Assembly (NCBI GenBank): GCA_048941015.1
Contig: JBHLNZ010000001.1
Span: 64,001-128,000, forward strand
Direction: 5' to 3'
Length of the DNA: 64,000 bases
From: Promethearchaeota archaeon
Lineage (GTDB): Archaea; Asgardarchaeota; Lokiarchaeia; Sigyniarchaeales; SOKP01
A model generated the notes under the pieces. That model worked only from the letters and a program-made list of their open reading frames with translations. It did not search any database and was not told the origin of the DNA. The position numbers and the translations under genes are program-made. Within the stretch, counting starts at the first letter, position 1; every line of letters begins with the position of its first letter. This document shows positions 1-64,000 of the stretch, in pieces.

Positions 1-553
1 AGCATATTTAAATAATAAATTAAATTAATTTTGAATTCATGGAACTCGATCTTCCACAATAAAGTTCCCACGTATAATTCTTCTTATCCAAAAAATCTAT
101 CTTATTAATTGTATAATGTTCTGCCAAACTTTTCCAGACCTGCCGTTAAAAGTCCTATGTGAAGATGATTTCTAACTCTATTAAGGACAGATATCGTGAT
201 ATTCGAATAGCTCTGTAATAGATTCCTTAAGAATAGTTAATGACCACCAAATTTGATTTAGTTCTATATCTATTGAACTTGATTGAATCAAAATCTTCAT
301 TCATAAATATTTATAGGAAATCTAATTAAAGTTATCCAAGAGGAAGATTCTGCCATTTGGTTAAAACTTAGGAGTTGTCCTTTAAAGTCTCTAAATATAA
401 TTTAAATTGTATCCTTTAAAAAATTAATTAAAGGAGGTTCTTAAAATAACCAAGAAATTTATTTTCTGAATAACTTTATACAAATGCATTAAATTCTTAT
501 AATTTACAATACAAGCTAGTTATTAATTATCTCTATTTCAAGATTTAAAACTT

Positions 554-1318
554 TTAAATGATACCTACGAACGATTGGCGAACCACAGCATTGTATACCC
601 AGTAAATTAACGTAATAAAATCAAAAATGGGGAGTTTAACTGCATTTTGAATTGCTCTAGCATAAGGGGGCATGTCACTACATTCGAGTAGGATAGCTGC
701 AACTTGAGGATTATTTTTTATCAATTGTTTGGAAAGATCTACTAATTGGGTTTCAAGCTTATTGCTATTAAAATTACCCTTACATTTGAGTATATTTTGA
801 AATTCAGGTAAATCTTGAGCACCAACTATAACAATTCGAGATTCATCTTTAATTCCACAAGAGTTAAGTATTTTTGGAGTTAAACTATCATCAACAGCAC
901 ATAGAATTCCAACCTTTTGTTTTGGCTTAAGAGACTGAACAATAATGGGAACTTGCAATAAACTGGAAAGAAAAACAGGCACATTAAGTGCTCTTGCCGC
1001 TTCCTTTTGATAGAATCCAAAATAACCACATGAACCTATAATTGCTCGAACCCCTTGTTCCACTAGTTCATTACCTCCCTCAATTACTTTGTTTAATATG
1101 GCTGGATCGGCATTTAAAATTTCGATGCCAGCCCCTTTAAGAATCTTGTATAAAACTGGAAAATTAAAACTGCAAGCATTTGCAACATTGCCAGGAATTA
1201 AAGGATACCAGAGATCTAGTACGAGAATCCCAATAGCAAAACCTCCTATTGCTCTACCTTCAGGTACATAAATCTGAGTATTTGGTTGTGTAGGACCTAA
1301 TATATAAGGATCGTTCAT
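554..1318 (-). CDS. Asp/Glu/hydantoin racemase family protein
   Basis: PGNVANACSFNFPV, GSCGYFG and LLECSDMPPY motifs; two-Cys racemase-family architecture. Confidence 0.8.
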   Translation of the reverse strand: MNDPYILGPTQPNTQIYVPEGRAIGGFAIGILVLDLWYPLIPGNVANACSFNFPVLYKILKGAGIEILNADPAILNKVIEGGNELVEQGVRAIIGSCGYFGFYQKEAARALNVPVFLSSLLQVPIIVQSLKPKQKVGILCAVDDSLTPKILNSCGIKDESRIVIVGAQDLPEFQNILKCKGNFNSNKLETQLVDLSKQLIKNNPQVAAILLECSDMPPYARAIQNAVKLPIFDFITLIYWVYNAVVRQSFVGII

Positions 1319-1735
1319 AATTTGTCTTCATCTTTTCAATTTAAAAATATTCAGATTTTATTCATAACCTATCACTTTCATTTCTTCTTCTATTGATTAA
1401 TCTTCTGAAAAGCCAGTATATATAAAAGATATTAACAATAAACGAACCTTTGAAAAATTCTAGGATTTTTCGAACTTGATAAAAAATTTTATTATTTTCA
1501 TTTAACCTCTACTGCATTGTTTTTCCCTTTACTATGTTCTTTTAATTAATAAGCAACAAAAACAGAGGGAAAAAATGAAAAAAGCACAATTCTAAAATCG
1601 GATTTCTTCACTAAGAAATAGTTCAAAACATTTAAATTAATAAATAATCTACTTATCAATTAAATCTTTAAATGGCTTAAGAGATTTGAAAATTAAAAAT
1701 TGATATTATAAAAAGAAATTTAAAAAGATGATTAA

Positions 1736-2872
1736 ATGAATGAAGTAAGTGATAGAGTTAATAAAATTTTAGATTCAAGCATTATAATAGATTCACTTAG
1801 CCATGGTCCTCTTTTATGGACACAAGATCTCATTAAGCGTTCTGATGAGATGTTAGCTTTAGAAATGAATGTTTGGGATATTTTACCTGATCTTTCTTTA
1901 CAATACGCACGAAATGTTGCATCTGATGATAATTATTTTGCGAAATATGTTGATGCTTGGAAAGAGTCAGGAGTGACTTGCGTGAGCTATACACTTGGAC
2001 CGATATATCCAAAACCTTATTCACTTGAGGGTGTTTACCATAATCATGCCTTCATGACACACATGCTTGATCAAAGAAAAGACTTTTTTGTCAAGGTATT
2101 AAAGGCTGAAGATATTGAAAGAGCTTATAAGGAGAAAAAGAAAGCTATCATTTTAAACTTTCAGAGCTTAGAACATTTAGGTACTAATATTAATTTTGTG
2201 GAATTAGGCTATATGCATGGATTCAGAATAATGCAATTAACTTATAATACGAAAATCCCTGTGGGTACTGGTTGTACGGCAAGAAGAGATAGAGGATTAA
2301 CCGAATTTGGATTAGAAGTTGTTGAAAAGATTAATAAACTCGGGGCTCTTGTAGATATCTCTCATTGTGGAGTCCAAACTTCCAAAGATGCCGTAGAACA
2401 CTCTAAAGATCCAATTATGGTTTCCCACACTGGCTCAAAAAAATTATATGAACATGTAAGAAACAAGGATGACGATCTTCTGCAAGCCGTTGCAGAAAAG
2501 GGGGGATATATAGGAGTTTTTGTCGTTCCCTTTTTATCGAGTGACTATAAAAATAATACAGTTGATGATTGGGCTGACCATGTTGAATACATCGTGAATC
2601 TTATAGGAATTGATCATGTAGGCATCGGATCTGATTTTTACGGTTACTCAATACCAACTAATCTAGCGATGAAAGTTGATGAACAAATGGGAGTAATGGG
2701 CTTCCGACCTGAGGATAGAGCAACATTTACATATAAGGTGAAAGGATTCGAGGAATATAGGAAATTCCCTAATCTGATCAAAGCCTTGGTCTCACGAGGA
2801 TACAGTGATCAAGAAATTAAGAAAATTGCAGGTGAAAATTTCTTACGGGTGTTTAGAAAGGTAGTTGGATAA
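1736..2872 (+). CDS. Membrane (renal-type, M19) dipeptidase family
   Basis: MQLTYN, GLTEFG, VDISH, SHTG, RNKDD, GIDHVGIGSDF, GENFLRV motifs. Confidence 0.85.
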   Translation: MNEVSDRVNKILDSSIIIDSLSHGPLLWTQDLIKRSDEMLALEMNVWDILPDLSLQYARNVASDDNYFAKYVDAWKESGVTCVSYTLGPIYPKPYSLEGVYHNHAFMTHMLDQRKDFFVKVLKAEDIERAYKEKKKAIILNFQSLEHLGTNINFVELGYMHGFRIMQLTYNTKIPVGTGCTARRDRGLTEFGLEVVEKINKLGALVDISHCGVQTSKDAVEHSKDPIMVSHTGSKKLYEHVRNKDDDLLQAVAEKGGYIGVFVVPFLSSDYKNNTVDDWADHVEYIVNLIGIDHVGIGSDFYGYSIPTNLAMKVDEQMGVMGFRPEDRATFTYKVKGFEEYRKFPNLIKALVSRGYSDQEIKKIAGENFLRVFRKVVG

Positions 2873-3040
2873 AAATAAAGTGTCTTTGAGAGGGGATTAT
2901 ATAGAAAAAATCTTTAAGATTTGATTCAAATCTCCCATTAAATTTCGTTCTTTTTTTTTCCCTTATATAAACAATACACTATTTGGGTTTATTTTTACAG
3001 ATAAGAGTTGTCAAACTTTTCAGAAACGTTAAAATAGTTG

Positions 3041-4663
3041 TCATGTTGGACGTCTAATAACCATACCAGGATATTTTTTCCTTAACTTACCATTTTCAAC
3101 GACCACAACACCATTAACAATTACATGAAGAATTCCTTCTGGTAATTGATATGGATTTTCATAAGTGCCTACATCTCTAACCGTATTAAGATTAAAAAGC
3201 ACAATGTCTGCCCAGTTACCTTCTAAGACAAGACTTCTATCCCTTAGCCCAAGTCTCTGAGCAGGAAAAGAAGTCATCTTACGAATTGCTTCTTCTAATG
3301 TTAATAATTTATCTTCTCGAACGTATTTTTCAAGAATTCGTGGGTATGTTCCAAAACATCTGGGATGGAGAGCTCCAAACCTAAATGAGGCAGGAAGTCC
3401 AAAACCGTCTGTACCAATCATGCTATAATGACTTGTCATAATTCGACGAATATCATCTTCTGCCATGCTTTCGATTGTAATCATAACTTTTAGATCATTT
3501 TCGATTAGCAATTTAAAACAAGTTTCCCAATCGTTAGAGAATCCCCTTATTTTAGTAATTTCAGGGATATTTTTGCCTATAATATCCTTCCATTCAACCT
3601 TGTCAACAGAAACGATATACATATTTTTAAAGCCCTCATCCCGAATCCAATTTTCCCAATCTTTAGAGTTTGATTCGACTTCTTTCCTAATCTTCTCTTT
3701 TATTTCAGGTTGTTTAATGCGTTCCAATATATCTTGATTTTCCCCTTCACGAACCCACGATGGAAGGGCAGTAATAAGATTAGACATTTTTCGATTATAA
3801 GGATATTGATCACAACTGATATTTATACCACGTTGATTAGCTTCTTTCATGAGTCGTACAGTTTCTCTACTCCTTCCCCAATAATTTTCACCACAAATTT
3901 TATGATGAGCAATTTGACCTCCAGCACATCCTGATTTCTCAACAATTTCTATCAATTCCTCAACGGCTTTTATAACAGTTTCACCTTCACCTCTAATATG
4001 TGAAAAATATAATCCCCCATACTCTGCAATTACTTTCGCTAGCTCAACTAATTCTTCGGTAGTTCCAAAAACCTGAGGTGCATAAATTAATCCTGTACTC
4101 ATACCAAACGCCCCCGCTTCCATTGCCTCTCGTAAATATTTCTTCATAATTTCGAGCTCTTCTTTATTAGCAGGTCTATTTTCTACCCATTGTCCTCCTG
4201 CAAATCGTAGATTTTTATATCCGACCATGAAAATTAAATTTGCTGTATTTTTTAATTTATCAATGTAGTTTAAATACTCATCAAACGTATGGTATGGATA
4301 CTCTAATTGTTCAAAAATACGATTTCTTTCCCCCATCATTTTCTTGAATTCTTCTTCTTGTCCATAAGGAATGGGTGCATTTCCCTCTCCACACATAGCT
4401 ACGACACTCGTAGTGATCCCTTGACATAGGGTTGATTCCTGACTTCTATTTACTGGCAAAATCCAATCTGTGTGAGAATGCATATCTATAAAACCTGGGC
4501 ATACAATCAATCCAGTGGCATCTATATGTTTTTGAGCTTCATCATTAATTTTGTATCTAATTTTAGCTATTTTCCCATTTTTTATAGCAATTTCACCGGA
4601 ATAACTAGGATTACCCGTACCATCAATAATTTTCCCATTTTTAATAATTATATCATAACTCAT
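3041..4663 (-). CDS. N-acyl-D-amino-acid deacylase (D-aminoacylase)
   Basis: PGFIDMHSHTD, GAFGMSTGLIYAP, SHIRGEG, HPRCFGTYPR, EEAIRKMTS motifs. Confidence 0.9.
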   Translation of the reverse strand: MSYDIIIKNGKIIDGTGNPSYSGEIAIKNGKIAKIRYKINDEAQKHIDATGLIVCPGFIDMHSHTDWILPVNRSQESTLCQGITTSVVAMCGEGNAPIPYGQEEEFKKMMGERNRIFEQLEYPYHTFDEYLNYIDKLKNTANLIFMVGYKNLRFAGGQWVENRPANKEELEIMKKYLREAMEAGAFGMSTGLIYAPQVFGTTEELVELAKVIAEYGGLYFSHIRGEGETVIKAVEELIEIVEKSGCAGGQIAHHKICGENYWGRSRETVRLMKEANQRGINISCDQYPYNRKMSNLITALPSWVREGENQDILERIKQPEIKEKIRKEVESNSKDWENWIRDEGFKNMYIVSVDKVEWKDIIGKNIPEITKIRGFSNDWETCFKLLIENDLKVMITIESMAEDDIRRIMTSHYSMIGTDGFGLPASFRFGALHPRCFGTYPRILEKYVREDKLLTLEEAIRKMTSFPAQRLGLRDRSLVLEGNWADIVLFNLNTVRDVGTYENPYQLPEGILHVIVNGVVVVENGKLRKKYPGMVIRRPT

Positions 4664-4931
4664 TTATACCAACTCCTAAATTTAAGTAAAAATAATAATT
4701 TAAACTTTAAAAAAAAAATGACAAATCTTAAGGGTAATATTTAGATTTCATGAAAAAATTCCCTATTACTTTAAAAATTTTGGGCAAATTGAATATATAA
4801 AAAATATGATATAAATAAGCTTAATTTGAATTAGATAAATTGAATGCATAAATCCTCTGGTAAAAATATTGATTTATTAGATGTAATCATTTACTGTACA
4901 TAATAATAAAATATTATAGGAGTAGTTAAAT

Positions 4932-6011
4932 TTGGACAAAAATTGGAAAGATAAGATACCCACCCCTGCACTTGTTCTTAACTATGATATTATGCAGAAA
5001 AATATTGAAATTATGGCAAAATTCGCAAAACAAAATAATGTAAATTTAAGACCTCACTTGAAGACAGCTAAATTACCTATTATTGCGCATATGATTTTAA
5101 AAGCAGGAGGGGCAAAGGGGATTACGGTTGCTAAAGTTGGAGAAGCAGAAGTTTTTGTTCAAGCTGGTATCGATGATATATTAATTGCCAATCAAGTCAT
5201 CGATCCAGACCATATCAAGAGGTTAGTAATGTTAAATAAGTATGCATCAGTCAAATGTGCGGTAGACTCTAAGAAAAATGTTTTAGATCTGAGTAAATTC
5301 GCAACCGAAGCAAAAATTAAACTCGAAGTCTTACTTGAGATTAATATTGGATTAGGACGGGCTGGAGTGGAACCAGGTGAACCTGCATTAGAGCTGGCTA
5401 ATTTTATAAGGGAAAAATCAGGAGTAAAGTTAATAGGGCTACAAGGGTATGAGGGCCATTTAACTCCGATGATGAATATGGAAAAAAAAGAACTAATGAC
5501 GAATGAATGTATGGAAAAAATTATTGATACTAGGAAGCTTTTAAACAAAAATGGTTTTGATATTAGATATATTTCAACTTCTGGCTCCGGGACATACATG
5601 TATGCTGCTAAATTTGACGATATAACTGAAATTCAACCTGGTACTTATGTTTTTTCTGATGATCATTTATTTAAAGTAAATCCTATTTTTTTACCTGCCG
5701 TAACAGTTTTGAGCACAGTTCAGAATCAAACTGGAACTACAGAATTTACTATTGATGCAGGTACAAAAGCAATTGCAATTGGTGATGGAAAACCTATAAT
5801 TAAAGGACATCCTAAAGTTACGTTTATCGTCATGAGCGAAGAGAATACACAACTTAATGCTATTGGTTCTAGTTTTGAGATTGGACAGAAGATTGAACTA
5901 ATTCCCGCCCACATATGTATCACTATTAATCTTTATGATTATATACATGTTGTAAAAAATAACGAATATATAGGTAGTTGGAAAATTCTCGCTAGAGGAA
6001 AAAATTATTAA
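4932..6011 (+). CDS. PLP-dependent D-threonine aldolase / D-serine dehydratase (DSD1, fold type III)
   Basis: PTPAL, LRPHLKT (PLP Lys), QGYEGH, EIQPGTYVF, PAHICITINL. Confidence 0.85.
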   Translation: MDKNWKDKIPTPALVLNYDIMQKNIEIMAKFAKQNNVNLRPHLKTAKLPIIAHMILKAGGAKGITVAKVGEAEVFVQAGIDDILIANQVIDPDHIKRLVMLNKYASVKCAVDSKKNVLDLSKFATEAKIKLEVLLEINIGLGRAGVEPGEPALELANFIREKSGVKLIGLQGYEGHLTPMMNMEKKELMTNECMEKIIDTRKLLNKNGFDIRYISTSGSGTYMYAAKFDDITEIQPGTYVFSDDHLFKVNPIFLPAVTVLSTVQNQTGTTEFTIDAGTKAIAIGDGKPIIKGHPKVTFIVMSEENTQLNAIGSSFEIGQKIELIPAHICITINLYDYIHVVKNNEYIGSWKILARGKNY

Positions 6012-6029
6012 TATATTGATGAGAAGTTT

Positions 6030-6224
6030 ATGTCGGAAAATGAATACATTAATCTGGGAACTCCTGTTGCTGGTCCTTATACTCCTGGTGTCAAGAGTGG
6101 AGGTTTCTTGTTTATATCTGGTCAAGGTGCTAAACATTATTTTTTCTTTATTTTAATTTTGAAATTCAATATCTCAATTTCCTATTTGATCTATAACTTT
6201 AAATTACCCAAAAGAAAACCTTAA
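6030..6224 (+). pseudogene. ridA: Truncated RidA/YjgF enamine deaminase (only about 33 N-terminal residues homologous)
   Basis: AGPYTPGVKSGGFLFISGQG is the RidA N-terminal signature; after about 6130 the frame runs into AT-rich non-homologous sequence. Confidence 0.75.
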
Positions 6225-6357
6225 TTGAAACTTTTTAGAGTTTTACTTTATATAGCAACACTTAGATTGATATATGCGTATAGTAGAAATTCATCTTAAA
6301 TCTTTAATTTAAATTCTTCTTAAAATTATTTAATAAAAATTAAAAGTATATAAAACG

Positions 6358-6804
6358 ATGTCTAAAACTTTTAGTTCTAAAGAATTAGAAGAGATAAAGT
6401 CTATAAAAATAGGAAAATGGGATATTATCTCTGAATATCATCGTATTGATTGGCTTAAAGCCGGGTATAGTGAAGAAGAAGCAAAAATTCATGGTATAGT
6501 TATTGCTGTCGTTGGATATCAAGCCCGCTTAGGAAAAGAACCTCAAAAATATAAGTTAGAACAAAAAGGGAAAGAGAAAGGTGTTTCAGTAACCCATAGA
6601 AAACAAGAGAAGTGGATTACAATTGCGGATTTTGATAAAATTATTAATAAAATTGGCGATAAGTATTACAAGAAGGTATTTTCTCCCGCAATTGAGAATT
6701 TATACAATAAGGGTTATTCTTATGATGAGGTTAAGAAAACGGTTGATATTCCATCAAAAATAGGTGCTAAAGTATCTCTAGATAAATTTATACCTTACTT
6801 GTAA
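6358..6804 (+). CDS. Hypothetical protein
   Basis: 148-aa ORF with ATG start and protein-like composition; no family recognised. Confidence 0.6.
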   Translation: MSKTFSSKELEEIKSIKIGKWDIISEYHRIDWLKAGYSEEEAKIHGIVIAVVGYQARLGKEPQKYKLEQKGKEKGVSVTHRKQEKWITIADFDKIINKIGDKYYKKVFSPAIENLYNKGYSYDEVKKTVDIPSKIGAKVSLDKFIPYL

Positions 6805-6916
6805 TAACTCTTAGAATAAAGAGCATTTAACTATTGCGTCAATTTTTCACTTTTAAATTAAAAGTAAAGATGTATTAAATAATTTAGAGGTAATAAAAAT
6901 AGATCCCAGACAGAAA

Positions 6917-7096
6917 ATGCTGATAATTTTAATTATAATATTTATCATTAGCATTAGTCAATTTATATTCTTTCTATTAGTGGTTAGTTTCGGTTTAATT
7001 AGTAGTAGTATTTTATTTCCTTCTGGGTTTTCTGCTATTTTCCTTGGAACAGTTGTAATTATTGTATTCTTAAAGATTAAGAGAGAGAGTGTATAA
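6917..7096 (+). CDS. Small two-TM membrane protein (59 aa; possibly starts at ATA 6899)
   Basis: Hand-translated MLIILIIIFIISISQFIFFLLVVSFG...LKIKRESV; SD-like GAGGT upstream of an in-frame ATA; below the ORF-track cutoff. Confidence 0.45.
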   Translation: MLIILIIIFIISISQFIFFLLVVSFGLISSSILFPSGFSAIFLGTVVIIVFLKIKRESV

Positions 7097-7103
7097 TTCT
7101 TAA

Positions 7104-7775
7104 ATGCCTTTATTTAAATTCATGAGGGATTTGCAAGCAAAGTTAGAAGCAATTCCTAGTCCTGGTGCCATTGTATATAATGCACTCGTAAAAAAAATTT
7201 TAAGAAAACCGGAATTAAGAATTGCTCAAGATGTTGTTCAAAATATGGATAATGGGGTTTTAATAGACATAGGATCAGGTACAGGATTTTTATCAATAGA
7301 GATAGCGAAAAGAGCACCCCACCTTAATATTATTGGTATAGATTTAAGCAATAAAATGGTTGAGATTGCAAGGGGTAATGCAAAAGGTTTGGAAAATGTG
7401 AAGTTTAAATTAGCAAATGCTAAAGATCTACCTTTTGAAGACAATTCCATTGACTTTATTGTCAGTACAGGATCGTTTCATCACTGGAAGAAACCAATTC
7501 AAGTTTTTAATGAATTATATCGTGTTTTGATTATTAATGGAGACGCATGGATATACGATGGATGTTCTGGTCCTCCTAAACATGAAATTCTTAAATTGAA
7601 ACAAAATTATGGTGCTTTCAAATATCAACTTCTAAGTCAAATCCAGAAAGCGCATGGTTTTCCTTGGGAAACATATAACACCAGAATTAAAAGACTTCTT
7701 GAATTGTCAAAGTTCAAAAAGAATTATCAAATGGTATTAACAGATGGTTGGATGAAAATTGTTCTCAAGAAATAA
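7104..7775 (+). CDS. Class I SAM-dependent methyltransferase
   Basis: LIDIGSGTG, GIDLS, LPFEDNSIDFIVS, FHHW. Confidence 0.9.
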   Translation: MPLFKFMRDLQAKLEAIPSPGAIVYNALVKKILRKPELRIAQDVVQNMDNGVLIDIGSGTGFLSIEIAKRAPHLNIIGIDLSNKMVEIARGNAKGLENVKFKLANAKDLPFEDNSIDFIVSTGSFHHWKKPIQVFNELYRVLIINGDAWIYDGCSGPPKHEILKLKQNYGAFKYQLLSQIQKAHGFPWETYNTRIKRLLELSKFKKNYQMVLTDGWMKIVLKK

Positions 7776-8549
7776 TCATTGAAGAAAATTCCTCTTCGTT
7801 GGGTAAGCGACTTCAGGGCGTTTCATGATAAAAGAATCATCTAGATCATTAGCCATACGATTAGCAATATCGAATGGAATACCCATAGATAAATAATTCT
7901 TAGGAAACCAATAATTTCCTGTAGGATCAGTGGGGCCAATAATTACATAATTTTTTGGATTATTTTCAGTCAAACTTGCTGGATAGGTGATAAAGGAAGC
8001 ACACGAGGGTCCCCAAGGAACTTTAATCATAAAATCTTTCTCTGGTCTAAAGAATGCTAAAGAACAAAGATTTCGTATTTGCTCCGCATTACCAAAACAA
8101 AGAAACGACTTTACGTTGATATCGTCATCTATAGAATCTGTCTTTTGAATTACTGTATAATTACCCATAGGTGTTATTTTACCCATAGATTTCAACTGTT
8201 GTTCTGCGAGTTCTGGATTAGCAAGTAAGAACTCAGCAGCTCCTCCTCGAAAGTCTTCTGAACCTGTTGAGACAAAATATTTTAGTCCAGGAAAGAATGA
8301 TTTATATCCTAACCAGGCTTGTCCTCCTGGGCAACAACCCTCTAAAGCATCATTTCCGATATATGCTGAATTAAAATTTTTATGTATTGATAAAGTAAAT
8401 ATTGCATTAGCAATACAACGATTAATTTCCTTAATGGGAACAGCATTCTCAGGAACTTGTTCTGATCCATATATGCTTAATGGATTTGAATCTAATTTTC
8501 CTGCTTGTTTCAATTTACTACCGATATCTTTAACAATCAGATGAGCCAT
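7776..8549 (-). CDS. DUF169-like protein
   Basis: CCPGGQAWLG, FVSTG, WGPSCASF patterns. Confidence 0.6.
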   Translation of the reverse strand: MAHLIVKDIGSKLKQAGKLDSNPLSIYGSEQVPENAVPIKEINRCIANAIFTLSIHKNFNSAYIGNDALEGCCPGGQAWLGYKSFFPGLKYFVSTGSEDFRGGAAEFLLANPELAEQQLKSMGKITPMGNYTVIQKTDSIDDDINVKSFLCFGNAEQIRNLCSLAFFRPEKDFMIKVPWGPSCASFITYPASLTENNPKNYVIIGPTDPTGNYWFPKNYLSMGIPFDIANRMANDLDDSFIMKRPEVAYPTKRNFLQ

Positions 8550-8581
8550 AAGTATTCTTAATGATTATTAGCTTTATTATA

Positions 8582-8959
8582 TTAACTTTTTTTATTGTTT
8601 TTCTTGTCTATTTTTAATGCTATATAAGTCCATAATCCAAATCCAAAATCAATGAATCCAAAAAGAACTAAAACCCAATTTGCCCAACCTAACAAATAAA
8701 ATGTGGTCAAGAAAATTGGTATTGTAAATCTTTCTTGTGCAGTAATTAGATAGAATGCTTCTAAACCGTCCTTAAAACTTGTTCGGATGTAAATATAGGA
8801 AAAAATTAAAAAGATCATACCAGTCATCCGAGACATTAAATCAGGTGATGTAATTACTCCTAAACCAGTCAAAACGAACTCTGGGAAAAATAAACAGAAA
8901 ATTCCAATGACTCCTACATAGATACCACAAACTAACATACTTAATGATGATTTATTCAT
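8582..8959 (-). CDS. Hypothetical 4-TM membrane protein
   Basis: Four hydrophobic segments. Confidence 0.7.
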   Translation of the reverse strand: MNKSSLSMLVCGIYVGVIGIFCLFFPEFVLTGLGVITSPDLMSRMTGMIFLIFSYIYIRTSFKDGLEAFYLITAQERFTIPIFLTTFYLLGWANWVLVLFGFIDFGFGLWTYIALKIDKKNNKKS

Positions 8960-9079
8960 AGTTTTACCCTCAAAAATCCGTTTTTTTTAATTGTAACCTT
9001 TTAATTTATTAGTGTTTTTAAGGTTAACCTCAAAAATTTAATAAGATTTTTCAAAATAAAAAAAAATAGAAAATAAATT

Positions 9080-10492
9080 TTAAGTTTCTTGTTTTCTAAT
9101 ATGCTCTAAATAAGCTTTTTCCTTTTCTAAATGAATTCTGTGTAACTCTTCTTTTTTCTTCCTCCATTCTGGACCGCTAAGAGGGAAGTATCTAATAAAA
9201 AAAGCACTTATTAAGATTAAAATCGCTGGTATAAGCGTAAAAGCAATCATGATACCTAATTTTACAGATTCTTCTTGTACTGCTCCCGGGGTATTGTTAA
9301 ATCCAAATAAAGTTATAACAGAAAGTAAAATCCAAGGACCTAATGAATTTGTTGGCTTAGTTACCAAAGCATTCATTCCAGCATAACTAGTCTCTCTTCT
9401 TTTACCTGTTAATATCTCATCATTATCAATTACATCTGCCATAACTAACTGATTTGTTATATAATAGCCGGATATACCGATCCCAATTAATACCATTGCT
9501 ATAAAAGAAGTATAAAGATTCCATGCTATAAAGAAGCTAATTATAAATGAAACACCAGTGAAAATGAGTACCAGTTCAAAAGTCCTTTTTAATCCATATT
9601 TTATAATTAATTTATTATAGATTGGAAAGAATAGAAAGACCACTACAAAAAAAACCAGTAATGGGAGCATTGCCATGAACCCTGATAATCCAAGCACAAA
9701 ATCCACCCAGTAAAGAACCCCATTCGTTAAAATGAATTGAGCAATTAAAAAGAAGATATTTGACACTTCGAATATTATAAAAGATCGATTTTTAAATGTT
9801 TCCACAATACTGTCTTTAATACCAAGTGGCTCTTCAAGTATGGTGTACTTATTTTGCTTAATATAAAAGCTACTTATATATAATATAATAGCTCCAATAA
9901 CACCTATGAAGAATACAGTAAAAAGAAATATTGGAAAGTTTGGATCACTGCTCGCTGGTTGATCACCCGTTAACAATAAAGCTGGGATCATAAAAGACAG
10001 TAATAACGATAATGCATTTCCAAAAGAACCAAACACATTTAAACTCGAACGTGCAGTACTTGTAATAGCCATTTCAGCCGGTAATGAGTATGAAATTAAT
10101 CCGACCATCGTAAACAACGTATCAAAAGCAAAAAGCATAATTAGCATATTTAAAAATAATCCAAATTGATTATCACTGCTCACAAATGGGATCCAACTTA
10201 GGATAAATAAAAAAGCATATACTATTCCTCCAAAGCGTATGTATGGGACCCTCCTGCCATACTTTTTTGATTTAGTACGGTCCTCAATAAATCCCAGCAG
10301 TGGATCGTTTATTGTATTCCAAAATATAAAAATCAACCAAGCTAATCCGGTCCAATATGCATCTAATCCGAGTTTTACATTGTAGAAGTAAGTAAAAGAC
10401 GTTGCTAAAACTAAGCTGTTGAAGATTCCACTTGTAAAATTAATTCCTCCATAAGCAAGTTTTGAGCTTCTAGGTACAAATTCTTCAGACAT
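9080..10492 (-). CDS. MFS transporter, GPH/MelB (Na+/sugar symporter) family
   Basis: WNTINDPLLG, GRRVPY, ADVIDNDEILTGKRRE; about 12 TM segments. Confidence 0.9.
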   Translation of the reverse strand: MSEEFVPRSSKLAYGGINFTSGIFNSLVLATSFTYFYNVKLGLDAYWTGLAWLIFIFWNTINDPLLGFIEDRTKSKKYGRRVPYIRFGGIVYAFLFILSWIPFVSSDNQFGLFLNMLIMLFAFDTLFTMVGLISYSLPAEMAITSTARSSLNVFGSFGNALSLLLSFMIPALLLTGDQPASSDPNFPIFLFTVFFIGVIGAIILYISSFYIKQNKYTILEEPLGIKDSIVETFKNRSFIIFEVSNIFFLIAQFILTNGVLYWVDFVLGLSGFMAMLPLLVFFVVVFLFFPIYNKLIIKYGLKRTFELVLIFTGVSFIISFFIAWNLYTSFIAMVLIGIGISGYYITNQLVMADVIDNDEILTGKRRETSYAGMNALVTKPTNSLGPWILLSVITLFGFNNTPGAVQEESVKLGIMIAFTLIPAILILISAFFIRYFPLSGPEWRKKKEELHRIHLEKEKAYLEHIRKQET

Positions 10493-10765
10493 AGTTAACC
10501 TACCAATTAAAAATTTTTTAAGATTTACTTATTTATCAATTAAGAAATTAATTAATAATTAACTCTAAAAACTATAAAAATATTTAACTTTGATTAAAAA
10601 AAAGCACTTTTCAAATTCTCTAATCATATTTTTTATTTAACAAAAATATTTTATAAGTGAACTGTACAAAGACAAGATAAACTATAAAAACTATTGTATA
10701 CAATTTAAGGTAATAATTTAATTAGGTTGATTTAGAGATATACTAGAAATTGAGGCATAAATTTT

Positions 10766-11266
10766 ATGAAGCATACAACAGGAATTACTTTATTAATTAT
10801 TGGCGGAATTTGCATGATTGTTAGTTCTGTGGCTGGAAGTATTCAAATATTTGAAAGTCTATATTTGATAATTGCGACTGAATGGCCAGAATTCGAACCA
10901 CTTGCTAATATAATCATCAACGTGATTTTTAGATGGATTGCGGATTTAGGCGGTATTGCTATAATTATTGGAGCAATATTGATAGCAGTAGGGACAGTGA
11001 GGTTTGGTAAATTTATAATTTGGATTGGCTTAGCTTTTGGAACCATAGCTTTAATTATTTGGGTAGTTACACAAATAGTACGCCTGACAGGAATTATAAC
11101 TGATCCAGCAATAGTTTTTTATCTAGAAGAACTATATAATCGATTCAACTATGGCACAGGATTAGGATTTGCGGGTGTAGTTATCGCAATAATAGGGAGA
11201 GCATTTGTGAGAAGGGTAAAAATAGTAGAAGTTGTTGAAGAGAAAGAATACTTATTTGAAGAGTAA
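10766..11266 (+). CDS. Hypothetical membrane protein
   Basis: About 4 hydrophobic segments; SD-like GAGG upstream. Confidence 0.7.
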   Translation: MKHTTGITLLIIGGICMIVSSVAGSIQIFESLYLIIATEWPEFEPLANIIINVIFRWIADLGGIAIIIGAILIAVGTVRFGKFIIWIGLAFGTIALIIWVVTQIVRLTGIITDPAIVFYLEELYNRFNYGTGLGFAGVVIAIIGRAFVRRVKIVEVVEEKEYLFEE

Positions 11267-11299
11267 TAAAAAAATCATTATTTTTTTTATACTTTTTCT

Positions 11300-11803
11300 T
11301 TAATCCATGTATTTAACTAGTTCTTCAAAGGATTTTCTTGGTCTTGGTTTAGGTATTGAGCCTTTTGGATATCCTAGAGGCATTACTGTCATTAAATAAT
11401 CCTTTTCAGTAAGATTTAATAATTTATGTATGACATCACGGTTAAAAATTCCAATCCAACATGTTCCAATACCAAATGCCCATGCTGATAATGCTAATTG
11501 TAAAGTCACAAAACTTAAATCATGAATATACCAATCAGGTTGAATCTCTTTATTACCTACAACAGCAACCAGAACAGGTGCTTGAGACGCGAACGGGCCT
11601 GTTGTACATTCCATTACTATTTTTTGTATTAATTCTTTATTTCGGATTACAATAAAACTCCAAGGCTGTCTATTCACAGCACTAAAACACCATTTGGTGG
11701 CTTCAAATATGTCTTTCAATATATTTTCCTCAATTGGACGTTCATCATAACTTCGAATACTTCTTCGTGTTTTTAAAAGTTCTAATCCTGAAATTTCAGA
11801 CAT
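11300..11803 (-). CDS. Nitroreductase family protein
   Basis: RRSIRSY, SAVNRQPW, GIGTCWIG, LGYP, RPRK. Confidence 0.9.
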   Translation of the reverse strand: MSEISGLELLKTRRSIRSYDERPIEENILKDIFEATKWCFSAVNRQPWSFIVIRNKELIQKIVMECTTGPFASQAPVLVAVVGNKEIQPDWYIHDLSFVTLQLALSAWAFGIGTCWIGIFNRDVIHKLLNLTEKDYLMTVMPLGYPKGSIPKPRPRKSFEELVKYMD

Positions 11804-11992
11804 AATTTTATCAATTTTTATAATGTCAATTTAAATTCAAAGAATATCAAAAATAAAGAAAGATATCATTTAAACATTTACCGAATAATTAGATTGAGCT
11901 TTCTAACCCTACTTTTAAATGATTTATAGAAATAGTATATGGATCTACCTTCTTGTTAAATTTTAATAAACTGTTTTTTTGAAAAAAAAATT

Positions 11993-12898
11993 TTAATAAA
12001 TATTATTTCTATCATTTTCTAGGCATTCACGAACTTTTACTAGAAAGCTACGTTTATTATATTCTAATTCAGTTTCAGGAAAAGCTAATAGACTCCAGTA
12101 ATACGCGAGAATCTCTTCTGGATGCAGTCTATGTTGATTATTATAGGGATCAATTTCTTCACATAAATCATATAATGCTTGAGGGGCATTAATGAATTTA
12201 GGTTGACTATTTTTGTATACGGGATAACAGATACTGTCTTTCAATTGAATAGTAAGAAAGCAAAATCGGAAGTATCGAAAGAAATACCCACCTTTATATG
12301 GTTGTTCTGAATAAAGAAATGGAGCTGCTTTTGTTTCACTCCCATTAAAATCTCTGAATTCTACATAGCAATTTTTTTTAACTGTATCAGGATTAGTAAC
12401 ATATAATTCTCGATACTCTTCTGGCATTTTTAATTCGGGACATGAAGTAAACCCCAATTTGGCATACAGATTATTTCTAAATTTGGGATAAAATGTACTT
12501 ATTATATGAAAAAGTTCATGTGTGATTAATTCTTTTAATTCATTGTAAGGCCAGCGAATCATTGAATTTGGCATATAAATACAACTCTTTCTGGTATATG
12601 CAGCATCACCTTCATCTAATCCTGTAGTTTTTATTAGCAGAATCTCAGCTGGTAAGATCTTTTGATATTGCTTATAAGCATTTTCAATCTCTTCAAAAAT
12701 TTTTTCGATTCTATCTTTCTCAATTTGAGTCCAATCAATAGTTTGCTGGGACAGAAATGTGATTAAATCCTCTTTTGATACTTCTTCCGAAGTTCCTAAT
12801 CGGGATTGTAAATCAAATTTACTAAAATTAGCGATATAATCATCTTTTTGAGCAATTAGTTTCGAACCTGGAATACTATCAATTAATTTAACTTTCAA
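11993..12898 (-). CDS. Putative zincin-like metalloprotein (HExxH)
   Basis: AAYTR...LITHELFHI and downstream HPEEILA. Confidence 0.55.
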   Translation of the reverse strand: MKVKLIDSIPGSKLIAQKDDYIANFSKFDLQSRLGTSEEVSKEDLITFLSQQTIDWTQIEKDRIEKIFEEIENAYKQYQKILPAEILLIKTTGLDEGDAAYTRKSCIYMPNSMIRWPYNELKELITHELFHIISTFYPKFRNNLYAKLGFTSCPELKMPEEYRELYVTNPDTVKKNCYVEFRDFNGSETKAAPFLYSEQPYKGGYFFRYFRFCFLTIQLKDSICYPVYKNSQPKFINAPQALYDLCEEIDPYNNQHRLHPEEILAYYWSLLAFPETELEYNKRSFLVKVRECLENDRNNIY

Positions 12899-13081
12899 AT
12901 TGAAATCTCCCTCTTAAGTTAAAAACAGCTTAACTATCTAATTTTTGTCTTTTTTAAATTAGGATTGGGTGATTAAATTATTATTGAGCATAATATTTAA
13001 GAGGTTAGAGGCTACTAAATTTTAATATATTAAAAATGGCTAATTGAATTTATTGATCTTTTCTCTTAATGATAAAATTTA

Positions 13082-13155
13082 GGGGTGGTAGTCCAGCTTG
13101 GTAGGATTCTTGGTTCGGGATCAAGAGGTCGAGGGTTCAAGTCCCTCCTACCCCA
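13082..13155 (+). tRNA. tRNA-Pro (anticodon CGG), intronless, CCA not encoded
   Basis: Acceptor GGGGTGG/CTACCCC, D arm GTCC/GGAT, anticodon arm CTTGG-TTCGGGA-TCAAG, T arm GAGGG-TTCAAGT-CCCTC, discriminator A. Confidence 0.95.
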
Positions 13156-13185
13156 TTATAATGTTTTGTATCCTACACTTTTTAT

Positions 13186-15681
13186 TTATTCTAAAAACTC
13201 CTTAACTTCGATTATACTGTTCCTTGCTCTTTCTTTCCATTCATCCATATTCTCAAAATCACAGATACATCTCGCTGCGTGATCTAAGCCCTTCTCATAA
13301 CTCTCTTTTGCTTTTTCATACTCTTCAAGGGCTCTATAAGCATCTCCCATCTTGATAGCAGTTTGATAGCAGTACCATCCATTAGGCTCTATTTCCATAG
13401 CTTTCTGGAATTCTTGGATTGCTTGTTTGTATTTTCCAAACCATAACAAGATTTCACCATATGAATCATGATAATTTCCCTCATCAGGAGCAATTTCTAT
13501 TAATTTCTTACCGATCTCAATTGCTTCTTCTTTTTGGTTTAATTTTCCAAGTTCGTACAATTTACTATTGAAAAGTTCTGGATCAGAGGGTTCTTTTTCC
13601 AATAATTCATTAGTGATCTTTAGACTTTCACTATAATCTCCCATCCAATAGAGAAATGAAGACTTCTTTTGTAAAATCTTCTTTTCCTGATCTGGAAATT
13701 GTTTTAACAATTCATCCGTTAATCTAATTACCCCTTCAAAATCTTTTTCAAATTTCATTAATATTTTTATTTTCGAGAAATACAACCAAAGACTTTTTGG
13801 TTTTAAATTATTGATCTCATTTGTTTCTTCAAGCGCTTCTTGATATCTTTTTAATTCTTGTAATACAAAGCTCTTTAATTGATGGATAAGGGCTTTATTA
13901 GTATTATCAGTTTCTAATGAAATAGCTTTATCGGTAACGCTCAAGAAATCCTTATCTATATCCGACTTTCCTTTCTCAAAGTTATAAATTAAATTATATC
14001 CATGAACTAGTGCTTTTGCAAGATATGCTATTGAGTTTTTAGGGTGATCCTGTAGTAACTCATTAGCAACTCTTAATGCTTTCTTAAATTTACCTTGATT
14101 CAAATATATGAATGTAAAAATAAAAGAGCGACTTAGAGCTAACTGAGAATTAACAGAGACGATTGATTGATCAACTCCTTCTTTTAACAATTTTTCGGCT
14201 TCTTTATGTCTATTCAAATAGCAAAGAAGAATTGATTTAAGTATAATTAAATTTTGATTTTCTGCCTCCTTTTGTAGTTCTGATTCAGCTATCTCTAACG
14301 CTTCTTTTAGTTCCCAATCATCAATTAATTCCTGGATTTTGATGATTTGCTTATTCTCAGAAATATAAATCGATTCTAAAATACCTAAAATACTTGGATA
14401 TAAAAAGAAATAAGGATCACTATGATTTATTTGTAAATTTTCAAATTCGTTCATAAATTCTTGTATCGCAATTCCTCTGAGTTTATCATCTGTTTCGATC
14501 AATCTTCTTTGCTTTTCGATTTTATATGCTAAATGTTTGATATATTCTGGTAAAAATCTTTTTAACGCTTCTCTCATCTCTCCATTAAAAATATGATCAC
14601 AGATTTCATTTAATACTTGATTAACAACAATTGAGATATACATAACAGGAGGTTCACTAGAAGTATTATCGTAAAATTCATTTAAGTAAGTGAATTGTGT
14701 AATATAATCATCAACAATAGCTCTTAAAACTCTTTCAATTTTCTCACCAGCTTGGAAATAATAAGTACGCCCCTCATCATCTTCTAATTTGAAGAATTTA
14801 ATGGGAAATATTTTTTCGTCAATAATTTTCATGATAAAAAACTTCAATATCTCTTCTCTAATATTGAATTTTAGACAAAAGTCTTTAGCGGAAATGTAAT
14901 TAGGATACTGATTTGGATGATTAATTGCGATATATAATAAAATCTTGTTAAAATCTTCTTCAGCTATAAAGTTTTCAGATTTAGAATAATCTAATTTTAA
15001 TATATTGTTTAAAAGGCGAAACTTTATACCATTATCATCAATATTATACTTCTCAAAGAATTTACTCATTTTGTCAGTAATCTCTTTTACTCTTTTACGC
15101 TCTTCATCTAAAATAGATTGACGATCTAAATCGTACTCCTTTAAGATTTCAGCATAGGCAATCTTACCAGCATTAGCAATTCTATATTTATTATTCTCTT
15201 TTTTTATCAATCCATCCTCTTGTAAAAAATTCAAATTCTTCGATAATGAAGAATTGTTAATAAAAATTGGATTATCATCTCCTTGAAAATCCGACCATTT
15301 GCAATAATTATTATTATAGCATATCCATAAAATCCAATGGTAATAATTACGTCTTTTTAAGATAGTTTTTGGAGGATAACTTAATTTACGTTTAATTTTT
15401 CTCGATTTTGATAACTGTCTAAACCTTTCTTCACCCTCAGGGGTAATCTGATACTTTCCTCGTTCCTCATTGATGATAAATCCTTTATTTATTAACTTGT
15501 TTCTATAATTTGAGAATGTACTTTGACTAATATTAATTGGATCGTCTAGAAAGTCTGACCATTCACATTCCTCGTTATTAGATAACATCCAAAGAATAAT
15601 ATGTTCATAGTTTTTTCTTTCTGCATCCAGGATTTCTTTTGGTGGATAATTGGTTATTGCTGTTTTACTCACAAAAATCAC
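13186..15681 (-). CDS. Tandem winged-helix plus C-terminal TPR protein (putative regulator)
   Basis: Two internal repeats (YPPK..IL..RxNY..IILW...NN..C.WSDF...S.S.LS.....L...G.I.....Y.I...G); several TPRs in the C-terminal half. Confidence 0.75.
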   Translation of the reverse strand: MIFVSKTAITNYPPKEILDAERKNYEHIILWMLSNNEECEWSDFLDDPINISQSTFSNYRNKLINKGFIINEERGKYQITPEGEERFRQLSKSRKIKRKLSYPPKTILKRRNYYHWILWICYNNNYCKWSDFQGDDNPIFINNSSLSKNLNFLQEDGLIKKENNKYRIANAGKIAYAEILKEYDLDRQSILDEERKRVKEITDKMSKFFEKYNIDDNGIKFRLLNNILKLDYSKSENFIAEEDFNKILLYIAINHPNQYPNYISAKDFCLKFNIREEILKFFIMKIIDEKIFPIKFFKLEDDEGRTYYFQAGEKIERVLRAIVDDYITQFTYLNEFYDNTSSEPPVMYISIVVNQVLNEICDHIFNGEMREALKRFLPEYIKHLAYKIEKQRRLIETDDKLRGIAIQEFMNEFENLQINHSDPYFFLYPSILGILESIYISENKQIIKIQELIDDWELKEALEIAESELQKEAENQNLIILKSILLCYLNRHKEAEKLLKEGVDQSIVSVNSQLALSRSFIFTFIYLNQGKFKKALRVANELLQDHPKNSIAYLAKALVHGYNLIYNFEKGKSDIDKDFLSVTDKAISLETDNTNKALIHQLKSFVLQELKRYQEALEETNEINNLKPKSLWLYFSKIKILMKFEKDFEGVIRLTDELLKQFPDQEKKILQKKSSFLYWMGDYSESLKITNELLEKEPSDPELFNSKLYELGKLNQKEEAIEIGKKLIEIAPDEGNYHDSYGEILLWFGKYKQAIQEFQKAMEIEPNGWYCYQTAIKMGDAYRALEEYEKAKESYEKGLDHAARCICDFENMDEWKERARNSIIEVKEFLE

Positions 15682-15752
15682 AATTAGTTCTTTAATACCG
15701 TTATAATATAATTATTGAAACTACAATTTAAAGTTACTTATACAAAATCTAA

Positions 15753-15798
15753 TAATGAACTTTCATTAAACTACATAGTTCATCTGAACTATATGTAG
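15753..15798. promoter_or_regulatory. Two adjacent palindromes in a divergent promoter (candidate operators)
   Basis: TAATGAA-CT-TTCATTA (15753-15768) and ATAGTTCA-TC-TGAACTAT (15775-15792). Confidence 0.5.
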
Positions 15799-15856
15799 AA
15801 TAACTATAAATCGAAGTATATCTTATAATTAATTAAGAAAAAAAAAGTGATTAAAA

Positions 15857-16132
15857 ATGGTAGAAGCAAACTTAAACGGATTAGAAACAAAGAATAATAT
15901 TAATTGTGTAGATATCGAAAAGATAATCAAAGAATGTGTTTCAGAACTACAAGAAGAGAAGGCTAAAGTCTCAGTGATAAAAGATAATAATAAGAGTCGC
16001 TTGGATTCAAAATCAAGATCACTTAGAAGGCAATTAAATAAAAGTAAACATAATAATAAATACATTAACGAATTAAAAAATATAAAATATGTGAAGAGCC
16101 AGGTTCATTACAGGAATTTTGGCACCTATTAA
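15857..16132 (+). CDS. Small basic hypothetical protein
   Basis: 91-aa ORF, ATG preceded by GTGA; divergent from the wHTH-TPR gene. Confidence 0.6.
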   Translation: MVEANLNGLETKNNINCVDIEKIIKECVSELQEEKAKVSVIKDNNKSRLDSKSRSLRRQLNKSKHNNKYINELKNIKYVKSQVHYRNFGTY

Positions 16133-16176
16133 TAAATCAAAAATAAAAATAAAAAAATGAAAGAGATGGAAACAAA

Positions 16177-16245
16177 ATGAAAAAATTTGAACGAATAATT
16201 ATGATAAAGAACGCAGGGTATAATACACAATATTTCAGATTCTAA
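16177..16245 (+). CDS. Candidate 22-aa peptide MKKFERIIMIKNAGYNTQYFRF
   Basis: Hand-translated; purine-rich GAGATGG upstream; followed by a T-run; C-terminus loosely resembles that of the 91-aa ORF. Confidence 0.4.
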   Translation: MKKFERIIMIKNAGYNTQYFRF

Positions 16246-16320
16246 ATTAAATTTTTTTTCTAATATTTTTATTAAATTTATTCTCCAATTTGTGTAAAAC
16301 TTTCCAATCGATCACTTAAT

Positions 16321-16378
16321 AGGATGATACGCACATACCTGGGCAGAGAAGAATGAATGCTCAGGGGCGTATCATCTT
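16321..16378 (+). other. GC-rich two-stem hairpin (structured RNA candidate)
   Basis: AGGATGATACGC/GCGTATCATCTT outer stem and CCTGGGCA/TGCTCAGG inner stem, each with one G-U pair on the + strand. Confidence 0.55.
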
Positions 16379-16504
16379 ACAAAACTTTGTAAATGTTTCC
16401 CTTAATATTTGTAGTAGAAATTTTCTAATTTTTTTCCGGAAAAGAAGAAATTTATAAATAGAAGGGAAGTATAGTTATTCATTAGAAATCATACGTAGAA
16501 GATC

Positions 16505-17086
16505 ATGAAAATAGATCAGAAACTTCTTCTAATATCAGCAGTTGTAACTGTTTTTACGATTATCTTTCTCCCTTTGTTTTTATGGGGTGAACCTAAACAT
16601 GGGGAGCTAATCCTGATGCCCCAGTTTTTTGGATGGGGCCCAAATTTCTTTTTTAATTTTTTTAGTCAAGCTCCATTGGAATTTTCTTGGTTAGTCGAAT
16701 ATGTAGGAACTGGAGAAGCAATCTTATATCTCATTTTGGTTGTTTTTTTTGGTATCTTCCTTTTTTCATGGATACTTCAATTGATTGGTATTATAAGCAA
16801 GAAAGGGGCAAAAATAATAGGTACTTTTGGTTCTATAATAGTATTGATTGCTGGGATTCTATTTTTACTTTTCGAAATTCATATCCCCATTAGTGAAATC
16901 GTTGACCTAAATCAAATGGGACAATTTCTATTTAGGCATCAAATAATACCATATGTGTACCCCCCAATTCCTTTCCCAATTAGAATTTTGAAAATTTCTC
17001 TAGGGATCTATACTTTGCTTGGTAGTGGAATAGTTGGATTTATAGCATTCGAAAGATTTATAGCATTCAGAAAGATCTATACTTGA
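16505..17086 (+). CDS. Hypothetical membrane protein
   Basis: About 4 TM segments. Confidence 0.7.
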   Translation: MKIDQKLLLISAVVTVFTIIFLPLFLWGEPKHGELILMPQFFGWGPNFFFNFFSQAPLEFSWLVEYVGTGEAILYLILVVFFGIFLFSWILQLIGIISKKGAKIIGTFGSIIVLIAGILFLLFEIHIPISEIVDLNQMGQFLFRHQIIPYVYPPIPFPIRILKISLGIYTLLGSGIVGFIAFERFIAFRKIYT

Positions 17087-17335
17087 AGTAAAAAGAATAT
17101 AAATATCTCTTCTTATATCAAAGAAAAATATGGATTATTACCTTAAAAAAAGAATTTTTTTAAAAGTATTGGGGATGAAGAAAGGTGGAAAAAACTGAAT
17201 TCTTAAATTTAGCAATGCTAACTAATTTCGTTCTTACGGGATATATTACTTTATTTTGCTAAAATTTAAAAATTTCTAATTTATTATTCATTGAGGAGAA
17301 AGCTAATCAATTTTCGTAAAACGAAATTGTAATTT

Positions 17336-18754
17336 TTGATGGCAATGGTCTATTTTCAAGTTAGTCGAATTGGGTTTAATTGCGGACGTGAAAAAGAAAA
17401 TTGCAGTTCTTATCCAGATCACTGTAGAGAATGTATTACATCATATTTTGTAAATGTTGGTATTGATGTTAGCCAACATATGAAATTTTCCGAAATAGAT
17501 TCTGAAGAGAAACGAATTCAGATGCAGCAAACCTTAATTTGGCACAAATTTTTAGACGTATTAAATATCAAGCATATAATTTTATTAACTAAAGAATCCG
17601 GTCTCCTAATAGTAGATTATCCTGTATCAAGTGAAGGTTTAAATATAGAGTTATTAATAGGTTTTATACAAGCAAACATCTCATTTTCAACTTCTAAAAC
17701 ATCTTTAGAAACAGGGGCAATAAGGGGTGATACAGGGAATGCTAAATCAAGTGCAATGAAGAAACATAAGTTTTATGAGTTTCAATATGAAACATTTGAT
17801 ATCCTTTTGAAGAGTGGCAATTATATTAGAGTATGTTTGGTATTAGATCAGAAAGCCTCACCTGGTCTAAAGGATCGTGTATCTAAATTTTTGCATGAGT
17901 ATGAATTGTCATATCAGAAGAAGATTGAAGATTTACTAACAAACGGATTACACAATTTTAATGACACAGTCCATTTTATCATTGAAGCCTTCAATATTAA
18001 GCTTCTTTTTCCCATGATTCTTACTTATACCTTATTACCAAGCGATTTAGATGAAATCAATAAAAATCCAATCCAAAAAGCTATAATTGATTTTGCTAAT
18101 GAACTCTTAATATCCAAAAAGTTCTTTTTCATTCATAATCTTCTTAATAGAGTTCAATCTGTCCTTAATTCAAAGCCTCACATTATACTTTATGAGATAT
18201 ATCAATTTTTAGAGAAGAACATCATCATTCCTTCTAATCTTGAAGTGGTTGAGAATGAAGTAAGAATATTTCAAGAAGTTCGCGCGAAACGAATTGCTGA
18301 TAATGAACTGATATCACCCATAATAGCAAACGATGACGCGATAAACGATTTGAAAGAAAAAGTACGTACAATGAATGTCGAAGAAGCTAAAAAGTTGATG
18401 AATACGTATATTAAAAAAGGAGAGACTGCGGAAAAAGCACTAGTTTTTAAAGAAGCTCAAAAGGAATATGAGAAAGCACTATATTTAGCAACAGGATTTA
18501 ACCTTGAGTTAGAAATTGGCAGAATCTCATTCATGGTGCTCGAACTTGACAAAAAGATTAAAACTCTCGAAATTAGTAATGCATTAGAAATGGGAGAAAA
18601 AGCAGAGAAGAGAAAGGATTATGTCAATGCAATCCAACATTTCCAGCAAGCAATCGCCTATTTAAGCGATAATGGATTGATAAATGTAAATGGGAATGAA
18701 GCAAAAGTTAGGAAGCTAAAAAAGCGAATATTATCCCTCCAAAAACAACTCTAA
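17336..18754 (+). CDS. Multidomain protein: Cys-rich N-terminus, longin/roadblock-like domain, C-terminal TPR/MIT-like helices
   Basis: C..C..C..C N-terminus; HIILLTKESGLLIVDY...LLIGFIQA; AEKA..FKEAQKEYEKAL and AEKRKDYVNAIQHFQQAI repeats. Confidence 0.6.
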   Translation: MMAMVYFQVSRIGFNCGREKENCSSYPDHCRECITSYFVNVGIDVSQHMKFSEIDSEEKRIQMQQTLIWHKFLDVLNIKHIILLTKESGLLIVDYPVSSEGLNIELLIGFIQANISFSTSKTSLETGAIRGDTGNAKSSAMKKHKFYEFQYETFDILLKSGNYIRVCLVLDQKASPGLKDRVSKFLHEYELSYQKKIEDLLTNGLHNFNDTVHFIIEAFNIKLLFPMILTYTLLPSDLDEINKNPIQKAIIDFANELLISKKFFFIHNLLNRVQSVLNSKPHIILYEIYQFLEKNIIIPSNLEVVENEVRIFQEVRAKRIADNELISPIIANDDAINDLKEKVRTMNVEEAKKLMNTYIKKGETAEKALVFKEAQKEYEKALYLATGFNLELEIGRISFMVLELDKKIKTLEISNALEMGEKAEKRKDYVNAIQHFQQAIAYLSDNGLINVNGNEAKVRKLKKRILSLQKQL

Positions 18755-19387
18755 AATTGTGAACTATTAAAACATACTTTCGTTCCCAGATTTATCCGTA
18801 AAAATATAATCAAAACAATTCCATCTATCTATTTTAAATTTCTAATCTTTAATTACAAGCTTGTAATATCCATGTCTCTCTTGTCTTTGTTCTAGATTTT
18901 AACTCCTCAAGTATATATTTCGGAACTTTGCTAAGCCATTTTCTAGAACTGACTTTTATAGGAGGAACTTCAATTTTTTTATAGATCTCAAAACCACAAT
19001 CTGCAAAGATTGTGAGGTAAGTCGGTATCAGTCCAAATATATTATTTAAAAAAAGAAATAAAATTTCAAAACGAATCATTAATTAATGAAATATTGAACT
19101 TGAAAATGATGATATTATGGATGATAAGAATTATACAGATAATGAACTAGAAGAAGAATTAGATAAAGCTTTTAAAGCTGAAAAGAAACCAAATGTATTT
19201 AAAATTATTAGAAATGAAAAAACTGCTTTAGATGGGAAAGAAAAGAGATTAAAAGCAAAAATTAAACCTAAAAAACAATGAGATAAAACAGATAAATTTT
19301 GCTATTTAAATTGCAAAATTGGTTAAAATTTTATGTGGTTTGAATCTTTGACTAGTTTTAATTTAAAAAAAAAATTAAAGTTTGAGA

Positions 19388-20134
19388 TTAGAGTCCTAAT
19401 AAAGAACTCATGCTTTTAACAATTGTATCTATTTCAGAATCAAACACTTTAACTTGATTAAAAAAAACGTTATTTACTTGAATTAATTGCTTTATCACGT
19501 ATTCTGGTGATTGAGTGATCTGGTTAGCCAGATTAACCGCTTCATTTAATACTTCTCCTTTTTCAACTAATTTATTGACAATATTTAATTTATAGGCTTC
19601 CTCAGCATTAAGAAATGTTTCCTTGGTTGCTGTATTTAATGTAATTTCAAGTGCTTTCCCACGACCTACAAGAGTCATATACGGGAAGAATAGAGGACAA
19701 GCTCCGAATCTTATTTCTGGATGTCCAAAAAGAGCTCCTTTTGAAGCAACCCGAAGATGGCAAATAACCATAAGATCAAAAGCTCCTGCAAGAGCGTATC
19801 CATTCACAGCAGCAATCAGTAATTTGGGGAATTCAAAAATTCTCTGATGAAAAAGGTGATTAGAATCAATAAATTTCTGATAATCCCCTTTTCCTTGGAC
19901 AACGGCTTGTACTTCATCTCTGTCAAACCCAGCGGAAAAAAATTCTTCTCCACCATAAAAAATAACCGCTTTAACTCTTTTTTCGTCCTTAAGAGAATTT
20001 AGAGAGTCTATAATTTCTGCCCTCATTTCTTCACTTAAAGCATTTTTCTTCTCAGGGCGATTAAACTTAATTATTGCTCTTTTGCCCTTTTTCTCAACAT
20101 TAATAAATTTATATTTTCGTTCCATATTTTCCAA
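19388..20134 (-). CDS. Enoyl-CoA hydratase/isomerase family
   Basis: NRPEKKNALS, FSAGFD, IAAVNGYALAG, FGHPEIRFG. Confidence 0.9.
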   Translation of the reverse strand: MENMERKYKFINVEKKGKRAIIKFNRPEKKNALSEEMRAEIIDSLNSLKDEKRVKAVIFYGGEEFFSAGFDRDEVQAVVQGKGDYQKFIDSNHLFHQRIFEFPKLLIAAVNGYALAGAFDLMVICHLRVASKGALFGHPEIRFGACPLFFPYMTLVGRGKALEITLNTATKETFLNAEEAYKLNIVNKLVEKGEVLNEAVNLANQITQSPEYVIKQLIQVNNVFFNQVKVFDSEIDTIVKSMSSLLGL

Positions 20135-20564
20135 CTCAAGATATATTAAATTGAATTATTTAAGAATTAGATACTTATACTTAAATTTCTTATACTTATA
20201 TCAACAGAGACTTAATAAACTAACAAAAATCAAATTCAATATCATTTTAAAGCATTTATGGAAGGTGAATTGAAAGAAAATGCTATTGTAGATCCAACTT
20301 ATAGCGCTTTGGATAAGATTTTTTTAAGTGAATAATGCCTGATATAACTATTCAAGACTTACCCTATTCTGAAAATATAAGTGTCTATATTAATGTTTCT
20401 GAGACTTGTTTTAATTTATTTCTCTCGCAAAAATTTTATATATAGGCAATTAATTCTAATCATCAACAAATTTTAAGAAGTTATAATAAATTTAGTAAAT
20501 GTTTAAATAAACTAAATTTCTACATATATGTGGCTTTATACAAAAATGAAAATTAAAATTAGAT

Positions 20565-20744
20565 GTGATCTATATAAGGCTTAAAGTATGCTTCAAATGT
20601 CGTGAATACATAACTCTTCTTGCTGATGATTTTCTTAATAATAAAAACATAGCACAGTTTGATTCAGTACATTCTGGTCATCCTGTTCAGATTGTAAATA
20701 AAGAAGAGTTAGAGGATATAACACAATGGAAAAAATCTTTCTAG
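20565..20744 (+). CDS. Small CxxC...HxxH putative zinc-binding protein (59 aa)
   Basis: Hand-translated MIYIRLKVCFKCREYI...FDSVHSGHPVQIVNKEEL...; missed by the 60-aa cutoff. Confidence 0.65.
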   Translation: MIYIRLKVCFKCREYITLLADDFLNNKNIAQFDSVHSGHPVQIVNKEELEDITQWKKSF

Positions 20745-20850
20745 ATTGAATTATTTAAGCCAAAAGAACGAATCTACCTAATTAATATAAATATAATTTA
20801 AAATCAACTTTTTCTACAAATAAAAAATCTTTCTAAAAATAAATAAGAAA

Positions 20851-20907
20851 TATTTATAAGTTATTTTAAACTAATTCGATATAGAACTATTTAGTTCGAT
20901 TTCGAAC
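20851..20907 (+). promoter_or_regulatory. TATA box plus tandem palindromic operators, probably for the MarR regulator of this operon
   Basis: TTTATAA near 20853; ATTCGATATAGAAC (20874-20887) and perfect GTTCGA-TT-TCGAAC (20894-20907), 20 bp apart. Confidence 0.6.
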
Positions 20908-20936
20908 CTTTTAAAAAAAAAAGGAGTAAACAAATT

Positions 20937-21281
20937 ATGGATGAAATGATTGTATATTGTGGTATTAATTGCATGGAATGCCCTGCTTATATTGCTACCC
21001 AAAGAGATAATAGAAAAGAAATTGAGAAAGTTGCTAAAGATTGGTCAAATGAAACAATGTCTTTTACTCCAGATGAGATATATTGTGATGGGTGTAATGC
21101 AAATGGAAGGATCTTTAGTTGGTGTGAGAAATGTGATATAAGGAATTGTTGTAGAGCAAAAGGATTTATGAATTGCGCGTATTGCGATGAATATATCTGT
21201 GATAAATTAAAAATTATGTTTGAAAAGACGCAATCTGCGAAAGATAATTTGGAAAAAATTCGAAAGGCAATAAAAAAATAA
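20937..21281 (+). CDS. DUF3795-like Cys-rich protein
   Basis: YCGINCMECPAY, CDGC, CDIRNCC, CAYCDEYIC. Confidence 0.8.
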   Translation: MDEMIVYCGINCMECPAYIATQRDNRKEIEKVAKDWSNETMSFTPDEIYCDGCNANGRIFSWCEKCDIRNCCRAKGFMNCAYCDEYICDKLKIMFEKTQSAKDNLEKIRKAIKK

Positions 21282-21315
21282 AATTATTTAAAAAATAGAA
21301 AATTGTGAAAGGAAG

Positions 21316-21777
21316 ATGGACTTAAAAGAAGTAAAAGATACAAGTATAGAATTGATGGAGACCTCTAAAGCGGCTTATTTAACAACTATTGATTCTGATG
21401 GATTTCCAATTACAAGAGCGATGTTCAATCTTAAGAATAAAACTCAATTTCCAGAATTTTCTGATTTTTTCTCAAAAGAAGAAAATAGATTTACCATATA
21501 TATTTCTACAAATACTTCTTCTTCCAAAGTTAATCATATCAAAGAAAATCCTAAAGTTTGTGTTTATTATTGCGATCCAGATGCTTTTAAAGGAGTAATG
21601 TTTGGTGGGATGGTAGAGTTTATAGAAGACATAAATATTAAAAAAACTTTATGGTTAGATTGGTGGACCAAGTATTATAAAGAAGGAGTAAACGACCCAG
21701 ATTATACTTTACTCCGATTAAGACCTAAACAAGGAAGATTTTATCACAAACTAAATCAAGTTGTCTTTGTGCCATGA
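21316..21777 (+). CDS. Pyridoxamine 5'-phosphate oxidase-like FMN-binding protein (general stress protein 26 type)
   Basis: LTTIDSDGFPITRAM, STNTSSSKV, NPKVCVYY, GVNDPDY. Confidence 0.85.
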   Translation: MDLKEVKDTSIELMETSKAAYLTTIDSDGFPITRAMFNLKNKTQFPEFSDFFSKEENRFTIYISTNTSSSKVNHIKENPKVCVYYCDPDAFKGVMFGGMVEFIEDINIKKTLWLDWWTKYYKEGVNDPDYTLLRLRPKQGRFYHKLNQVVFVP

Positions 21778-22235
21778 AAGGAGTAATGAAAGGTCAAAAG
21801 CAGGGAGGTTTTCTAATTTCAAAAATCCATCAACTTTCTCAGCGTATCTTTTCTAGAATTCTAAGAGAAAATGATCTTAATGAATTTAATCCTTCTCAAG
21901 GGAGGATTATGTTTGTATTATGGCAGAAGGACAATATCGCTATTCATGAACTTGTGGAAAAAACTCAGTTGGGAAAATCAACGATAAGTTTTCATTTAGA
22001 TAATCTTGAAAAAGCAGGACATATTAAACGAATATCTTCTAAAAGAGATAAGCGAGAATTCACTATAGTTTTAACTGATAAGAATAAAGGACTCCAAGAG
22101 AAGTATGTAAAAGTTTCGCAGGAAATGACAAAAATATTCTATAATAGATTTACTGACGATGAAATACAGGAATTTGAAGCCTATTTGATAAGACTTTTAG
22201 ATAATTTAATGCAATTCAAAAAGAAGAGCAAGTAA
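21774..22235 (+). CDS. MarR family transcriptional regulator
   Basis: SQGRIMFVLW, KSTISFHLDNLEKAGHIKR, DKRE. Confidence 0.9.
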   Translation: MKGVMKGQKQGGFLISKIHQLSQRIFSRILRENDLNEFNPSQGRIMFVLWQKDNIAIHELVEKTQLGKSTISFHLDNLEKAGHIKRISSKRDKREFTIVLTDKNKGLQEKYVKVSQEMTKIFYNRFTDDEIQEFEAYLIRLLDNLMQFKKKSK

Positions 22236-22257
22236 TTGAATCATGCTCTAAAAAAGA

Positions 22258-22587
22258 TTAATTCTTTATATAATTTGCTTTTATTTTTTTTAGAAAATCT
22301 TTTCTTCTAGGATAAAATATATCTAACATTACAAATGGTTCATTACCTATACATGTGTCGCTGTGAGGAGTATTTAAAGGTATATAGTAAAAATCACCTT
22401 TTTTTACAACTCTTTCTTCATTTCCTATTCGTAATTTCGCTTCTCCAGTATATACCATTCCTAATTGTTCATGTTTATGAGAATGCATAGGTATAGTATG
22501 ATTTGGTAAGGTTGCATTAAGAGTCATCATCATTTTTTCCCCGGATAAACCTGTAAGAATTGTGGTTTCTAATCCTTCCATTTGCAT
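22258..22587 (-). CDS. Cupin domain protein (frame open upstream to ATA at 22641)
   Basis: PMHSHKHEQ and IPLNTPHS cupin motifs, DIFYPRR. Confidence 0.85.
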   Translation of the reverse strand: MQMEGLETTILTGLSGEKMMMTLNATLPNHTIPMHSHKHEQLGMVYTGEAKLRIGNEERVVKKGDFYYIPLNTPHSDTCIGNEPFVMLDIFYPRRKDFLKKIKANYIKN

Positions 22588-22742
22588 AAATTTCTGAGCA
22601 TTTTTAACGTTGATAAAATATCGACTTTTTTTTTGAAGTATTAATATCGTCTCCTTTAATTTTTATTCAATACTATCTAAATAATAACTTAAGATGAATA
22701 GTTATCTTATAATTCAGAAATATTGAAATTATTAAAATTTTC

Positions 22743-23408
22743 GTGAGGTTATTTGATACGCTTAGTTGTTTTGAGCTAATGATTAACATTTTTGGAGTGT
22801 GGATAATTTCAGCGATTATTTACATAATTTTGAAAATTTTTATGAGAAATAAACTACCACCTGGTTCAATAGTTATTTTGAATCCTATTCCCACTGGTTT
22901 TAATAAATTACCTGCTAATAAGTTAACACGTATTATGACTACATTAGGATTAGGTTCAAGCTCATTTTGGTTCATGGTGATTATTTTATCGTGTATTTTT
23001 AACTTTTGGTTTTATATTTCAGATCTTTTTGCTTTTAACCTTCCAACGTGGCTTAATTGGGTTGGTGTCATTGGTATATGGTTCTGTTATGGATGGGGTG
23101 TTTTAGTTATGTATTATAACGTTAACTATAAAGCATTATTTAAACCAATGAAAGGGCAATATATATTAGCAACCGGAGGTCCCTATAGATTTATTCGACA
23201 TCCTATGTATACTGAAAAAATAATTGTTTTAATTTTCCTATTTTTGGCAACTGGAGTTTGGTTAATATTAATAGGACTATTAGGATTCATTTGGCTTCCA
23301 AAACAAGCAAAAGGAGAAGAAATTCTACTGTTAGAGCTGTTTGGAGAGCAATATTTAGATTATATAAATAAAAGTGGACGCTTTTTACCAAAAATTCAAT
23401 CAAAATAA
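22743..23408 (+). CDS. Isoprenylcysteine carboxyl methyltransferase/PEMT family membrane protein
   Basis: GPYRFIRHPMY, EE..L...FGEQY..Y....GRFLP. Confidence 0.85.
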   Translation: MRLFDTLSCFELMINIFGVWIISAIIYIILKIFMRNKLPPGSIVILNPIPTGFNKLPANKLTRIMTTLGLGSSSFWFMVIILSCIFNFWFYISDLFAFNLPTWLNWVGVIGIWFCYGWGVLVMYYNVNYKALFKPMKGQYILATGGPYRFIRHPMYTEKIIVLIFLFLATGVWLILIGLLGFIWLPKQAKGEEILLLELFGEQYLDYINKSGRFLPKIQSK

Positions 23409-23419
23409 AATTTTATAAC

Positions 23420-23869
23420 TTAATTTTTTTTATAGATTCCTATAATTCCTCCTATAAGTATTAAAAAGGGATCAACAAAGATATATGTCATTGATAATTT
23501 GACTGCTGGTAAGGGTATTATAATATCTGATCCTAAATCTAATAAGACTACTGAGCGAATAGGGATAAACATTGAAATAGATGCAATTATACCAACTATA
23601 ACCAGCATAATATTCCCAAAAAGTAAAGATTTCTGTTTTATTTTAATCGCTATTAGTGCAATAATTCCCCACATGAAAGTTAGAAAGACACTTACCCCAT
23701 AAGCATTAAGGTGTCCTGAACTTATGACATACTCGCGAAAAGCTATTATAATTTGGCTGTTGTTGGGCAAGAGACCTTCCAAAAAGCCCCAAAAGATTAT
23801 AGCAATAATCCCAGTAATGAATAGTAAGCTTCCACCTATATAACCTAAGGTAGATCCAATGCTTTTCAA
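23420..23869 (-). CDS. Hypothetical membrane protein
   Basis: About 4 TM segments. Confidence 0.65.
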   Translation of the reverse strand: MKSIGSTLGYIGGSLLFITGIIAIIFWGFLEGLLPNNSQIIIAFREYVISSGHLNAYGVSVFLTFMWGIIALIAIKIKQKSLLFGNIMLVIVGIIASISMFIPIRSVVLLDLGSDIIIPLPAVKLSMTYIFVDPFLILIGGIIGIYKKN

Positions 23870-24019
23870 TTTTTTATCACTCTCAGAGGGATTTCATTAT
23901 CTTAACTTAATTTAATATATGTAGTGTTTACTAATAATTAAACTTAAATATATATGAGTAATCTTTAATACTTGATAATCCTATGGACATAAAAAAAAGT
24001 TAAATTTAAACAGTTAAAT

Positions 24020-24325
24020 ATGCCAGATTGCTTAAAATGTGGATTAAGTCTTACAGATGACGAATTTGAGAATTTTGAAGGTTATTGCCCAAGCTGTAAT
24101 GAGAAAGAAGATAAAGACATTACTTACAAATCTTTTTATATTTTGTTATTAGGGATATTTGGGTTAATTTCGATAATTACAACAGCATTCCAAATAATTT
24201 GGACTCTAATTTTAAATTTTGATATCATAAGCAGCGTTCTTTTATATCTGATCCCACCAAGTATCTTTTTAATTCTTTCAATAATACTCTCTACTTATTG
24301 TTTTAAACGATTAAAACGTCTTTAA
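24020..24325 (+). CDS. Zinc-ribbon plus two-TM protein
   Basis: CLKC...CPSC followed by two hydrophobic helices. Confidence 0.7.
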   Translation: MPDCLKCGLSLTDDEFENFEGYCPSCNEKEDKDITYKSFYILLLGIFGLISIITTAFQIIWTLILNFDIISSVLLYLIPPSIFLILSIILSTYCFKRLKRL

Positions 24326-24357
24326 GTAAATTTTCTTCATATTTTTCCTAAATTAAA

Positions 24358-24846
24358 TTATCCTTCCGCTTTTTCTTCTTTTCCCGTAATTTCATTGATG
24401 TCTAATCTTAGCATTCCTGAGTTTTCATAAGCGCCTTCTTTTTTTAAGAATTTTTTTTTTATGCCATCAGGATTTTTTTCTAAATGGTTTATTAAGATAT
24501 CAAACCCAGATTTTTTTTCTTGTAATTCTTCTACAATAACCATTTTTCCTCTAAAAATGACTGAACGAAACGTTTGACCGCATCCTTCTTGATAACCATT
24601 TTCTTCGATAACGGTACCACAAACAAAAGGATTTGCTTTTATAAAATCAATTTTTTGTCCTTCTTTCGCGCAGTGAAAATAAAGACATTTTTTAGAATCG
24701 TCATATCCATAGCTTAAAGTTACGAGATACGGCTCATCTTTTTTACACATGGATATTGTTGCATATTTTCCGGCTTTTAGAATTTCAATTTTCTCTTCTT
24801 CATCAGAAATCTGTTTTTCAATCCTTCTCATATGATATTTTGCCAT
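24358..24846 (-). CDS. Pyridoxamine 5'-phosphate oxidase/NimA-like flavin-binding protein
   Basis: MRR, PYLVTLSYGY, LYFHCAKEGQK, SVIFRG, ITGK. Confidence 0.85.
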   Translation of the reverse strand: MAKYHMRRIEKQISDEEEKIEILKAGKYATISMCKKDEPYLVTLSYGYDDSKKCLYFHCAKEGQKIDFIKANPFVCGTVIEENGYQEGCGQTFRSVIFRGKMVIVEELQEKKSGFDILINHLEKNPDGIKKKFLKKEGAYENSGMLRLDINEITGKEEKAEG

Positions 24847-25053
24847 ATTAATACTACCTAAGCAAAATTTTTATTTATAATTTTTAAATTTCTGACAAAT
24901 TATAAAGTTCTGGATAAGCAGTAATATTTTAAAATAAAAATTAAAATAATACTTTTAAGATGATCTATTGAAGAATTATTTTTCTATGTGATTTTAACAT
25001 TAATTTTTTATAACTTAATTTTCTTCTAATTCAAAAAGGATATTTCTAAAATT

Positions 25054-25407
25054 ATGGATAGAAATAAAGATTACTATAAAATCCTTGGAATTGAAAAAGA
25101 TGCTTCTGAAGCGGAAATCAAATTAGCATATCGAAAGTTAGCAAAAAAGTATCATCCAGATTTAAATAAAAATGATCCAAAAGCTAAAGATAAATTCATA
25201 GAATTAAAAGAAGCATATGATACTTTAATAGATCCTTTGAAACGTAGAATCTATGATCAAGCAGGTTATAATCCTCGCAATATTGATATGGCCGATCTTT
25301 TTGGGAGATATAATTTTAGAAATATAAGGGAAATTTTGGCAGAGATTTTCGCTAAAAATTACAGAAATGTATCGTCCAAGCCCCCTCCCGAGGGTATGTA
25401 TATCTGA
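25054..25407 (+). CDS. Stand-alone J-domain protein
   Basis: [25 protein letters not shown]; no zinc finger or substrate-binding domain. Confidence 0.9.
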
Positions 25408-25582
25408 TTTGAATTTATTTTTCCAAAGTGTTTGAGATATTATTATTTATTTACTTCAATCGAGATTCATACTTCATGGTTAGTTCATAATTTTAATCTA
25501 TAAATACTTTCAAAAAATGATTATATGTAGAGCATCCTTTTAATTAAATTTTGAATCCTTAAAACAAATCGGATAAAGTAAT

Positions 25583-26473
25583 ATGAAAACTAAAATTTTA
25601 TTTAGAACTTTCTTAATAATGTTTGTTTTCTCAGTAATTTTACCATTCAGTTTTGAATTTTCAACATCTCAAGAGTATGATGATTTACAAGGAATCGATG
25701 TTGCTATCTATAATGATTCAGGAACGGAAAGTCTACCTGAAAGTTATACTGCGCTAAGAAGTATGTTTGAATGGATGAATGCTTCAGTTGATTATATTTC
25801 TGTTGATCAGATTCAAGATGGAGACTTAAAAAATTATGATTTTTTATGTATGCCTGGAGGAGACCCTTATGATTATTATTATTCCCTTGAGAGCAAAGGA
25901 AAAAATAATATTCGTAATTTTATAAGATTTGGAGGCTGCTACTTTGGAATCTGTGGAGGATCTATATTTGGTACAGAAAACTTCTTAAATATTTTTAAAG
26001 GAAGACTAACTTCTCCTATTCCTGAGATTGGCCCAGGTATTAAAATGCATAATATGACAATAAATAGAAACTCAGAAGGACCAGATCTTTCTAATCAACC
26101 TGAGAACTGCACTACATTATACTGGAGTTCTGGATACTTTATAGCTACTGATATGTCTAAAATAATTCCCATAACATTTTATCCCGGAAGTGATGAATCA
26201 GGAATGATCGCATTTAAATATGGGAGTGGAGCAGTTTTTTTAAGTAGTCCTCATCCAGAATTTGAAGAAAACGACAATAGAGATAGTACTACTATATTTG
26301 ACTCTTATGATGATCCCGATTCTGAATGGGATTTATTATTGCAGGTTTCAATATGGCTTGTAAATACGTCTTGGGATATGAGACCTCTTATTTGGCTTAG
26401 TATTATCGTTGGAATAGTTGGAATTGGAGTAGTCATTACTTTAACCATTTACTTACAAAAAAGAAAAAATTAA
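25583..26473 (+). CDS. BPL-N (class I glutamine amidotransferase-like) domain protein with signal peptide and C-terminal TM anchor
   Basis: MPGG, YFGICGG (nucleophile Cys), SPHPE; hydrophobic N- and C-termini. Confidence 0.8.
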   Translation: MKTKILFRTFLIMFVFSVILPFSFEFSTSQEYDDLQGIDVAIYNDSGTESLPESYTALRSMFEWMNASVDYISVDQIQDGDLKNYDFLCMPGGDPYDYYYSLESKGKNNIRNFIRFGGCYFGICGGSIFGTENFLNIFKGRLTSPIPEIGPGIKMHNMTINRNSEGPDLSNQPENCTTLYWSSGYFIATDMSKIIPITFYPGSDESGMIAFKYGSGAVFLSSPHPEFEENDNRDSTTIFDSYDDPDSEWDLLLQVSIWLVNTSWDMRPLIWLSIIVGIVGIGVVITLTIYLQKRKN

Positions 26474-26510
26474 ACAATAATAAAATAAAAATAAGAAAGT
26501 AATTAACTAT

Positions 26511-27941
26511 TTATCCAGTTACCCTTGATTTCTTTTCTTGATGAATTTCCTCTAATTTCTCTTTTATTATATCTAGTTGTTCCTTATCTAAAGGAAATTT
26601 ATACATCATCAAGATAATAATTGCTAATGCTATCGCTGGAAAAACAAAGGCTAAAATTCTTAATCCTAAAATTACTGCTTCTGTTGTACCTAAAATTGGG
26701 TCAAAATCGCCCCAACCGGCATAGCTAAAAACGAGACTTATTGAAAAATACACGAAAATATTCGTTATCCTTAGAAAGAAGATGTAAAATCCAAAAAAGC
26801 TTGCCTCACGTCGCGTACCATGTATAACCTCATCTTCATCAATAATATCTGATAAGGTTATATCGGGGAAATATAATCCTCCTGCAATTCCTACTCCTAC
26901 AAATATAAATGCAATTAATCCGAACCATCGTTCTTGAAGAAATAGGAATGGTATAAGTGATATAAGCCAAAGGAGCGAAGATAGCATCCAACCTTTTCTT
27001 AATCCTATTTTTTTTGTTAGCGGTTTCCATAGTATAGTAATAAAAATAGCTGCAGAGATAAAGGATAAACCAAGCATTAAAGATAAAAATAAAGTTTCCC
27101 CTTCTCCAATATCAAGTACAAATTTTCCGTATAAAGGAACAATTGTCGTAAGCATCAAATTAACATACATATTTGCCATAACTGCAGGTATAAACCAACG
27201 AAAAGATTTATTTTTAAGACATAGTTTAAATGATTGTACGAAATTTGGCATCGTCTGATATTCTTGTTGAAATTCTAATCTCTCTTTTGGTGAAAACTTA
27301 AGAAATATAATTCCTACAATGATAATTATTATTGTAATAGTGATTCCAAATATCTGATACTGAGGTAATGACTCTTCAGCTGAATAATCAGATATAAATA
27401 AACCCGGTAATACGTAAGCAAAAATCAATCCAAGTATAGCAAAAACTTGCCTTACATTGTTTGCTTTCATTCTGTCTTCTTTAGTTATGAAAAGTTCAGG
27501 AAATAGTGATGTGAGATTAATATCATAAATAGTATAGCATAGTTCGAATATTAAAATAATAACAATAAAATAAACAAAATTTCCAGATTCATTAGCTAAT
27601 CCAAAAGCACGAGGGGGTGAGAATAAGAAAAACATTGCTAAAGCTAATGGTACTAAACCAATCATGATATAAGGACGTCTTCGGCCCCATTTTGTATGAG
27701 TTTTATCTGAGATATATCCTATAAGTGGATCATTGAAGGCGTTCCAAATTGACCAGAGTAGAAATCCAATTGAAATTAAATTAACATTAATTCTTATAAC
27801 AGCATAATAAAATGTGAAGACAAGAAATGAAAAACTTTGATTTGCAGTAATTAGAGAAACTTGCCCGAAACTATATCCCGCGGCATTTGTAAATGTATAC
27901 CCTTCTTTTCTTGAGTTTTTATTTTTACTCATCTTAATCAA
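26511..27941 (-). CDS. MFS transporter, GPH/MelB family
   Basis: WNAFNDPLIG, GRRRPY, DIIDEDE..HGTRRE. Confidence 0.9.
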   Translation of the reverse strand: MIKMSKNKNSRKEGYTFTNAAGYSFGQVSLITANQSFSFLVFTFYYAVIRINVNLISIGFLLWSIWNAFNDPLIGYISDKTHTKWGRRRPYIMIGLVPLALAMFFLFSPPRAFGLANESGNFVYFIVIILIFELCYTIYDINLTSLFPELFITKEDRMKANNVRQVFAILGLIFAYVLPGLFISDYSAEESLPQYQIFGITITIIIIIVGIIFLKFSPKERLEFQQEYQTMPNFVQSFKLCLKNKSFRWFIPAVMANMYVNLMLTTIVPLYGKFVLDIGEGETLFLSLMLGLSFISAAIFITILWKPLTKKIGLRKGWMLSSLLWLISLIPFLFLQERWFGLIAFIFVGVGIAGGLYFPDITLSDIIDEDEVIHGTRREASFFGFYIFFLRITNIFVYFSISLVFSYAGWGDFDPILGTTEAVILGLRILAFVFPAIALAIIILMMYKFPLDKEQLDIIKEKLEEIHQEKKSRVTG

Positions 27942-28113
27942 TTTTTTTAAATTTAAGATATAAATGAAAAATTTATTCCTAAATATAAATTTATAATAAA
28001 AAGTAAAACGATTAACAATAAATAATTATAAAATAGTTTAAGAAGGATAATCAACTTTTAATTTTAGATTAGGGAATATCATAAGGTTTAAACATAAAAA
28101 TAATTTAAAGGTT

Positions 28114-29355
28114 TTGAGAGATCAAACTTTGAGTGGTAAAGATAATAATAGGAGGTTTTTCAAATATCGAACTCTAATGCCTTTATGGATTGCCGTCTTT
28201 ATTGACATTATAGGCTTCTCTATGATTTTACCAATGGCACCTTATATCGCTGACGATTTCAATATAGAATATTTTCTAATGGGGATAGTACTCTCTGTAA
28301 ATGCTATATTTTCATTTATTTTTGGACCAGTATTAGGAAAGTTAAGTGATAAGTATGGGAGAAAACCTTTACTTTTAATTTCGCAGGCAGGCACCTTTTC
28401 AGGATTTTTAATGTTAGCTTTTTCTAATTCAATTTGGATGATTATTATATCACGCATAGTCGATGGCGTTTTTGGTGGCAATTTTCCGATTGCAAAAGCA
28501 ATTATTGGTGACGAGGTACCACCTAAAGACAGGAGTATTCAAATGGCAAATGTAGGCGTTGCACATGTATTAGCTTCTCTTTTTGGACCGGCCTTAGGGG
28601 GAATTCTCTACGATATTGGTGGAATTCTACTCCCTGGTTTATTTGCTGCTGGCTTATCTGTTTTTACTATGATAATTACAATTTTTATATTAGAAGAAAC
28701 TTGGCCTAAATCGAAACGTCAACAACCTCATATAATGAAAACAAAGATTATAATTAAAATTCGTAAAAATAAAGGTGCTATGTTTTACTTAACGTTATTT
28801 GGGTTCCATAGTGCTTCATTCATGGTTGCAATGTCATCATTAGCACTTTTTGCTAAAATTGTATTTGGAATGGAATCTTCTGAAATTGGGATGTTATTAA
28901 TGATTTCTGGAATATTTCGAGCCACAATAAGATTTACTCTTTTTAAACCTGCTATAAATAAATTAGGAGAAAATAATGCTATATTACTTGGTTTAGGTAT
29001 GTTTTTAGTCTCATTTCTAATTGTAGGCTTTTCTTTTTCAGTAATTATGTTTTTTATCTTAATATTAATTATTAGTTTTGCTGCCTCTTTAACACGCGGT
29101 CCATTAAATAGTAAAATTAGTCAATCTGTATCACCAAGAGAACAGGGTAAGATTAATGGCTATTCATCTGGATTAGATAGTTTCTCTCAAATTATAGGAC
29201 CTTTAATTGGTTATTTTATGCTTAGCTTTTTTGCTCCTTACTTCTTAAGCTTTGTAATTGGTACAATCGCCTTAGTACCTTTTCTAATGGGATTTAAAAA
29301 AATAGAAAAGAAAAAGAGCAGAATAACAAATCGAGAATTAACTTTCGAAATGTAA
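28114..29355 (+). CDS. MFS transporter, TetA/DHA1-like
   Basis: FIDIIGF, GKLSDKYGRKP (motif A), GPALGG. Confidence 0.9.
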   Translation: MRDQTLSGKDNNRRFFKYRTLMPLWIAVFIDIIGFSMILPMAPYIADDFNIEYFLMGIVLSVNAIFSFIFGPVLGKLSDKYGRKPLLLISQAGTFSGFLMLAFSNSIWMIIISRIVDGVFGGNFPIAKAIIGDEVPPKDRSIQMANVGVAHVLASLFGPALGGILYDIGGILLPGLFAAGLSVFTMIITIFILEETWPKSKRQQPHIMKTKIIIKIRKNKGAMFYLTLFGFHSASFMVAMSSLALFAKIVFGMESSEIGMLLMISGIFRATIRFTLFKPAINKLGENNAILLGLGMFLVSFLIVGFSFSVIMFFILILIISFAASLTRGPLNSKISQSVSPREQGKINGYSSGLDSFSQIIGPLIGYFMLSFFAPYFLSFVIGTIALVPFLMGFKKIEKKKSRITNRELTFEM

Positions 29356-29422
29356 TGCTCGACCACCAGATGAGATAGTTTCAAATAAATAACAGAGGTT
29401 AACTTTTTCAAAATCTTTATTT

Positions 29423-30274
29423 TTAACACTTTAAGAATTCAAGAATAAGTTGATTTACTTCAGGAGCAGATTCTAAAGTAAACCAATGTCCTCCTATGAT
29501 AATTTTTAACTTACTATTAGGAATTCTTTGATGCATAGCTTGACCTGAAATTAATGGAGCAAGCCTATCTTTTTCACCGACAAGAATTAATGTTTGATTT
29601 TTTATTTTATGAAGATGTTCTAAAGTATTATGATTTATAATAGAATGAATTAAATTCATAATATCTTGCGATTTGGATGTCCCTTTAGTATTTTCAAACC
29701 GCATTAATTCTTCAGTCGTGAAAAGATTATGAAATTTTTCCTTCGGATTTTCAACCATTTTCTTATAGAATCCTCTTGTAAACCTCTGTTTAACTTTATC
29801 ATAAAATGCTTTTGTTGGGTCCTTCACTTTTGCTTCATAATTTGCGAGTTGACTATTTTTGTACATTTCAAAACCCGACTTATCTAAAGGCAACTTTGCA
29901 AATGTTCCTAATAAAACAAGTTTATTCAAACGTTCTGGATGTTTGATCGCAAATCTTTGAGCAATCATTCCACCCAATGAATGACCTCCAATATGAGCTT
30001 TTTCGATCTCTAAGTAATCCATTAAGCTATTCACATCATCTGCCATATCCTCAATATTATACGGTTCACTAAGATGATCTGAAGCACCGCATCCGCGATT
30101 ATCAATTATTATTACCTTGAAATGCTCTGATAGTGGATTGATTTGTCCAATCCAATATTCTTTATACATAGCAAATCCATGTAAAAGGATTAAAGTTTCA
30201 CCTTTACCATGGATTTCATAACATATTTTAATTCCATTAACTTCTGCAAACAATTCACTCATAATAATAAGCAA
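29423..30274 (-). CDS. Alpha/beta hydrolase (tandem copy 5; likely start ATG 30262)
   Basis: HGF, DNRGCG, GHSLGG, GEKD, GGH. Confidence 0.9.
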   Translation of the reverse strand: MLIIMSELFAEVNGIKICYEIHGKGETLILLHGFAMYKEYWIGQINPLSEHFKVIIIDNRGCGASDHLSEPYNIEDMADDVNSLMDYLEIEKAHIGGHSLGGMIAQRFAIKHPERLNKLVLLGTFAKLPLDKSGFEMYKNSQLANYEAKVKDPTKAFYDKVKQRFTRGFYKKMVENPKEKFHNLFTTEELMRFENTKGTSKSQDIMNLIHSIINHNTLEHLHKIKNQTLILVGEKDRLAPLISGQAMHQRIPNSKLKIIIGGHWFTLESAPEVNQLILEFLKC

Positions 30275-30302
30275 TTAAATTCAGTTAAAATATAATATAA
30301 AC

Positions 30303-31151
30303 TTAAGATTGTAAAAAATCAACAATATATTTATTTATCTCTGGAGCTCTTTCTATTGGTGATCCATGACCAGCTTTCTCAATAATTATTAATTTACTAT
30401 TTCGTATTTTTTCATGTATTAATTCATTCATAGATTGAGGTGTTGAACGATCATGACTACCACAGAGAATTAGAGTCTTGTTCTTAATATGTGGTAACTG
30501 TTCAAGAACATTATAAGTTCCTAACGCATGAGTGTAATTTTCTATATCTTGAACTGTTATAGGGTTTACTTTATCTTTTTCAATTAAATCTTCTGCTGAA
30601 AAAAGTCCATGAATCTTTTCTTTTGGTTTTTCCAATAATAATTTCTTAAATTTTCTTGAAAACCCTGGGGTAGCAGAATCGTAAAACGCTTTTACTGGAT
30701 CATCCTTTACTGCTTTTAAAGCATCAATCTTACTTTGCTTGTACATATGCAGTCCAGTTTCTTCACCAGGCCAATAAGGAAGTGTATTTATTAACACTAA
30801 TTCATTTACTTTTTCAGGATAATTTAAGGTGAATACTTGGGCAATCATTCCGCCAACTGACCAACCAACTATATGTGCTTGCTCAATTTCTAAGCTATCC
30901 ATCAATGCTTTAAGATCATCAGCAAACAATTTCATTGTGTATGGTTCATCTGGATGATCAGATTTACCTGCTCCTCTATTATCATACCTTATTACTTTAA
31001 AATCTTCAGATAAAGGAATAAATTGTCCAATCCATTCTTCTTTAGTGACTCCAAATCCATGAATAAGAATTAAAGGATATCCCTCACCACGAATTTCATA
31101 ACAAATTCTAATTCCATTTGCTAAAATATATTTTTCACTCATAAATATCAC
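30303..31151 (-). CDS. Alpha/beta hydrolase (tandem copy 4; likely start ATG 31142)
   Basis: HGF, DNRGAG, GWSVGG, GSHD, AGH. Confidence 0.9.
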   Translation of the reverse strand: MIFMSEKYILANGIRICYEIRGEGYPLILIHGFGVTKEEWIGQFIPLSEDFKVIRYDNRGAGKSDHPDEPYTMKLFADDLKALMDSLEIEQAHIVGWSVGGMIAQVFTLNYPEKVNELVLINTLPYWPGEETGLHMYKQSKIDALKAVKDDPVKAFYDSATPGFSRKFKKLLLEKPKEKIHGLFSAEDLIEKDKVNPITVQDIENYTHALGTYNVLEQLPHIKNKTLILCGSHDRSTPQSMNELIHEKIRNSKLIIIEKAGHGSPIERAPEINKYIVDFLQS

Positions 31152-31155
31152 GTAT

Positions 31156-31989
31156 TTACTTTAAAAACTCAATTATAGTGTTATTCACTTCTGAAGCTCT
31201 TGATAATGGCGAGTTATGACCTGCTTTTTCGATCATTTTTAATCTACTATTTGGAATTGCTTCATGCATCTGAATCATAGTATTGCTAGAAGTTAATCTA
31301 TCATGAGATGATGCTATTAATAGTGTTGGAGTTTTTAATGTTTTCAGATCATCATAAGTGAATGTCTGAATTAAAGCAGCAGATTGATAGGTTATATCTT
31401 GTGGTGTTGGAGGGCTAAAATTTTGGAATTCTATTAGATCATCAACTGACCAGAGACCGTAAAATTTTTTCTTAGGATTAGCTTTCATTTCTTTTCTAAA
31501 TTTGAAATAAAAGCCTAGACGTGCATCATCCCAAAAACATTTAACCGGATCTTTCTTTCTGTCTTCTAGTTCTTTTATATGATTGTTCTTTATCAAATCA
31601 ATACCTTGTTTATCCGGAGCTCCAAGTACAGTATTAATTAACACTAATTTCTTTAACCGCTCTGGATATTTTAAGGCAAATTTTTGTACTATTATGCCTC
31701 CCATCGACCAACCTATAACGTGAGCTTTAGTAATACTTAAATAATCCATCAAGCCTCTAACATCATCAGCAAGCATTTCCATAGTATTTGGTTGTTTAGG
31801 TCTGTCTGATTCCCCACCATTTCTGTTATCAAATCTTATTACTTTAAAATGCTCAGATAGCGAATTCCATTGGGCTATCCATCCCTCTTTATTACCTCCA
31901 AAACCATGTACTAGAATTACAGGCTCCCCTTCACCTTTAATTTCATAACATAATTTTATCCCATTTACGTTAGCATATTCTTTGACCAT
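31156..31989 (-). CDS. Alpha/beta hydrolase (tandem copy 3)
   Basis: HGF, DNRNGG, GWSMGG, SSHD, AGH. Confidence 0.9.
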   Translation of the reverse strand: MVKEYANVNGIKLCYEIKGEGEPVILVHGFGGNKEGWIAQWNSLSEHFKVIRFDNRNGGESDRPKQPNTMEMLADDVRGLMDYLSITKAHVIGWSMGGIIVQKFALKYPERLKKLVLINTVLGAPDKQGIDLIKNNHIKELEDRKKDPVKCFWDDARLGFYFKFRKEMKANPKKKFYGLWSVDDLIEFQNFSPPTPQDITYQSAALIQTFTYDDLKTLKTPTLLIASSHDRLTSSNTMIQMHEAIPNSRLKMIEKAGHNSPLSRASEVNNTIIEFLK

Positions 31990-32098
31990 GATTAATTCTC
32001 CTATTAATCAGATTATTAAACCTACAAATATTTCTTACAATTAAAAATTTAGTTTATGGTTAAAGACCTAATAATCTTATTTAAAATAGAGTTCTTTA

Positions 32099-32932
32099 TT
32101 ATGATAAAAAATCTATAATTTCTTTATTGACATTTGGTGCTTTTTCTTTTGGAGATTCATGACCTGCTTCATCGATAACTTTAAAAATGCTATTTGAAAG
32201 TTGATTATGTAGATCTTCCATAACTGATCTAGGAACGAGTTTATCATGGGATGCAGAGAGCACTAAGGTCTTATGTTTAATTTCACTTAATCTTTCATAC
32301 ACATGATGAGTTGATAAGGCATTAGCCATATTTTCTATATCTTTAGGAGTTGGAGGATTAGTGCTATAATAATCAATAAGATCTTCGACCGACCATAATC
32401 CATAAAATTTTTTCTTTGGATTTGCTCCCATTTCTTTTCGGAATTTAACATGAAATCCTGTTTTTGCACCGTGCCAGAATGCTTTCACAGAATCTTGTTT
32501 TAATAATTCTAATCCTTTAAGATGAGAGTTTATATACATTTCTGGTCCATAACCTTCAGGTATCTTAGAAAGTGAGTTAATTAAAACTAATTTATTAATT
32601 CTTTCAGAATATTTTAAAGCAAAATTTTGTAAGATCATTCCTCCTAATGAAAAACCCACAAAATGAGCTTTTTGAATATTTAAATAGTCCATAAGATTTT
32701 TAATATCATCAGCAAACATCTCCATAGTATATGGCATGTCCGGACGATCTGATTTTCCTGATCCTCGACAATCAAAAGTTATTACTTTAAATTTTTTCGA
32801 TAACACTGGAACCTGACCCATCCATCCTTCCTTTTTTGATCCAAATCCGTTTACTAAAATTACTGGATATCCTTTTCCGTTAACTTCATAGCATATTTTT
32901 ATTCCATCTAAATTTGCATAATGTTCTGGCAT
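32099..32932 (-). CDS. Alpha/beta hydrolase (tandem copy 2)
   Basis: NGF, DCRGSG, GFSLGG, ASHD, AGH. Confidence 0.9.
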   Translation of the reverse strand: MPEHYANLDGIKICYEVNGKGYPVILVNGFGSKKEGWMGQVPVLSKKFKVITFDCRGSGKSDRPDMPYTMEMFADDIKNLMDYLNIQKAHFVGFSLGGMILQNFALKYSERINKLVLINSLSKIPEGYGPEMYINSHLKGLELLKQDSVKAFWHGAKTGFHVKFRKEMGANPKKKFYGLWSVEDLIDYYSTNPPTPKDIENMANALSTHHVYERLSEIKHKTLVLSASHDKLVPRSVMEDLHNQLSNSIFKVIDEAGHESPKEKAPNVNKEIIDFLS

Positions 32933-32948
32933 AAAATCATTTTACTTT

Positions 32949-33782
32949 TTAACTATTCGCTAAGAATTCTAATATAATTTGATTAATTTCTGGAGCTCTT
33001 GAAAGACAAACACCATGACCCGCTTTTTGAATTATTTTTAAGGAACAGTTAGGTATTTTTTCATTCATTTTTATCATTTGTGAATTAGGAATGACTCGAT
33101 CATGAGATGCACCAATAAGTAAAGTAGGATTTTTAATATTTCCGAGTTTTTCAAAGCTATTAAAATTTTTAAATGCATGAGCTTGATTTCTGAGATCATT
33201 AGCAGTTGTAGAATTTTCTGCGCTACTCTTAATCAAATAATCAACTGACCATAAACCATAAAATTTCTTTTTAGGATTAGCTTTCATTTGACTTCGTATC
33301 TTCTGATGGTATAAAAAAGATGCTTGTTCCCAAAAGTACTCTTCTAAGTTTCTCTTTTTTTTCTCAAGGGATTTAACTTGATTTTCTAAAATAATATCAC
33401 TTAACCAATCAGTTGAATATCCAGTAACGATCAAGATTAATTTATGAACTTTTTCTGGATAAGTTAAAGCAAATTGTTGTGCAATTAATCCTCCCAAACT
33501 TTCCCCTAAGACAGAAACTTTTTCAATTTCCAAGAAAATCAATAACTCTTTAACATCTTTTACAAATGTTTCCATTTCTATTAAATTATCTGGATGAGCA
33601 GATTTACCAGAACATCTAAGATCATATGTTATAACTTTAAATTTTTGACTTAAAATCGGAATTTGACAAAAAAATCCCTCTTTACGACCTCCATAACCAT
33701 GAATTAATATAATTGGAGAACCTCTGCCCTGAATTGCATAACACATATTAACACCATTAATATTCGCATACAAATCTTCCAT
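32949..33782 (-). CDS. Alpha/beta hydrolase (tandem copy 1)
   Basis: HGY, DLRCSG, GESLGG, ASHD, AGH. Confidence 0.9.
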   Translation of the reverse strand: MEDLYANINGVNMCYAIQGRGSPIILIHGYGGRKEGFFCQIPILSQKFKVITYDLRCSGKSAHPDNLIEMETFVKDVKELLIFLEIEKVSVLGESLGGLIAQQFALTYPEKVHKLILIVTGYSTDWLSDIILENQVKSLEKKKRNLEEYFWEQASFLYHQKIRSQMKANPKKKFYGLWSVDYLIKSSAENSTTANDLRNQAHAFKNFNSFEKLGNIKNPTLLIGASHDRVIPNSQMIKMNEKIPNCSLKIIQKAGHGVCLSRAPEINQIILEFLANS

Positions 33783-33816
33783 AATATATATTATAGTATA
33801 GCTCTAATTCTTATAC

Positions 33817-34872
33817 TTATTCATAGAATTTACATATTGAATACCCACAAAATTTGCAGCTTCCATTTGAATCTAAAAATTGCTTCTTAATTCCTAACCC
33901 GGCACGTTCTATAACCATTTTAGAACAATTGGGACAGTAAGTATTTTCATATTTAGATTGATATAAATTTCCAATATAAACATAATCCAGAGATCCTTTA
34001 GCTATTTCAAATGCTTTATATAAAAGTCCTTTTGGTGTTGGATCAATAATACCATAATCATGGGATTTATAATGAGGAAAAAATCGCGATAAATGATATG
34101 GAGTATCTTTTCCTAATTCTTTGCAGATTCTTTCAGATATTTCTCTTACAATTTTAATATCAGTATTGTAGTCTTCAATTAATAATGTCGTAATTTCTAC
34201 ATGTACTCCTAGATTCTTGAATAACCTTGCATTTCTCCAAACTTTTTCTACATTAGCTCCACAGTACTTCCTTACCATACTCGCATCACCCTTGATGTCA
34301 ATATTTACAGCATCTAATCCGCATTTAACCAACTCTCTTAACACGGGCTCAGTCATATAACCATTAGTTACATAGGTATTATATAATCCCTTTTCTTTAG
34401 CTAATTTAAAAACCTCTAAAGAATATTCAAATAATAATGTAGGTTCATTAAAAGAAATAGATGTCCCTTGACAATTATTTTTTGATGCGATTTCAATTAA
34501 TTTTTGCGGAGAAAGAAATTCATTTAAACCTCTTGCGATTTCTGAAACTTTTCTACTTGGGTGACTTATATGGTGATTTTGACACCAGAAACAGTTAAAA
34601 TTGCATCCATAAGTTCCAACTGTTATTGCAATACTTCCAGGATAAAAGTGATATAATGGTTTCTTTTCAATTGGATTAAATGATAAAGAAGGTATTAATC
34701 CATAGACAAGTGAATATATCTCACCATTAAGATTTATTCGTGTCTGGCAATAACCCGTTTCACCCAAAAGAATCTCACATTCCCTCTCACAAGTCAAACA
34801 TCGAGTTGAATCATGATCTTTCTTTTGAAATAAACCTTTTTTCAAAAATTTAGGGTTAATGCTATCCATCAA
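33817..34872 (-). CDS. amrS: AmmeMemoRadiSam system radical SAM enzyme
   Basis: CLTCEREC, PIEKKPLYHFYPG, GCNFNCFWCQN, NEPT, TYCPNC. Confidence 0.9.
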   Translation of the reverse strand: MMDSINPKFLKKGLFQKKDHDSTRCLTCERECEILLGETGYCQTRINLNGEIYSLVYGLIPSLSFNPIEKKPLYHFYPGSIAITVGTYGCNFNCFWCQNHHISHPSRKVSEIARGLNEFLSPQKLIEIASKNNCQGTSISFNEPTLLFEYSLEVFKLAKEKGLYNTYVTNGYMTEPVLRELVKCGLDAVNIDIKGDASMVRKYCGANVEKVWRNARLFKNLGVHVEITTLLIEDYNTDIKIVREISERICKELGKDTPYHLSRFFPHYKSHDYGIIDPTPKGLLYKAFEIAKGSLDYVYIGNLYQSKYENTYCPNCSKMVIERAGLGIKKQFLDSNGSCKFCGYSICKFYE

Positions 34873-34908
34873 AATAGATATAGAGTAATTATAAAATATA
34901 GTTTATCC

Positions 34909-36996
34909 TTATCGATAAAACTCTTTTACGACAATTTGACAAAATTTGACCATTTTCTGCCCTAACTCTAATTCATTTCGGGAGCTTGTTAATATCCAAT
35001 CTTTACCATACAATTTATTCAAATATTCACCTTGAGAATCGATTGAAAAAGCAAAAACTCTAAATCTTTTTCTTACATCCTGAATATCTGGTATGGCATC
35101 ATATAAGCTATAACCGCCATCTGCTGATGGTTGTCCATCAGAAATTACAATTATGATATCATTTTTTTCTAATTTATCAGCCTCATGTTTTATTGAAACT
35201 CCATCGATATTTTGACAACATCGGCTATGGCAACCAAACTTATCAAATTTTCTGGGATCCAACTTCTCATTAAAATCTTTAACTAATATATTTAATGCAT
35301 GAAAACTACCGGTAAATAATACAATTCTAATCTTCGCAATATCTTCTAAAGCTTCATAAAGCATAATCATTGCGATTTTCGCTGCTCTTATTTTAATGCC
35401 TCTCATACTTCCACTTATATCAACAATTAAAATCAATCGTAACTCCTTGTTTATGATTTTTCTTGTAAAACATTGCTTGTATTGATAATCGCTTGTGACA
35501 GTTTTTATCAGCTTACTGTTCAATCTACCTTTCTTTTGGAATGTATCATTTGCAGACTTATTTTTTAAATCTGTAAAAATAACTTTCAATCTTTTAATAA
35601 TATTCATATATTTTGATTTAATTTGAGCGTAAGTCATTGAATCAGGCATCATAGACTGTGATTCAATTTTTACTTCATCAACATGCCTTTTTTTATTATT
35701 TCTACTAGGAGTAGGTTGATATTCTTGTCTTTCTAATGTTAAAAGACGTTCTTGCATTGCATCATTAGCTCTCTCTATAAGTTTTCCTATTTTTCTAATT
35801 AACTCTTTTTTCTTATTATCGACTGGCTTATTCTTGTTAATCTGATCTTTATTTAACTCTTCTCGGGAGTCCTTTAAATTTTCAATTTTACCATTTTTAT
35901 CGGACAAATCTTTTAAATTTAGTTCTTCTTTACTATTTCCAACATCAGAAATATCATTCTTTTGTGGATTATCTAATGAATCTTCTTTTCTTTCACAATC
36001 ATCATCCGATTCATCACCATTTCCCTCCCTATTTTTAGATTTTTCATCATTTTCATCAAAATGTTCTTCACTTTTACCAGAATTTTTCTTATTTCCACTT
36101 TTTTTTCCTTTGCTTTCTTTATCTTTATCCCTATTTTCATTTGCACTCTCTCCTTCATTATCCATTAAGTCATCTAAGTCATCTGGATCTAATTCTTGGT
36201 TTTTGATTTTTTCAATTAATTCTTCACTGGTTTTATCAAGCTCAGTTTTCTCATCATTTCGTTTATTTTTAGAGTTAAATTCCATTTGGTTAATAGTATT
36301 TCTATTTTGTCCTGATTGATTTCTTCTATTATCTGGTGGATTTTCTGATTCTTCAGGTAAATATTTTTTAAGAATTTTACAAAGTACATCACATGAAATT
36401 ATTGATGCACTAGGACTTAAGGATTTGAAAAGAAATTTCTTTACTTTAGCAATTCCTTTCCAATCATTTTTACTTAAATCAAATTGATTTAATTTAGGTC
36501 TTTTTTGAAAATCTTCAAAATTTTCCATATAGAGATTAATATAAGTTAAAATGTCACCATTTGAATTTATTCTTGATTTAATTTCTGGCAACATTTCATA
36601 TGTTAACATTCTTAAATTTCTATAAAATCCTGGAAACTTTCTTTTATTTATAGCATTTATTCTTACATCCTCTATAACATTTATCAAGTTTTTAGCAAAA
36701 CCTGGTGGCACTTTATGCTTTTTTGCTAATGTATCAACTAACTTTATAAAACTTAATTCAAATGAACCATAACCGATATGTCCACCTTCATGTGCAACAA
36801 GACCTTGAGCTGATTTAAGATCATTTTTAAATTTATCAGGTAAATATATGAATCTGCAATCAGTATATACTGAAGGAATATTTCCTATAAAATTAATCAT
36901 AATTTCTTTATTACCGCTGATTCGTTTACCAATATTAGTTAAGGCTAAAATATCAGAATTAAGCTCGCGTTCAAATAGATCAAATATGCTTTCCAT
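34909..36996 (-). CDS. VWA-domain protein (CobT/NorD-like) with N-terminal HExxH and a charged low-complexity linker
   Basis: AHEGGH, NVIEDVRI, MIDAS DISGSM...SDGQP. Confidence 0.8.
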   Translation of the reverse strand: MESIFDLFERELNSDILALTNIGKRISGNKEIMINFIGNIPSVYTDCRFIYLPDKFKNDLKSAQGLVAHEGGHIGYGSFELSFIKLVDTLAKKHKVPPGFAKNLINVIEDVRINAINKRKFPGFYRNLRMLTYEMLPEIKSRINSNGDILTYINLYMENFEDFQKRPKLNQFDLSKNDWKGIAKVKKFLFKSLSPSASIISCDVLCKILKKYLPEESENPPDNRRNQSGQNRNTINQMEFNSKNKRNDEKTELDKTSEELIEKIKNQELDPDDLDDLMDNEGESANENRDKDKESKGKKSGNKKNSGKSEEHFDENDEKSKNREGNGDESDDDCERKEDSLDNPQKNDISDVGNSKEELNLKDLSDKNGKIENLKDSREELNKDQINKNKPVDNKKKELIRKIGKLIERANDAMQERLLTLERQEYQPTPSRNNKKRHVDEVKIESQSMMPDSMTYAQIKSKYMNIIKRLKVIFTDLKNKSANDTFQKKGRLNSKLIKTVTSDYQYKQCFTRKIINKELRLILIVDISGSMRGIKIRAAKIAMIMLYEALEDIAKIRIVLFTGSFHALNILVKDFNEKLDPRKFDKFGCHSRCCQNIDGVSIKHEADKLEKNDIIIVISDGQPSADGGYSLYDAIPDIQDVRKRFRVFAFSIDSQGEYLNKLYGKDWILTSSRNELELGQKMVKFCQIVVKEFYR

Positions 36997-37003
36997 CTCA
37001 ATT

Positions 37004-38170
37004 TCACGTAACTGGAAATATTTCTTTTATTATTTTGTTTAATATCTCTGAATTATTTTGATAAATCCATCTTATATAATTTAGTGTGACTCCTCCATTG
37101 TAAAGATAAGACTTTCCAGTTTCTTCGTTATATTGATATGGTAAATTGAACTTCTCTGTTAATTGGATATATTGCTGAAAAGTTTTTCTATTATGCAACC
37201 ACATCCAGTGGATGACTTTCCACATTATAAGTCCATTAAACTTAAAAGTATTTTTTATTCCATATTTATCTATATAATCTTTAAAACAAACTCTTGTTAG
37301 AGAGATTATTTGATTTACATTTTCATTACTCATTTCAAAAGTAGACTCATTTATCAAGTCAACTGGTTTTCTTTCTTCTAATTGTTCTCTAATTTTGGAT
37401 TCAAGCATCTTTCCATCAATAATCATAGCAATACTTTTCTTCTCCTCGGGAGTTGTTCCAAGTTTGTTAATAATTACATTTTCAATATTATTTTTCAAAA
37501 AAACTGGCGGCATTTTCGAAATTAGAATGCAGAAATTAACGATTAGTCTAGTTGAGAAGATTTTTGTTATCGAAAAATCTTGTATAGCTTGTTTTCTTAT
37601 TTGACGCGCAGTATCTACAACAATCTCAGCAATTTTACTTTTGCAACCGGATATTTTAGAAACTATTTCTATTTCTTTATTTTTCAAAGGATAGTTTACT
37701 TCCGGGCAAATTATAAACCTATCTTCAAATGCTTCTTGGAGCTTATTAATACCAGCAACTCCTTTATTCATTGTACCTATAATAATTAATTTACTTTCAG
37801 AGTTGAGTTCATGTTTTTCAAAACCTTTTGAAATCAAATTAATATGATTTTCAGAAAGTAAAGAATTTAAAGAGATTTGTTCATTTTCTCGAATAGCGTT
37901 AATTTCATTAATTATAATAAATGAAATTCCCTTTTCATTCGCATCTTTAATAGCTAAAGTGAGCGGACCATAATTAAATTTAGTATCTCCTTTTAAAAGT
38001 TCCCAATTTCCTTCAATATCCCTACGATCAAGATCTGGAGATCCATCAATAATATAATAAGAAGCATGATAAGATTTCGCAAGGGAGATCGCTAAAAGGG
38101 TTTTACCAGTTCCTGGTGGACCATGCAGTAAAATTCCTATGCAACTTCCTTTACTAATAGAATTTATCAA
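37004..38170 (-). CDS. MoxR/CbbQ-NirQ family AAA+ ATPase (frame open upstream to ATT at 38242)
   Basis: HGPPGTGKT Walker A, GPLTLA, Walker B variant IIINEIN, GTMN, AFEDRF, STR. Confidence 0.85.
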   Translation of the reverse strand: MINSISKGSCIGILLHGPPGTGKTLLAISLAKSYHASYYIIDGSPDLDRRDIEGNWELLKGDTKFNYGPLTLAIKDANEKGISFIIINEINAIRENEQISLNSLLSENHINLISKGFEKHELNSESKLIIIGTMNKGVAGINKLQEAFEDRFIICPEVNYPLKNKEIEIVSKISGCKSKIAEIVVDTARQIRKQAIQDFSITKIFSTRLIVNFCILISKMPPVFLKNNIENVIINKLGTTPEEKKSIAMIIDGKMLESKIREQLEERKPVDLINESTFEMSNENVNQIISLTRVCFKDYIDKYGIKNTFKFNGLIMWKVIHWMWLHNRKTFQQYIQLTEKFNLPYQYNEETGKSYLYNGGVTLNYIRWIYQNNSEILNKIIKEIFPVT

Positions 38171-38438
38171 ACATTTTAAATAATCAAATTCGTCCTTTTG
38201 TTGAATATATTCAATTTGGTTTTCAGCACTTATATCTGAAATATTATATCCCTCTTTTTATCCTATTTCTAAATAAGATTGAATAGGGTTACCTAATTAA
38301 GTGATAAATTCTGAAAGTTTACTTATTATTAAATTATTACATTCAGAATTTCTTGATTTTTGTATTATTGGTAATTAAATAATATTTTAAATTGGTATAT
38401 AAAAAGTAACCCATTAATGAATTTTTGAAATGATCAGC

Positions 38439-38720
38439 TTAAATTGGAAATGAATGAAAAACATCAGGAGGTTTTTCTTCCCAATCATCAAATGGATCAT
38501 TCTTTACAGCATTTATCATAGAAGGTCTTGCTGCAAGCCAATCCTGTTTTGAATTCCAAATCGCTATACCAATTAAAAGATTATTTTCCTCATCCTTTGT
38601 TGTATGAGCCATAATTAAGCCTGTTTTTCCTTCCATTGCCTTACCAAATCGATGCATAGACTCGATAAGTAATTCTTCTTTTCCTGTTTTTGGATAATGA
38701 ATCGAAATATGAAAATACAT
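38439..38720 (-). CDS. Antibiotic biosynthesis monooxygenase (ABM)-like small protein
   Basis: HYPKTGKEE and IAIWNSKQDW pattern; 93 aa. Confidence 0.65.
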   Translation of the reverse strand: MYFHISIHYPKTGKEELLIESMHRFGKAMEGKTGLIMAHTTKDEENNLLIGIAIWNSKQDWLAARPSMINAVKNDPFDDWEEKPPDVFHSFPI

Positions 38721-38735
38721 TTTTACAACTACCTC

Positions 38736-40100
38736 TTATTTTGTTTTCATTAAAGGCATCATTAACTGAAATAATTTCGAATAAATAAATCTACTTAAAG
38801 GAAGATCAAATAGACGTCTCATCAACCTCAATAATCGAAATTTTTTGGGTTTGTATGTTGAATACTCTTTATTGAATTTAATTCTTTTAATATAGAAATT
38901 TTTCCGAAAAAGTGATAATAAAAGTGAATAGGTAATAATAGCAATGATATCCCAAGCTCTTTTGATATGATCCTCAGGATAATTTAATTTTTCTCCCATA
39001 GCCAGCCTTATAACCTCAATTATATGAAAAATATCTATCTTGCTTTGAATTAATTCTCTGGTTGCCCATAATAAATAAATGCAACCACTACAATATGAAA
39101 TCAAAGTTCTTGCTCCGGTTCTTTCAGCTTCCTTGAATTTTTTAACACCTTCTGAGATGATATCGAATGGTATAGATATGTTTTTTACCCAAGATGCTCC
39201 AGCTCCAAAACCACAACATAAAGAATTCTCCTTAATATGCTTCATTTCTTTAATCTGACAACCACATTTTAACAGAATCTCACGCGGAGTTTCCCAATAT
39301 GCTCCATCGAGTATTTTTGAATAACAATTATCATGAACAGTCACACTTAGGTTCAGTGGTGCTTTGTTTAGTTTGATTTCTCCATCATTAATTCTATTTA
39401 AAATCCATTGATTAAAATTAATGAAATTTTGAGAATGTTGTATATCCATTTCATTAGGATGAATCTGATTAATTAAATACTCAACTGAATCTGTAAGAAT
39501 TACTATCTCTCTTGCATTTAAAATGTCAAAATCTTCCTGTGTTGATATCGCAATTTTTTTTACTATATCCAAATATCCTCCTTGATAAAGATATGCGCCG
39601 GCTTCCCATTGATCTATTAGGTCAACTGGTATGAAATGATTTAGTAATTTGCTTCCCCCTATTATAAATGGGAATAAATGAGTATAACTTCCAATTAACA
39701 ATATAGGTTTATCAAACTTAGTAGAAGTATACATCCAGTTATTTATCCAGATTTTTTCTCTTGGTGAAAGAAACACATTTAAAAGCTGCCAGATATTAGG
39801 CTCTTCGGTAGGACACACAAACCGATATAAAGGTGGAGCTCCTCTCTTTTTATATAGATCATTCCACCTCTCAAGGATAAGTTGATAAGGATTTGCTTTC
39901 TGTGGGCAGTACAAATTACAAGAAAAGCAAGAATTACATTTAGAAAGAGCATATTTGGAAGGTTTCCAATCTATTAAATTTTTAATCTCTTTCTTTGCTT
40001 CTTCTATGGGTAATTGCAATACTGGGCATAGATATAGGCATAAACCACATAGATCGCAATGACTTTTTTGAAAATATTGGAATTTTTTCTCTGCATTCAT
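38736..40100 (-). CDS. Fe-S oxidoreductase, HdrD/GlpC-like (2x[4Fe-4S] plus CCG domains)
   Basis: CDLCGLCLYLCP, CNSCFSCNLYCP, HDNC...CCGFG...CSGC. Confidence 0.85.
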   Translation of the reverse strand: MNAEKKFQYFQKSHCDLCGLCLYLCPVLQLPIEEAKKEIKNLIDWKPSKYALSKCNSCFSCNLYCPQKANPYQLILERWNDLYKKRGAPPLYRFVCPTEEPNIWQLLNVFLSPREKIWINNWMYTSTKFDKPILLIGSYTHLFPFIIGGSKLLNHFIPVDLIDQWEAGAYLYQGGYLDIVKKIAISTQEDFDILNAREIVILTDSVEYLINQIHPNEMDIQHSQNFINFNQWILNRINDGEIKLNKAPLNLSVTVHDNCYSKILDGAYWETPREILLKCGCQIKEMKHIKENSLCCGFGAGASWVKNISIPFDIISEGVKKFKEAERTGARTLISYCSGCIYLLWATRELIQSKIDIFHIIEVIRLAMGEKLNYPEDHIKRAWDIIAIITYSLLLSLFRKNFYIKRIKFNKEYSTYKPKKFRLLRLMRRLFDLPLSRFIYSKLFQLMMPLMKTK

Positions 40101-40137
40101 CCTTCGGCAACCTTTAAAATGAGTTAGTTTATTGTTC

Positions 40138-40953
40138 TTAAGAAGCTATTATCATAATTATTACAAAGGCAAACATTAAGTTTCCAAGTATTATCCCTGT
40201 GTCTTTTAAAGAAGATCTACCGAGAAGATCGTTTCTAGGTTTTCTAAAAATATACATTATTCCAAAAGGAAAGAATATAATTGGAATAAATATTATATAC
40301 TGCGTAATAAACAAGGAAATAACAGTTATTATTAGAGAAATTACAGAAGCAGTCCAAATGATAACTTGTGACGCCCTTGGTTTTAATTTAGATAGTGAAT
40401 CACCATCTATCATTTCATGTACCATCTGACCCGTGAATGCGACACAAGTTATAGAGGCAACAATTAACCATTCGTTTAATCCCATTGCAGGAAAAATAAC
40501 CATAAAAATATCTCCTGCATTTACTTTTATCATAGAATAGGGTAAAATAATATGAGAAACGCCTAAAATTATATGATTAATGATTATAAGAGATTTGAAT
40601 AAACAGTAAAAAATAACCATAGCAACTATTAAAACTAAATAAACTCCTAATAAGGGATTAATAATAATATTATTCATAAAGCATGTTGATCCTAAGAGAA
40701 AGCTCGCGATTGAAATAACAAAAATTTCTTTCCTTTGATAACCTGCCACTCGTTCAAGTGTCTCTTTTTCGTTAGGATCTTTCATATCAATTAGATCATT
40801 AAGAGTGTTCCCTGTAATAGCGTAAAATGCAAAGCCAGCTAATATCCAGATATGAGATATAACACTATAATTATTTAAATAAATACACAATAAACATGGT
40901 ACTAAAACAGAAAAGAGATATTCAACTCTTAAAAGTCTAAATCCTTTACTCAT
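40138..40953 (-). CDS. UbiA prenyltransferase family membrane protein
   Basis: GNTLNDLIDMKD Asp-rich motif, HEMIDGD second motif, multiple TM segments. Confidence 0.7.
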   Translation of the reverse strand: MSKGFRLLRVEYLFSVLVPCLLCIYLNNYSVISHIWILAGFAFYAITGNTLNDLIDMKDPNEKETLERVAGYQRKEIFVISIASFLLGSTCFMNNIIINPLLGVYLVLIVAMVIFYCLFKSLIIINHIILGVSHIILPYSMIKVNAGDIFMVIFPAMGLNEWLIVASITCVAFTGQMVHEMIDGDSLSKLKPRASQVIIWTASVISLIITVISLFITQYIIFIPIIFFPFGIMYIFRKPRNDLLGRSSLKDTGIILGNLMFAFVIIMIIAS

Positions 40954-41145
40954 TTGAATAAACCTTATAGAACTTAATTAACTAGTTTAAAGGTTTAACT
41001 TTTTTAAAATTAATTGATGGATTTATTCTATCGTTTTTAGTTTATATATAAACTCATGAGAATTTGATCCATATTTATAGAATGCCTCAACAGCTCTTTT
41101 TACAAGACCTTAATTTAAAGAGTAAATTATCATTAGAAAGATAGA

Positions 41146-41292
41146 TCATTTTCTCTCCTTCCGTTTCTTACTAAGATTATGATAAATAATTTTACTATTT
41201 GGTGGTTTTTGATCGGGAATTTCTTCTTCTTTGATATCTAGTATTTCTGGGTGTTGATCATTGGGTTTATTATCCTTTTTTTCATCATTCAA
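41146..41292 (-). CDS. Small hydrophilic ORF (48 aa)
   Basis: Hand-translated MNDEKKDNKPNDQHPEILDIKEEEIPDQKPPNSKIIYHNLSKKRKERK; AAGGTGG upstream of TTG. Confidence 0.45.
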   Translation of the reverse strand: MNDEKKDNKPNDQHPEILDIKEEEIPDQKPPNSKIIYHNLSKKRKERK

Positions 41293-41414
41293 CTTTTTTA
41301 CCACCTTAAAAGATAAATTTTTTCATTGACTTCAATTTTTCACACAAACACTTTAATTAATTTGAATATCATTTATTAAATTAATTAAAAAGGTGTAATT
41401 CGAGAAGTTCATAT

Positions 41415-42308
41415 ATGATCTCAAAAATTTTTATCATAGGCCCCGGAGGGATTCTTTGCTATTCTAAAGACTTTTTTAGCAAAGTTGATAAAGATGATGA
41501 GATCGTTAGTGGTTATATTACAGCAGTAAGTGATTTTGCGAGAGAAATTAAAGGAGGCAAAATTGAATCCTTAATTTTTAAAAACTTTAAATTAGTGTAT
41601 TCTTATTCCATTGAATTCAACTGTATTTTTGTAATTGTCATCGATAAGGACGATTTGGAAGATATTGCGAGAAAGAATTTAGAATTGATGAAATCGGAAT
41701 TTATTAATAGATATAGACCCTATTTAGAAAAATGGACAGGACTAGTAAATATTTTTAGTGATTTTGATAACTATATTGAAGAGAATATATATATTCCACC
41801 TGAAATCTTATTAACCGGAGAAAAAGGAGTAGGGAAGACAACTATAATGAAGTTTCTCCCAGGTGAAATGATTTTAGAATTAGATGATAATTTCAATGAA
41901 ATTATACAAAAAACTGTTAAAATTAATGATCTGAAAGGAATAAAGGAATGTATAATTCGATCAATTAATCTAGACAATTTAGTGAATCATTCAGATCTCT
42001 ATAAAGAATATTTGAATTCTATAGATATTATTTGTATTATTACTAACTCAGGCGCTAGTAATCTTGGAAGAACAAAAAGATTATTCTCACTATTAGTAGA
42101 TAAAGTTCATACCTCAAATTTTTATGTTTTAGCAAACTTTCAGGATGAGGAAGATGCCGTACTAGATAAAGATCAAATTTCAGATATGTTTGGTCTAAAG
42201 ACTTATAGCTTTTCAGCCGTAGAAGCAAATGCAAAAGAATATTTTCTATTAATAATAAAAGAAATGTTAAGAGTCTCAATATCAGATAAACTTAATTTTG
42301 AATCTTAA
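41415..42308 (+). CDS. Longin-like domain fused to a degenerate small GTPase
   Basis: IFIIGPGGILCYSK...VSGYITAVSDFAREI (longin-like); GEKGVGKTT P-loop, NFQD at G4, FSA at G5. Confidence 0.8.
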   Translation: MISKIFIIGPGGILCYSKDFFSKVDKDDEIVSGYITAVSDFAREIKGGKIESLIFKNFKLVYSYSIEFNCIFVIVIDKDDLEDIARKNLELMKSEFINRYRPYLEKWTGLVNIFSDFDNYIEENIYIPPEILLTGEKGVGKTTIMKFLPGEMILELDDNFNEIIQKTVKINDLKGIKECIIRSINLDNLVNHSDLYKEYLNSIDIICIITNSGASNLGRTKRLFSLLVDKVHTSNFYVLANFQDEEDAVLDKDQISDMFGLKTYSFSAVEANAKEYFLLIIKEMLRVSISDKLNFES

Positions 42309-42313
42309 AATAA

Positions 42314-42814
42314 TTGATGTATATGAAAATAGATGAGGACTTTGTATTCCCAGTGTATATCTATGAAGATACCTTAAATGATATGAGGGATTTGTGTAAA
42401 AAGAACGAAAATGAGATTTTTGGATATCTTATAGGATTAATCTGCAGATGGAACAATAATTTTTATATAATTATCGAAGAGAAATTATTCATTGAAGGCA
42501 CATTCTATAGTCATAAATTATCTACGTCACAAATTGAGGGTACGGCAGGGAAATATGAGAGAGAGTTCCAAAAGTTAAAAAAAAATAAAAATATGAAAAA
42601 TTTACGTGTTGTGGGATGGTGGCATTCTCATCCTGATCTGGGATGTTTTCTTTCATTTACTGATCTACATACCCAAAAAGTTTTTTTTCCTGAGTCATAT
42701 CAAGTTGCTTTAGTTATAGATCCTGTGAAAGTTGATTATGAATTTTTCACTTTGGATAAAAATACAAAGAAGAAATATATTATTGTGAATCATGCAGTTA
42801 TTTCACGGACTTGA
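42314..42814 (+). CDS. JAB/MPN+ metallo-isopeptidase (Rpn11/CSN5-like)
   Basis: EIFGYLIG and VVGWWHSHPDLGCFLSFTD JAMM motif, ALVIDP. Confidence 0.95.
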   Translation: MMYMKIDEDFVFPVYIYEDTLNDMRDLCKKNENEIFGYLIGLICRWNNNFYIIIEEKLFIEGTFYSHKLSTSQIEGTAGKYEREFQKLKKNKNMKNLRVVGWWHSHPDLGCFLSFTDLHTQKVFFPESYQVALVIDPVKVDYEFFTLDKNTKKKYIIVNHAVISRT

Positions 42815-42858
42815 CATATCTATTGTTTGAATAATTAACTTAAGAGGTAAATAAAAAA

Positions 42859-43770
42859 ATGTCGGATAAAGATAAGCAAGAGATCATTTTTCTTGGGTCA
42901 GAATCTTTTAATTCAGACAAATACGATCGACAAAAGCGAATTAAAGGATGGGATCAAGAAAAAATTTCAAACGCTACTGTTATGATCATTGGAGCCGGAG
43001 CGACGGGAAATGAGTTAGTAAAAAATTTAGTTTTAACTGGGGTTGGAAAAATCTACTTGATTGACTATGATATTATAGAACGTTCTAATTTAAACCGTTG
43101 TATATTATTTAGTATTAAAATGAATAATGAACCGGAATACAAAGTTGATTTAATAAAAAAAGTATGTGAAAGTTTAAATCCCGGAGTAGAAATAGTTGCG
43201 ATAAAGAAAGAGTTAAACTCAATAGACCGGAATCTCTACAAACAGTCTGATATCATATGTTCTTGTTTAGATAATATTGAAGCTCGAATTGAAGCAAATA
43301 ATTACGCATATTACTATAAAACACCATTCATAGACTCTGGGATAGATGGTTATTTTGGAACAGTTCAAGCGGTTTATTCTGAAATTAAAGAGGCTCCTTG
43401 TCTACAATGTGGGATTACAAATGTTGATTTAGATTTAATGTGGAATAAATTCTCATGTACTGGTCAGGAAATCGACCCTAAAAACGGTGAAACATCCAGA
43501 AAAATAGCTACCATCATTACAACTACAGCAATCATTGGGGGTATCCAATCTCAACAGGTCTTAAAGTTTATTTTAGGGATTGATTATTTCAAGTCTAATA
43601 AAAAGTGGGACAGTCAAATAGGCGAACCTTTGATCGGTAAACAACTAAATTATAATGGTCTTACTAATAAATTTAATATTATTAAGAAGGTAAAAGATCC
43701 TGATTGTTGGACATGTTCATATCAAAATAAAAATAAAAATAGTTCAAATTTAAATAATACAAAAACATGA
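42859..43770 (+). CDS. Ubiquitin-like activating enzyme E1 (ThiF/UBA family)
   Basis: YDRQ, IIGAGATGNE, ERSNLNR, CLDNIEAR, CLQC and CWTC Zn ligands, putative catalytic Cys in FSCTG. Confidence 0.92.
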   Translation: MSDKDKQEIIFLGSESFNSDKYDRQKRIKGWDQEKISNATVMIIGAGATGNELVKNLVLTGVGKIYLIDYDIIERSNLNRCILFSIKMNNEPEYKVDLIKKVCESLNPGVEIVAIKKELNSIDRNLYKQSDIICSCLDNIEARIEANNYAYYYKTPFIDSGIDGYFGTVQAVYSEIKEAPCLQCGITNVDLDLMWNKFSCTGQEIDPKNGETSRKIATIITTTAIIGGIQSQQVLKFILGIDYFKSNKKWDSQIGEPLIGKQLNYNGLTNKFNIIKKVKDPDCWTCSYQNKNKNSSNLNNTKT

Positions 43771-43782
43771 ATATGATTAACA

Positions 43783-44346
43783 ATGCCTGAATTGCCGTTT
43801 GAAATTTGGAAAGATCGAATAAAAAATGAGATTAAAAGCCTGAAAGATCTGAATGTTATTGAAAAAGATTCAATAAAATGGCAAGAGAATAATGTAGAGC
43901 TTATAATTCATTTAAATTCATTAGCTTTTATACGAGGCAATCCAGGAAGCTCTCAGAGTTTAACACCAATAAGATCTCATCGTATTTTATTTAAAATAAA
44001 TAGATCTTTTCCATATCCGGGAGGTATTGACTTTGCTTGGTATTCAAATATATTTCATCCGAATATTCACCCCGTTGAATTATTAAATGTTCAAACAAGA
44101 GGTACGGGATATATTTGTCTAAATGTTTTGAAACAATGGTCAAGACTGTCAGATTTAGTAACTACCGTAAAAGCATTAGAAAAGTTAGTGGAAAATCCGA
44201 ATCCAGATGATCCTCTTAATTATGATATCTGCTTAGATGCTGCCAATTTTTTTAAAACGAATAATTATGATATCTTGAAAAAAAGATATATTTGTGAAGA
44301 GAAAGAGGAAAAAGAAGATGAGGATATAATTATAATTGATGATTGA
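43783..44346 (+). CDS. Ubiquitin-conjugating enzyme E2 (UBC fold)
   Basis: FPYP, IFHPNI, GYICLNVLKQWS (catalytic Cys), NPNPDDPLN. Confidence 0.93.
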   Translation: MPELPFEIWKDRIKNEIKSLKDLNVIEKDSIKWQENNVELIIHLNSLAFIRGNPGSSQSLTPIRSHRILFKINRSFPYPGGIDFAWYSNIFHPNIHPVELLNVQTRGTGYICLNVLKQWSRLSDLVTTVKALEKLVENPNPDDPLNYDICLDAANFFKTNNYDILKKRYICEEKEEKEDEDIIIIDD

Positions 44347-44359
44347 ATTTAAAAAATGT

Positions 44360-44620
44360 TTAAAAAAATCCACCTATAACTCTAGCCCATAAAGCTAATT
44401 TGTCATCTTCTTTTAATCCAAATTTATGGACTGCATCTTTGATAGTTATTGAATTTGGTAATTCTCTTTCATTAAGAACTAGTGTGTATGAACGTTGCTC
44501 CACATTTATAATTCCCATGTGTTTTATCACGATATCAATGATTCTCTCAATTTGGTGATGTTCTTTAACATCTAATTTAATTATTTTTCCCGTTCTAGTA
44601 TCTTCTACTGAGATTTTCAT
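44360..44620 (-). CDS. Ubiquitin-like protein precursor (ends RVIGG-FF)
   Basis: 86 aa; beta-grasp-like pattern MKISVE..TGKIIKLDV...GLKEDDKLAL; di-Gly followed by two residues. Confidence 0.88.
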   Translation of the reverse strand: MKISVEDTRTGKIIKLDVKEHHQIERIIDIVIKHMGIINVEQRSYTLVLNERELPNSITIKDAVHKFGLKEDDKLALWARVIGGFF

Positions 44621-44718
44621 TAATTACAGACCTTTCTATCTTTAAATGAATTTCAAAATCTATATTGATATATTAAACTTTTTAATAATTTTAATCTATT
44701 TGTTCTTAAAATTTTTTA

Positions 44719-45675
44719 TTATCTTAATTTTTTAAGAATTAATTGATATAGTTGCTCTACAGTCTTATCAATATCATTTTTATCAAAAGTAACACCAAGT
44801 TTAGTTGAAACTAATGTAGGGATGTCTTTTTCATCTTTGAAAATAGGAATTATTGGTTTTTTAATTTTCAATGCTGATTTCCATTCTAATTGAACCTGTT
44901 CAGACTTTTTAGCTTTTTTTGAACAAAAAAGTAAGAAGGCATCACAGATATCTAGATTTCTATTCATATAGTCATAAATATCATCCTTTAAATCTTCTTC
45001 CCAATAAAAAACTTTCTTAATCTCAGAATGTTGTTGAAGTTTTTCTGCAATATTATTTATTTCAAAAAAATCCGAGTCAAGGGTGCTATAACTAACAAAT
45101 ATTAATATGTCATTACTTTTAACAGCTGGTTGCTCTTTTAATACTACTTTTTCTTCATCTATCTTAACTTTTAGACTTTCATCTAATATCTCCTTTATAA
45201 TAGGAATAATCTTTTTTTTTGAATCCTTTTGAATTGATGAAATTCCATATGTTTTTACTCCAAAAATCTCCTCAATTTTTTTAGGTTCAATAGCAGTTTT
45301 TTCTTCATCTTGAAAATTCGCGAGAATATAAATTTTCGGAACACTTACTTTTGTTTTAAGTTCTGTAAGCAGCTTTTTAGTTCTAGCAATATTACTTGCG
45401 GCTGAATTAGTTACAATTAAAAAGATGTTAACAGACTTCAATATTTCTTTATATAATCTTGATTTTTTTAGCAATTCATCTAAATCAAACTTTTTAATAT
45501 TACACTTAATTATACCATCTGAACTACTGATTTCAACAGATTTATTTATAATCTCATTTAGATCATCATCTAATTCAATTAATATCTCACCGGGCAACAG
45601 GTTTAGTATAGTGGTCTTCCCTACACCCTTCTCTCCCGTTAGTAAGACGTTAGGAAGATTTATCTCTATCACCAA
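44719..45675 (-). CDS. Degenerate small GTPase fused to a C-terminal TIR domain
   Basis: GEKGVGKTT, NFQD; TIR motifs IFVSYS, FYWEED, DAFLLFCS...SEQVQLEW, PIIPIF. Confidence 0.85.
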   Translation of the reverse strand: MVIEINLPNVLLTGEKGVGKTTILNLLPGEILIELDDDLNEIINKSVEISSSDGIIKCNIKKFDLDELLKKSRLYKEILKSVNIFLIVTNSAASNIARTKKLLTELKTKVSVPKIYILANFQDEEKTAIEPKKIEEIFGVKTYGISSIQKDSKKKIIPIIKEILDESLKVKIDEEKVVLKEQPAVKSNDILIFVSYSTLDSDFFEINNIAEKLQQHSEIKKVFYWEEDLKDDIYDYMNRNLDICDAFLLFCSKKAKKSEQVQLEWKSALKIKKPIIPIFKDEKDIPTLVSTKLGVTFDKNDIDKTVEQLYQLILKKLR

Positions 45676-45883
45676 ATTAACGAATTAATAATGAAAAACA
45701 TATGATTCTTTGATTTATCTAAACTAATAAATCTGTTTTAATTAATAAAATGGATGAGTTTTATATTTAAGAGTTTCTATACTCGCATATCAACGTTTAA
45801 ATTCTATCTCTATTTACTATGGTTTAATCATTAGACTTTTGTGTAAAGATTTAAATATCAATAAGGAATAATAGTTAATCATT

Positions 45884-46534
45884 ATGGGTTCAAAAGGAAT
45901 CATTTGGGTAAAAAATTATCATGGGAGGCAACGTGATTTAAAGAAAGCTTCTAAAGATGCACAAGGATTTTATGATGTCTTGATTGGTGAACGTAGTTTT
46001 GAATACGCTAATGATTTAGCATGTGATCAAGATTTACAATCGGGTGGCCAAGCTGATGATATTGCTGATATCATATTTTTCACGGGTCACGGTCGTCCTG
46101 ATGCTCTCATATTTGGAATAGATAATAAAGATAATGGAGAAGCTCATTTTAGTGATATTAAATTAGGAAGTAAAACAAAATGGGTCGTATTTAATGCATG
46201 TAATGTTTTAACTTCTGAGAGTTACTCAAATTGGAAAGGAATTTTCGAAGGCTTACATATGATCCTAGGATTTAACACATATTGTCGTATTTCAGGTGAG
46301 CGTGGTAAAAAATTTGCTGAACTTTTAAATCAAGAAAAGAAATTAATTGAAGCATGGAAGATAGCTTGTGAAGAAACTGAAAGAGAAGAAGTTGAATGGT
46401 CATGTTTATTTGCTATGTCAGAAAGAGGTAATACTGCAAATGATTATTGGAACGAAAATAGAAACCCTATTAAGGATTCTATTAAACAACAGGAAAGAGG
46501 ATATGACATTATATATTATAGTGATTCATGTTGA
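45884..46534 (+). CDS. DUF6345-like protein, putative clan CD (caspase/gingipain-fold) cysteine peptidase
   Basis: DIIFFTGHG and WVVFNACNVL His/Cys motifs, GLHMILGF. Confidence 0.65.
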   Translation: MGSKGIIWVKNYHGRQRDLKKASKDAQGFYDVLIGERSFEYANDLACDQDLQSGGQADDIADIIFFTGHGRPDALIFGIDNKDNGEAHFSDIKLGSKTKWVVFNACNVLTSESYSNWKGIFEGLHMILGFNTYCRISGERGKKFAELLNQEKKLIEAWKIACEETEREEVEWSCLFAMSERGNTANDYWNENRNPIKDSIKQQERGYDIIYYSDSC

Positions 46535-46554
46535 TTAATATAGGAGGAATATGA

Positions 46555-47415
46555 ATGAATAATCTATTTAAAGAACCTGATGGTATTCCAAATGAGATAG
46601 GCAGCGTTCCTATATATAAAACGACAAATACTTTTGATAAGCAAAAGGATTTAAATAAAAGGATTAAAAATTATGCTAGTATGTTCAATATGAAAACTAA
46701 GTTCATAGATTATGGTGAGAGGCTATTGTTAAAAAACAATAAATTTAATCTTTTTGTATATAAACAAAGTGACTCCATTTTACTATTTACTCAAGACTTT
46801 AATATCAATTATCCTAAAAAGAAAATAAATTTACCAACGAAAGAAGAAGCTAGCCAAATTGCTATAAGTTATCTTAAGGAATTGAAATTAACTAATGAAT
46901 ATGCAGAAATTACAACTGTGAAGTACACTAAAGTAGCTAGTTTAAAATCTGGGCTAGAATCTCCTAGTTTAATAGCAATAAATATAATTTTTAGTTTTAA
47001 TATAGACCATATTCCTGTTATGGGCCCAGGTGCAAAAATAAAGGTAACAATTATTCAAGATGGAAAAGTAAATGGTTTAGTATATTTTTGGAGGGATATT
47101 AGCAAGGAAGATGATACTATTGGAGTAATTAGTCCAAAAGAGGCTTTAAAAAGGTTCAAAGCAGATAAAAGCTTCAATCAACTCAATCCAGAAACAGATT
47201 CTGTAATTATTAAAAATATTCAATTTGGATATTATTCATTGAGCCCAACTGATTATCAAAGATATCTAATTCCTGTATATGCTTTAAAAGGTTTAGTAGA
47301 AACGAAGTATGCAAATTATAATTTCGTAGATTATATTGTAGCAGCCAAAATATCTCCTCTTAAAATCAAAACTTTAAGAGTCGTAGATAATCCTTTCCCC
47401 TGTTTTATAATTTGA
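46555..47415 (+). CDS. Hypothetical protein, likely co-transcribed partner of the DUF6345-like peptidase
   Basis: AGGAGG SD; 20 bp gap; IPVMGPGAKIKV..WR, ISPKEAL, FGYY, LIPVY. Confidence 0.65.
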   Translation: MNNLFKEPDGIPNEIGSVPIYKTTNTFDKQKDLNKRIKNYASMFNMKTKFIDYGERLLLKNNKFNLFVYKQSDSILLFTQDFNINYPKKKINLPTKEEASQIAISYLKELKLTNEYAEITTVKYTKVASLKSGLESPSLIAINIIFSFNIDHIPVMGPGAKIKVTIIQDGKVNGLVYFWRDISKEDDTIGVISPKEALKRFKADKSFNQLNPETDSVIIKNIQFGYYSLSPTDYQRYLIPVYALKGLVETKYANYNFVDYIVAAKISPLKIKTLRVVDNPFPCFII

Positions 47416-47427
47416 TTAGAAAATAAC

Positions 47428-48495
47428 TTAATTAATTTTTTTACCTGTAATTTTAATCTCGTCTTTTTTCATTTTATATGGTTTAGTTGGTTTTGTTTCA
47501 TCAAATGGTTCATTACACACCCAACAAGCATTCTCTAAATTTGCCAATCTGGTAGAACAATTTACACAATAAAGAGCATTACAATTTGGACAAATATAAC
47601 TCATTCTTAGCACTTTTCCTTTACATACTAAGCAAATCTTCTTTTCTCTATGGAATATAACTTCTTCCTCTGAGATTTGCATTGGTCTTTCGTAAAATCT
47701 AAACATTGAATCTTTTACTTTTACCTCTTTTACAGTACGGATTTTGATTTCGGCTTCTTCCCTTAAACCGAGATAAAAGAAACAAAAACTAGTAGCCATG
47801 CCTACTCTCCCTATAATAAGATCAAGAATTAGTGGCCATAAAACTAAACCTGGAATGATATATCGTAATAACGATAAAGTTGGAGCTGCGGGGAATAAAA
47901 AATATCCAATGGCAAGGGTAAGAAACTTTTTTTTTAATACTCCTTTTGATTTTATACTTTTAATTAAATATCCTACTCCACAAAATATTATTCCTGAAAG
48001 CTGAAATACGTATATCAGAATCATAGCTATAGAATTAGCTTTGATTCCAACAACAATTATATTTTCACCTGAAGTTAACTCAAGATTACGAACATAAAAA
48101 CTTTGTAAAGGGGTAAGAATTATAATAATTTCAAAAACTATACTTAGAATCAGGAATGAAAAGAAGAGATATTTGGTTTTATTTGGAGTCATTAGCTCAG
48201 ATCCAATATAAATTGAAATAGAAATTACAAAAGGAGTAGTTATAAAACTTAAAATACCCATTAAAATCCAATTATCAATAGTAATAAAATTTCTACTTGT
48301 AAAGAGAATTCCAATAAAATCAAAAAAAGGTACTAACCAGAGAAAACTAGCTAAAAAAATATTAAACCCCATATATAACAAGAGTTTAGCGTTTGATTTT
48401 CTTGCTTGATATACAATTCCTAAGCCGAGTATTAAGGCAAATATAAAACAGAAGGTTGCTGTTAACCCATTAATCCAACCTTCAAATGAGAGCAT
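47428..48495 (-). CDS. 7-TM membrane protein with C-terminal C4C4 RING-like zinc finger
   Basis: Seven hydrophobic segments; CLVC-x10-CPNC-x4-CVNC-x10-CWVC. Confidence 0.75.
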   Translation of the reverse strand: MLSFEGWINGLTATFCFIFALILGLGIVYQARKSNAKLLLYMGFNIFLASFLWLVPFFDFIGILFTSRNFITIDNWILMGILSFITTPFVISISIYIGSELMTPNKTKYLFFSFLILSIVFEIIIILTPLQSFYVRNLELTSGENIIVVGIKANSIAMILIYVFQLSGIIFCGVGYLIKSIKSKGVLKKKFLTLAIGYFLFPAAPTLSLLRYIIPGLVLWPLILDLIIGRVGMATSFCFFYLGLREEAEIKIRTVKEVKVKDSMFRFYERPMQISEEEVIFHREKKICLVCKGKVLRMSYICPNCNALYCVNCSTRLANLENACWVCNEPFDETKPTKPYKMKKDEIKITGKKIN

Positions 48496-48616
48496 TTTAA
48501 AAGGTCTCCAATAATAATTTATCCTTATTTACTTTCTTTTTTATATTAATACTAGTTTATCTATTATTAAAAATTGAACTTTGAATTCATTTTAAAATAT
48601 AATTAAAAAAAAAATG

Positions 48617-48886
48617 TTATAATACTATATAATTAAAAGTTAAAATTGCCAGTGAAACACTTATTAGAATAATTAATATAGGTGCACACCCTCCATCGTC
48701 ACCTCTCGACCAAAGATCCCAAAGAAGTACAGCAACTAATACTGCTAATATAAAAATTAGAATCCATAGAACAATTGCGATTATAAGTAAGTCAATAAAG
48801 TAATATACAGAAGCTAATAGCGCTAAAATAAGTATTGTTAACGCTGAACCAGCTATCATCATCTTTTGAGCCCAAGATAAACTCAT
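48617..48886 (-). CDS. Small three-TM membrane protein
   Basis: Hydrophobic 89 aa; AAGGAGAG upstream. Confidence 0.65.
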   Translation of the reverse strand: MSLSWAQKMMIAGSALTILILALLASVYYFIDLLIIAIVLWILIFILAVLVAVLLWDLWSRGDDGGCAPILIILISVSLAILTFNYIVL

Positions 48887-49146
48887 AATTACAAACTCTC
48901 CTTTAAAATAATTTAATAAACTATTTTTTAATAAATTAGATTTGCGATTTCTTTTTTATTAATATTTATACTATTTAATTTTTTAATATAAAAATCTATA
49001 CATTGATGTCTGAAAGAACGATCGATTATGAGTATAAAAACATTTTTTGTTCGAAAAAATCAAATAATCTCTAAATTTAATAGCTAATCTAATAATTGTG
49101 TTTGATAATTTTTGATATTAAAAATCTGTGTTTTATGTTTTATCGT

Positions 49147-49947
49147 TTAAAAATACATTCTTATTGCTAATCCCATCAAAACAATTGCTACGAAAAATTG
49201 TAAATATATTTTGGGCATTCTATTTGAAATTTTAGCACCAAAGATTGAACCACAAATCGAACCAATAGCCACGAATATACCAATTAGATAATCAATTTGT
49301 CCTAAGATACTTTTCATTATGGTGTTATAAATAGCCGTGAAAAATATCATTGAAGTGGATATTGCTGTAGCATTATGAATGGGGTAATGTAAAATAATAT
49401 TGAGTGCTGGTGTAAAAATTATCCCCCCTCCCAAACCCAAAAAGTTAGCTACAAAACCAGCTAATATAAATAGTGGAATAGACTTTTTTAAATTGGTATT
49501 ATAATCATGATCATTTAAAGAAAAGACTATATCATTTTCATTATGATTTTTACGATTGTTTGTTGTTTTAACTGCTTTGTAAACCATATTCAATCCTGCG
49601 ACAAGTAAGGCAGACGCAAAAACAACCTTCAAAATATAATTATTAACATGAATAAATAGAAATAATATACTTGCTATAATACTTCCCAGAATTGAAAATA
49701 TAGTAAATAACAATGTTAACTTTATCTGAGTACGCTTTTGTCTTAAATATGTTATGAATCCGGCTAATGAAGACAATAAAATTATGAAAGTAGATGTATC
49801 AATTGCTATATCAATTGGAATGAAAAGTAGGAGGGTTAAAGTAGAAACAAAAAAAACACCGCCACCAACTCCAGCAATAACGGCGATTGTTCCAGATAAA
49901 AAACCCAATAGAATTAATAGAAGTATAACAATAAAAGAAAATTCCAT
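49147..49947 (-). CDS. Sulfite exporter TauE/SafE family
   Basis: GVGGG and GLGGG repeats, ATAISTS. Confidence 0.9.
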   Translation of the reverse strand: MEFSFIVILLLILLGFLSGTIAVIAGVGGGVFFVSTLTLLLFIPIDIAIDTSTFIILLSSLAGFITYLRQKRTQIKLTLLFTIFSILGSIIASILFLFIHVNNYILKVVFASALLVAGLNMVYKAVKTTNNRKNHNENDIVFSLNDHDYNTNLKKSIPLFILAGFVANFLGLGGGIIFTPALNIILHYPIHNATAISTSMIFFTAIYNTIMKSILGQIDYLIGIFVAIGSICGSIFGAKISNRMPKIYLQFFVAIVLMGLAIRMYF

Positions 49948-50082
49948 ATTCAGAAAAAGAACTTATATTTCATAAATATTCTTAAAAACAGCATCTTTTA
50001 AAAAAAAATCAAAAATTAAATTATTAAAAAGTTATTAAATTAGTAATTATACTAAATAAAATTTTAATTTTAAAGACCAGAT

Positions 50083-50475
50083 ATGCCCGATTCTGATAAT
50101 AATAAATTAATACTTGAACTTGTTCCTTGTTCAAAATGTGGAAATCCTTTTATGGTTAAAAAAGGTCAAAAAGAGTCGGGACATTTAGTTTGTGATAACT
50201 GTATCAAATTAGAACAACGAAAAAACCAACTTACCAATTCAGTTATCGAATCACAAAGAAAAATTGAATCATCAATTAAAGATTATAAGAATCAACTAAG
50301 ATTAGCAAAATCTCAGCAAATAAAGCAGTTATATTTTGATAAGATTAAAAAAAATTCTGATGTTTTATCAAGATCTATTGAACTTCTAAAAAAGATTGAA
50401 GAAACTAATGATGAGAAGTATATTGAAGAATATAAGAGATTATTTGATAAAATGAAAGAAGAATATTCTTCATAA
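50083..50475 (+). CDS. Zinc-ribbon plus coiled-coil protein
   Basis: CSKC...CDNC followed by heptad-rich helices. Confidence 0.7.
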   Translation: MPDSDNNKLILELVPCSKCGNPFMVKKGQKESGHLVCDNCIKLEQRKNQLTNSVIESQRKIESSIKDYKNQLRLAKSQQIKQLYFDKIKKNSDVLSRSIELLKKIEETNDEKYIEEYKRLFDKMKEEYSS

Positions 50476-50498
50476 ACAGCATTTCGATTTAAAAAAAG

Positions 50499-51272
50499 CT
50501 ACTCTTTTCTAAAAATAAATCCAATATTCATTAATTTTTTAATTGGTTGATATTTAGCGTCTAACATCATTAATTTTGATCCAGAATAGACTATTATCTT
50601 CCAAAAGATTTTAAATAATCTATTTGAGCTATAATTGGTACGTAATTTCTTCAAATTTATTTCAGTTTTTTTAGGTTTTAATTGTTGGAGATAGGTAATT
50701 CTCATTAATTGGCCATAAATCCCAAAATAATTTAAACACTTTAATCTATTTACTTCAAACAATCTTAATATCTCGTCAATCTCATATCTCCTAAAATGTC
50801 CAATTATTTTATCTTGATTATGATAATATTTCATTTTATGAGGAATTGAGATGATCACAATTCCATTTCTTCTTAATACTCTACTTAATTCGAAAATGGC
50901 CAATTTATCATCTTTAATATGTTCAAGGGTATCTAATGTGAATATAATGTCAAATGAATTATCACGATAGGGTAATTTTGTCATATCTCCACATATAGAT
51001 TGCCAAAATTGAGAAATGCTAGTTTTATTAGAATATTGGGCTAATGGAGTATTTGCTATGTCAAAAAATACTTTACATTTACAATTTTTAAATAATTTGA
51101 GAATTGAGTTTCCAGAACATCCTAAATCGACTGCTCTTTTAAAATTACGGAATCTTCCGATTCTTCTCAATATAAGGTCATACTTACATCTTATACCTGG
51201 TGAAATATAATATTCTGAAAAGGTTCTTTCAGAGAAATTGCTATGATTTTCATAGAATTCTTTAGCGTTCAT
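50499..51272 (-). CDS. Class I SAM-dependent methyltransferase
   Basis: VDLGCSG, LPYRDNSFD, LEHIKDD, GHFRRY. Confidence 0.85.
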   Translation of the reverse strand: MNAKEFYENHSNFSERTFSEYYISPGIRCKYDLILRRIGRFRNFKRAVDLGCSGNSILKLFKNCKCKVFFDIANTPLAQYSNKTSISQFWQSICGDMTKLPYRDNSFDIIFTLDTLEHIKDDKLAIFELSRVLRRNGIVIISIPHKMKYYHNQDKIIGHFRRYEIDEILRLFEVNRLKCLNYFGIYGQLMRITYLQQLKPKKTEINLKKLRTNYSSNRLFKIFWKIIVYSGSKLMMLDAKYQPIKKLMNIGFIFRKE

Positions 51273-51283
51273 TAAAATAAAAA

Positions 51284-52060
51284 TTAAATTTTTGTTAAAT
51301 AATAACTAAATGTTGGAATAAAAAGATAATAATTGTTTGCTTCTATACTTTTTTGCATTAAGCTAGAATTGAACTTCTTTGGATTTAGTTGTTTTTTAAA
51401 GAAATCCAAATCGCTCAGTAGTTCATTTTTATGCAAATTAGGTATCCATGGAAAACTGGTACATAAATGTTCTCCAACATTAAATCTGTTTAGAAAAAAT
51501 TGATATAGTTTCCTTCCTACTTCGGGATCTGCTCCTTTTTTTTTTAAATCCTGAAATATTTCTTTTTTTAAATTAGTATCAGGATACTCAATAAGACCTC
51601 CAAAATCGGGTTCTTCAAAGATTAATAAAACACCCGTCCTTTTTATAATTCTGTGGAGTTCATTGAAACACTTATCTAAATCTTTAATCCATAGGAATAA
51701 AAAATGAGTAACAACAACATCAAACATTTCATCATCAAAATCATTATTTAAAATATCCATAAAGTAAAGTTTTGCTTCAATCATATTATTTCTAAGATTT
51801 TTATTAGCGAAATTTACTTGATTTTTATCATTATCAATACCAATAAGTTTCAAATTAAATTTGACTCCAATTTCTTTAAGTAATTCACCAGAGCCACATC
51901 CAACTTCTAAAAGATTTCTTTTTTCCATTAGATTTGCTCTTTCATATAGGCGATCTCTTAAATGTGCTGTCCACTTTAGTTGCTGATTAAATTTACTTTC
52001 CCAACTATCTATTATTATCTCTTCCACAATAATTTTCCCTATAAAGAAATTTTTAAGCAA
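51284..52060 (-). CDS. Class I SAM-dependent methyltransferase
   Basis: LLEVGCGSG, GIDND, FDVVVTHFLFLW, EPDFG, GADPEVGRKL. Confidence 0.85.
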   Translation of the reverse strand: MLKNFFIGKIIVEEIIIDSWESKFNQQLKWTAHLRDRLYERANLMEKRNLLEVGCGSGELLKEIGVKFNLKLIGIDNDKNQVNFANKNLRNNMIEAKLYFMDILNNDFDDEMFDVVVTHFLFLWIKDLDKCFNELHRIIKRTGVLLIFEEPDFGGLIEYPDTNLKKEIFQDLKKKGADPEVGRKLYQFFLNRFNVGEHLCTSFPWIPNLHKNELLSDLDFFKKQLNPKKFNSSLMQKSIEANNYYLFIPTFSYYLTKI

Positions 52061-52241
52061 TTATTTTAAAAAAATACGGTTTCGCTATAATATTTTAGAA
52101 GTTATTTACCTTTAAAAAAATTAAGAGATTGTACAACAAAAATAATATCTCTTTTATTAAATATAAATTATTAATTAAATTAAATAGAATTTTTAATGGT
52201 CATTAATTAGTTACACAAAAATTACAATTGGATTTTATAAC

Positions 52242-52664
52242 ATGTTGAATCAATTGAGCATTTACCTTCCAAATAAACCAGGAGTTCTCGCGAATTTTTT
52301 TGAATTACTGATGAATAATAAAATTTCTATTCGTTCCATGACAGTTGCCGAAACTGAAGAATATGGTCTTCTTCTACTTTTGGTGGATCAATTCGAAGCC
52401 TGCTCTAAATTATTAGAAGAAAAGGATTTTCTTTTTAGTGTAACTCAAGTTGTTGCAGTTCGACTTACTAATAATATATCTAAATTATATGAAATTGCTA
52501 AAACATTGGGCTCAAATAATGTAAATATAGAATATCTTTACACTACTTTAATTGATGATCAAGCCTTAATCGTTTTAAGATTAGATAATAATCAAGTTGG
52601 AGCAAAGATTCTTAAAGAAAATGGATTTACTATTGTTGATAAATTATTAAATGTTATTGATTAA
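52242..52664 (+). CDS. Tandem ACT-domain protein
   Basis: QLSIYLPNKPGVLA, NVNIEYLY; family often found near IOR genes. Confidence 0.85.
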   Translation: MLNQLSIYLPNKPGVLANFFELLMNNKISIRSMTVAETEEYGLLLLLVDQFEACSKLLEEKDFLFSVTQVVAVRLTNNISKLYEIAKTLGSNNVNIEYLYTTLIDDQALIVLRLDNNQVGAKILKENGFTIVDKLLNVID

Positions 52665-54043
52665 TATTTACTATTTCTTTGTAAAAAGCGCATTCTATCA
52701 ATTAATATCTTTATTGCAAAAGCAGATTCGTTCGGAGAGTAAAAGATTGGGGTCTTCTCTTTATTAGCTAATTGGTGTAATTCTTTAAAATCTTCACTAA
52801 ATAAGAATAATGGTATAATTGGCTTCCTTCTATTGGTCTCATTCCATGCTTTAACAACCCCTTGATAATGCTCACTTGTTTTCATTTCTAAGAAAGGAGG
52901 AATAACGCAACAAGCAACAACGATAGCAATGTTTGGATCTTGTAACATTGATTTAGTAATTTGATAGTACTGTTCTTCACCTGCACTTGCTATCATGTCA
53001 AGTGGGTTAACTTTCTTAACTAAAGATATAATATAAGGAGAAATTTTACTAATTAAGTTTTCTGAAAATTCTACTAATTTAAGATTAAAAATTTCTGCAG
53101 CATCACTAAAAAGAACGGCACTCCCTCCACTATTTGTTAAAACTCCAATATTTTCTCCATCTGGTATTGGTAATAAAGATAAAATTTTTAATGCTGTAAT
53201 GAAATCAGGTATATTTTCACACAATATTGCACCAGATTGCATTACAGCTGCTTTAAGAATTTTATAATTAGTGGCTATTGAACCGGTATGACTGCTAGCA
53301 GCTTTCATTCCTGTTTCAGTTCGCCCTCCTTTAAGAACTACAACTGGCTTTTTTTTGTTTATTCCCTTCATATTGGATAAAAAATTTATGCCATCTTTGA
53401 CTGTTTCAAGATATAGAGCAATTATTTGACTTTTCTTATCTTCTTCATAATATTCAAGAATTTCATTGAATGATATATCAATAGCATTTCCGATATTTGC
53501 AAATTTTGAGCATCCTAAATTATGTCTTTCCATCGCATAGAAACTAGCACAACCAATTGATCCAGATTGACTTATTATACTAATATTTCCTCGTTTTGGT
53601 GCTTGAATAAATGAAGCATTAAGTCCAATCTCAAGATTTTGAATTCCAACACAATTTGGACCCATAACTCTTATTCCTGATTCTTTACATTTTATTGCTA
53701 TTAGTTTTTCTTTTCTTTTTCCCTCCTCATTTATTTCTCCAAAGCCTGAGGTCACAATAATTATTCTTTTTACTTTTTTTTGTATACAATCATCAATAAT
53801 TTGATCGACAATCTTTTCTGGGACTAATATTAAAGCCAGATCTATTTCCTTAGGAATATTGAGAATAGATTCATAAGTTTTTATACCAAATATTTCACGG
53901 CTTCCTTTAGAAATTAAAAATAATTCGCTTTGAAGATTTTTATTTTTAAGGATATTTTGAGTAACTGCATTTCCAAACTTTTTAGGATTCGAGGTAGCAC
54001 CAATAACTGCAATTGTTTTAGGGTAAAAAAAAAGGTTTGTCAT
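52661..54043 (-). CDS. acdA: ADP-forming acyl-CoA synthetase, alpha (CoA-binding) subunit
   Basis: AVIGAT, GPNCVG, SQSG, AASSHTGS (phospho-His), NPLD; start moved to MTNLFF to avoid overlapping iorA. Confidence 0.85.
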   Translation of the reverse strand: MTNLFFYPKTIAVIGATSNPKKFGNAVTQNILKNKNLQSELFLISKGSREIFGIKTYESILNIPKEIDLALILVPEKIVDQIIDDCIQKKVKRIIIVTSGFGEINEEGKRKEKLIAIKCKESGIRVMGPNCVGIQNLEIGLNASFIQAPKRGNISIISQSGSIGCASFYAMERHNLGCSKFANIGNAIDISFNEILEYYEEDKKSQIIALYLETVKDGINFLSNMKGINKKKPVVVLKGGRTETGMKAASSHTGSIATNYKILKAAVMQSGAILCENIPDFITALKILSLLPIPDGENIGVLTNSGGSAVLFSDAAEIFNLKLVEFSENLISKISPYIISLVKKVNPLDMIASAGEEQYYQITKSMLQDPNIAIVVACCVIPPFLEMKTSEHYQGVVKAWNETNRRKPIIPLFLFSEDFKELHQLANKEKTPIFYSPNESAFAIKILIDRMRFLQRNSKY

Positions 54044-54047
54044 AATA

Positions 54048-55952
54048 TTAATTCGTCTCCTCATATATCGCATTTTGAGGACAAACTTCAATACAGACTT
54101 TACATCCTCTACAAAATGATTGATCAATCATTGCCTTTTTATTATTCTCATCAAAAACAAGGGCAGGGCATCCAAATTTATTGACACATATAAAACATCC
54201 TATACATTTGTCAGGATCGATTTTAACTATTGGTGGTTCAATATTTTTTAATTTTAATTGATTCATTTCTATTAGAGAGCAAGTATGCCTTGAAATGAAT
54301 ACTCTAACTCCATTAGCATTTACAGCTTCTTCTAATTTTTCCATTACTTTATTAATATTATTAGAATCTTCAATCCATACATTTTCCGGTTTTACTCCGC
54401 AACCTTTAACTAGATCTTCTAGAATGACTCTTGTACCAATCTCCTTTGTAATAGTAATTCCCGTACCGGGATTATCTTGGAAACCTGTCATACTTGTTGA
54501 TCGATTATCCAAAATTACAACTAACATCTCATTATTATTATATACTGCGTTTATCAATGCCGGGATACCCGAATGAAAAAATGTCGAATCTCCTAATATT
54601 GCTAATACTGGATTCTCTTTTGGTTGTACTTTAGTTATACCGTTTGCTAATCCTATAGATCCTCCCATACATACTTCTGTATCTAATTCTTCCAATGGTT
54701 TATAAACGGCAAGTGTATAGCATCCAATATCAGAAGAATTGACAAATTTAGTTTTAAGTTTTTTCTCTACTTGTTTAATCGCATAGAAAGTAGCTCGATG
54801 ACTACAACCTGGGCAAAGTATTGGCAAACGAGGTGGAATTATGATCATATTTTCTGGAACTGGAATTTTTTGATAATTAAGACCTAACAAATTTGCAATA
54901 TTTTCAATATATAATTCTGCTGAAAATTCTCCATTTTGAGGAAAATAATTTTTTCCGTGAATTCTCACTTCTTTAGAGATGCCTTCTTCATAAGCAATTT
55001 GTTTTAAAATATTTTCAATAAATGGTTCTAATTCTTCAATAACAAGAATTTCATCAACAGAATCAAATAACTCTTTAATTAATTTACGAGGGGGAGGATA
55101 AACCATTCCAAGCTTTAAAATCGAAACTTTTTCTTTTATTCCAAAATTATCAAGTGCATCAAGTAATTGAGCATAAGGTACCCCTGCTGCAACAAATCCA
55201 TATCTAATACCATTTAATTTTTCTCTCGATATTTTAATTTGATTGAAAGGGAAGTTATCAGCAAAATCAGAGATATCTGCCATTCGTTCAAGTAGTCTGA
55301 TTCTTAAAATACGAGAATGACTAGGTAAACATACCCATCTTGACCTGTCCCAATCAAAACCGTATTCTCTGTCAATCGATTTTATTTTGCCAAGACTCAC
55401 ATCTCCACGACCATGATTTAACCTTGTTGTAGTTCGATATAAAACTACAGATTGGAATTGTTCAGAAAAATCAAATGCATATATCATCATATCTTTTGCT
55501 TCTTGTGGTGTAGAAGGCTCAAAAACGGGAACTAAAGCATGTGGTCCGAAAAATCGATTATCTTGTTCATTTTGAGAAGAAAAACAATTAGGATCATCAG
55601 CAGAAACTAATATCATTCCTCCACGTGCTCCTGCATAGCATGCTGTCATAAATGCATCAGATGCCACATTTACACCTACATGTTTCATGCAAGCAACAGA
55701 ACGTACATTTGCCATTGAACCTCCATAAGCAACTTCAAATCCAACTTTTTCATTAATACTCCATTCAAGTTTTAAATGAGGAAAATAGGGTTTCATTTCA
55801 GCTAATGTAGTCAAAATTTCTGATGATGGAGTACCAGGATATCCTGCACCAATTATAACTCCCGCTTCTAAAATTCCCCTCGCAATTGCCTCATTACCTA
55901 ACATTATTCCTTTTTTATCAACTATATCCTCAATATAATAAGGCTTATTCAT
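54048..55952 (-). CDS. iorA: Indolepyruvate:ferredoxin oxidoreductase alpha subunit
   Basis: GNEAIARG, GYPGTPSSE, SSQNEQDNR, CPGCSHR, DIGCY, GDSTFFHSG, C-terminal ferredoxin. Confidence 0.95.
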   Translation of the reverse strand: MNKPYYIEDIVDKKGIMLGNEAIARGILEAGVIIGAGYPGTPSSEILTTLAEMKPYFPHLKLEWSINEKVGFEVAYGGSMANVRSVACMKHVGVNVASDAFMTACYAGARGGMILVSADDPNCFSSQNEQDNRFFGPHALVPVFEPSTPQEAKDMMIYAFDFSEQFQSVVLYRTTTRLNHGRGDVSLGKIKSIDREYGFDWDRSRWVCLPSHSRILRIRLLERMADISDFADNFPFNQIKISREKLNGIRYGFVAAGVPYAQLLDALDNFGIKEKVSILKLGMVYPPPRKLIKELFDSVDEILVIEELEPFIENILKQIAYEEGISKEVRIHGKNYFPQNGEFSAELYIENIANLLGLNYQKIPVPENMIIIPPRLPILCPGCSHRATFYAIKQVEKKLKTKFVNSSDIGCYTLAVYKPLEELDTEVCMGGSIGLANGITKVQPKENPVLAILGDSTFFHSGIPALINAVYNNNEMLVVILDNRSTSMTGFQDNPGTGITITKEIGTRVILEDLVKGCGVKPENVWIEDSNNINKVMEKLEEAVNANGVRVFISRHTCSLIEMNQLKLKNIEPPIVKIDPDKCIGCFICVNKFGCPALVFDENNKKAMIDQSFCRGCKVCIEVCPQNAIYEETN

Positions 55953-56565
55953 TAAATTTCCTCCTTGCAATTTTTCCTTTTTCAATACCTAATTCAAAAG
56001 CTTTCTTATTTATATCATGAACTTTATTTGGAATAAAATTAAAAATTGATTTTTCTAATATATCCCTCTTAATTGAGATATTTTCACTTCCCCATAATAC
56101 ACCTAACATAACAACATTCATAGCACGTTTATCCCCTGCTTTAAGTGCTATCTCATCAGCTTGAATAAAATGTATATTAGAACTGACATTTTTTAAAAAA
56201 TCATGGATCTTATCAATATCTGGGTATTCCATACCCAGTTGATGAATCATAGGTGGAATGATTATATTATCATTTATTAAAAATATTGTATTTGGTCCAG
56301 CATAACTAAAGTTTCTAACCGCTTCACTTGCTTCAAAAGCTAATACTACGTCGGTTTTACCTCTTGGAATTAAAGGACCTTCCACTTTTGTTCCAAATCG
56401 TAAATATGAAGCTACAGATCCCCCCCTCTGAGCCATTCCATGAGTTTCTGCGGTTCTAACTTTGTAACCTTCTAATAGTGCTGCCCAAGAGAGGATCTGT
56501 ACCGCTCTAATAACACCCTGTCCCCCAATCCCTACATTCAAGAGGTTATAACTTTCAATCTCCAT
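55945..56565 (-). CDS. iorB: Indolepyruvate:ferredoxin oxidoreductase beta subunit
   Basis: GIGGQG, ETHGMAQRGGSV, NVVMLG, NKKAFELG. Confidence 0.95.
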   Translation of the reverse strand: MEIESYNLLNVGIGGQGVIRAVQILSWAALLEGYKVRTAETHGMAQRGGSVASYLRFGTKVEGPLIPRGKTDVVLAFEASEAVRNFSYAGPNTIFLINDNIIIPPMIHQLGMEYPDIDKIHDFLKNVSSNIHFIQADEIALKAGDKRAMNVVMLGVLWGSENISIKRDILEKSIFNFIPNKVHDINKKAFELGIEKGKIARRKFNE

Positions 56566-56891
56566 GATGCCCTTAGGTTTTAAAATTTAAAAATAATTTT
56601 TTTATCTAGGTTTAATTAATATCCAAAATATAATTAACTTATTCGTGATTATATATAATGGGAACAGTATCCCATCAGAATGCGTTAATTATGTTAATAA
56701 GTTTTGTAAAAAAGGAGAATTTATTAATTAACTAATAAGTTTTTTGCATTCTTTTCTTGCTTCTTTATTATTTTGGTTTGTTATATAAAATCCAATGAAA
56801 TAACAGTTTAAAACTGCAATGAATATAACTAATTTATTTAACTTAATTAATTAAAATATACAAATTAAATTCAAAATTATATTCGAGAGAG

Positions 56892-58418
56892 ATGAAAGTA
56901 ATAGTTATTGGTTCGGGTTTAGCAGGTTTAACAACGGCGGCATATCTAGCTCGCGAAGGTTATGAAGTCACTGTTCTTGAGCAGTTTTCAGAAATAGGTG
57001 GAGTTACAGCCACTATCCATAAAAATGGTTATTCTTGGGATATTGGTCCTTTATTATTAGGTGGTTTTGCTCCTCATGAGGGGTTAACTAAAATCTTATC
57101 AGAATTAGATCTAAAAGAGAAAATCACCTTAATAAAAGAGGATAGAGGACAATCTTTCCCAGACTTTCAAGTTTGGCATCCCAAAGAATATGCAGGACCA
57201 TTTTGGAGAAGAGATTATTTTAAAAAACTATTTCCTGATGAAAGTGAAGGATTAGATAAATATTATAAATTCTATGATAAAATGCTATCAATTATTTATC
57301 TTGGCAGTCAAATACCATTTACTGAAGGATTTAAAAGATTCTTACTAAAACTAAGAATTATTCCAAAATTTTTGAAGATTAAGAAATTTAAAGATTGGAA
57401 TGCTGCCCAGGTTATGGATTATTTTTTTAAGGATGAAAAATTAAAAGCAGTTTATCTGGCGATTTTAGCAGATATGGTTGTAAGGCCATCCCAATTTTTA
57501 GGATTAGGAGTTCCCGCTGTAAACGTCGAAACTGCTTTCGATAAGAGGATTCCAATTAAATTTAAAGGAGGCTCTTATCAAGACTATCATTATATAAAAA
57601 ATGGCTGTGGAGAATTAATTAAAGCATTTTCTGATTATATTATCTCTAATGGGGGAAACATTCACACAAATTCAAAAGTAATTAAGATTATTATCGATAA
57701 TAATAGAGCTACAAGTGTTGAACTTGAAAATGGGAATCTTATTAACGCAGATTTAGTTGTAGCTAGTGGGGGAGTTTTAAATACTTTTTACAATTTAATA
57801 GGTCGTGAACACTTGCCAGATGAGTTTATTAAAAATATTGAAAGTCTGGTATACATGGAATCCGTTCTAATGGTTCATATTGGTATAGATTTTGATCCAT
57901 CACCATATCAAAGAGCTGCTCTTTGTTATTATTACCTGACTTATGATCTTGAAGGTGGTATTAACCGTTGTCAAACTGGTGATTATCATGAAGGAAAAGA
58001 TGGATTTTTAATTTATATTCCTTCTATGCACTCTCCTGAAATGGCGCCCCCTGGTAAACATGCAGTTACAATTTATACAATCGCCCCTCATAAATTAGAA
58101 GAGGGAACTTGGAATGAGCGTCGCGAAGAACTTGCAGATAAATTATTAATTGAAGCTGAAAAGATTATCCCTGGCTTAAAAGAAAAGACTCAAGTAAAGG
58201 TTATAATGACGCCTGATGATTTTAAGAACAGGATTAATGTAATAAGACACAGCTTTGGAGGTTTAGCTCCAGTTATGAATCAACAAGCCCCTCCTTATCG
58301 AACTCCTATTGAAGGATTTTGGTATATTGGAGCATATAGTGAATCAGGGGGTGGTGTTGCGGGAGTTGCTATTGGTGCTCGAAATGCAGCTAAATTAATT
58401 TTAAAAGAATGTTCTTAA
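56892..58418 (+). CDS. Phytoene desaturase (CrtI)-like FAD-dependent oxidoreductase
   Basis: VIGSGLAGL, GG......GYSWDIGP, PEMAPPGKH, TPDDF, GGGVAG. Confidence 0.85.
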   Translation: MKVIVIGSGLAGLTTAAYLAREGYEVTVLEQFSEIGGVTATIHKNGYSWDIGPLLLGGFAPHEGLTKILSELDLKEKITLIKEDRGQSFPDFQVWHPKEYAGPFWRRDYFKKLFPDESEGLDKYYKFYDKMLSIIYLGSQIPFTEGFKRFLLKLRIIPKFLKIKKFKDWNAAQVMDYFFKDEKLKAVYLAILADMVVRPSQFLGLGVPAVNVETAFDKRIPIKFKGGSYQDYHYIKNGCGELIKAFSDYIISNGGNIHTNSKVIKIIIDNNRATSVELENGNLINADLVVASGGVLNTFYNLIGREHLPDEFIKNIESLVYMESVLMVHIGIDFDPSPYQRAALCYYYLTYDLEGGINRCQTGDYHEGKDGFLIYIPSMHSPEMAPPGKHAVTIYTIAPHKLEEGTWNERREELADKLLIEAEKIIPGLKEKTQVKVIMTPDDFKNRINVIRHSFGGLAPVMNQQAPPYRTPIEGFWYIGAYSESGGGVAGVAIGARNAAKLILKECS

Positions 58419-59279
58419 ATTTATAATAGAGATACTTTAGAATTTAAAAATAATTCTTCCTTTTATTTTAAATTAATAAGATTTTTGTTTCAAAAATATA
58501 ACGAAATAAGTTTAAAAGTAAGAAAATTTCTTTATTTTATACTTACTATATTAAACTATTAATCATTTTGGCAGAAGGTTTTAACTGATTTTGTCTTTAA
58601 TTAAATATAATGACGATTTATTCCTTATTAAGAACTTAATAAATATATAATTTGAAATAGTAAATATGTTGATAATCGAAAATTTAAAAAAAAAATGGGC
58701 AGAAATATTTCAAAAAAATTGCAATATGTCCTATGAAATTTGAGAAAAAATTTTATTTTAAATTAAATTTATGAGCCATTGTAGCTTTTATTTAAGAAAA
58801 TAGGATTATAACTCTAAATTAGTAGATATGATATTTCAAATATGTTATTATCATTCTTTTTTATTGAAATTTTAAATAGAACGTTTATAAAATCGACGAA
58901 AGATTTTTATAGATGAATAAACTTATACTAGATTAGAAAATTTCGATTTTCTATCTTGTAGTGGAATGTTTGTTATTAGCCCATAATTTATTCCTCCACG
59001 AATTGTTTGGAACTAAATATCATTACATTCCATTACAACTTCCCTTTTTATCATCTTCGTTATTTATTTTTTTGTAATCACAATTTACTCCTTAATAATA
59101 AACTCGATTAATGTTTTTCAATAAAAGCTGTAATAATATAAATGTATTAAATCACTTTTTCTGTAAAAATACTAAGAAATCAGTTTTAATGACAAAATAA
59201 TTAATTTTAATTTATTTGCAAATTATGTTTATGTGATAAAATAATAATTTAAAATATTCTTGTAATAAAGGTTTAAAAA

Positions 59280-60575
59280 ATGGCTAAAGTAACTATTGTT
59301 CATCGTGATAAGGTCCCCGGTTTGCCGAGTAAATATACTGAAGAGGAGCTTAAAATTGTTGTTGATATGGTTGATGAAATGTTTAATAATCTTGGGGGTA
59401 TAAATAGTTATATAAAACCAGGAGAAACTGTCGTATTAAAGCCGAATAGTTGTACATATTTTGGTTCAGTTATGATTGATAAAAAAACAGGAGAAGAATG
59501 CGTCAATCTACAAGGAGCAGCTAATACTGACGCAAGAGTCTTAGCAGCAATAACAAAATTAGCACTTGAAAAAGCCAATGCGAAAGAGGTATTAACAGCA
59601 GAGACATGTGCTTTTGATTATCATGAACGTTGGCAAGCTTGCATTACTCTGGATGTATCTGGAATAAAAGCTGCTGTTGAAGCAGTTGGGGGAAAAGCAG
59701 TTGATTTTAACGACATGGAACGAGTAGAGATTGAAACAAAAAAACCAGCAAATGCTATGGATAAAATTCATGTACCTGAAATATTAACAAGATCTGATGT
59801 TGTTTTTATAAATTGTCCTGCAATGAAAACTCATAGTTTTGAAACTTTAACCTTAGGCATGAAAAACTATCAAGGTATTTTCAAATGGGAAGATAAATTA
59901 ATAGCTCATGATGGAAAACTTAGTTTAAAGTTTGTAGATATGGTTCGAACTCTCCCTCCCCGATTGACAGTTACTAGTGGTCTTTGGGCGGTCCAAGGAC
60001 AAGGACCTATCCCTATGCGTGGGCATGACTATATGACGATTACTGATATGAATACCATAGTAGCTGGTGATAATGTCATCGCTACCGATGCAGTTACTGC
60101 TAGAGTTATGGGATTTGATCCTATGGAAGTAAGAACTATTAGGCTTGGGGCTCATCTTGGTGCTGGACCATTAGATCTTAAAGAAATAGAGTTGACAGGT
60201 ACACCAATAGAAACTGTAAAGAGAGATTTTATGAAACCATCTGGTGAGTGTAATGGTATTTATCCAACGGTTCGAGTTATAGAAGGGAGTCCCTGTTATG
60301 TATGTAAAGCATTAGTACGTGCTATATGTGACGGTTTAGCTTTTACATTTCCAAAATTACATGAGCATGATCAAGATCCGATCTTCATTCTGGGTTTAAA
60401 TGCATACATACCTGAAGATATAAAAGGAAGTGACAAAGAAGTATGGGTTATTGGAGATTGTGCGGCAGAACATAAAAATGTCACCTCAAATACACATTTC
60501 TATCCAGGATGTTGTCCAATGCAAGCGAATATCGAGCTTCCAGGAACAGTTGTTAATAAATGGAAATCTCTTTAA
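59280..60575 (+). CDS. DUF362 domain Fe-S protein
   Basis: VVLKPN, MKTH, TLGMKN, GQGP, ATDAV, MGFDP; C-terminal Cys cluster. Confidence 0.85.
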   Translation: MAKVTIVHRDKVPGLPSKYTEEELKIVVDMVDEMFNNLGGINSYIKPGETVVLKPNSCTYFGSVMIDKKTGEECVNLQGAANTDARVLAAITKLALEKANAKEVLTAETCAFDYHERWQACITLDVSGIKAAVEAVGGKAVDFNDMERVEIETKKPANAMDKIHVPEILTRSDVVFINCPAMKTHSFETLTLGMKNYQGIFKWEDKLIAHDGKLSLKFVDMVRTLPPRLTVTSGLWAVQGQGPIPMRGHDYMTITDMNTIVAGDNVIATDAVTARVMGFDPMEVRTIRLGAHLGAGPLDLKEIELTGTPIETVKRDFMKPSGECNGIYPTVRVIEGSPCYVCKALVRAICDGLAFTFPKLHEHDQDPIFILGLNAYIPEDIKGSDKEVWVIGDCAAEHKNVTSNTHFYPGCCPMQANIELPGTVVNKWKSL

Positions 60576-60643
60576 TGAGATTTTAAAAAAATATTATTAC
60601 TTTTTCTTTTTTAATATTTTTAGTAAAAGATTATTTTTCAAAA

Positions 60644-61840
60644 TTAATCTTCAGCTTTTACTTTTTTCAATTCTTCGATTAAAGCTGGAATAACTTCATG
60701 AAGATCTCCAACAATCCCATAGTGAGCTACGCTAAAAATAGGTGCATTTAGATCTTTATTTATAGCTACAATAATCTCTGAATTCTGCATACCAACTAGG
60801 TGCTGAATTGCACCTGAAATTCCACAAGCAACATATAGCTTAGGAGAAACTGTTTTCCCTGTTTGGCCAACTTGCCTATCTTGATCAAGCCAATTTAGCT
60901 CGACTGTCACACGTGAACCACCTAATTCAGCTCCTAAAGCCTTAGCAAGTTCTTCAACAATTTTAAATCCTTGTTTTGAACCAACACCTCTGCCACCAGC
61001 AACGATAATTTCAGCATCTTCTAGATTTATAGTTTTCTTTTGTTTTTCTATGATTTTTATAATTTTTGTAACTGAATCTTTTTCTGTAAATTTCTTTTCA
61101 ATTTTCTTTATCTTTACCTTCTTTTTATAATCTTTATCTGCTTTGAAAATACCAGGTCTTACAGTTGCCATTTGGGGTCTGCTTGTTGGGGTTCGTATTG
61201 TTGCCATTATATTTCCTCCAAAAGTTGGCCTTGTTTGCATTAAATTTCCAGTATATTCTTCTATATCTAAACCAGTACAATCTGCTGTTAAACCAGCTTT
61301 TAACTTTTTAGCAACTCTCGGGGCAAAGTCTCTTCCTGTAGGAGTTGCTCCTATTAATATAATTTCTGGTTTATTTTGATTAATTAAATCGGTCAGCATA
61401 TTTACATATAAATCTGAATAATAATCCTTAAGAATAGGAGATTTAACATAAATTACTTCATCTGCCCCAAATTGTCCAAATTCTTCTAAGTTGTTATCGA
61501 AAGCATCCCCTAAAATAACGAGTGTTAAATTTACTTTTAATTGATCAGCAAGTTTTCGGCCTTTTCCTAATAATTGATATGCTACTTTATGTATTTCTCC
61601 TTTATAATGCTCTGCAATTACCCAAACTCCCTTATATAAAGACTTATCTACTTTGTCGACATATTCTTCTCTTTCCAAAATTATAGCTTCAACAGGACAA
61701 ACATCTACACACGCTCCACATAGATTACATTCACCAGTAACTACAGCAACATTATCAATTATTTCAATTCCACCATAAGGACAAGAATTTACACAACTTG
61801 AACATCCTGTACATAATTCACTATCAATAACTATACTCAT
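60644..61840 (-). CDS. etfA: Electron transfer flavoprotein alpha subunit with N-terminal 2x[4Fe-4S] ferredoxin
   Basis: CTGCSSCVNSCP, CNLCGACVDVCP, GLTADCT, QVGQTGKTV, GISGAIQH. Confidence 0.95.
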   Translation of the reverse strand: MSIVIDSELCTGCSSCVNSCPYGGIEIIDNVAVVTGECNLCGACVDVCPVEAIILEREEYVDKVDKSLYKGVWVIAEHYKGEIHKVAYQLLGKGRKLADQLKVNLTLVILGDAFDNNLEEFGQFGADEVIYVKSPILKDYYSDLYVNMLTDLINQNKPEIILIGATPTGRDFAPRVAKKLKAGLTADCTGLDIEEYTGNLMQTRPTFGGNIMATIRTPTSRPQMATVRPGIFKADKDYKKKVKIKKIEKKFTEKDSVTKIIKIIEKQKKTINLEDAEIIVAGGRGVGSKQGFKIVEELAKALGAELGGSRVTVELNWLDQDRQVGQTGKTVSPKLYVACGISGAIQHLVGMQNSEIIVAINKDLNAPIFSVAHYGIVGDLHEVIPALIEELKKVKAED

Positions 61841-61852
61841 TGCAATTTCCTC

Positions 61853-62662
61853 CTATATTACTTTGTCATCCTTTAAATTGCTACATAAATCTTGAACCAT
61901 CTTATCTACAGTCCCTTTTAAGATTATATGCTCTCCTTTCCGTTCAGGTATAAAAATTTTCCATACTTCAGTCATTGAACCATTTAATCCAATTTCATCT
62001 TTATCTGCTTTTAAATCTTCAGCATTCCAATATGTTACTTTCTTCTTTTCGTAAGCATCAACGACTCCTTTGACACTTGGACTTCGTGGTTGGTTTATTT
62101 CCTTCAAAACAGAAATTAAAACGGGTAATTTTGTTTCTATAACAACTAGTTCTTCAGTTCTAAATGCTCTCTCAATAACTACACTATTTTTATCTTTCAT
62201 TTGAAAATTCAATACGTAAGTGATTTGTGGAATATCTAATTCTTCAGCTAACTCAGGACCAACTTGTGCGGTATCGCCATCAATAGCTTGAGTACCGCAA
62301 ATTACAATATATTTTTCATCTTTGTTTGATTCTAATAACAATTTTTTTATACCTAGTGCTAATGTGTGAGATGTGGCTAAAGTATCAGCTCCCGCGAATG
62401 CTCTGTCAGTTAAAAGATATGCATCATCAACACCCATAGCTAACGCCTCACGTAAGGCTTCTTCTGCCTGAGGAGGTCCCATACTTAGTGCAAATATTTT
62501 ACCACCATAGTTCTCTTTAATAGTTAACCCCAATTCAACAGCATGTTTATCATGAGGATTCATGATTGAAGGGATTCCTTCTCTTATGAGAGTATTACTC
62601 TTAGGGTCAATTCTTACTTCTGAAACTCCAGGTACTTGTTTTATACAAACAAAGATTTTCAT
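61853..62662 (-). CDS. etfB: Electron transfer flavoprotein beta subunit
   Basis: CIKQVP, NPHD, MGPPQA, DRAFAGADTLAT, DGDTAQVGP. Confidence 0.95.
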   Translation of the reverse strand: MKIFVCIKQVPGVSEVRIDPKSNTLIREGIPSIMNPHDKHAVELGLTIKENYGGKIFALSMGPPQAEEALREALAMGVDDAYLLTDRAFAGADTLATSHTLALGIKKLLLESNKDEKYIVICGTQAIDGDTAQVGPELAEELDIPQITYVLNFQMKDKNSVVIERAFRTEELVVIETKLPVLISVLKEINQPRSPSVKGVVDAYEKKKVTYWNAEDLKADKDEIGLNGSMTEVWKIFIPERKGEHIILKGTVDKMVQDLCSNLKDDKVI

Positions 62663-62844
62663 AATAAATCACAAATTATTCATTTTTTTACTACTATAAA
62701 ATATTAAACTCCTTTTAAACCGTATATTTTTTCATATTGATCCATTCTAATGTTATTTTACAAAAAATTAAAATTTCATACTAAGTGAAAAAGGAAATCG
62801 GGAGATAAGATCTAATTAGCTATGATCTTATAAGCTAATCTCGA

Positions 62845-63996
62845 TTATTTTGACTTCAACATATGGTTTGCAATTACCATTCTCTGGATCTCACTAGTTC
62901 CTTCATATATTTCTCCCATTTTAGCATCCCGGAAAAATCTTTCGACAGCATAAGCTTTCATTAAACCATAACCACCATGAATCTGAACTGCTTGGTGGGC
63001 TGCTTTCATTCCTGCCTCTGAAGCCAATAATTTTGCCATTGATGCTGTTAATCCATAATCCATGCCCTTATCACACATCCAAGCAGCTTTATATATCAAT
63101 AGGCGAGCTGATTCTACATCTACAGTGATATCTGCAATTTTCCATTGAATTCCTTGAAAGTTAGCAATTTTTGTCCCAAATTGTTCTCGTTCATTTGCAT
63201 ACTTAATAGATGCTTCCAAACAAGCCTGAGCTAATCCTAAACACTGAGCAGCAATAGTTATCCTACCATAGTCTAAAATTGCTAAGCCTAATCTAAATCC
63301 CGCCCCTACTTGACCCAAAATATTTTGCTCAGGGACTCTTACATTGTCGAAGACTAATTCAGAAGTATTTGAAGCTCTCACTCCTAACTTATCTTCTTTA
63401 ACTCCTACAGAATATCCTTTCGTATCAGTATCAACAATAAAAATTGTTAATTCCTTTCTTGTCCCTTTCTGTCCTGTTTTAGCGACTACTAATAAAGTTT
63501 TAGCAATTCCCCCATTTGTTGCAAAGATTTTACTTCCATTCAATACATATTCATCTCCATCTTTTTCGGCAGTTAATTGTACTCCTCCAGCGTCAGATCC
63601 AGCATTAGCTTCAGTTAAACAAAATGCTCCAATCCTTTCACCTTTAGCTAATGGAATTAAAAATTTTTGTTTTTGCTCTTCAGTTCCGAATTTATAAATT
63701 GGATATGTACAGACACTGCAATGTACTCCTGTAGTAATAGACCAAGAAGCGTCAACTCTGCCTATTTCTTCAGTAATAATCGCAAAAGCAATGGTATCAT
63801 CATGAAGCCCTGCACCACCATATTCTTGGGGTATACAAGTGCCAAAATAGTTCATCTCCTTCATCTTCTGCATAACAGTTGGATCTAATTCAGATTTCTG
63901 ATCACTTTCTTCGGCAATAGGAGCAATATATTTTTCAGCAAACTCACGGGTTTGTTTTCTAATCATTTTTTGTTTTTCAGTTAATGAAAAATCCAT
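62845..63996 (-). CDS. Acyl-CoA dehydrogenase (butyryl-CoA dehydrogenase-like)
   Basis: FCLTEANAGSD, NGSKIFATNG, REQFG, QIHGGYG, EIYEGTSEIQR. Confidence 0.93.
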   Translation of the reverse strand: MDFSLTEKQKMIRKQTREFAEKYIAPIAEESDQKSELDPTVMQKMKEMNYFGTCIPQEYGGAGLHDDTIAFAIITEEIGRVDASWSITTGVHCSVCTYPIYKFGTEEQKQKFLIPLAKGERIGAFCLTEANAGSDAGGVQLTAEKDGDEYVLNGSKIFATNGGIAKTLLVVAKTGQKGTRKELTIFIVDTDTKGYSVGVKEDKLGVRASNTSELVFDNVRVPEQNILGQVGAGFRLGLAILDYGRITIAAQCLGLAQACLEASIKYANEREQFGTKIANFQGIQWKIADITVDVESARLLIYKAAWMCDKGMDYGLTASMAKLLASEAGMKAAHQAVQIHGGYGLMKAYAVERFFRDAKMGEIYEGTSEIQRMVIANHMLKSK

Positions 63997-64000
63997 ATAA

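Follow-up and report, generated by a model that had tools for sequence, protein, structure and literature searches.

The canonical archaeal ubiquitin operons (Clusters I-II) encode ubiquitin, an E1-like protein, an E2-like protein, a small RING finger protein and an Rpn11-like JAMM enzyme (Hennell James et al. 2017, PMC5654768; Fuchs et al. 2018, PMC6043591). In Caldiarchaeum, pro-ubiquitin is cleaved by Rpn11, which sets a precedent for trimming of the tail beyond Gly-Gly (PMC5654768, PMC6043591). Supplementary Note 4 of Hennell James 2017 also describes archaeal ubiquitin-like (Ubl) clusters, 'Cluster III', together with allied bacterial Ub/E1/E2/RING/JAB operons that are credited there to Burroughs, Iyer and Aravind. 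Asgard fusions of a longin or roadblock domain to a GTPase have been called Rag-like (Liu et al. 2021, preprint 10.1101/2020.10.19.343400; Tran et al. 2024, PMC10933270), and the GTPase genes of MK-D1 generally lie outside operons with roadblock, longin or TRAPPC3 genes (Tran et al. 2024, PMC10933270).

The locus analysed here lies in a window of 64,000 nucleotides (contig JBHLNZ010000001.1 of a Promethearchaeota archaeon), and all positions refer to this window. Four forward-strand genes, for a longin-GTPase, a JAB, an E1 and an E2, converge on two reverse-strand genes, for a pro-Ubl and a GTPase-TIR fusion. All genes are intact, and the open reading frames agree exactly in position with those of an initial annotation made from the DNA letters. 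The cassette is probably an accessory, self-contained Ubl conjugation system of one Lokiarchaeial family, inherited with a dedicated GTPase clade and separate from the canonical operon.

The pro-Ubl (86 residues; 44360..44620, reverse strand) ends in VIGG-FF, and in each of its 56 orthologues GG is followed by 0-9 variable residues. A PDB search with the orthologue profile matched only ubiquitin and NEDD8; against any single ubiquitin the match is weak (E about 0.1), yet full-length and ending on the GG. The JAB, a JAMM/MPN+ metalloprotease (166 residues; 42314..42814, forward strand; Pfam JAB, E 1e-10), has E34, H104, H106, S114 and D117 conserved in at least 97% of 57 orthologues, and judging from its sequence is likely to be both the maturase and the deconjugase of the Ubl. 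The short E1 (303 residues; 42859..43770, forward strand) has a ThiF fold (Pfam ThiF, E 3e-49, residues 28-284) and no C-terminal Ubl/UFD domain. Its GxGxxG motif, D138, C200 and two CxxC pairs (C181xxC184 and C283xxC286) are kept in at least 97% of orthologues, as are, in alignments, the HPN motif and catalytic Cys112 of the UBC-type E2 (187 residues; 43783..44346, forward strand; Pfam UQ_con, E 1e-9). The PDB matches of this E2 are eukaryotic E2s, and nearly all cassette E2s share an acidic/hydrophobic, SIM-like C-terminal tail. The initial annotation had read the catalytic motifs of JAB, E1 and E2 and the di-Gly of the Ubl as intact, and this is borne out across 57-60 and 56 orthologues, respectively. 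The E1, being short and having ThiF/MoeB models, all below cut-offs, as its best NCBIfam matches, would suit a ThiS/MoaD-ThiF-like sulfur-carrier or cofactor pathway instead of protein tagging. Such a role is very improbable, since the HPN and Cys of the UBC E2, the presence of a JAMM protease and of a RING-like partner, and a GG precursor that carries a tail all mark conjugation, and the cassette was found to contain no sulfurtransferase or thiamine/molybdopterin gene.

Like the operons of Caldiarchaeum subterraneum and Asgard archaea, the cassette unites in one locus a pro-Ubl with a tail after GG, a JAMM enzyme, an E1, a UBC E2 bearing HPN and Cys, and a partner of the RING type. Each has nevertheless its own features. 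Canonical E1s have 389-410 residues, whereas the cassette E1 is shorter and lacks the C-terminal Ubl domain. The RING-like finger of the cassette is fused to a seven-helix transmembrane (7TM) domain, a dedicated GTPase gene is a near-constant neighbour, and there is no link to ESCRT. ESCRT and proteasome genes had been noted earlier as absent from the window; on its whole contig, no Snf7 or proteasome gene was found. A canonical Ub-E1-E2-JAB operon is present on another contig (C29) of the same genome; the window cassette is therefore a second, diverged system, and its E2 shares just 25% identity with the canonical one, in keeping with the earlier proposal of a dedicated Ubl pathway. The cassette core resembles 'Cluster III' of Hennell James 2017, whose E1 likewise lacks the C-terminal Ubl domain. 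Sets of short E1, E2 and JAB with greater similarity to the window's proteins than to their canonical counterparts occur in Caldarchaeales and in one Micrarchaeota genome, where BLAST found no neighbouring GTPase, 7TM finger or recognisable Ubl. The novelty suspected initially thus applies to the layout, of which no description was found in the searchable papers, but not fully to the core, given its likeness to Cluster III.

The set conserved in some 70 related loci comprises one or more GTPases together with JAB, E1, E2, Ubl and a zinc-finger protein that resembles RINGs. E1 and JAB are linked in 62/62 loci and the Ubl in 66/68, while a GTPase gene lies upstream of JAB in 54/58, the other four having none. 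Among 161 species genomes, 64 contain both E2 and GTPase, nine only the E2, four only the GTPase and 84 neither. This linkage and co-occurrence support the gene linkage to GTPases on which the initial annotation built, and which is conserved in related genomes. Since E2 identity among related loci ranges from 54 to 85%, a single recent transfer is unlikely to have produced these loci as near-copies. The cassette is restricted to one Lokiarchaeial family (69/134 genomes). In a sister family (f4) it is dispersed: a GTPase-(gap)-E1 linkage is retained, and the Ubl and E2 genes are located elsewhere. It is absent from 14/14 genomes of the neighbouring family f2. Within the window's genus it is present in 14/41 genomes; one genus has it in 43/54 genomes, a prevalence compatible with a cellular function no less than with one in conflict. 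Between UbiA and TauE the cassette behaves as a presence/absence block; other cargo at this chromosomal site is metabolic, and the neighbouring genes are metabolic, not defence genes.

The longin-GTPase (297 residues; 41415..42308, forward strand), for which no Pfam family was found, has in its AF2 model (pLDDT 82) an N-terminal longin fold (residues 1-126) that matches CPLANE (Z 15.5, rmsd 2.4, 123 aligned), VAMP7 (Z 14.3) and Sec22 (Z 13.7). The best quoted match of its small-GTPase fold is Arf1 (Z 17.5), and a solved Loki RagA-like GTPase is also among the matches (Z 14.6). Among 48 homologues the P-loop, NFQD and SA motifs are present and DxxG is absent, and without DxxG the cassette GTPase may be a pseudo-GTPase with a scaffold role only. 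The union of longin domain and small-GTPase fold is shared with the Rag-like Asgard fusions. In contrast to these, the cassette GTPases lack DxxG and are operon-linked to Ubl enzymes, and their appended modules alternate, longin being replaced by a TPR, a nitrilase-like domain or a TIR. All 87 cassette GTPase domains form a single clade (SH-aLRT 100), apart from the genome's other small GTPases, and the GTPase-TIR proteins are one group within the tree. In the window, the GTPase domains of the longin-GTPase and the GTPase-TIR are 49% identical, compared with 26-30% or, in a second comparison, 28-33% for the next-best paralogues of the genome.

The GTPase-TIR (318 residues; 44719..45675, reverse strand) joins a cassette-type GTPase domain with a P-loop, but no longin, to a TIR_2 domain (Pfam, E 3e-15) in which E259 and E264 are invariant in an alignment; about 44 full-length relatives were found. 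It is rare, being found in 3/161 species genomes and 3/73 of those bearing the cassette. In all 13 informative loci (three species genomes and ten metagenome loci) it adjoins the Ubl gene inside the cassette, so that a TIR-armed subtype is supported and the fusion is a real cassette component. The coupling of Ubl conjugation to TIR signalling put forward in the initial annotation would hence concern a minority of cassettes. The 'bracketing' GTPase pair does not generalize. In four of the 13 informative loci, the longin-GTPase was not seen.

The 7TM protein (355 residues; 47428..48495, reverse strand) carries a RING-like C4C4 finger. Its AF2 model (pLDDT 84.5) has seven predicted transmembrane helices; the finger has eight zinc ligands, of which numbers 2 and 5 alternate between Cys and His in the alignment, and its profile matches RING fingers in the PDB. 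A zinc-finger gene, usually of the 7TM type, is present in 36/43 loci, the other seven having none nearby, and the membrane RING-like protein pointed out earlier is in this respect a conserved partner. Two paralogues in the window's genome have the same 7TM domain fused to a TIR. Pairing of RING fingers with E2s is textbook knowledge. In the complex modelling that had been suggested, the E2-finger pair scored 0.67, compared with 0.00 for the best of three controls; this mark is reached by 58/80 solved complexes and 2/110 mismatched pairs. At least 75% of contacts agree between runs, partner pLDDT is at least 74, and the predicted interface is the canonical E2 surface. Because the pairing is a textbook one, the prediction shows likeness only. 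Based on sequence and model, the 7TM-finger protein is a credible E3.

The TIR, GTPase and finger genes might be chance neighbours of an ordinary archaeal ubiquitin operon, as their paralogues are abundant in Asgard genomes (here about 12 TIR ORFs and about ten 7TM or finger paralogues). The linkages of GTPase, finger and GTPase-TIR given above, the phyletic co-occurrence of E2 and GTPase and the separate GTPase clade contradict this explanation, which is extremely unlikely. In its layout, a cytoplasmic RING-like finger that comes after a multi-pass membrane domain, the 7TM protein also recalls Hrd1, a eukaryotic multi-pass RING ligase. Cellular turnover of, or signalling by, membrane proteins, with the GTPase as a trafficking-type adaptor and the TIR as a lineage-specific add-on, would accord with the longin and Arf/Rab-like folds, the very high Ubl conservation, the 43/54 prevalence and the metabolic flanking genes. 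It is possible but doubtful: a fold search with the 7TM protein returned no ligase of the Hrd1 type, its only matches being weak and generic ones to 7TM proteins (GPCR), and TIR and nitrilase-like domains of effector type are odd for housekeeping. Moreover, roughly half of the family's genomes and every f2 genome lack the cassette, which is therefore not essential.

The two remaining genes are not part of the conserved system. The DUF6345 protein (216 residues; 45884..46534, forward strand; Pfam DUF6345, E 3e-41) has a caspase/CHAT-like fold, its Atlas structure matching CHAT with TM 0.68-0.71. Its partner (286 residues; 46555..47415, forward strand) has no Pfam match and could be assigned to no family; its Atlas structure matches part of a 629-residue bacterial protein cluster, all members of which contain DUF6345. 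The Ubl, GTPase-TIR, DUF6345 and partner genes are joined on contigs from other samples too. DUF6345 is absent from 72/72 other cassette loci, and the pair occurs in 2/161 genomes, the other copy being unlinked to a cassette. The pair, initially listed next to the cassette, is a separate inserted module, the cargo of a variable slot that also holds radical SAM genes.

The compact Ubl/E1/E2/JAB set and its patchy distribution are shared with Bil (Ubl-E1-E2-JAB) and CBASS type II Cap2/Cap3, as is, in the TIR subtype, the association with an effector domain of immune type. Antiviral defence of this kind, in which Ubl conjugation would be directed against viral proteins or serve to prime an effector, with the GTPase as infection sensor and the TIR or nitrilase-like domain as abortive-infection effector, would agree with this patchiness (14/41 genomes of the window's genus), the clean presence/absence site, the swapping of effector-like domains on a constant GTPase, the tandem expansion of 7TM-finger paralogues and the caspase-like module and radical SAM genes in the variable slot. 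PADLOC models for CBASS pick up the E1 and the JAB; among ten proteins scanned, however, the matches are confined to the E1-E2 (E1 part), JAB, IetA and PDC-M01B models, and the E2, Ubl, GTPases and TIR protein have none. Two separate cassette genes encode the E1 and the E2, and the eukaryote-type UBC E2 is accompanied by its own RING-like E3, which to our knowledge Bil systems lack. The cargo otherwise found at the site is metabolic, and the mean identity of Ubl orthologues, 76%, is far above arms-race expectation. Defence is thus a tentative and rather unlikely alternative.

In the accessory conjugation system that we favour, the JAMM enzyme would trim the residues after Gly-Gly, and the E1 would adenylate the Ubl and pass it via Cys200 to Cys112 of the E2. 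The 7TM domain would anchor the RING-like finger on the cytoplasmic side of the membrane, where the finger would contact the E2 at helix 1 and at loops 4 and 7, promoting transfer. The GTPase module, proposed initially as substrate or regulator, may be a client or an adaptor, which either gates ligation or becomes tagged itself, and the domain appended to it would be the pathway output. In the TIR subtype this output would be a TIR with a Glu at the catalytic position, so that an effector that consumes NAD or signals would be switched by tagging or untagging. We consider a stress or conflict response sensed at the membrane the likeliest setting. The Loki-type archaeon of the window would then possess an optional second tagging kit with a seven-helix membrane RING-like ligase and its own unusual GTPases, one of them fused to a TIR, through which a role of Asgard GTPases becomes testable.

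Contig C50, which carries the window, belongs to a 3.59-Mb metagenome-assembled genome of the Loki type of Asgard archaea that is 95% complete. Nine open reading frames, all intact and separated by short spacers, occupy positions 41415–48495. The genes for longin-GTPase, JAB, E1 and E2 run in this order on the plus strand with successive gaps of 5, 44 and 12 nt. The genes for the ubiquitin-like protein (Ubl) and GTPase-TIR lie convergent to this unit on the minus strand, and the six genes together span 41415–45675. After GTPase-TIR come the DUF6345 gene (45884–46534) and its partner (46555–47415) on the plus strand, convergent to the last of the nine, a minus-strand gene for a seven-transmembrane (7TM) protein with a zinc finger (47428–48495). 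The Pfam matches in this region are JAB, ThiF, UQ_con, TIR_2 and DUF6345. Elsewhere in the window, the minus strand at 34909–38170 encodes a MoxR-type AAA+ ATPase (AAA_5, CbbQ_C) and then a 695-residue VWA protein, a pair with no linkage to the cassette in relatives.

The composition of the cassette, in the window the six convergent genes and the 7TM finger gene, is well supported. An E2 alignment used as query against species-representative genomes gave about 62 Lokiarchaeial loci, and a metagenome search with GTPase-TIR gave 12 further loci; all open reading frames were then compared by domain-wise BLAST. E1 and JAB lie upstream of E2 in all 62 loci that have room for them, Ubl lies downstream of E2 in 66 of 68, and a gene with the finger is linked in 36 of 43. 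The initial annotation had tied the flanking GTPases to the conjugation core, and this tie holds across related genomes, where a cassette-type GTPase is linked in 54 of 58 loci. E2 occurs in 73 of the 161 genomes of the class: 69 of 134 in the family that holds the window's genus (43 of 54 genomes of one genus and 14 of 41 of the window's own), none of 14 in the neighbouring family and 3 of 4 in the sister family. Both E2 and the GTPase are present in 64 of the 161 genomes, E2 alone in 9, the GTPase alone in 4, and neither in 84; since related genomes are not independent, these counts are descriptive. In the sister family the parts of the cassette are dispersed; the GTPase is still 0.6 kb from E1, and Ubl is 69–70% identical. 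In genomes of the window's genus that have no cassette, UbiA adjoins TauE or is separated from it by one or two unrelated genes, so the 7.5-kb block is an accessory unit. In relatives, the UbiA/TauE site carries other cargo, either metabolic or of TPR/LRR type, and the idea that the site is a defence island was therefore rejected. A literature search found no paper describing this layout.

The catalytic residues of JAB, E1 and E2, which had been read as intact in the window, are retained in at least 97% of 57–60 orthologues. E1 has 303 residues, with ThiF (Pfam) spanning residues 28–284; it has no C-terminal ubiquitin-like (UFD) domain, and its length leaves no room for one. E2 matches UQ_con above the Pfam cut-off, and H92-P93-N94 and C112 are invariant. 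The C terminus of E2 (44296–44343) consists of a stretch of acidic residues, then four hydrophobic residues and two aspartates, and resembles a SUMO-interaction motif. Almost every cassette E2 has this tail, as do the lone E2s of the sister family; it is absent in three loci. Docking of the tail on the longin domain was considered and dropped, because the tail is also kept in loci where GTPase-TIR is the sole GTPase.

Contig C29 of this genome carries a canonical operon, with ubiquitin (PF00240), a 410-residue E1, an E2 (UQ_con, 6e-26) to which the window E2 is 25% identical, and a 277-residue JAB. The C29 locus (L066:6518–10780) also encodes a 377-residue protein that is similar at its C terminus to the small RING finger protein encoded in Caldiarchaeum loci. 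The cassette shares with the eukaryote-like operons of Clusters I and II a Ubl that ends in Gly-Gly, often as a precursor, and a UBC-fold E2 with HPN and a catalytic Cys, but the E1 of these clusters has the C-terminal UFD domain that the window E1 lacks. 'Cluster III' is set apart by an E1 without the C-terminal Ubl domain (Hennell James et al. 2017, PMC5654768), as is found in the window. Sets of short E1, E2 and JAB in Caldarchaeales and in one Micrarchaeota genome are closer to the window proteins, and no GTPase or 7TM finger neighbours were seen at these sets. Two Caldarchaeales clusters (L138:7981–10778 and L140:7993–10772) encode a short E1 (280 residues), a 272-residue E2 and a 163-residue JAB, which are closer to the window core than to the canonical type; two other Caldarchaeales genomes (L142 and L144) have the known Caldiarchaeum-type operon in place of this cluster.

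Type II CBASS (Cap2/Cap3) has an E1–E2 fusion and a CD-NTase, whereas E1 and E2 are separate genes in the window. For the E1–E2 models of PADLOC, the match is confined to the E1 part. Among the 10 proteins scanned with its 2023 model set, which may or may not include Bil models, there was no match beyond the E1–E2 and JAB models, IetA and PDC-M01B, and none for E2, Ubl, GTPase-TIR, DUF6345 or the partner protein. The set of Ubl, E1, E2 and JAB genes is analogous to that of Bil systems, which protect against phage.

Ubl ends in LWA[RK]V[IV]GG plus 0–9 variable residues in 56 of 56 orthologues, and in GG-FF in the window, which bears out the di-Gly noted there. The mean identity among Ubl orthologues is 76%, above that of E2 (58%). 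When the Ubl family profile is compared with the PDB, ubiquitin and NEDD8 are the sole matches, over the full length and with the alignment stopping at GG; the score per single ubiquitin is weak, and a single Ubl reaches an E-value of 0.09–1 at best in phmmer. In hhalign, the Ubl profile did not match the canonical ubiquitin of the same genome (probability 0.3). Trimming of such a Ubl precursor by a JAMM protease has a precedent in Caldiarchaeum (PMC5654768, PMC6043591).

The longin-GTPase has no family match, and its AlphaFold2 model (pLDDT 82) has two domains. Residues 1–126 have the β2-α-β3-α longin fold, as judged by matches to solved longin domains (CPLANE, Z 15.5; VAMP7, Z 14.3 and 13.9; Sec22, Z 13.7). 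The small-GTPase domain matches Arf1 with a Z of 17.5 and, in Foldseek, Rab, Arf and MglA at about 1e-8. In Rag GTPases the GTPase is followed by a C-terminal roadblock, whereas the order here is reversed, with the longin domain first. G135, G140, K141, N241, D244 and S267-A268 are conserved, and the P-loop, NFQD and SA are invariant in 48 homologues. The DxxG motif of switch II (G3) is absent from these 48, in which position 185 is Asp or Asn and position 188 is Glu, Asp or Asn and never Gly. Loci differ in the form of their cassette GTPase: longin-GTPases, one to three in tandem, a longin-less GTPase-TPR, GTPase-TIR, and a protein of 791–882 residues with a C-terminal CN-hydrolase match. All 87 of 87 cassette GTPase domains fall into one clade in a quick maximum-likelihood (ML) tree (SH-aLRT 100). 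A 632-residue protein adjoins longin-GTPase in several loci (L092:11147–13045, L124:3377–5275, L163:8074–9972 and L166:9851–11749); the one scanned (G014, L092) has winged-helix and TPR domains, and the protein may be a dedicated regulator.

The TIR_2 match of GTPase-TIR has a score of 57 bits, for a cut-off of 28. Conservation of the TIR part is high, and E259 and E264 are invariant in 26 sequences; E264, in the motif SExVQ[LM]EW, is by its position the putative catalytic Glu. Full-length GTPase-TIR is found in 3 of the 161 species genomes, adjoining the cassette Ubl in each, one of these being cut by a contig end, and the protein collection holds about 44 GTPase-TIR clusters. In all 10 metagenome loci whose flanks are long enough, the genes are arranged finger, JAB, E1, E2, Ubl and GTPase-TIR, and longin-GTPase was not seen in 4 of them. 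GTPase-TIR forms a single group in the same quick ML tree (support 88, 24 sequences), next to GTPase-TPR. As judged from sequence, GTPase-TIR is therefore an established branch of the GTPases that belong to the cassette. It is not a neighbour by chance, and an origin by recent local duplication was rejected, since the 24 fusion sequences group together. What the window contributes is the subtype armed with TIR and the strictness of its linkage to the cassette. A family of 1058–1143-residue proteins (L069:3523–6885 and L171–L177) has a C-terminal TIR that is 54–60% identical to the cassette TIR. Its L069 member, of 1120 residues, has a weak TPR match as well, and in the closest relative a protein of the family is encoded immediately upstream of the cassette.

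The DUF6345 protein has a CHAT/caspase-like resemblance: its Atlas model matches CHAT clusters with a TM-score of 0.68–0.71, and its sequence has GHG and NAC motifs, a candidate for the His/Cys dyad of clan CD peptidases. The Atlas structure of the partner protein matches part of a 629-residue bacterial protein cluster, all members of which have DUF6345. The pair, which had been noted as adjacent to the cassette, has no conserved link to it: it occurs in no other cassette locus, and DUF6345 is found in 2 of the 161 genomes, the second copy being unlinked to E2. The pair does not belong to the conserved system. Its place, between Ubl and the 7TM gene, is a variable slot in which relatives have other genes. 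Four relatives have a recurring gene pair there (153–166 and 197–226 residues; L081:3899–4956, L082:11007–12082, L086:1420–2495 and L090:4218–5376), and two others have a radical SAM protein of 507–522 residues. In a metagenome run from another study (X4), depth is about zero over the DUF6345, partner and 7TM genes (45796–48965), and positions 45796 and 48965 are connected by a contig of low depth, with 34 other letters between; this may be a strain variant without these three genes.

The finger of the 7TM protein is a candidate E3 element. Its spacing in 31 sequences, C-x2-[CH]-x10-13-C-x2-C-x4-[CH]-x2-C-x10-C-W-x-C, gives eight zinc ligands in a RING/PHD-like arrangement, of which ligands 2 and 5 are either Cys or His. 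Against the PDB, the finger profile finds RINGs at E-values of about 1e-3 only (RNF113-type, RNF4, TFIIH p44, RBBP6, PCGF and TRIM37). The model of the whole protein has seven helices, a β-hairpin loop between helices 4 and 5 and basic loops on the finger side, followed by a disordered linker and a ββα finger core. Its weak Foldseek matches to GPCRs (E about 1e-3, TM-score 0.35–0.45, rmsd 6–8 Å) are treated as generic 7TM likeness of the model, and there are no Hrd1-type ligases among the matches listed. A word-index search with the 7TM part gave 22 relatives, too few to gauge the range of the family.

The predicted complex of E2 with the finger scores 0.67, and the best of three controls scores 0.00; 58 of 80 solved complexes attain this mark of 0.67, as do 2 of 110 mismatched pairs. 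Contact agreement between runs is at least 75%, and partner pLDDT is at least 74. The predicted contacts on E2 are helix 1 (residues 2–19, which are also the invariant ones), residue 78 and residues 121–124, on the canonical E2 surface that RINGs use (helix 1, loops 4 and 7). Those on the finger are the residues after ligand 1, the central helix and the Trp-Val between ligands 7 and 8. RING and E2 are a textbook pair, and since many such complexes are well known, the score may reflect likeness to solved RING–E2 complexes, not binding. Two further proteins of the genome carry this 7TM domain in fusion with TIR, which argues for a sensor or anchor module whose outputs can be exchanged. On contig C58 (L065:7531–14536), the genome has another cluster, with no Ubl enzymes nearby. 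It encodes a 281-residue protein with a longin-like N terminus, divergent from a transmembrane protein with a C-terminal RING-like finger (a weak zf-C3HC4_3 match), and a 421-residue 7TM-TIR fusion lies 3.5 kb beyond.

In the mechanism that we infer for the cassette, JAB would trim the Ubl precursor, activation of Ubl would follow, and the 7TM RING-like protein would direct transfer at the membrane. The GTPase module would be the client or adaptor, and its appended domain the output. A defence-like and a cellular role are about equally likely. It is also conceivable, though we regard it as improbable, that the parts form a pathway from receptor to effector, in which the 7TM domain senses a cue from the membrane or from outside, and the RING-like tail and E2 tag the switch-defective GTPase, or alternatively the JAMM protease untags it, so that the attached TIR is freed or assembled. 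If true, the archaeal lineage closest to eukaryotes would have an arm of TIR signalling under ubiquitin control, with a logic that resembles receptor, ubiquitin and TIR innate immune signalling.

In Asgard archaea, small GTPases, longin domains and ubiquitin components have undergone large, unexplained expansions, and to our knowledge almost none of these lie in operons that hint at a role. Here a dedicated GTPase clade is tied, physically and phyletically, to a Ubl cascade with all its steps and to a RING-like candidate ligase in the membrane. As the system is confined to one family, it informs the question of how such modules combine and not, directly, that of where eukaryotic pathways came from. 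The conserved cassette is a defined six-protein set amenable to in vitro reconstitution. With the TIR-fused variant there would also be an output to measure, NAD cleavage, and this variant may link Ubl tagging to immune-type effectors outside bacteria and eukaryotes.

What the first reader, a model, noticed from the sequence alone, without database searches (positions are those of the whole stretch)
44719..45675. GTPase-TIR fusion keeps the catalytic-position glutamate and lies upstream of the Ubl gene
The TIR domain has box-1 FVSYS and SEQVQLEW, matching the S.wv..E helix whose Glu is catalytic in NAD+-cleaving TIRs such as SARM1, ThsB and plant TIRs. The gene is on the same strand and 98 bp upstream of the Ubl gene. 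Inference: an oligomerisation-activated NADase or signal generator, possibly gated by the P-loop domain or by Ubl attachment.
Basis: partly seen in the sequence, partly recalled or inferred. Interest (0 to 1): 0.7.

Follow-up and report, generated by a model that had tools for sequence, protein, structure and literature searches.

The report
Switch-dead GTPase-TIR in Asgard ubiquitin-like cassette
An Asgard (Loki-type) archaeon encodes a protein that joins a degenerate Arf-like GTPase domain to a TIR domain with the residue needed for NAD+ cleavage. The gene always sits beside a small ubiquitin-like tagging cassette, which suggests an enzymatic output for that poorly understood system.

Summary
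ORF 44719-45675(-) is an intact 318-aa fusion of a P-loop G domain and a TIR_2 domain. It lies 98 bp upstream of the Ubl gene on the same strand.

- **Catalytic Glu.** The Glu of SEQVQLEW (E264) is invariant in 28 orthologues and 40 wider TIR relatives. It aligns with the catalytic Glu of SARM1/TIR-1 and Cat1.
- **Functional link to the cassette.** All 13 related loci with enough flank place the fusion beside the Ubl of a JAB-E1-E2-Ubl cassette.
- **Correction 1: strand.** In 12 of the 13 loci the TIR and Ubl genes are divergent, so the same-strand layout is specific to this genus.
- **Correction 2: the "GTPase".** The domain is Arf-like but has lost the switch-I Thr, the DxxG Gly and the catalytic Gln. 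It probably binds nucleotide or acts as a scaffold, not as a hydrolysing switch.
- **Correction 3: TIR is one of several outputs.** This G-domain family was present in every cassette variant inspected. The cassette is an accessory found in one archaeal family. C-terminal modules alternate between TIR, a nitrilase-type hydrolase and a helical module.

Best reading (confidence about 0.5): the G domain docks the protein to the cassette and clusters the TIR domains, which then cleave NAD+. Enzyme activity and biological role (defence or physiology) are untested.

Earlier scan reports on other genomes had already found the longin-pseudoGTPase/Ubl cassette. The one look-up by sequence returned no note of a TIR fusion on other DNA.

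The parts
44719..45675 (-). Whole G-domain-TIR gene (318 aa, TTG/GTG start)
   Evidence: ORF. A 100% identical protein, P0001, and about 44 orthologue clusters.
45223..45654 (-). Arf-like G domain (residues about 8-151), switch-dead
   Evidence: PDB profile hits to Arl3/Arl1/Arf at E 3e-4 to 1e-2. Foldseek best matches are FeoB, Arf1, Arl1 and Rab. More distant relatives P0101, P0106 and P0122 hit Pfam Arf/Ras/Roc.
45610..45636 (-). G1 / P-loop GEKGVGKTT (retained)
45553..45570 (-). DDDLNE, which replaces the switch-I PTxG of canonical relatives (no Thr)
   Evidence: MAFFT alignment with canonical relatives P0098, P0104 and P0106.
45472..45489 (-). FDLDEL, which replaces the G3 DxxGQ (Asp kept; Gly to Glu, Gln to Leu)
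   Evidence: HMMER alignment to Arl3. MAFFT alignment.
45307..45318 (-). G4 variant NFQD (NKxD with Lys to Phe)
45115..45222 (-). Linker: a long helix, then a disordered stretch (residues about 152-187). It is about 20 aa longer than in the 296-aa orthologues.
   Evidence: AF2 model: helix 151-176, pLDDT below 50 at 170-186. Alignment gap.
44722..45114 (-). TIR domain (residues 188-318)
   Evidence: Pfam TIR_2 at 3.2e-15. AF2 pLDDT 90.5. Foldseek hits to TRR-2, AbTir+3AD (TMq 0.76), MyD88, SARM1 and SPARTA TIR.
45085..45099 (-). Box-1 strand FVSYS
   Evidence: It aligns with FISY of C. elegans TIR-1.
44884..44886 (-). Codon of E264, the catalytic-position glutamate
   Evidence: Invariant in alignments A1 (28 sequences) and A2 (40 sequences, down to 31% identity). 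It aligns with the Glu of WVHKE in TIR-1/SARM1 and of SDWCWDE in Cat1.
44621..44718 (-). 98-bp spacer between the TIR stop and the Ubl start. It has a T-run after the stop and a TATA-like AT-rich element about 50 nt before the Ubl ATG.
   Evidence: Sequence. Alignment with the same-genus locus L032. This is weak evidence because the genome is 29% GC.
44360..44620 (-). Ubl (86 aa, ends GG-FF)
   Evidence: 65-98% identical in the related loci, including the second paralogue; alignment of nine copies (68-99%). Ubiquitin is the best PDB sequence match, though weak for a single domain.
43783..44346 (+). E2 (UQ_con)
   Evidence: Pfam hit. Orthologue found in 33 of 301 Asgard genomes, all in one family.
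42859..43770 (+). E1 (ThiF family)
   Evidence: Pfam hit at 3.4e-49. NCBIfam hits.
42314..42814 (+). JAB/MPN peptidase
   Evidence: Pfam JAB at 1e-10. PADLOC JAB.
41415..42308 (+). Longin + G-domain paralogue (297 aa). Its G domain is 49% identical to that of the TIR protein.
   Evidence: (P0058). The longin fold comes from Atlas structure matches with TM 0.86-0.87.
47428..48495 (-). Multi-pass membrane protein with a C-terminal Cys-rich zinc finger (RING-like candidate). It recurs with the cassette.
   Evidence: Homologues lie next to the cassette in L031, L038, L040, L041, L043, L045, L099-L102, L104, L116-L118 and L120. The RING fold was not tested.

Best explanation
The gene encodes a two-module protein.

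**N-terminal module.** It is an Arf-like G domain that keeps the nucleotide-binding motifs: the P-loop, the Asn and Asp of G4, and the G5 SA motif. It has lost both gamma-phosphate sensors and the catalytic Gln. It is best seen as a nucleotide-bound scaffold (a pseudo-GTPase), not as a hydrolysing switch.

**C-terminal module.** It is a canonical TIR domain with an invariant catalytic-position Glu, tethered by a flexible linker.

**Family context.** The protein is a rare member of a G-domain family present in every variant inspected of an accessory Ubl-E1-E2-JAB cassette. That cassette also carries membrane zinc-finger proteins and is found in one family of Loki-type Asgard archaea. Other members carry a longin domain at the N-terminus. 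At the C-terminus they carry either a helical module or a nitrilase-type hydrolase.

**Most likely mechanism.** The G domain docks the protein to the cassette. Docking could be through the longin-G paralogue, the Ubl, or Ubl-modified partners. This brings TIR domains close enough to self-associate and cleave NAD+. The TIR is therefore the enzymatic output of the Ubl cassette.

**Shown:** domain identities, motif states, conservation of the Glu, the conserved neighbourhood, the patchy distribution and the alternative C-terminal modules.

**Inferred:** NAD+ cleavage, activation by clustering, the docking role of the G domain, and the biological role. I lean towards a conflict or stress response because the distribution is patchy and the effector-type domains are swapped, but this is unproven.
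For: **TIR domain**
- TIR_2 at E 3.2e-15.
- TIR-only model at pLDDT 90.5. It matches the AbTir/3AD active-state structure (TMq 0.76, rmsd 2.7) as well as SARM1 and SPARTA TIRs.
- E264 is invariant in 28 orthologues and in 40 TIR relatives down to 31% identity.
- E264 aligns with the catalytic Glu of TIR-1/SARM1 and Cat1. The non-enzymatic Hydra TRR-2 TIR has no Glu at that position.
- All enzymatic TIRs examined need this Glu and also TIR self-association, and an archaeal TIR (TcpO) is an active NADase (PMC10022894).
- The TIR is more conserved than the G domain: 53 of 128 invariant columns against 32 of 141.

**Link to the cassette**
- The fusion neighbours the Ubl of a JAB-E1-E2-Ubl cassette in all 13 related loci with enough flank, at 49-58% identity or, for L032, 94%.
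- Cassette variants without TIR each carry one or more G-domain paralogues.
- C-terminal modules alternate between TIR, CN_hydrolase and a helical module.
- The helical module is 41-47% identical to a segment just upstream of the TIR in TPR-TIR proteins of about 1120 aa.
- On a quick ML tree the G-TIR proteins form one group that is sister to the longin-less G-helical proteins.

**Accessory nature**
- The cassette E2 orthologue is in 33 of 301 Asgard genomes, all in one family. Within the window's own genus it is in 10 of 27 genomes and was not found in several genomes of about 100% completeness.

**Switch loss**
-.
Against: - No enzymatic, binding or expression data exist, and no RNA runs were available.
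- The Trp four residues before the catalytic Glu is present in SARM1/TIR-1, Cat1 and the 9m0n TIR. In this family it is Pro, Gln or Ala, so the chemistry may differ or be weak.
- BB-loop residues differ from those of SARM1.
- PADLOC and NCBIfam do not recognise the protein or the cassette as a known defence system.
- The flanking genes look like ordinary chromosomal genes, with no mobile-element or defence-island signature.
- Ubl and E1 are very conserved (65-98% and about 70%), which is more typical of a housekeeping pathway than of an arms-race system.
- Some loci have lost the adjacent longin-G partner, so that partner cannot be strictly required.
- The G domain might not bind nucleotide at all.
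Confidence: 0.5

Rival explanations
1. Signal generator. The TIR makes a cyclic-ADPR-type or other ADPR-derived messenger that activates a receptor or effector encoded elsewhere, as in Thoeris. It would not act by depleting NAD+ itself.
For: The catalytic Glu is conserved. Many prokaryotic TIRs, including an archaeal one, make cADPR isomers (PMC10022894). The absence of the Trp at position -4 could mean a different product (the interpretation comes from memory of AbTir work).
Against: The conserved cassette contains no gene with a recognised domain that senses such nucleotides. It holds only JAB, E1, E2, Ubl, G-domain proteins and membrane zinc-finger proteins. PADLOC finds no Thoeris components. 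The Pfam ThsB_TIR score of 21.1 is just under its cut-off of 21.2.
Confidence: 0.15
2. Non-enzymatic adaptor. The TIR serves for TIR-TIR contacts with the genome's other TIR proteins, which carry WD40, TPR or beta-propeller domains. It would link those sensors to the Ubl/RING-like machinery, by analogy with MyD88 and TRAF6 signalling in animals.
For: The genome has 12 TIR_2 ORFs. Repeat-sensor architectures include TPR-TIR (1131 aa), WD40-TIR (1221 and 547 aa) and LVIVD-propeller-TIR (1067 aa). In the sister genome a TPR-helical-TIR protein lies next to the cassette (L032). That protein shares its helical module with the G-helical cassette proteins. MyD88 and MAL are among the best structural matches.
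Against: The catalytic-position Glu is invariant across the whole paralogue family. The one non-enzymatic TIR whose alignment was shown, Hydra TRR-2, has no Glu there. The alternation with another enzyme domain, CN_hydrolase, at the same position fits an enzymatic output better.
Confidence: 0.15
3. Canonical GTP switch. The N-terminal domain is a working GTPase whose GTP/GDP cycle, with the paralogue as partner or GAP, turns the TIR on and off.
For: The P-loop, the Asn and Asp of G4 and the G5 motif are conserved. The fold is that of a small GTPase. Longin and roadblock domains are known platforms or GAPs for small GTPases, and Asgard archaea have many longin-GTPase fusions (10.1101/2020.10.19.343400; PMC10933270).
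Against: The switch-I Thr, the DxxG Gly and the catalytic Gln are present in the nearest canonical relatives but are replaced in the whole cassette family by conserved DDDLNE and D-x-x-E-L motifs. These are the residues that sense the gamma-phosphate and catalyse hydrolysis in Ras-superfamily proteins (established knowledge).
Confidence: 0.08
4. Chance neighbour. The TIR fusion has no functional link to the Ubl cassette.
For: These genomes hold many TIR genes in varied contexts.
Against: The fusion is adjacent to the Ubl in all 13 informative loci despite 42-51% sequence divergence and a local rearrangement. Its G domain belongs to the family that accompanies the cassette in every variant inspected.
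Confidence: 0.03

Closest known systems
Enzymatic TIR domains (SARM1/TIR-1, AbTir, ThsB, SPARTA TIR-APAZ, Cat1, archaeal TcpO)
   Same: TIR fold. F-x-S-Y box 1. Invariant Glu at the catalytic position on the alpha-C helix. The domain is fused to a separate regulatory or oligomerising module, as in all of these proteins.
   Different: The partner module is a switch-dead Arf-like G domain, not SAM/ARM, APAZ/Ago, STAND, CARF or a standalone domain. The Trp at position -4 is absent. The genomic partner is a Ubl conjugation cassette. Activity is untested.
Asgard longin-Arf/Rag-like GTPase fusions (Liu et al., 10.1101/2020.10.19.343400; PMC10933270)
   Same: Same G-domain lineage. The adjacent paralogue is a longin-G fusion.
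   Different: This member has no longin domain and carries a TIR. The family here has lost its switch motifs and is tied to a Ubl cassette. I did not find either point in those papers: 'TIR' has 0 occurrences in both.
Eukaryote-like archaeal ubiquitin operons (Caldiarchaeum and Asgard: Ub, E1, E2, RING E3, Rpn11-like JAB)
   Same: Separate Ubl, ThiF-type E1, UBC-type E2 (Pfam UQ_con) and a JAB/MPN peptidase. A Cys-rich zinc-finger protein lies nearby.
   Different: - The Ubl is only weakly ubiquitin-like.
- The zinc-finger protein is a multi-pass membrane protein.
- G-domain proteins accompany the cassette in every variant inspected.
- The cassette is patchy within a single archaeal family.
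- Effector-type domains (TIR, nitrilase) are attached.
Bacterial Ubl-based antiviral operons (Bil, Bub, type II CBASS Cap2/Cap3) and NTPase-centred conflict systems with TIR effectors (Kaur et al. 2020, PMC7159879)
   Same: A small accessory operon with E1, E2, JAB and Ubl functions. Patchy distribution. TIR as an alternative effector module attached to an NTPase-type core.
   Different: - There is no PADLOC system hit.
- The E2 is of the eukaryotic UBC type.
- E1 and E2 are separate genes, not a Cap2-like fusion.
- The NTPase is a small Arf-like pseudo-GTPase, not a STAND, MoxR or AP-GTPase.
- The host is archaeal.
- No defence phenotype is known.

Membership tests
TIR domain (Pfam TIR_2, STIR superfamily) | Sequence match above the curated threshold | tested here: met
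   PF13676 at 57.1 bits against a cut-off of 28, E 3.2e-15, residues 192-309.
TIR domain (Pfam TIR_2, STIR superfamily) | Flavodoxin-like TIR fold | tested here: met
   AF2 model at pLDDT 90.5. Foldseek probability 1.00 to TRR-2, AbTir, MyD88, MAL, SARM1 and SPARTA TIRs, with TMq 0.65-0.77.
Enzymatic (NAD+-cleaving) TIR | Conserved catalytic glutamate on the alpha-C helix | tested here: met
   E264 is invariant. It aligns with the catalytic Glu of TIR-1/SARM1 and Cat1.
Enzymatic (NAD+-cleaving) TIR | BB-loop over the pocket, and TIR self-association needed for catalysis | not testable with these tools
   A conserved loop, YWEE-LKDD, occupies the BB-loop position. Its role and any self-association need experiments or multimer modelling.
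Enzymatic (NAD+-cleaving) TIR | Measured NAD+ hydrolysis or cyclisation | not testable with these tools
Thoeris (ThsB + ThsA) | ThsB-type TIR together with a ThsA (SIR2/Macro-SLOG) partner gene | tested here: not met
   Pfam ThsB_TIR scores 21.1 bits, under its cut-off of 21.2. PADLOC finds no Thoeris hit for any cassette protein.
Ras-superfamily small GTPase (Arf-like branch) | G-domain fold with the G1 P-loop | tested here: met
   Foldseek hits to Arf1, Arl1, Rab and FeoB. PDB profile hit to Arl3 at E 3e-4. GEKGVGKTT is conserved.
Ras-superfamily small GTPase (Arf-like branch) | Switch-I Thr (G2) and switch-II DxxG (G3) with the catalytic Gln | tested here: not met
   These are replaced by DDDLNE and D-L-D-E-L. 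Relatives P0098, P0104 and P0106 keep PTxG and DxxGQ.
Ras-superfamily small GTPase (Arf-like branch) | G4 NKxD and G5 SAx guanine-specificity motifs | tested here: inconclusive
   NFQD keeps Asn and Asp but has Lys replaced by Phe. SS/SA follows the beta-6 strand. Nucleotide binding was not measured.
Ubl-E1-E2-JAB cassette with G-domain proteins (found earlier by this scan in other genomes) | Adjacent to JAB, ThiF-type E1, UBC-type E2 and a GG-ended Ubl, with a G domain of the same family | tested here: met
Bacterial Ubl defence operons (Bil, Bub, CBASS type II) | Recognised by system-specific models, or a demonstrated anti-virus phenotype | tested here: not met
   PADLOC gives only generic E1-E2 and JAB domain hits, with none for the E2, the Ubl or the G-TIR protein. 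A phenotype cannot be tested here.

The most novel reading that the evidence does not exclude
The Ubl-E1-E2-JAB cassette with membrane RING-like proteins may be an archaeal immune or programmed-dormancy system built from eukaryote-type parts. In this reading, switch-dead Arf-like G domains are the hubs that read or receive the Ubl tag. Interchangeable TIR or nitrilase modules are the death or arrest effectors. That would make it an Asgard counterpart of the bacterial Bil and CBASS-II Ubl defences, and a possible antecedent of the TIR-ubiquitin cross-talk seen in eukaryotic innate immunity.
Probability: 0.25. Interest if true: 0.85.

Novelty: new variant of a known kind. Interest (0 to 1): 0.6.

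Why it matters
[quoted passage not shown] This cassette already linked those two modules. The TIR fusion, and the nitrilase fusions found alongside it, add a predicted enzymatic output. That gives a concrete assay for a system whose function is otherwise opaque: NAD+ cleavage dependent on E264, with and without the Ubl cascade and the G-domain partner.

If the output proves to be a regulated NADase, it would show a ubiquitin-like pathway controlling a TIR enzyme in archaea. That bears on how TIR, ubiquitin and GTPase signalling came together in eukaryotic immunity. If the TIR is inactive, the protein is still a useful handle for finding what the switch-dead G domains bind.

Tried and rejected
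- I used the search for related loci, the genome search and the fetch from genomes instead.
- **Expression.** No RNA holder was listed, so read laying was not used and co-transcription could not be tested.
- **Known defence families.** PADLOC and NCBIfam gave no family for the G-TIR protein.
- **Viruses.** Viral contigs held no relative of the G-TIR protein or the Ubl.
- **Whole-protein fold search.** Small GTPases dominated the result, so I modelled and searched the TIR domain alone.
- **Literature.** Searches of the held library found no description of this fusion or of its link to the cassette. Two searches failed because a term was too short. One paper look-up returned nothing.
- **Longer proteins.** The search of longer proteins found none that Pfam gives both modules. 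It found only TPR-TIR proteins and longin-G-helical-nitrilase proteins.
- **Tree.** The careful ML tree did not finish in time, so the quick tree was used. The SH-aLRT support for the G-TIR group is 86, which is moderate.
- **Rejected: Thoeris membership.** See the membership test.
- **Rejected: a canonical GTPase switch.** The switch motifs are lost.
- **Rejected: the DUF6345 gene and the 286-aa gene as cassette parts.** They lie divergent from the TIR gene in the window but have no homologue in any of the 14 related loci.
- **Rejected: a conserved TIR-Ubl operon.** The two genes are divergent in 12 of the 13 related loci.
Full report
**1. What is in the sequence**

The window has about 29% GC. 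Its proteins match Asgard (Loki/Promethearchaeia-type) MAGs.

ORF 44719-45675(-) is uninterrupted and 318 aa long, with a TTG start followed by GTG. An identical 317-aa protein is in the protein collection (P0001).

Pfam finds TIR_2 at residues 192-309 (E 3.2e-15, 57 bits against a cut-off of 28). The N-terminus gives only weak P-loop matches.

- GEKGVGKTT at residues 14-22
- FVSYS at residues 193-197
- SEQVQLEW at residues 258-265, with the E264 codon GAA at 44884-44886

The Ubl ORF is 44360-44620(-). The spacer is therefore 98 bp and both genes are on the minus strand.

**2. The TIR domain**

An AF2 model of residues 186-318, built on 40 diverse relatives, reaches pLDDT 90.5. Its best PDB neighbours are all TIR domains:
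- Hydra TRR-2
- AbTir bound to 3AD (TMq 0.76, rmsd 2.7)
- MyD88 and MAL
- SARM1
- SPARTA TIR-APAZ

In 28 orthologues both Glu residues of S-E-x-V-Q-x-E-W are invariant. In 40 TIR relatives down to 31% identity, only the second Glu (E264) and the preceding Ser stay invariant. The most distant sequences in that set show the classical S-x-W-C-x-x-E-L form.

A profile of that alignment places E264 on the Glu of W-V-H-K-E in C. elegans TIR-1, the SARM1 orthologue. It also places it on the Glu of S-D-W-C-W-D-E in Cat1. The non-enzymatic Hydra TIR has no Glu at that position.

According to PMC10022894:
- All enzymatic TIRs examined require this Glu and TIR self-association.
- A BB-loop covers the pocket.
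- An archaeal TIR (TcpO) is active.

Two caveats apply. The Trp four residues before the Glu in SARM1/TIR-1, Cat1 and 9m0n is Pro, Gln or Ala in this family. The BB-loop sequence also differs from SARM1.

The TIR half is more conserved than the G half: 53 of 128 invariant columns against 32 of 141.

**3. The "GTPase"**

A profile of the orthologues hits Arl3, Arl1, Arf and Sar1 structures weakly, with E from 3e-4 upward. The whole-protein model matches FeoB, Arf1, Arl1 and Rab folds.

An exhaustive HMMER search of 1.84 billion representatives with residues 1-175 found only 148 clusters at E ≤ 1e-3. Most of them have the G domain after an N-terminal domain of about 125 aa. In the window's paralogue that N-terminal domain has a longin fold. 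The more distant relatives are clear Arf/Ras/Roc proteins by Pfam.

Alignment with those canonical relatives shows what has changed in the cassette family:

| Motif | Canonical relatives | Cassette family |
|---|---|---|
| G1 (P-loop) | retained | retained |
| Switch I | P-T-x-G | D-D-D-L-N-E |
| G3 | D-x-x-G-Q | D-L-x-E-L |
| G4 | N-K-Q-D | N-F-Q-D |
| G5 | S-A | retained |

The two gamma-phosphate sensors and the catalytic Gln are gone, and the replacement motifs are themselves conserved. The domain is best called a switch-dead, possibly nucleotide-binding, Arf-like G domain.

**4. Neighbourhood**

I compared the window's proteins by tblastn with 14 loci that encode full-length orthologues. 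These were two from species genomes and 12 metagenome contigs.

- Every locus with enough flank (13) has JAB > E1 > E2 > < Ubl directly beside the G-TIR gene.
- In the 12 loci of the 296-313-aa type, the TIR gene is divergent from the Ubl. About 175 bp separate the two start codons. A longin-G gene usually follows, convergent with the TIR gene.
- Only the window and L032 have TIR > Ubl on one strand. L032 is from the same genus and its TIR is 94% identical.
- A membrane zinc-finger protein lies upstream of JAB in six of the loci.
- The DUF6345 gene and the 286-aa gene next to the TIR in the window have no counterpart in any related locus.
- In four loci the longin-G partner has been deleted.

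Adjacency to the Ubl cassette is therefore conserved, but the same-strand layout is not.

The window's spacer has a T-run after the TIR stop. It also has a TATA-like element about 50 nt before the Ubl ATG, in roughly the same place as in L032. This is weak evidence in such an AT-rich genome.

**5. The cassette without TIR**

The E2 orthologue occurs in 33 of 301 sampled Asgard genomes, all in one family:
- 32 of 68 genomes in that family other than G000
- 10 of 27 in the window's genus
- 18 of 22 in a second genus

It is almost always single-copy. It was not found in several genomes of about 100% completeness in the same genus.

A full-length G-TIR match was seen in only two of the 301 genomes. 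One further species genome turned up in the genome collection.

The following cassette variants were read:
- one to three longin-G genes > JAB > E1 > E2 > < Ubl
- membrane zinc finger > G-helical (about 340 aa) > JAB > E1 > E2 > < Ubl
- a mini-module without local E1/E2/JAB: membrane zinc finger > G-helical (about 408 aa) > < second Ubl paralogue
- an adjacent 871-aa longin-G-helical-CN_hydrolase protein

Pfam confirms the CN_hydrolase domain in G-CN_hydrolase proteins of 505 aa and 874 aa. NCBI names the relatives of about 870 aa as nitrilase-related.

The helical module is 41-47% identical to residues about 703-919 of TPR-TIR proteins of about 1120 aa. One of these lies next to the cassette in L032 and another is in this genome.

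A quick ML tree of 95 G domains puts all 38 G-TIR proteins in one group (SH-aLRT 86). That group is sister (94) to the longin-less G-helical proteins, and both are nested among the longin-G proteins. One origin of the TIR fusion is therefore compatible with the data. It may have arisen by recombination through the shared helical module.

**6. Genome context of TIR**

The genome has 12 TIR_2 ORFs. Pfam scans of ten of them show:
- TPR-TIR (1131 aa)
- WD40-TIR (1221 aa and 547 aa)
- LVIVD-propeller-TIR (1067 aa)
- several of 410-550 aa with unassigned N-termini

Four of them lie within 13 kb on contig C114. TIR is thus a widely used output or adaptor module in this organism.

**7. Interpretation**

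*Shown:*
- a genuine TIR with the catalytic Glu
- a switch-dead Arf-like G domain
- strict linkage to an accessory Ubl cassette that carries one or more G domains of this family in every variant inspected
- alternation of TIR with a nitrilase-type hydrolase or a helical module

*Inferred:*
- The G domain is the cassette-docking part.
- The TIR is the output and is activated by proximity, as in other enzymatic TIRs.

The patchy distribution and the swapping of effector-type domains resemble the prokaryotic conflict systems described in PMC7159879. Against this, the Ubl and E1 are highly conserved, no known defence model matches, and the flanking genes are ordinary. These points leave a physiological regulatory role open.

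I put 0.5 on "cassette-controlled NAD+-cleaving effector". The signal-generator and pure-adaptor variants each get 0.15. A true GTP switch gets 0.08 and a chance neighbour 0.03.

**8. Prior knowledge**

Longin-GTPase fusions of Asgard archaea are described in 10.1101/2020.10.19.343400 and PMC10933270. Neither paper mentions TIR. The survey of Asgard defence systems (PMC11291487) mentions neither ubiquitin nor GTPases and cites TIR only within the names of listed defence systems.

Earlier reports of this scan on other genomes had already described the longin-pseudoGTPase/Ubl/membrane-RING cassette. My independent analysis agrees with them. The sequence look-up returned no note of the TIR-bearing member on other DNA.

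I did not find this fusion or its context described in the held library. That library is incomplete, so this is not proof of novelty.

**9. Limits**

- No RNA data were available.
- Multimer modelling and residue-level structural superposition were not available.
- Several metagenome loci come from the same sampling campaigns and are not independent of one another.

Noticed in passing
L099:8721-11336 (G008), also P0083, P0081 and P0228-P0242: Proteins of about 870 aa with longin, G domain, helical module and CN_hydrolase (nitrilase-type), and 505-aa G-CN_hydrolase proteins, lie next to the same Ubl cassette. They are a second enzymatic output of the G-domain family.
   Followed up: partly
L104:7840-10812; L118:6594-8908; L119:2368-3842: A mini-module of membrane zinc-finger protein > G-helical protein (about 408 aa) > < second Ubl paralogue (65-68% identical to the window's Ubl), with no E1, E2 or JAB nearby.
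   Followed up: partly
G000 contig C114:3100-16414 (L107, L108, L114, L115): Four TIR_2 proteins lie within 13 kb: WD40-TIR (1221 aa and 547 aa), LVIVD-propeller-TIR (1067 aa), and a 548-aa protein with an unassigned N-terminus. The genome has 12 TIR ORFs in all.
   Followed up: partly
L035:3845-3950 (also clusters P0039-P0042): In some 296-aa-type G-TIR genes the conserved P-loop is encoded in frame upstream of the first ATG. No ATG, GTG or TTG lies between the preceding stop and that ATG. Either an unusual start codon is used, or the protein lacks its P-loop.
   Followed up: partly
window 44360-44365; L031:7550-7555; L099:16090-16095: The Ubl ends GG-FF, GG-LF or GG-YY in some genomes and exactly at GG in others. 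The need for C-terminal processing therefore varies between close relatives.
   Followed up: partly
L031:3078-3617; L038:1358-1891; L043:305-841; L099:8050-8619; L100-L103: A canonical Rab-like small GTPase of about 180 aa, with DIAGQ and NKVD intact, recurs within a few kb of the cassette in 8 of the loci. It was not found in the window at E below 1e-20.
   Followed up: partly
window 45884-47415: The DUF6345 protein (Pfam E 3e-41) and the 286-aa protein that are divergent from the TIR gene have no homologue in any of the 14 related cassette loci. They are probably not part of the system.
   Followed up: partly
L032:4440-7802; G000 C43:31507-34899 (L105): TPR-helical-TIR proteins of about 1120-1131 aa share the helical module of the G-helical cassette proteins (41-47% identity). 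In L032 one of them lies directly beside the cassette.
   Followed up: partly
window 47428-48495: The membrane zinc-finger protein gives a weak PADLOC hit to the candidate defence family PDC-M01B (E 2e-4, residues 260-332).
   Followed up: no
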